A stretch of DNA of 18,970 nucleotides from Candidatus Eiseniibacteriota bacterium (lineage in GTDB: Bacteria > Eisenbacteria > RBG-16-71-46): contig JANLWX010000048.1 of assembly GCA_031364845.1 (NCBI GenBank), forward strand, positions 1-18,970. Reading direction: 5' to 3'. Within the stretch, counting starts at the first letter, position 1, and each line of letters opens with the position of its first letter. Position numbers and translations under genes: made by a program. The notes under the pieces are model-generated. The model was not told where the DNA came from, made no database searches, and saw nothing but the letters and a program-made list of their open reading frames with translations. Positions 1 to 18,970 of this stretch are shown here, piece after piece.

Positions 1-36
1 GCCCGGCGGTTTCCGAGCGACCGGGAGTCGTATTGA
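1..36 (+). CDS. panB: 3' end of probable 3-methyl-2-oxobutanoate hydroxymethyltransferase (partial)
   Basis: Frame 1 reads ARRFPSDRESY*, resembling the PanB C-terminal FP..E.(Y/F) ending. Its TGA (34-36) overlaps the TTG start of panC, and panB-panC is the usual order. Only 11 aa are visible. Confidence 0.6.
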   Translation, partial: ARRFPSDRESY

Positions 37-986
37 GCAATGGCCGTGCGACCCGGCGCCCGCGCGGCGCGGGGAACGCCGCGGTCGTCGCCGGTCCGCG
101 CAGGCGCCGCACTCCGGCATCGGAATCTTCCGAACGCATGCTGCTCGTCACCTCGACGCCCGCGCTGCGCCGCCGGATCATGGAGTGGCGCCGCCGCGGC
201 GAATCGATCGCGTTCGTTCCGACGATGGGTGCATTGCATCGCGGACATCTGAGCCTGGTCGAGCGCGCGCGCGCCTCCGCCGATCGGGTGGCCGTCAGCA
301 TCTTCGTGAACCCGCTGCAGTTCGGACCGCGCGAGGACTTCGCGCGCTATCCGCGCCCGGTGGCCACCGATCGCGCGCTGTTGCGCGCCGCCGGTGTCGA
401 TCTGCTATGGGAGCCGCGCGTCGAGCAGCTCTATCCGCCGGGTGATCGCACGCGCGTCCACGTCGAAGGTCTCGAAGCCGTGCTCGAAGGCGCATCGCGG
501 CCCGGCCACTTCACCGGCGTCACGACGGTGGTCGCCAAGCTGCTGAACGCGATCCAGCCGGATATCTTGTGGCTCGGACAGAAGGACGCGCAGCAGGCGC
601 GCATGATCGAGCAGATGGCAGCGGATCTGGCGTTTCCCGTGCGCGTGCGCCGCGCCGCAACCGTGCGCGAGCCGGACGGGCTTGCGTGTTCGTCGCGAAA
701 CCGCTACTTGAGTGCGGAGGAACGCGCGGAGGCGGTCGCGCTGTCGCGCTCGCTCGCTGCCGCACGCGAGGCGCTGCAGGGCGGAGAACGCAGCGCCGCG
801 CGCGTGATGAAACAAATGCGCCGCGTGATGAGGAGCTTTCCGCGCGCGCGCGAGGACTACATCGCGGTCGTGGATGCGCGCACGCTCGAACCCGTGCGCC
901 GTATCGAACGCCGCGTGCTGATCGCGGTCGCGGCGCGCCTCGGCGCGACCCGGCTGATCGACAACCTGGAGTGGGAGCCCCGATGA
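33..986 (+). CDS. panC: Pantoate--beta-alanine ligase (pantothenate synthetase)
   Basis: Motifs FVPTMGALHRGH, SIFVNPLQF, RPGHFTGV, GQKDAQQ, REPDGLACSSRN and RLIDN. The start is either TTG33 (GGGAG upstream, TTGA overlap with panB) or ATG138. Confidence 0.97.
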   Translation: MSNGRATRRPRGAGNAAVVAGPRRRRTPASESSERMLLVTSTPALRRRIMEWRRRGESIAFVPTMGALHRGHLSLVERARASADRVAVSIFVNPLQFGPREDFARYPRPVATDRALLRAAGVDLLWEPRVEQLYPPGDRTRVHVEGLEAVLEGASRPGHFTGVTTVVAKLLNAIQPDILWLGQKDAQQARMIEQMAADLAFPVRVRRAATVREPDGLACSSRNRYLSAEERAEAVALSRSLAAAREALQGGERSAARVMKQMRRVMRSFPRAREDYIAVVDARTLEPVRRIERRVLIAVAARLGATRLIDNLEWEPR

Positions 987-1768
987 CCCGATTTCGACAC
1001 CCCGATGTCGTGACCCTGGTGCTGGCCGCCGGCCAGGGGACGCGCATGAACAGCGACCTCGCGAAGGTGCTGCATCCGATGGCCGGCAAGCCGCTTCTCG
1101 CGCACGTGCTCGATTGTCTCGACGACCTCGGAGTCGGCCGCGTCGTGGTCGTGATCGGACACCAGCGCGAGCGTGTGCGCGAAACGTTCGCCGGCACCGA
1201 ACTCGAGTGGGCGGTGCAGGCCGAGCAGCGCGGCACCGGGCACGCGGTGCTGATGGCGGGCCCCGCACTCGAAGGATTCGAAGGCACGCTGCTGGTCGTG
1301 TGCGGCGACACGCCGCTCTTGCGCGCGAGCACGCTGCACGAGTTGATCGAAGGTCACGCGCGCTCCGGATGCGCGGCGACCGTGCTGTCGATGCGGCTCC
1401 CCGATCCCAAGGGCTACGGGCGAATTCTAAGGTCCGAGAATGGCGATCTGCTCGGGATCGTCGAAGAGCGCGATGCCGACGCCGCGCAGAAGCAGATCGA
1501 CGAAGTGAACTCGGGCATCTATGTGTTCCAGTATCCCGCGCTCGAGCAGGCGCTCGGCGGTTTGACCGCGAACAACGCCCAGGGCGAGTACTACCTCACC
1601 GACACGATGAATCTGATTCGCGGCGCGGGCCGGCGCGTGGCGGTGGTGTGTGCCCCGGACTATCGCGAGCTGCTCGGCATCAACACGCCCGATCAGCTGC
1701 GCGAAGCCGAGACGCTGTGGCACGAAGTGAAGCGCACCCGGAGGACCGACGATGCCGCCGCGCAATGA
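983..1768 (+). CDS. GlmU-like sugar-phosphate nucleotidyltransferase (uridyltransferase domain only, 261 aa)
   Basis: LAAGQGTRM..LAKVLH, Q.EQRGTGHAV, CGDTPL, GYGRI, IVEERDA, EVNSGIY, NAQGEYYLTD and GINT match the GlmU N-terminal domain. ATG983 overlaps the panC stop (ATGA). No hexapeptide acetyltransferase domain follows. Confidence 0.9.
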   Translation: MTRFRHPDVVTLVLAAGQGTRMNSDLAKVLHPMAGKPLLAHVLDCLDDLGVGRVVVVIGHQRERVRETFAGTELEWAVQAEQRGTGHAVLMAGPALEGFEGTLLVVCGDTPLLRASTLHELIEGHARSGCAATVLSMRLPDPKGYGRILRSENGDLLGIVEERDADAAQKQIDEVNSGIYVFQYPALEQALGGLTANNAQGEYYLTDTMNLIRGAGRRVAVVCAPDYRELLGINTPDQLREAETLWHEVKRTRRTDDAAAQ

Positions 1769-2363
1769 GCCCGCGCGCCTGTGGGCGCCGTGGCGCATGT
1801 CGTACATCGAAACCGCGACCGCCGGGTCGAAGAAGCGTGGCTCCGCGAAACGCGGCGCCTCCGTGCGGAAGGTCGATCCCAAGCCTGATCCCGACGCCGA
1901 GCCGTGCCTGTTCTGCCGCGTCGCGCGCGCGCGTCGGGATGAGGCCGATCTCGTGCTGGCGCGCCGGCCGCACGCGCTGCTGATGCTCAACCGCTATCCC
2001 TACAATCCCGGCCACCTGATGGTCGCCGTGCGCGCTCACAAGGCGCAGTTCGACGCGCTGGTGCCGGCCGAGCTGCGCGACGTGATGGCGCTGGTGGCAC
2101 TCGCCGAACGCGCGCTCGCCGCAGAGTACCGGCCCCATGGCGTCAACTACGGCGCCAACGTCGGCCGCGTCGCGGGCGCGGGATTCCCGGGACACCTGCA
2201 CGTGCACCTGGTTCCGCGCTGGGACGGCGACACGAACTTCATGCCGGTGGTCGGCGCCACGAAGGTGCTGCCCGAAGCGCTCGATCAGACCTGGACACGC
2301 CTGCGCCGCGCGGTGCGCGCGAACGCGCGCGGGGGAGCGGCACGCCGTGGCACGTCGCGCTAG
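1752..2363 (+). CDS. HIT-family nucleotide hydrolase/phosphorylase (Ap4A hydrolase/phosphorylase-like)
   Basis: LWAPWRM, CLFC, LNRYPYNPGHLMV, histidine triad HLHVHLVPRW and GDTNFMPV. GGAGGA SD upstream; overlaps the previous CDS. Confidence 0.93.
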   Translation: MPPRNEPARLWAPWRMSYIETATAGSKKRGSAKRGASVRKVDPKPDPDAEPCLFCRVARARRDEADLVLARRPHALLMLNRYPYNPGHLMVAVRAHKAQFDALVPAELRDVMALVALAERALAAEYRPHGVNYGANVGRVAGAGFPGHLHVHLVPRWDGDTNFMPVVGATKVLPEALDQTWTRLRRAVRANARGGAARRGTSR

Positions 2364-2769
2364 TCCCTTCGCGCGCTGGACACTCGGCCTGCTCGCACTC
2401 GCGGTCGTGGTGCTCGTGCTGTCCGCGGCGTGGGGCCGCTGGCGGCCCCGCCCTGTGTTCCAGACCCACGGTCCCGAGCACCGCGTGGTGCGGGTGCAGG
2501 TCCTGAACGGGTCGGGAGAGGGCGGAATCGGCTCGCGGGTCGCGTCCTATCTGCGCGAAGGCGGCTTCCAGGTGGTCGAGGTCCGCAACGCCGAGCGCTC
2601 CGACTACTTCGCTTCGATGGTGGTCGCGCGCCGCGAAGATGTATCCTCCGCCGAGGCAGTCGCGAGATATCTGGGAGGTCCGCCGGTCATCCGGCAGGCA
2701 TGGACTTCCGATCTGGCCGAAGTCACGGTGGTGCTGGGCAGCGACCGCAGCCGGCTCCGCCTCGAATAG
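2347..2769 (+). CDS. Membrane-anchored LytR C-terminal domain (LytR_C) protein
   Basis: GTG2347 preceded by GGGGGAG. N-terminal hydrophobic helix (WTLGLLALAVVVLVLSAAW), then VQVLNGSG..G.G, YLR..GF.V..V.NA and VTVVLGSD, typical of LytR_C. Confidence 0.85.
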   Translation: MARRASPFARWTLGLLALAVVVLVLSAAWGRWRPRPVFQTHGPEHRVVRVQVLNGSGEGGIGSRVASYLREGGFQVVEVRNAERSDYFASMVVARREDVSSAEAVARYLGGPPVIRQAWTSDLAEVTVVLGSDRSRLRLE

Positions 2770-2800
2770 CAGCCGCGGCTGCGAGCCTAAGGAGACGAAC

Positions 2801-3001
2801 GTGTTCGGATTGGGTGGTACGGAACTGCTCGTGCTGTTCGTGATCATCCTGCTGATCTTCGGCCCCAGCCAGATCCCCAAGATGGCGCGCGGACTGGGAC
2901 AGGCGATGCGCGAATTTCGCAAGGCTCAGCACGAACTCAACAACGAGATCTCGCGCGAGGATCCGGCGCCCAAGCCGCCGGAGAACAAGCCGCTGACATA
3001 G
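2801..3001 (+). CDS. tatA: Twin-arginine translocase TatA/TatE family subunit
   Basis: TAAGGAGA SD then GTG2801. MFGLGGTELLVLFVIILLIFGPSQIPKMARGLGQAMREFRKA gives the TM helix, FG hinge and amphipathic helix. Confidence 0.95.
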   Translation: MFGLGGTELLVLFVIILLIFGPSQIPKMARGLGQAMREFRKAQHELNNEISREDPAPKPPENKPLT

Positions 3002-3028
3002 GCGGTGCCTGAACGCGCTCCTCAAAAT

Positions 3029-3065
3029 AAAAACGCCGCACGCGATCTCGAGCGTGCGGCGTTTT
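3029..3065. terminator. Bidirectional rho-independent terminator
   Basis: 14-bp perfect stem AAAACGCCGCACGC / GCGTGCGGCGTTTT with an 8-nt loop and A- and T-tracts on either side, between convergent tatA and ppiD. Confidence 0.92.
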
Positions 3066-3081
3066 CATCTGAGACGGGCGA

Positions 3082-4896
3082 CTAGTTCGAGGCGTCCGAG
3101 CGCAGGTCCTCGATCTTCGCCTTCTGGCGCAGCTCGGCGAGGAACGAGCCGAGGAACGCGCGCTGACGGCGCTCGAGCAGCTCGCTCATGATCTGCGGCT
3201 TCGACTCGATGAACGCGGCCGTGTCCGCCGGCACCGCCTGATCGACGCGCGCGAAGAACCAGCCGTTCACCGTCTCGAACGGACCGACCACTTTGCCCGG
3301 TGCCGAGCCGAACAGCGCTCCCACCACTTCGGGCGCGTTCGAGATGCGCGGATCGGGTGCGGCACGCGTGAATCCCGGAGCCGGGGACGCGGCGACACCG
3401 GCCGCGGCGGCCGCGGCTTCGAGAGGAAGTCCCTGGCCGAGCGCCTGGACGATCGCATCCGCCTTCGGCTTCGCGCGCTGTACGCGCGCCTCCATCTCGG
3501 CGAACTGGCGCAGCGGCTGCTCGATTTCTTCGCGCTTGGCGACACCCGCGGGCTCCTGGCGGATCACCTGCACCACGACGTAGTCGTCGGTGCCTTCGAA
3601 CACCGGGCTCACTTCCTTGAGTTTGGCGGTGAGACCCCAGTCGGCCGCTTCGGGCGTGGCGTAGAGCTGCTGCGGCGTGTTGTCGATGTCGAACGGTCCG
3701 GTGACCGACGTCGCGAGACCGTTCGCGGCCGCGACCTTGCCGAGCCCGGTGCGGCTCGCCTGCGCGCGCCACTTGCGGATCTGCTCGAACTGCGTGCGCA
3801 TCTGCTCCTCGTTCGGACGCACGCGCACGACGATCTGGGCGATCTTGAGACCGCCGGGCGGTGTCGTGGAATCGGGCGGCATACGGCGGATGATCACGAA
3901 CCGGCTCATGTCCTGGAACGGGTCGGCGACGTCGCCCGGAGCAAGCGCCGCGACTCGGGCGCCGATCGTGGGCTCGAAGTCCGACACCGTGAACGCGCGA
4001 TCGATGACGCCGCCGCGATCGGCCGAAGGGCCTTCGGAATAATCGCGGGCAAGGAGTGCAAAGTCCTCGCCGCTGCGCGCGCGGCTGACGAGGCCGTTGG
4101 CCATCTCGCGGGCCGCGCGAATCTCTTCCTCGCCGTACTTCTTCGGCACCGACAGCACTTCGAGTTCGGTGCGCGCCGAGGCGGTGAAGCGGCCTTTGTG
4201 CTTCGCGAACACGCGATCGAGATCGGCGTCCGTCACCTTCGGGGCTTCACCCCCCATGTCGGGCGTGATCTGCACGATCGTCGCGTCGACGCGGTCGAAC
4301 CGCTGATGGTAGGCGTCGAGCAGCTCGAGTTCAGACACCTTGACCGAGGCGAGCAGGCGCTCCTGGAACTTCCGCGTCGGGAGCTGCTCGCGCATCATCT
4401 GTTCGAACGGCGCCCAGTTGTTCTTGGGATCGCTCAAAGCCTGCTGGTACTTCGCGTAGTCGAACTGCCCATCGGTCTGGAACGACGGCTCGCTCTGGAG
4501 CATCGTCGGCGGCGTGGTCTTGAGCGCGAGCACGACTTCGGCGTCGCCCGCCGCCATGCCGGCGCGCTTCGCCTGCTGCGACAGCAGGCGCTGGTAGACG
4601 AGTGAGCGCCACGCCTGGACTTCGAGCATCTTCGCATCGCGATCGCTGGCATCGGTGCCGTACTGGCGCTTGTAGTTCGCGCGCTGTTCGCCGAGCGTAT
4701 TCATGAATTCGTTGCGGGTCACGGCGTCGTCGTTGACGGTGCCGACCGCGCCGCTCGCCTTCGCGCTGAATCCGCCGCTGAGTCCCGAGCCGAGCAGGAA
4801 CACGAATCCGCCGAGGAACGTGACGACGGTGATGACGATGAGTCCCCACCAGATCGCCTTGGTGCGTTTGCCGCCGGCGCGCAGGACATTCAGCAT
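3082..4896 (-). CDS. ppiD: PpiD-like membrane-anchored periplasmic chaperone (SurA N-terminal domain plus parvulin-like domain)
   Basis: Start MLNVLR (GGAGAG SD), N-terminal TM helix, VGTVNDDAVT, FQTDGQFDYAKY, and parvulin-like GEDFALLARDYSEGPSADRGG. The C-terminal LAELRQKAKIED is typical. Confidence 0.85.
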   Translation of the reverse strand: MLNVLRAGGKRTKAIWWGLIVITVVTFLGGFVFLLGSGLSGGFSAKASGAVGTVNDDAVTRNEFMNTLGEQRANYKRQYGTDASDRDAKMLEVQAWRSLVYQRLLSQQAKRAGMAAGDAEVVLALKTTPPTMLQSEPSFQTDGQFDYAKYQQALSDPKNNWAPFEQMMREQLPTRKFQERLLASVKVSELELLDAYHQRFDRVDATIVQITPDMGGEAPKVTDADLDRVFAKHKGRFTASARTELEVLSVPKKYGEEEIRAAREMANGLVSRARSGEDFALLARDYSEGPSADRGGVIDRAFTVSDFEPTIGARVAALAPGDVADPFQDMSRFVIIRRMPPDSTTPPGGLKIAQIVVRVRPNEEQMRTQFEQIRKWRAQASRTGLGKVAAANGLATSVTGPFDIDNTPQQLYATPEAADWGLTAKLKEVSPVFEGTDDYVVVQVIRQEPAGVAKREEIEQPLRQFAEMEARVQRAKPKADAIVQALGQGLPLEAAAAAAGVAASPAPGFTRAAPDPRISNAPEVVGALFGSAPGKVVGPFETVNGWFFARVDQAVPADTAAFIESKPQIMSELLERRQRAFLGSFLAELRQKAKIEDLRSDASN

Positions 4897-4978
4897 TAGA
4901 ACTCTCCAGCCGTCCGCATGCGGACGGACCTTTGTGCGTGGATCGAGGCCGGTGGCCGTGGGTGGAATGAGGCCGGGG

Positions 4979-5007
4979 AGTCTATCAGCCGCACCCCACC
5001 CGTACAA
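4979..5007 (-). promoter_or_regulatory. sigma70-type promoter for ppiD
   Basis: The minus strand reads TTGTAC-17 nt-TAGACT with an extended TGn before the -10, about 80 nt upstream of the start codon. Confidence 0.65.
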
Positions 5008-5163
5008 ACCTCCGAAAGCCGATCCCAAGTCCTGATCAATTGGCCTCGCGCGATCGTTTGCGCGATCACAATCTTCGTCTGCCCGCTCGGGTTTCCGTAG
5101 CTTCGCAGGTCGCGCTGTGCTACCAGTGTTCCTTGCGCTACACGACGTCCAACGGAGGGATGC

Positions 5164-6264
5164 ATGCGCAGTGAAACTCCGGTCCGGCTGGTCGAGCCCG
5201 AAACCCCGGGTCGCACCGGCACGTGGCCGACGCAGGTCCTCGATGCGCTCGAGCAGGCGGTGGTCGCACTCGATCGCGAGCGCAAGGTGGTCTACAACAA
5301 CCGCCGTATCGAGGAACTGCTCGGGGTCGAGCCCGGCACCCTGATCGGAACCGCCGGTTCGCGCGTGTTCCCGGGTGCCGATGCGCGCTGGCTCAAGGGT
5401 TCATCGCACGAGAGCCGGGACTTCCGCCTCGAAGCCGAGGATCGTGAGCTGACACTCAAGGCGGAAGCACTCCCGATCCGCGCCGAGGACGGCGAACTGG
5501 TCGGCTCGGTGGTGCTGGCCGAGGCGATTTCCGAGACCGAGGACGGCGAGTTCCAGAAGAAGATCGACCGGCTGGTGTCGCTCGGCGAGCTGTCGGCCTA
5601 CGTCGCGCACGAGATCCGCAATCCGCTGACCGGAATCCGCACCACCGTGCAGTTCGTCGGCTCGAAGTTCAAGACGCGCGATCCGCGGCGCGAGGACCTC
5701 GACGACGTGATCAAGGAGCTGGACCGCATCGAGCAGATCATCACCGGGCTGCTGCTGTTCGCGAAGCCTCCGAGTGCGCGGCCGCAGCCGTGCGATCTTC
5801 AACCGGTGCTGCAGAAGACGCTCGACATGCTCGATCTGCAGCTCGGTGACGCGCAGGTGCAGTTGTTCCAGGACTACGCTGCCGATCTTCCCGAGGTCTA
5901 CGCCGATCCCGACCTCACCCAGCAGGTGTTCCTGAACCTGATCCTCAACTCGCTCCAGGCGATGCCTCAGGGGGGCGAACTCCACGTTTCGACCGGCGTG
6001 CGCCGCTACCGCACCCGTCGATCGATGGTCGACGTTTCGTTCCGCGACACCGGAGTCGGGATTCCGAAGGAGCTGATGGAGAAGATCTTCGATCCGTTCT
6101 TCACCACCCGCTCGATGGGCACCGGGCTGGGGCTGCCGATCTCGGTGCAGATCGTGCGCGACATCGGCGGCATGATCACGGCCAAGAATAATTCCAGCGG
6201 TGGGGCGACGCTGCGCGTGTCGTTCCCGGTTCCGACCGAGTCGTCGGGCCGGACCGAGGAGTAA
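5164..6264 (+). CDS. Cytoplasmic PAS-domain sensor histidine kinase (NtrB/AtoS-like)
   Basis: GGAGGG SD; PAS-like N-terminus (VLDALEQAVVALD..VVYNNRRIEELLG); H-box VAHEIRNPL, N-box QQVFLNLILNS, DTGVGI, IFDPFFTT and GTGLGL. No TM segment. Confidence 0.95.
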   Translation: MRSETPVRLVEPETPGRTGTWPTQVLDALEQAVVALDRERKVVYNNRRIEELLGVEPGTLIGTAGSRVFPGADARWLKGSSHESRDFRLEAEDRELTLKAEALPIRAEDGELVGSVVLAEAISETEDGEFQKKIDRLVSLGELSAYVAHEIRNPLTGIRTTVQFVGSKFKTRDPRREDLDDVIKELDRIEQIITGLLLFAKPPSARPQPCDLQPVLQKTLDMLDLQLGDAQVQLFQDYAADLPEVYADPDLTQQVFLNLILNSLQAMPQGGELHVSTGVRRYRTRRSMVDVSFRDTGVGIPKELMEKIFDPFFTTRSMGTGLGLPISVQIVRDIGGMITAKNNSSGGATLRVSFPVPTESSGRTEE

Positions 6265-6265
6265 G

Positions 6266-7657
6266 GTGAAGACAACCGTGATGGTGGTCGACGACGAGCT
6301 CCTGATCCGCAAATCCCTCTCGAAGGTGTTGCGCGCGCGAGGTTTCCGGGTCGAGGTCGCGAGCACCGGCGGCGAGGGGATCGAAAAGGTCGCCGAGGTC
6401 CATCCGCAGGTGATGATCCTCGACATGCGCCTGCCCGACACCGACGGCCTCACGGTGCTCAAGCGCGTGCGCGAGATGGACCCGCTGCTGCAGGTGATCG
6501 TGATCACCGCGTTCGGCGACGTCCAGTCGGCGGTCGATGCGATGAAGCTCGGCGCATGCGACTTCCTGCGCAAGCCCTACGAGCTGGAAGACATCGCGCT
6601 GGCGGTCGATTCGGCCGGCAAGACCTTCCGTCAGGCGAGCGAACTCGACCTCTATCGCCGTCAGGCATGGCGCAACTACACCGGCGAGGAGATCGTCGGC
6701 GTCTCGCCCCTGATGCGCGACGTGCGCGGCCTGATCGAGAAGGTGGTGCGCAGCAAGGCGACCTCGGTCGTGATCTCGGGCGAGAGCGGCACCGGCAAGG
6801 AACTGGTCGCCCGCGCAATTCATTACCGCAGCGACCGCGCCAAACGGCCCTTGATGGAGATCAACTGTTCGTCGTTCCAGGAAAATCTTCTCGAGAACGA
6901 ATTGTTCGGCCATGAGCGCGGCGCGTTCACCGACGCCTCGGACATCAAGAAGGGTCTGGTCGAGTTGTGCGACGGGGGCACGTTGTTTCTCGACGAGGTC
7001 GCCGACATGCAGCTACCGACCCAGGCCAAGCTGCTGCGCTTCATCGATCATCGCAACTTCAAGCGTGTCGGCGGAGCGCAGGACATCGCGGTCGACATCC
7101 GCATCGTCGCGGCGACCAACAAGGACCTCGAAGGGGAGGTGCGCTCGGGGCGCTTCCGTCACGATCTCTACTTCCGCTTGAAGGTCGTCCGCATCCATCT
7201 GCCGCCGTTGCGCGATCGCGGCGAAGACGTGCTGCTGCTGGCCAATCACTTCCTGCGCGAGTTCTCTCGCAAGTTTCAGAAGGGCTTCAAGGATGTTGCG
7301 CCGGGCGCGCTTCAGTTGCTCAACGCCTACCCGTGGCCGGGCAATGTTCGGGAGCTGCGCAATGTGATCGAGCGGGTCGTGCTGCTCGAAGAAGGTGAGC
7401 GGCTCGAAGCCGAGCATCTGCCGCCCGAAGTGCTCGGCCGGCGCGTGATCGTGAGCGAGTCGACGCTCGAACAATCCGAAGCGTTGTCGTTGCCCACGCT
7501 CGCGCAGATCGAAGCGGATCACATCAGCGAAGTGCTGCAACTCACCGCGGGAAACAAGAGCCGCGCCGCGCGAATTCTCGGCATTTCGCGACAGGGATTG
7601 ATCGAGAAGTTGCGCCGCTTGAAGGGCGAAGAAAGCTTCGGCCGTCAAGTATCTTGA
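6266..7657 (+). CDS. sigma54-dependent response regulator (NtrC/AtoC family: REC-AAA+-Fis HTH)
   Basis: VVDDE and ILDMRLP receiver; Walker A GESGTGKE; ELFGHERGAFTDA; Walker B LFLDEV; WPGNVREL; HTH GNKSRAARILGISR. GTG6266 lies 1 nt after the kinase stop, with GAGGAG upstream. Confidence 0.96.
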   Translation: MKTTVMVVDDELLIRKSLSKVLRARGFRVEVASTGGEGIEKVAEVHPQVMILDMRLPDTDGLTVLKRVREMDPLLQVIVITAFGDVQSAVDAMKLGACDFLRKPYELEDIALAVDSAGKTFRQASELDLYRRQAWRNYTGEEIVGVSPLMRDVRGLIEKVVRSKATSVVISGESGTGKELVARAIHYRSDRAKRPLMEINCSSFQENLLENELFGHERGAFTDASDIKKGLVELCDGGTLFLDEVADMQLPTQAKLLRFIDHRNFKRVGGAQDIAVDIRIVAATNKDLEGEVRSGRFRHDLYFRLKVVRIHLPPLRDRGEDVLLLANHFLREFSRKFQKGFKDVAPGALQLLNAYPWPGNVRELRNVIERVVLLEEGERLEAEHLPPEVLGRRVIVSESTLEQSEALSLPTLAQIEADHISEVLQLTAGNKSRAARILGISRQGLIEKLRRLKGEESFGRQVS

Positions 7658-7658
7658 C
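7644..7658. promoter_or_regulatory. Palindrome GTCAAG-N3-CTTGAC, candidate upstream activator sequence
   Basis: Perfect 6-3-6 inverted repeat over the regulator's stop codon, about 245 bp upstream of the predicted sigma54 start site. Confidence 0.45.
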
Positions 7659-7827
7659 ACCAGCAAAGAAGTGGACAGTCGCTCCCATCTTTGCCGTTCC
7701 CAACGTGTTAACTGGTGTCGTCCTCGTAAGCACCCACAGATCTAGACACTTAGACGATCTCTCCACCGCGATATCCCCATCGGTTGACCAGACCTCGCCA
7801 TATGGAATTCTTCTCTAGTTGCCTACA

Positions 7828-7841
7828 CATCAATCGATTGA
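7828..7841. promoter_or_regulatory. IHF-like binding site
   Basis: cATCAAtcgaTTG matches WATCAANNNNTTR except at the first base. It includes the palindrome TCAATCGATTGA and lies between the candidate UAS and the -24/-12 promoter. Confidence 0.55.
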
Positions 7842-7870
7842 ACGATATCGACGCACGAGTGATCACCTCG

Positions 7871-7886
7871 TGGCACGAGCCGTGCT
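7871..7886 (+). promoter_or_regulatory. sigma54 (RpoN) -24/-12 promoter
   Basis: TGGCACG-AGCC-GTGCT against the consensus TGGCACG-N4-TTGCW: one mismatch and exact GG-N10-GC spacing. It is followed by AT-rich TTAGAAATAAACAA, with +1 predicted near 7897. Confidence 0.82.
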
Positions 7887-8031
7887 TTAGAAATAAACAA
7901 GGCCATGGAGCGCTCTCGGGAGCGTTCCGTCGTGGCCGCCATGGCCGAGCGGTTCGGCGGCCAAACGACATCGTGGCGAGTGGTGAACCCACCGCCCAAT
8001 TTTTCGAAACACTCGAGGAGGTGATTCTCCA

Positions 8032-8097
8032 ATGCCGGCAAAGAAGAAGGCGACGAAGAAGAAGGCTGCGAAGAAGGCGGGAAAGAAGAAGAAGTAG
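8032..8097 (+). CDS. 21-aa Lys/Ala-rich histone-H1-like micropeptide MPAKKKATKKKAAKKAGKKKK
   Basis: SD GAGGAGGTGA (8015-8024) ends 7 nt before ATG8032; TAG at 8095-8097. 12 of 21 residues are Lys, all AAG. Flanked by the sigma54 promoter and a terminator. Confidence 0.82.
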   Translation: MPAKKKATKKKAAKKAGKKKK

Positions 8098-8122
8098 TTG
8101 ATCAGGACCTGGCACGTCCTTA

Positions 8123-8166
8123 GGGGATTGGTTGGCGCCTGACGTCGGCCAATCCCCGAATTTCTT
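8123..8166 (+). terminator. Probable rho-independent terminator after the micropeptide
   Basis: 15-bp stem GGGGATTGGTTGGCG / CGTCGGCCAATCCCC (3 G-U pairs) with a 5-nt loop, followed by GAATTTCTT. Confidence 0.7.
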
Positions 8167-8480
8167 ACTGGCGAGCGCGAGGGAAACGCGACGCCTTCAT
8201 GCTCGAAAGCGAAGATTCGGACAAGGGACCGAGGACTCGCCCGGAGCACTGCCAATCCAAAACTTACTGAACGAGGCTGGAGGTCGCGCTAGGGCTGGCC
8301 GTCTTTCCTCCAGATCGTTGCAACGACTCGCTCATGGATGGGCGGGTCGTTTGCGCTTTCCCCTTGATGCTTCGGCTATAGTCCGTGCGTGCGCGGACAG
8401 CGCTCCGGCGGGTTGCGCGCCCGGGAGCCGCATCCCCGCTCCCGATCATCCGGGCCGCCTCATCACGCGCGAGGACATCC

Positions 8481-11261
8481 TTGAGCCCCGCCCCCGGTCC
8501 CGAATTCATTCAAGTGCGCGGCGCGCGCCAGCACAACCTGCGCAACATCGACGTCGACATCCCGCGCGGACGTCTGACCGTGATCACCGGCGTCTCAGGA
8601 TCCGGCAAGTCGTCGCTCGCCTTCGACACGTTGTATGCGGAAGGCCAGCGCCGCTACGTCGAGTCGGTCTCGACCTACGCGAAGCAGTACCTCGACCGGC
8701 TGCCGCGCCCGGCCGTCGACTTCATCGCAGGGCTCACGCCCGCGGTCGCGATCCAGCAACTGGCGCCGGCGCGCAGCGCACGTTCGACGGTCGGCACCAC
8801 CACCGAGATCCACGACTATCTGCGCGTGATGTTCGCGAGGCTCGGCGTCGTGCACTGCGCGAACTGCGGGCGCGCGGTGGCCGCGGATTCTCCCGAGAGC
8901 GTCGTTGCGGCGTCGGCGCACTGGACTGAAGGCGATCCGATCGTGATCGCCGCTCCGGTCGCGCGCCCCGCGAAGATGAAGTGGGAGGAGCAGGCGGGGC
9001 ACCTGATGCGCGCCGGGTACACGCGCATCCTGATCGACGGTGTCGTGACACCGCTCGATCCGCTGCCGAAGGTCGCGCGGACGGTGAAAGAGATCCGGCT
9101 CGTCATCGACCGGTTCACGTGGACCGAAGCGGACCGCTCGCGCCTCGCCGAGTCCGCCGAGCAGGCGTTCCGCCGCGGCGAAGGGCGCCTCGAGATCCAT
9201 CGCGGCAACCACCCGGTCGAGCCGTTCCGCGAGCGCTGGGAGTGCTCGGCGTGTGGAACGCCCGCCGTCCAGCCCGAGCCCGCGCTGTTCTCGTTCAACA
9301 GTCCGCTCGGCGTGTGTCCCGCGTGCCGCGGGTTCGGCAACATCCTCACGTTCTCGCGCGATCTCATCGTCCCCGATCCATCGCTCACGTTGCGCGAGGG
9401 CGCGGTCCGTCCGTGGGCCGGATCGTGGAAGAAGGCGTTCTGGCCCAAGCTCGAGAAGGTCGCGGCCGAACAGAAGATCCCGCTCGACGTTCCGTGGCGC
9501 GCGCTGTCCGCCGCGCATCGGACCCTGTTGATGGAAGGCTGCGCCGGGTTCCGCGGCGCGCTGCCGTTCCTCGAGCGCCTGCAGCAGAAGTCGTACGCCA
9601 TCGGCAACCGGTTCGTCGTGAAGAAGTACCAGGTGGCGGTGGAGTGCTCGGAGTGCCATGGAACCCGGCTGCGCAAGGAGGCGCTCTCGGTGCGCCTCGC
9701 GGGCTCCAACATCGCCGAGGTGTGCGCACTCACGGTCGCCCAGGTTTCGCGCTGGGTCGAGAACCTCACGTTCGCCGAGCACGAGCGCCAGATCGCAGGC
9801 TCGGTGCTGGGTGAGCTGCAGTCGCGCCTGCGGTTCCTCGAGCGCGTCGACCTCGGCTACCTCACGCTCGAGCGGCTCACCCGCACGCTGTCGGGCGGCG
9901 AGGCGCAGCGCATCGAGCTGGCGAACGCACTCGGCGCGAACCTCGCCGACACCTTGTATGTGCTCGACGAGCCCACGGTCGGCCTTCACGCGCGTGATAC
10001 GCATCGGTTGATCGCGATCATGGACGAGCTGGCCTCGCGCGGGAACACGCTGGTCGTGGTCGAGCACGAGCCGATGGTGATGCGCGCCGCGCAGCACGTG
10101 ATCGATCTCGGACCGGGCGCGGGGACGAACGGGGGACAGTTGCTGTATGCGGGCCCCGGCGGCGCGCCGCTCGCTGCCGCCGACACCGAGACCGCGCGTT
10201 ATCTAAGAGGCGAGAAGCGCATCACCCGCAAACGCATCCCCGGCGTCGCGAAGCACTTCGTCGTGATCGAAGGCGCGAGCCAGCACAATCTGAAGAACGT
10301 GACCGCGCGCTTTCCCATCGGCCGCCTCACCGCGGTGACCGGCGTGTCGGGCTCCGGCAAGAGCAGCCTGATCGAGGACGTGTTGTGGCGCGCTGCGGTG
10401 CGCGCGCTCGAGGGCGCGAGCGACGAAACGCCCGGGGCGCATCGTGCGGTGCGCGGCCTCGAGCATCTGAAGCGCGCGGTACTCGTCGATCAATCGCCGA
10501 TCGGCCGCACGCCGCGATCGTGCCCCGTGACTTACGTCGGCGCGTACGGACCGCTGCGCGAGATCTACGCGCGCCAGCCCGCCGCACTCGCGCGCGGGTT
10601 CAAGGACGGGGCGTTCTCGTTCAACACCGCGGGCGGACGCTGCGAGACCTGCCAGGGTGCGGGCTGGGTGACGGTCGAGATGTATTTCCTCGCCGACCTG
10701 CTGGTGCCGTGCGAGGACTGCGATGGCGCGCGCTTCCGCCGCGAGGTGCTCGAAGTGCGCTACCGCGGGCTCAACATCCGCGAGGCGCTCGACCTCACCG
10801 TCGACCGCGCGTTCGAGCACTTCGCGACCGAGCCGCGCTTCACGCGCGCGCTCCACATTCTGCGCCGCGTCGGACTCGGCTATCTCACGCTCGGCCAGCC
10901 CGCGAACCAGCTCTCGGGCGGTGAGGCCCAGCGCCTGAAGATCGCGCGTGAGCTGGCGGAGAAAGGATCGGGCCCGGCGCTCTATCTGCTCGACGAGCCC
11001 ACGGTCGGACTCCACTGGGCCGACATCCAGCAGCTGCTCATGGTGCTCGACGACCTCACCGGTCGCGGCGACACCGTGATCGTGGTCGAGCACAACCTCG
11101 ATGTCGTCCGGAATTGCGACTGGGTCGTGGACCTGGGACCGGACGGAGGCGACGGCGGGGGAACGCTGGTCGCCGAAGGTCCGCCCGAAGTGATTCAGGC
11201 GAGCGAGCGTTCGTGGACCGGGCGCTTCATGCGTGAGGCGGAGCTGCTCACGCCGGCCTAG
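8481..11261 (+). CDS. uvrA: Excinuclease ABC subunit A family ABC ATPase (probably a second UvrA paralogue)
   Basis: GARQHNL, two [11 protein letters not shown]alker A motifs, [10 protein letters not shown], two LSGGEAQR signatures, two LDEPTVGLH motifs, and multiple CxxC zinc pairs. Likely start TTG8481 after GAGGA; the frame is open from GTG8385. Confidence 0.95.
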
Positions 11262-12160
11262 CCACCCGCGAGCTCGTCCGGCAGCGGACGATCCAGCGCC
11301 ACGACGCGCGCCTCGGTCGCCCCGAGCACCGAGTCCTCCACCACGATCCCGCGAAACAGCTCGAGCGGCACCTGTTCGAAGCACACGTTGCGCGGCCGCA
11401 CGCCGGGCGGGGCATCGGGCCACACGTCGTCGGGGGACATCTCGACGATCTTGAGCGCCGCGGTCGAGGCCGGCAGGAACTTGCGGCGCATCGCGAGCGC
11501 GTAGACCGGCACCGAGTGCTCGCGCGCGGCGAGCGCCAGCGCGAACGAGCCGACCTTGTTGATCACCCCGCGGTCGGTGACCGCGTCGGCTCCGATCCAC
11601 ACGATGCTGGCACCGGTCAGCAGCATCGGCAGCGCCGCATCGACCACGAGCCAGCTCGGAATGCCCGCTGCCGCGATCGTCGCCGCGAACTCGCGGCCTT
11701 CATGACCCGGCCGGCTCTCGCCGATCAGTCCGCGCGGCGCGCGACCGGCCTGATGCGCGATCTCGAACGCCTCACGCACCGCCGCACTCGCCGACAGGGT
11801 CGCGATCCACGATTCGCGCTCGGTGATCAGCCCCGCCGCGGTCCGCGCCACGCCGTTCTGTTGAGCCGTCAGATCCGCGCGCTCCGAGGCGATGCTCAAC
11901 AGAAGCGACTTCCGTGCCTCCGTCGCCGAGTCCTCGCGCGAGGCCGCGGAGCCCGCGACTTCGAGCGCGCGGGCCGCGAACTGATGGACCAGCGCCATGC
12001 TCGGCTGGGCGGCCTGAGCTTCGCGAAGCCACGGGAGCAGTGTGCCGCGGAGTGCGGGGGAGGTCGGCGAGGTATCCGTCTCCACCCAGCGCTCGAGCGC
12101 GTCGAGGAATCCCAGCGATACGCCACTCGAGCCGGAAGTGCGGTCGGTTTCGAACGTCAT
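11258..12160 (-). CDS. eIF-2B alpha/beta/delta family protein (MtnA / ribose-1,5-bisphosphate isomerase superfamily), function unknown
   Basis: QPSMA, TLSAS..V, ESRP..EG, VDAA, GADAV..GVINKVGS..LAL.A..VPVY, KF and RNVCFE.VP match the IF-2B family. GGAG SD upstream. Confidence 0.88.
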   Translation of the reverse strand: MTFETDRTSGSSGVSLGFLDALERWVETDTSPTSPALRGTLLPWLREAQAAQPSMALVHQFAARALEVAGSAASREDSATEARKSLLLSIASERADLTAQQNGVARTAAGLITERESWIATLSASAAVREAFEIAHQAGRAPRGLIGESRPGHEGREFAATIAAAGIPSWLVVDAALPMLLTGASIVWIGADAVTDRGVINKVGSFALALAAREHSVPVYALAMRRKFLPASTAALKIVEMSPDDVWPDAPPGVRPRNVCFEQVPLELFRGIVVEDSVLGATEARVVALDRPLPDELAGG

Positions 12161-12222
12161 GCGCGGTCTCCGAGGGGCAGGAAGGGGAGGGATCGAGCCG
12201 CCCGGGGCGGCATGGACCGGGC

Positions 12223-12232
12223 ACTATAGCAT
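12223..12232 (-). promoter_or_regulatory. Extended -10 element for the eIF-2B-like gene
   Basis: The minus strand reads TGcTATAGT about 65 nt upstream of ATG12160, in the divergent intergenic region. There is no well-spaced -35. Confidence 0.45.
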
Positions 12233-12372
12233 GTGTTAACTTGCTCGCCGCCAAAACGTTCGACTACTCGCTCCCCGCAGGACGCGAACATTCGCAATCG
12301 TGTTCCGGGTTCGCCGCCTCCGCCGATCCCGGCGAGGTGGTCCGGTCTCATGCTGATCACGTCGGGTCCATC

Positions 12373-15081
12373 ATGACGATTACCACGACTGAACTCATCC
12401 AGCATCAGCTGTTGCCGAGGGTCTCCAAACCCAACCGTTATCTCGGCAACGCGCTCCACGTTCCGCGCAAGCCGCTCGAGCTCGCGGACGTCCGGGTGCT
12501 GCTTGCGTTCCCCGATGCCTACGAGATCGGGCTGTCGAATCTCGGCATGCGGATCATCCACCACATCCTGAATCAGCGCGCCGATACCGCTGCCGAACTG
12601 ACGTTTGCGCCGTGGCCCGATGCCGAGGCCGAGATGCGCCGGCTCAAGATTCCGCTGTTCTCGCTCGACTCGCATGCGACCGCCGACCGCTTCGACATCA
12701 TCGGCTTCTCGCTCCAGTACGAGCTCCAGTACACCAACGTGCTCAACATGATCGACCTCGCCGGGCTGCCGCTGCGCACGCTCGAGCGCGATGCGAGCCA
12801 TGCGCTGGTGATCGCCGGCGGTGCTCAGGCCTTCAGCCCCGAGCCGATGGCCGAGTTCATCGATGCGTTCGTGATTGGCGATGGCGAAGAGGTCATCCAC
12901 CGGCTGGTCGACTGCGTGAAGGAAGCGAAGCGCGAGGCGTGGCCGCGCCCGCGGCTGCTGCGCGCCCTCGCGCACATCCCGGGCGTGTACGTTCCTTCGG
13001 GCTATGCCCTGCGCCACACGCCCGAAGGCTGGCTCGTTCCGGTGGCGCTGCCGGGATTCCCGTCGCGAGTGAACTCGGTGTACGTGCGCGAGCTGAAGAG
13101 CGAGTACTACCCGGCCGCCCCGCTGTTGCCGGTCGGCGAGATCACGCACGACCGGCTCTCGGTCGAAGTCATGCGCGGCTGCACGCGCGGCTGCCGCTTC
13201 TGCCAGGCGGGCATGATCAACCGTCCGGTGCGCGAGAAGCCGGCCCAGCAGGTGGTCGAGGAAGTGCTGAACGGCCTCGCGGCGACCGGCATGGAAGAGG
13301 TATCGCTGATCTCGCTGTCGACCACGGATCACACGCAGATCGTCGAGCAGGTGAACGCGCTCGCCGACGAACTGTGCCCCACACGGGTCCAGCTCTCGCT
13401 GCCGTCGACGCGCCCCGACAACGTGCCCACCGAGGTCGCGCGGCGGATCGCCGCACAGCGCAAGGGCTCGATCACGCTGGCGCCCGAAGCCGGCAGCCAG
13501 CGCATGCGCGACGTGATCAACAAGAACCACACCGAGGACGAGTTGCTCGCTTCGGTCGGCACCGCGGCGCGCGAGGGCTACACCAGCGCCAAGCTCTACT
13601 TCATGTGCGGGCTGCCGGGCGAGAACGACGATGATCTGGTCGCGATCCTCGACTTGGGCCACAAGGCGTATCAGCGCGCGCGCGCCGAAGGCAATCGCAG
13701 CTTCCGCATCACCGTCAGCGTTTCGCCTCACGTGCCCAAGCCCCACACGCCGTTCGCGTGGGCGGAGCAGGTCAGCACCGACGAGCTCAACCGGCGGCTC
13801 GGCGTGCTGCGCCGTGCCGCGCACGGCAAGTCGGTCACGCTCAAGTACCGCGACGCCGAGACCTCGCTGCTCGAAGGCGTTTTCACGCGCGGCGACCGCA
13901 GCCTCGGCCTCGCGATCGAGCGCGCGTTCCGGCGCGGATGCCGCTTCGATGCGTGGAGCGAGCACCTGCGCTATGTCACGTGGCTCGACGTGTTCCGGGA
14001 GCTGGGCATCGATCCCGAGCGCCAGCTCGTCGAGCGCTCCACCGATCTCGATCAGCCGTGGGACGTGGTCCAGTCCCCGGTCACCAAGAAGTTCCTGGTG
14101 CGCGAGAAGATCCGCGCCGACAAGGCCGCCATCACCGAAGACTGCCGCCTCGAGGATGTGTGCTTCTCGTGCGGCGTCGTCGAATGCAATCAGCGTCCGT
14201 GGATCAAGCAGCCGCATGCGGCACTCGACCTCGACCGGGCACGCGCCACCGTGGCGAAGAACACCGGCTTCGGCCGGCGTTCGCGCCGCCACCCTGGCGC
14301 GTTGCCGGTCGCACCGCGGATCGCGCGTCCGAACGCTCCGGCGCACGGACTCGCGACCAGCACGCGTTTTCGCATCGTGTTTCAGAAGGGCGTTGAGATG
14401 CGATTCACGTCGCATCTCGATCTCATGCGCACGTGGGAGCGGGCGTTGCGACGCTCGCAACTGCCGCTTGCGTTCTCCCAGGGGCATCACCCGCACCTCA
14501 AAATGGCGTTCGGGCCCCCGCTGCCGCTGGGATTTCGTTCACGGGCCGAGGCCTTCGACCTCGAGTTCTCACAGCCACCCGCGGTGGATCTCGCCGAACG
14601 ACTCAATGCGGTCGTTCCCGACGGGCTCTCCGTTCTGGCGTTTCGGCCCATCCTGTTCAAGTCGCCTTCGCTCATGAGCCAGCTCGAAGGTGCGTCGTAC
14701 CGGGTCCGTTTCCCGGCGTCGTACCTTGCCGAGGCCCGCATCGATCCCGCACTGCTCGGGGATCGGCTGCGTGAGGCCGCGGCAGAGCTGCTCGCCCGGG
14801 AGCACGTGTTGGTGCGCCGGCAGAACGAGGCACAGACCCGCGAATTCGACGCCCGTCCTTCGATCGCTTCACTCGAGGTGGCCGCCGAGGGAGATTCAGT
14901 CGCACTCGATGCGCACGTTCGGTTCACCGTGCGCGCGCAGGTGCGGCCCGACGAGCTGACTGCCCTGCTGATTCCGAATGCCGATGCCCGCACGACCGAT
15001 ATCGAGCGGGTGGGGCTGTGGACTGAAGTAGGCGGCCGGCGCATGGATCCTCTCGACCTCCTGAGTGTGCGCACGACGTGA
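12373..15081 (+). CDS. TIGR03960-type B12-binding-like radical SAM protein fused to a C-terminal TIGR03936/DUF2344 domain
   Basis: VSKPNRYLG, AFPDAYEIGLSNLG, GFSLQYEL.YTN, RGCTRGCRFCQAG (CxxxCxxC), TLAPEAGSQRMRDVINK, KLYFMCGLP and PKPHTPF. The C-terminal RFTSHLDLMRTWERALRR..LPLAFSQG.HPH..FGPPLPLG matches DUF2344. Exact start uncertain. Confidence 0.92.
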   Translation: MTITTTELIQHQLLPRVSKPNRYLGNALHVPRKPLELADVRVLLAFPDAYEIGLSNLGMRIIHHILNQRADTAAELTFAPWPDAEAEMRRLKIPLFSLDSHATADRFDIIGFSLQYELQYTNVLNMIDLAGLPLRTLERDASHALVIAGGAQAFSPEPMAEFIDAFVIGDGEEVIHRLVDCVKEAKREAWPRPRLLRALAHIPGVYVPSGYALRHTPEGWLVPVALPGFPSRVNSVYVRELKSEYYPAAPLLPVGEITHDRLSVEVMRGCTRGCRFCQAGMINRPVREKPAQQVVEEVLNGLAATGMEEVSLISLSTTDHTQIVEQVNALADELCPTRVQLSLPSTRPDNVPTEVARRIAAQRKGSITLAPEAGSQRMRDVINKNHTEDELLASVGTAAREGYTSAKLYFMCGLPGENDDDLVAILDLGHKAYQRARAEGNRSFRITVSVSPHVPKPHTPFAWAEQVSTDELNRRLGVLRRAAHGKSVTLKYRDAETSLLEGVFTRGDRSLGLAIERAFRRGCRFDAWSEHLRYVTWLDVFRELGIDPERQLVERSTDLDQPWDVVQSPVTKKFLVREKIRADKAAITEDCRLEDVCFSCGVVECNQRPWIKQPHAALDLDRARATVAKNTGFGRRSRRHPGALPVAPRIARPNAPAHGLATSTRFRIVFQKGVEMRFTSHLDLMRTWERALRRSQLPLAFSQGHHPHLKMAFGPPLPLGFRSRAEAFDLEFSQPPAVDLAERLNAVVPDGLSVLAFRPILFKSPSLMSQLEGASYRVRFPASYLAEARIDPALLGDRLREAAAELLAREHVLVRRQNEAQTREFDARPSIASLEVAAEGDSVALDAHVRFTVRAQVRPDELTALLIPNADARTTDIERVGLWTEVGGRRMDPLDLLSVRTT

Positions 15082-15130
15082 CGGCGCTTCGCGGAACACC
15101 GGCGGCACGAGCCGCCTGAAGGGTTCCGTG

Positions 15131-16675
15131 GTGAAACAGACGATCGTCATCAACGCCGATTCCTACGAGACACGCATCGCGATTCTCGAGGATGGGGAAC
15201 TCGCCGAGCTTCTGGTGGAGCGCGCCGAACAGCGCCGCCACGTCGGTGACATCTACAAGGGCCGCGTCAACGCCGTGCTCCCGGGCATGCAGGCTGCGTT
15301 CGTGGATCTCGGCCTGCTCAAAACCGGCTTCCTCCATGCGTCCGATCTCGCCGAGTCGCTCGGTGAGCTCGAGGACATCTCCGACCTGGAGGAGAACGGC
15401 GACAAGCGCCGACGCCGCGCTCCGGTGCCCAAGATCGAGGACCACCTCAAGAAGGGGCAGGAGATCATGGTGCAGATCACGAAGGAGTCGATCGGAACCA
15501 AAGGCCCGCGCGTCACCCAGCAGCTGAGCCTGCCGGGACGCTTCTGCGTGCTGATGCCGGGCGTCGATCACGTCGGCGTGTCGCGCCGCATCGAGGATCG
15601 CTCGGAGCGCCAGCGCATCAAGGCGATCATCAACGACTTGAAGCCCAAGAATGTCGGGCTGATCGCCCGTACCGCGGGCGAAGGGAAGGGCGACGTCGAC
15701 TTCGCCGCCGACGTGAAGCACCTCACCAAGATGTGGCAGAAGCTCGACCGCAAGTCGGCCTCGGTGCGCGCTCCCGCCCTCGTCCATCGTGAACTCGAGA
15801 TGACGGCGAGCCTGATCCGCGACCTTTTCACCGACGAGGTCGACGAGGTGTGGATCGACGACAAGGACGCGTTCGCCGAGATCCAGGCGTATCTGAAGGC
15901 GGTGTCGCCCGAGCTGCGCGACCGGGTCCAGCTCCACAAAGGTCCCGACCCGATCTTCGATGCGTTCGAGATCGAGCCGCAGATCGAGAAGACCTTCGAG
16001 CGCAAGGTGTGGCTCAAGAAGGGCGGCTACATCTGCATCGATCACACCGAAGCGCTGGTGGCGATCGACGTGAACACCGGACGGTTCTCCGGCAAGAAGA
16101 ACCAGGAAGAGACGATCTTCCGCACCAACATGGAGGCCGCGCACGAGGTGCCGCGCCAGCTGCGTCTGCGCGACATCGGCGGCATCATCGTGGTCGACTT
16201 CATCGACATGGAGATCGAGGCCAACAAGCGCGCAGTGCTGGACGAGATCCGCACCGAGCTGCGCAAGGACCGCGCGCGTACCAAGGCGTTCGCCGTGTCG
16301 GACCTGGGCCTGATCGAGATGACCCGCCAGCGGGAGCGCTCGAGCCTGCTGCACTACTACACCGAGGACTGTCCTCACTGCGGCGGGCTCGGCAAGGTGC
16401 CGTCGCACGAGACCATGCTGGTCAAGCTCGAGCGCGCGATGCGCCGGGTTCGCTCGCTCGGCACCGAGAAGCGGGTCACCGTGAAGGTGGCACCCGAGAT
16501 CGCGCTCTACTTCGTGGAGCAGGAGGGACGCCGCTTCTCGGAACTCGAGAAGCGCTTCCGGCTCTCGGTCGACCTCAAGGACGATCCGCAGTTGAAGCGC
16601 GGCGAAATGAAGATCTACACCGAGAAGAAGGAAGATATTTCGAAGCAGGTGGTCGGAGCGGTTCCCGGCACGTAG
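15131..16675 (+). CDS. Ribonuclease E/G (Rne/Rng family)
   Basis: GDIYKGRV..VLPGMQAAFVD.G (S1 domain), VQITKE.IGTKGPR, IDVNTG, RLRDIGGIIVVDFIDM, GLIEMTRQR and a CPHCGG Zn-link. No long C-terminal scaffold. Start GTG15128 or GTG15131. Confidence 0.96.
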   Translation: MKQTIVINADSYETRIAILEDGELAELLVERAEQRRHVGDIYKGRVNAVLPGMQAAFVDLGLLKTGFLHASDLAESLGELEDISDLEENGDKRRRRAPVPKIEDHLKKGQEIMVQITKESIGTKGPRVTQQLSLPGRFCVLMPGVDHVGVSRRIEDRSERQRIKAIINDLKPKNVGLIARTAGEGKGDVDFAADVKHLTKMWQKLDRKSASVRAPALVHRELEMTASLIRDLFTDEVDEVWIDDKDAFAEIQAYLKAVSPELRDRVQLHKGPDPIFDAFEIEPQIEKTFERKVWLKKGGYICIDHTEALVAIDVNTGRFSGKKNQEETIFRTNMEAAHEVPRQLRLRDIGGIIVVDFIDMEIEANKRAVLDEIRTELRKDRARTKAFAVSDLGLIEMTRQRERSSLLHYYTEDCPHCGGLGKVPSHETMLVKLERAMRRVRSLGTEKRVTVKVAPEIALYFVEQEGRRFSELEKRFRLSVDLKDDPQLKRGEMKIYTEKKEDISKQVVGAVPGT

Positions 16676-16703
16676 GCATCACGCTTCGAACCGATGGGAA
16701 GCA

Positions 16704-16744
16704 GACGGGCGCCGCGGAGCGGGAATCCGAGGCGCCCGTTTCAT
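16704..16744. terminator. Probable terminator between convergent genes
   Basis: Stem ACGGGCGCC-g-CGGA / TCCG-a-GGCGCCCGT followed by TTCAT, about 30 nt after the RNase stop. Confidence 0.7.
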
Positions 16745-16799
16745 GTCTACGCCACGTTCATGGCTCCACTGCGCCCGCCGTCGGCCCTCCTTCAACCTG

Positions 16800-17357
16800 T
16801 CAGGGCATGATCTTGCGAAAGCTCAGCGGCCGCTGCAGCCGTTCGAAACCGCTGCGCGAGGGATCGTCCATGCTGGCGATCACGCGCTCGAGGCGGCGGG
16901 TCGAATTGAGATCGTCGACCACCGAGTTGGACGGCGGTGGCCCGTCGACCAGCAGCACCAGCCGCAGGCGGCCCTCGATGTAGTTCCACAACTCGGTCGA
17001 AGCGCGCGACGGCGGATAGCCGGGCAGCAGCACGACCACGTCCGCCTCGGGCGGCACGCCGCTCAATGCCGAGACCATCGTCACGTCCGACGGCCACGCG
17101 TCGAGCGACAGCACGACGTGCGCGAGGGCGCGCACCTGGCGCAAGTCGTTGACCTCACCCGCGTCGGGCAGATGTCCGAAGTGCACGGTGGTTCCGATCT
17201 GCAGATCGGTGCGGTCGAGCAGCAGCGGATACTCGCCGGGCGCCGAGGATCTTGCGGAAGAGTTGCCCGAGTCCTGCGCCGTCAACGGCGGACCGCTCGC
17301 CATGCATCCGATCAGCATTCCAGCCGCGAGCAGTGCTGCGATCTTCCATGCGTTCAT
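16800..17357 (-). CDS. Hypothetical lipoprotein (185 aa)
   Basis: GAGGAG SD before ATG17357; signal peptide MNAWKIAALLAAGMLIG|C with a lipobox; a TAGAAT -10-like hexamer at 17412-17417 on the minus strand. No family recognised. Confidence 0.75.
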   Translation of the reverse strand: MNAWKIAALLAAGMLIGCMASGPPLTAQDSGNSSARSSAPGEYPLLLDRTDLQIGTTVHFGHLPDAGEVNDLRQVRALAHVVLSLDAWPSDVTMVSALSGVPPEADVVVLLPGYPPSRASTELWNYIEGRLRLVLLVDGPPPSNSVVDDLNSTRRLERVIASMDDPSRSGFERLQRPLSFRKIMP

Positions 17358-17420
17358 GTCGTCTCCTCGTTTGCGGCCTGCGTGTGGCACCGGGGTGTGG
17401 CGCGTGAGTCGATTCTAGCC

Positions 17421-17460
17421 CAAACGAAAGAGGCGGGGCCGTGTGGCCCCGCCTCTTCGT
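17421..17460 (-). terminator. Rho-independent terminator of the secreted repeat protein gene
   Basis: 11-bp perfect stem GAGGCGGGGCC / GGCCCCGCCTC with a 4-nt loop, followed on the minus strand by TTTCGTTT. Confidence 0.9.
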
Positions 17461-17481
17461 GATCTACAGCTTTGAGTGGGT

Positions 17482-18969
17482 TCAGCGAACCATCGTCAGT
17501 CGCTTCACGAACTGCGTGCTGCCGCTCTGGAAGCGGACGAAGTACGCGCCCGCCGGGACCAGGCCGCGGCTGCCGTGACCGTTCCACGTCGCCGAGTAAC
17601 GACCCGGCGTGTACGTGCCTTCGATCACCGACGCCACTTCACGACCCTGAACGTCGAGCACGCGCACATTGACCTTCGCCGTGCGCGGCACCGTGAACTC
17701 GAGCGAGACCGCTCCGTTGCTCGGAATCGGTCCCATGCGCGTGAACGCGAACTCGGTGATGCGCTCACCCGCAGTGGCCTTGAGCGGTCCGAACACGGCC
17801 TGCTGTCCGTTCCGAAGCGTGGTCGCCAGGCGGTACTGATACTCCTGCCCGGCGGTCGCCGTCTCGTCGGTGACGACCGTGATGCCTTCCACGATCCGTA
17901 CCGCGCCTTCGACACGCGCCCATGAGGTCCCCTCGACGCCGCTGCGCTCGAGCGTGACCTGGGCGAACTGCTCGGGCGAAGCGAGCTGCCAGCGGACTTC
18001 GACACCCTCGACGACCGGGTTGGCAACGAAGGTCGAAACCAGCGTCGCGACCGAACCGTCGATGGCCCACTCGGCGTCGCTGACATCCTCGCCGACGTTG
18101 GTCGCACCGTCGGTCGCCACGACCTTCAGGATCGCATGGAACGTGAACGGTCCCGTGACGAGCCAGTCATAGGTTCCGTCGTTCGGCTCGCCGAGCGCGA
18201 TGGTCTCGTACGGACCGCCGACACCATTGCGGGACAGGAGCAGATCGACCGTCGTCACGCCGCTTCCGGCATCGGACGCCGTCCAGATGATCTTGTGCAC
18301 GGCGTCGACGAGATACGACTCGCCGCCGTTCGGAACCGAGACCGTGACGGCGGGTGCCGTCTGGTCCGTGAACGTCGCTGTGAGGCTCTTGTTGCCGTCC
18401 ATGATGACCGTGAGCGGGTTGTCGGTGCTGGTCACGTCACCGCTCCAGCCCACGAACGTGTATCCGGCCGCCGGCGTCGCCGCCAGCATGACGCTGGTTC
18501 CGTGATCATAGGCCGCCTGATTCGGATCCTTCGCCACGCTGCCGCTTCCGACGACCGTGACATTCAGCGTGTAGGTGTTGATCGCGAACGTCGCCGTGAG
18601 GGACGTGTTGGCGGTCATGGTCACCGACAGCGGGTTGTCGGTGCTGGTCACGTCGCCGCTCCACCCGACGAAGTGCCAGCCGCTCGCCGGCGTCGCGGTC
18701 AGGTTGACCTTGGTGCCGTCGTCGTACGTGGCCTGATCGGGGCTCTTCGCCACGGTGCCGTTGCCGACGATCGCGACATCCAGCGTGTAGGTATTGATGG
18801 CGAACGTCGCGGTGAGCGAGGTGTTCGCGCTCATCACCACCGACAGCGGATTGTCGGTGCTGGTCACGTCGCCGCTCCATCCGACGAAGTGCCAGCCGCT
18901 CGCCGGCGTCGCGGTCAGGTTGAACTTTGTGCCGTCGTCGTACGTGGCCTGATCGGAAAACATTGCCAC
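17482..18969 (-). CDS. Secreted/surface protein, 5'-truncated: InlB B-repeat-like (Flg_new-type) repeats, an Ig-like domain, and a C-terminal FlgD-Ig/T9SS-like sorting domain
   Basis: Repeats YTL.V...G.G.V...P....Y..GT.V.L.ATP..G..FVGWSGD; then P.VTV..PNGGE...W; C-terminal V.VLDVQGREV......PG.YS.TWNG.......AGAYFVR. The frame is open at the window edge. Confidence 0.85.
   Translation of the reverse strand: MAMFSDQATYDDGTKFNLTATPASGWHFVGWSGDVTSTDNPLSVVMSANTSLTATFAINTYTLDVAIVGNGTVAKSPDQATYDDGTKVNLTATPASGWHFVGWSGDVTSTDNPLSVTMTANTSLTATFAINTYTLNVTVVGSGSVAKDPNQAAYDHGTSVMLAATPAAGYTFVGWSGDVTSTDNPLTVIMDGNKSLTATFTDQTAPAVTVSVPNGGESYLVDAVHKIIWTASDAGSGVTTVDLLLSRNGVGGPYETIALGEPNDGTYDWLVTGPFTFHAILKVVATDGATNVGEDVSDAEWAIDGSVATLVSTFVANPVVEGVEVRWQLASPEQFAQVTLERSGVEGTSWARVEGAVRIVEGITVVTDETATAGQEYQYRLATTLRNGQQAVFGPLKATAGERITEFAFTRMGPIPSNGAVSLEFTVPRTAKVNVRVLDVQGREVASVIEGTYTPGRYSATWNGHGSRGLVPAGAYFVRFQSGSTQFVKRLTMVR
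18370..18955 (-). repeat. Intragenic tandem repeat with a 216-bp (72-aa) unit, about 2.7 copies visible
   Basis: GTGCCAGCCGCTCGCCGGCGTCGCGGTCAGGTTGA occurs at 18673 and 18889 (216 apart). TTGTCGGTGCTGGTCACGTC occurs three times at 216-nt spacing. Confidence 0.92.
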
Positions 18970-18970
18970 G

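Follow-up and report, generated by a model that had tools for sequence, protein, structure and literature searches.

In the phylum Eisenbacteria, whose members are uncultured, a sensor kinase and a sigma54 activator are encoded just ahead of a promoter whose output appears to be a very small, very basic peptide. The case described here is a stretch of 18,970 nucleotides from a Candidatus Eiseniibacteriota bacterium (contig JANLWX010000048.1), which we call the window. Our reading is that the pair likely activates the promoter and that the peptide would most likely bind and compact DNA, as a minimal polycation of the histone-H1/Hc2 kind. Built from sequence, this reading as a whole stands at about even chances, and its parts differ in strength: we regard it as highly probable that the kinase–activator pair activates the window's sigma54 promoter, and roughly a toss-up that the peptide binds DNA. 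Across the loci compared, the arrangement of pair, promoter and peptide is conserved far beyond chance.

A preliminary description had named the parts in order: a PAS kinase and an NtrC-type activator, then a palindrome, an IHF-like site, a sigma54 promoter, a Shine-Dalgarno (SD) sequence, an open reading frame (ORF) of 21 codons and a terminator. Pfam domains bear out both proteins, and each DNA element lies where it had been placed (Table 1). Its further proposal, a short sigma54 transcript under the control of the neighbouring pair and translated into a genuine polycationic peptide, now has strong backing from comparative genomics and from the joint loss of the parts in one lineage. Its author knew of no described sigma54 circuit with such a target; our literature search for one with a basic peptide as its target found none either.

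Table 1. Elements of the circuit, with their positions in the window.
Feature	Position	Strand	Remarks
PAS-HisKA-HATPase sensor kinase, cytoplasmic	5164..6264	+	366 aa, His149; Pfam
Sigma54 enhancer-binding response regulator (activator)	6266..7657	+	receiver, AAA+, Fis-type HTH; Pfam/NCBIfam and motifs
Predicted enhancer site 1, TGTC-N9-GACA type	7643..7659	.	17 bp, overlaps activator stop codon
Predicted weaker tandem enhancer site 2	7661..7677	.	5.8 bits; right half-site conserved in family
Possible enhancer site 3, ~-139	7732..7748	.	right half-site only; <2 bits; uncertain
IHF/HU-type bending site candidate	7828..7840	+	13-mer, 1 mismatch to WATCAR-N4-TTR
Sigma54 -24/-12 promoter element	7871..7886	+	GG-N10-GC; predicted +1 near 7897
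Structured 5' leader, up to three hairpins	7897..8014	+	family-specific, replaces receiver gene of other families
Shine-Dalgarno sequence, strong	8015..8025	+	nine columns invariant in 24/24 family loci
Lys/Ala-rich micro-ORF, MPAKKKATKKKAAKKAGKKKK	8032..8097	+	21 aa, 12 Lys, 0 acidic residues
Invariant 3' mini-hairpin	8104..8120	+	4-5 bp stem, 7-nt loop
Intrinsic terminator-like hairpin	8123..8166	+	15 bp; stem 8123-8157; modest U-tract to 8166

The kinase and the activator

The kinase has no transmembrane segment (hydropathy maximum 1.15). Its residues 280-286 form a conserved basic hairpin, and a structure model (pLDDT 79) contains the PAS fold. A fold search with this model returned generic PAS kinases only, and no conserved His or Cys was found in the PAS domain. 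The open frame of the activator begins at 6200, with the GTG at 6266 as its likely start. The receiver Asp, a GAFTDA loop (a variant of GAFTGA) and the Walker motifs place it among the NtrC-type proteins, and its recognition helix is conserved among orthologues.

The best NCBIfam scores are those of AtoS for the kinase (270 bits, cut-off 646) and AtoC for the activator (467 bits, cut-off 714), both below threshold, and none of the equivalogs for AtoSC, ZraSR, NtrBC and GlrKR was matched above its cut-off by the window's pair. By these scores the pair is not orthologous to any named system tested; AtoS/AtoC, ZraS/ZraR and NtrB/NtrC have the same domain content but a different target.

The kinase is present in 145 of the 151 genomes of the phylum. 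Orthologues score at least 341 bits, and a query of 61 genomes from each of two neighbouring phyla found no orthologue, the best scores being 283 bits or less, which is the level of paralogues. Among the matches listed, the cassette occurred outside Eisenbacteria once among 68 kinase loci. A second small phylum carries it in 11 of 12, and all 11 loci fetched from there have the promoter and a basic ORF of 46-165 aa.

Promoter, predicted enhancer and candidate bending site

Orthologous loci had been proposed as a check on the circuit, by way of a -24/-12 motif and a short Lys-rich ORF, and both are there. The sigma54 element, some 210 nt downstream of the activator gene, is found in 63 of 79 loci overall; 14 others retain the -24 box, and in 13 of these the -12 is a variant. 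Elements scoring at least 9 occur 150-350 nt downstream of the activator in 61 of the 79, as against 4.7% of random 200-nt windows, and those scoring at least 10 in 57 (random windows, 0.7%).

The palindrome of the preliminary description (7644-7658) proves to be the core of a 17-bp site of the TGTC-N9-GACA type, one of two or three such sites, and lies 228 bp upstream of the -24 element. Scanned with a matrix built from families other than the window's, this site scores highest in the 4.6-Mb genome (23.9 bits vs 20.4 for the next). Of 63 promoter regions, 58 contain predicted enhancer sites (shuffle mean 4.7), as do 27 of 30 loci from families outside the seed (null 2.2); the position near -139 recurs in several families. 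A conserved enhancer-like dyad stands 100-250 bp upstream of the promoter, as for NtrC-type activators. Among the genome's 280 sigma54-like sites, only the one in the window combines a strong promoter with a strong enhancer. Its promoter is apparently the sole strong target that the kinase and activator have in this genome, and a wider regulon was rejected for want of a second such site.

The IHF-like site is the weakest of the circuit's elements. Of 63 loci, 9 have a site with at most one mismatch at -70..-25, a modest enrichment (shuffle mean 2.4, maximum 5), and the window's genome has three genes of the HU/IHF family and no ihfA or ihfB equivalog above cut-off. An IHF site with its protein is common in NtrC-type circuits, not obligatory.

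A lysine-rich micro-ORF

An SD sequence and a Lys-rich ORF are kept in all 76 orthologous loci with enough DNA. The filter recognised 72 of them and inspection two more, while in the last two an insertion separates an intact enhancer-promoter-ORF module from the pair. A codon-position signature, and changes of length in whole codons, mark the ORF as coding. A blind test used metagenome loci picked solely by SD, start and 3' hairpin: the Lys-rich ORF was present in 107 of 107, the sigma54 element in 100 of 100 and the predicted enhancer in 61 of 64.

The peptides are 56% Lys plus Arg, with acidic and aromatic residues almost absent, and range from 13 to 154 aa in Eisenbacteria, or to 165 aa with the second phylum. 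The 21-aa peptide has four clusters of Lys at intervals of about five residues. Where the locus encodes a long form, this consists of pentamer repeats (lag-5 periodicity of 20 such forms, 0.85 vs 0.51 shuffled), and these repeats favour the histone-H1-like character claimed at the outset. Profile scores stay under the curated cut-offs: Pfam HC2 appeared below cut-off in 3 of 12 scanned ORFs (best 27.8 vs 40 bits), the H1-like models NF038052 and NF038053 reached 22.6 vs 80 and 16.6 vs 135 bits, and the 21-mer itself matched none of PF07382, NF038052 and NF038053. The HC2 matches may reflect composition only, and composition alone cannot separate DNA from RNA or polyphosphate as the partner.

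An exact look-up did not find the 21-aa ORF in a collection of 15 billion proteins, which is weak evidence of non-annotation because the look-up missed nine of ten sequences, long ORFs and a receiver included. Peptides of this kind would probably escape both gene callers and trypsin-based proteomics.

The transcript

The complement of the SD sequence is present at the 16S 3' end of relatives. Ahead of it, the first leader hairpin (7907-7928, with a UCGG loop) has a covarying stem, 481 of 603 cells being paired vs 344 with the arms permuted. The leader folds well in the window (z = -4.4) and mostly weakly in relatives, and its length spreads over about 65 nt. Because RNAalifold over 24 full leaders gave no consensus structure, and single-sequence z-scores fell below -2 in just 6 of 24, only modular hairpins are supported, and no riboswitch-like conserved fold. 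Rfam 15 covariance models matched nothing in the window or the small transcript. The thought that the leader might be a relic of the receiver gene was dropped, as 25 family loci gave no HMM signal.

The 15-nt core of the 3' mini-hairpin is exact in 83 of 86 genomes of the family and in 7 of 9 of a sister family. It is single-copy in the window's own genome and recurs ahead of the terminator in some other families. With up to 3 mismatches allowed, the window yielded no second copy of the RNA tail. Two roles for its loop were rejected: its likeness to a -24 box comes without a -12 partner, and an 8-nt complement to 16S rRNA is at chance (208 of 1000 shuffles). The terminator stem shows compensatory changes and a pair probability of ~1.0 in the folded transcript.

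Metatranscriptomes had been suggested earlier as a check. RNA contigs from two studies are identical to the window at 7918-8113 and 7917-8102; they are unstranded, 3-5 deep and from runs picked with this same region, and are a weak hint that leader and ORF are transcribed. Two other runs gave near-identical pieces of the kinase instead of leader plus ORF. None of the four had a contig over 7432-7863, which alone proves nothing.

Families with and without the circuit

In other families a lone receiver gene lies between promoter and peptide (79 of 91). The window's family has it in 0 of 60 and carries the hairpin leader and the invariant 15-nt 3' hairpin. In one family, four genomes are without kinase and receiver, yet rpoN and the peptide gene are still there. 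The three readable ones have lost the enhancer and the sigma54 element as well, their flanks are collinear, and a sigma70-like element (TTGAC[AT]-17-nt, with TGTG) stands in the sigma54 element's place. A single deletion of adjoining DNA in a shared ancestor may account for this joint loss of pair, receiver, enhancer and sigma54 promoter, and kin do not count as independent cases. The role in stress or dormancy entertained by the preliminary description gained nothing specific, and here the gene is kept behind its sigma70-like element without the circuit.

A proposed mechanism and its rivals

We picture the circuit as follows. The soluble PAS kinase would sense a cytoplasmic signal and, as its family does, phosphorylate the activator, which would occupy two or three sites of the TGTC-N9-GACA type, 140-230 bp upstream, and from there open the sigma54 promoter, possibly with an HU/IHF-type protein bending the DNA between. 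The resulting RNA of about 270 nt would carry the 5' hairpins, the strong SD and the terminator, and the four Lys clusters of its peptide would neutralise phosphate backbones. In other families the promoter would first make the lone receiver, which may drain phosphate from the kinase as negative feedback; the window's family has lost it.

Since the window's genome, which has rpoN, encodes 20 sigma54 activators, the choice of the neighbouring one rests on adjacency and joint conservation. Another of the 20 might drive a perfectly real promoter, adjacency being inherited gene order; the wider order (ppiD-like, uvrA, rarA) is likewise conserved, and the module stands apart from the pair in two genomes. 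We think this quite improbable, given that conservation across families extends to both the enhancer and the recognition helix, and that enhancer and promoter vanish with the pair although rpoN stays. Moreover, a sigma54 element directly follows 6 of the genome's 18 paralogous activators too, as is usual where targets are local. We also find it improbable that the main output is a dual-function RNA, acting like GlmY or CrcZ through 3' or 5' hairpins that engage a protein or an RNA target. The near-invariance of the 3' element, its recurrence elsewhere and the covarying first stem speak for it, but hairpin and leader are lineage-limited where the ORF is universal, the leader varies in length, the 16S complement is at chance and Hfq was not found among 61 genomes. 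Highly improbable is a lysine-sensing leader peptide controlling read-through into uvrA. Lysine takes 12 of 21 codons, a terminator comes next and uvrA is often the following gene; against this, the folded transcript has no competing antiterminator, many families have a gene other than uvrA next, Arg replaces Lys and the length varies tenfold. We know of no link between uvrA and lysine supply. Amino-acid attenuator leaders in general were rejected, there being no antiterminator and no constant amino-acid-related operon downstream.

The same circuit might also serve a peptide whose partner is RNA, the ribosome or polyphosphate: an encoded polyamine-like counter-ion, say, a ribosome-associated basic micro-protein, or an organiser of polyphosphate granules like AlgP, whose H1-like tail does this according to the available part of PMC9239181. 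We hold this to be rather unlikely, though a composition such as this one suits any polyanion, and the keeping of the gene without its circuit suggests a general role. Growth from 13 to 165 aa by repeat expansion would be unlike a protein fitted to a ribosomal site, and the repeat pattern matches that of Hc2-type DNA-binding proteins (PMC2848022, in the portion available).

Known systems compared

Like GlrK/GlrR (QseE/QseF) and glmY of Enterobacteriaceae, the locus encodes a two-component sigma54 activator beside a small transcript. At the glmY promoter there are IHF sites and, over 100 bp upstream of it, three TGTC-N10-GACA sites (PMC3045617, available part); the spacer of the two or three Eisenbacteria sites is 9 instead of 10. 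That system makes a non-coding RNA, whereas the Eisenbacteria locus yields a basic peptide by translation, with a receiver added in most families; here the kinase is soluble and the target lies downstream of the pair.

CrcZ RNA of Pseudomonas carries A-rich triplet repeats, and so does the Eisenbacteria RNA, where they spell Lys codons in a frame under selection. In Pseudomonas the RNA acts as a non-coding decoy together with Crc, and with Hfq too; a decoy of this type was rejected here, with Hfq in 0 of 61 genomes and a coding signature in the RNA. The CbrA/CbrB-CrcZ circuit itself has an NtrC-type regulator activating a small transcript, sigma54-dependent and IHF-assisted (PMC6296734, as far as its available text goes).

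Chlamydia Hc2 has Lys-rich pentamer repeats and varies in size with their number (PMC2848022). Hc2 (HctB), Bordetella BpH1 and the Burkholderia H1-like proteins share with our peptides the Lys-rich pentamers with Ala, Val or Thr and the variation in length; Hc2 measures 165-237 aa with two basic residues per pentamer, the Eisenbacteria peptides mostly having three. In the available text of PMC7482065 and PMC12282069, hctB is transcribed by sigma28, without a sigma54 promoter, and rises about 3-fold upon expression of the CtcC ATPase domain. Pseudomonas AlgP is similar in its H1-like Lys/Ala repeat tail, which binds polyanions (PMC9239181); its KPAA repeats form a 154-aa tail on a larger protein, whereas the Eisenbacteria peptide is the basic tract only. 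Coxiella ScvA and Hq1 resemble it by description, being small and basic. ScvA is some 30 residues long; we know of no sigma54 circuit for ScvA or Hq1 and of no developmental cycle for Eisenbacteria. Both proteins bind DNA and are enriched in the condensed, non-replicating form (PMC4766238, available part).

Significance

Sequence comparison leads us to a tentative suggestion, put forward with some reserve: Eisenbacteria and the second candidate phylum may possess a dedicated, signal-controlled chromatin switch, in which one kinase, one activator and one promoter yield a feedback receiver and an H1-like polycation of 165 down to 13 residues. If true, no earlier sigma54 circuit would have been described with a nucleoid-compacting protein as its dedicated output, and the peptides would form a natural series of lengths in which to look for the smallest bacterial H1 mimic that still works. 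A two-component signal would then act directly on nucleoid state via sigma54, something not shown for hctB in the available text of PMC7482065 and PMC12282069. Orthologous position ties unannotated tiny polylysine genes to long Hc2-like proteins, and, with a regulator defined, a laboratory host can serve to induce and test this class of gene. The natural variants are ready-made experiments: peptides of 13-165 aa, receivers present, Asp-less or lost, and a circuit deleted with its promoter replaced. Three features come in addition to those of the preliminary description, namely the lone receiver in most families, the roughly 12-fold spread of peptide length and the invariant 3' hairpin.

The lysine-rich micro-gene and its probable regulators

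Judged from sequence comparison, the lysine-rich ORF of the window is a real gene, so far unannotated, under what looks like its own dedicated sigma54 circuit; the arrangement is kept across one phylum and present in a second. Each element that the preliminary description had listed was there when we re-inspected the sequence (table). The source genome (4.6 Mb, 97% complete, with the window as its contig C155) has rpoN. Domain searches gave PAS, HisKA and HATPase domains for the kinase, which has no membrane segment, and receiver, sigma54-interaction and Fis-type HTH domains for the regulator; in profile scoring, neither reached the cut-offs of a named system. The kinase is detected in 145 of 151 genomes of the phylum (E <= 1e-60). 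Its orthologues conserve no His or Cys in the PAS domain. In its ATPase domain a beta-hairpin of strongly basic character (residues 280-286) is conserved, with Arg280, Arg281 and Arg283 each kept in at least 90% of 58 orthologues; the hairpin could contact a polyanion or the membrane and might be part of sensing.

Coordinates of features in the window
Feature	Positions	Strand
11-nt complement of 8098-8108, upstream of kinase gene	5029-5039	
PAS kinase gene	5164-6264	+
Basic beta-hairpin of kinase	6001-6021	
Activator gene	6266-7657	+
Predicted enhancer site	7643-7659	
sigma54 promoter element	7871-7886	
Predicted transcription start	~7897	
SD	8015-8025	
Peptide ORF	8032-8097	
11-nt complement of 5029-5039, 3' tail	8098-8108	
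3' hairpin	8104-8120	
Terminator	8123-8166	
uvrA	8385-11261	

We tabulated 80 orthologous loci, a hand-picked spread over families rather than every genome, with five short ones swapped for longer pieces from the genome concerned. In 76 the sequence reaches 800 nt or more past the activator, and in 72 of them an SD with a Lys-rich ORF passed our filter (three of these ORFs are truncated at contig ends and two have assembly gaps). Inspection added a Lys/Arg-rich ORF at two further loci. The last two, in genomes G019 and G062, have enhancer, promoter, ORF and terminator intact and displaced by insertion: a transposase-like one in G019 (L041, L188), one of about 4 kb in G062 (L189). In the tabulated Eisenbacteria loci the ORF spans 13-154 aa, and a period of five residues runs through 20 long forms (0.85 vs 0.51 when shuffled). 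Many long forms (L066, L051, L057, L058, L068, L063 and others) close with a short tail that is non-basic and rich in Pro, Met and Leu; it may serve as a tag for degradation or interaction.

Within the window's family (24 loci) the ORF is 21, 22 or 27 aa long, its stop is always TAA or TAG, and the SD is invariant and complementary to the 16S 3' end of relatives. Close pairs of 22-aa ORFs bear a coding signature, with 10, 71 and 128 differences at codon positions 1, 2 and 3, and 106 synonymous vs 71 non-synonymous differences. A 15-nt hairpin lies between the stop codon and the terminator; it recurs without change in 83 of 86 genomes of this family and in 7 of 9 from a sister family, and the source genome has one copy. 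Metagenome contigs picked solely by SD, start codon and this hairpin gave at least 120 loci, kin of the window's family rather than independent lineages, from which 13 duplicates were removed; among the matches listed, a closed Lys-rich ORF occurs in 107 of 107, a sigma54 element in 100 of the 100 that extend far enough upstream, and the enhancer in 61 of 64.

Predicted promoter and enhancer

In 63 of 79 loci a GG-N10-GC element reaches a score of 9 or more; in 61 it lies 150-350 nt behind the activator, as against 4.7% of random windows. The -24 box keeps its position in 14 of the remaining 16 loci, and 13 of these have GT, GG or GA at -12 (L051, L055, L057, L058, L062, L064, L070, L073, L075, L079, L081, L038, L067); these thirteen are putative lineage-specific non-canonical sigma54 promoters. 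The other two are the displaced modules. The palindrome first noted ahead of the promoter is present, though it is only the core of the complete site, TGTC-N9-GACA. With a seed taken from two families, this enhancer site was found in 58 of 63 promoter regions (shuffle mean 4.7), and in 27 of 30 from families outside the seed (null 2.2); usually there is a tandem pair, and a third site lies 70-90 bp nearer.

Adjacency of pair and promoter is the usual pattern here and not proof, because the source genome has 20 activators of sigma54 type and a sigma54 element also lies behind 6 of 18 paralogous ones. Other strong sigma54-like elements lie at C85:115085, C119:6795, C186 near 209, C50:39530 and C70:18890, three of the five directly behind paralogous activator genes. 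When matrices built solely on other families are applied, the window's enhancer site tops the genome (23.9 bits; next 20.4), and of 280 sigma54-like sites the window's promoter alone has a strong enhancer pairing. Orthologues conserve the activator's recognition helix together with the enhancer, and this activator very probably binds the predicted sites. The exact IHF consensus occurs anywhere in the region in 10 of 63 (null 0.45), with a weaker signal where the IHF-like site had been placed; the genome's three HU/IHF-family genes include no ihfA/ihfB equivalog.

Lone receiver, loss and a second phylum

Outside the window's family, 79 of 91 genomes have a receiver-only gene between promoter and peptide; within it, 0 of 60 do, and a variable-length leader occupies its place. 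Taken whole, the leader gave no consensus fold. Its first stem covaries: in 14 genome loci 110 of 126 cells are paired, as against 86 after permutation, and in 67 metagenome loci among the matches listed the figures are 481 of 603 and 344. The lone receiver of other Eisenbacteria families retains its phospho-acceptor Asp and would act as a feedback sink. By helix-1 positions the activator's own receiver ranks second of the genome's 54 in likeness to it, a weak sign that one kinase may serve both.

Six of the 151 genomes gave no kinase in the search at E <= 1e-60. One has it split in two, with the remaining cassette intact; another, 85% complete, also has no rpoN match. The other four, from one family, keep rpoN, lack the receiver and carry a 17-18-aa Lys-rich ORF ahead of uvrA. 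Three have upstream DNA: flanks are collinear with the circuit-bearing member of the family, neither enhancer nor sigma54 element is there, and a conserved element, TTGAC[AT] followed by TGTG after 17 nt, lies 85-104 nt before the start. The peptide gene thus outlasts the circuit, and the sigma54 promoter is lost along with the pair; this joint loss of pair, receiver, enhancer and promoter may have been a single ancestral event.

In a second GTDB phylum 11 of 12 genomes have the kinase. All 11 loci carry a sigma54 element as well as a Lys/Arg/Ala ORF of 46-165 aa that has a terminator; the enhancer reaches threshold in 8, and a receiver, presumably co-transcribed, is visible in 9. Its acceptor Asp is absent in 8 of the 9 (L103:3341-3763; L178-L187), so we propose that it would act without phosphorylation. 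One genome record carries the depositor label Gemmatimonadota. The kinase query did not find the cassette in 122 genomes of two neighbouring phyla.

Product and known systems

The kinase would phosphorylate the activator, and the Lys-rich peptide would be translated. We favour DNA as its partner, since pentamer repeats like those of Hc2, varying in length, make up the long orthologues; PF07382 matched 3 of 12 scanned ORFs and NCBIfam H1-like models 4 of 12, all under cut-off. RNA, the ribosome or polyphosphate may instead be the partner. An Hfq decoy RNA was rejected, Hfq being found in 0 of 61 genomes; pairing of the 3' loop with 16S rRNA and attenuation of uvrA by the ORF were also examined and rejected. 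Dormancy, one role first suggested, has no specific pointer in the comparative data.

In the excerpts available, the promoter layout is closest to GlrR-glmY (PMC3045617) and CbrB-crcZ (PMC6296734), whose outputs are non-coding, whereas the output here is a Lys-rich ORF. Chlamydia hctB, in similar excerpts, is sigma28-driven without a sigma54 promoter and rises upon CtcC activation (PMC7482065, PMC12282069); Hc2 repeats (PMC2848022), AlgP (PMC9239181) and ScvA/Hq1 (PMC4766238), likewise from partial texts, served as comparisons. The cassette is like GlrR-glmY at its promoter and probably like Hc2 at its product, a member of neither named family. A search over mainly open-access papers found no published account of the cassette and none linking Eisenbacteria with histones.

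Expression and neighbouring genes

Four sequencing runs each held 5-7% of the words of 5164-8400. In two RNA runs, from different studies, contigs match the window without a difference (7918-8113 and 7917-8102). They are the sole long pieces listed for these runs across the window's 19 kb at 96% identity or more, and both start 20 nt inside the predicted transcription start; two other runs gave near-identical 215-220-nt pieces of the kinase instead. The RNA contigs, unstranded and at depth 3-5, are uninformative on level, strand and ends, and are a weak hint that leader and ORF are transcribed.

Besides the window's uvrA the genome has a second copy (on C82, 46% identical); across families, the genes that repeatedly follow the cassette include uvrA, an NDP-sugar epimerase and rarA/mgsA. 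In 14 of 40 loci the terminator is followed by an extended -10-like element, a hint that a promoter of its own may lie there. The 11-nt complement between the DNA upstream of the kinase gene and the 3' tail is mostly non-conserved and probably chance. In a single case (L031:5967-6464) the gene right after the peptide gene encodes S-adenosylmethionine decarboxylase, an enzyme of polyamine synthesis. Elsewhere in the source genome (C172, near 942-1311, minus strand) a 31-aa basic ORF adjoins an HU/IHF-family gene; it presumably resembles a bS22/mS38-type ribosomal micro-protein, and similar ORFs occur at L115, L126 and L159.
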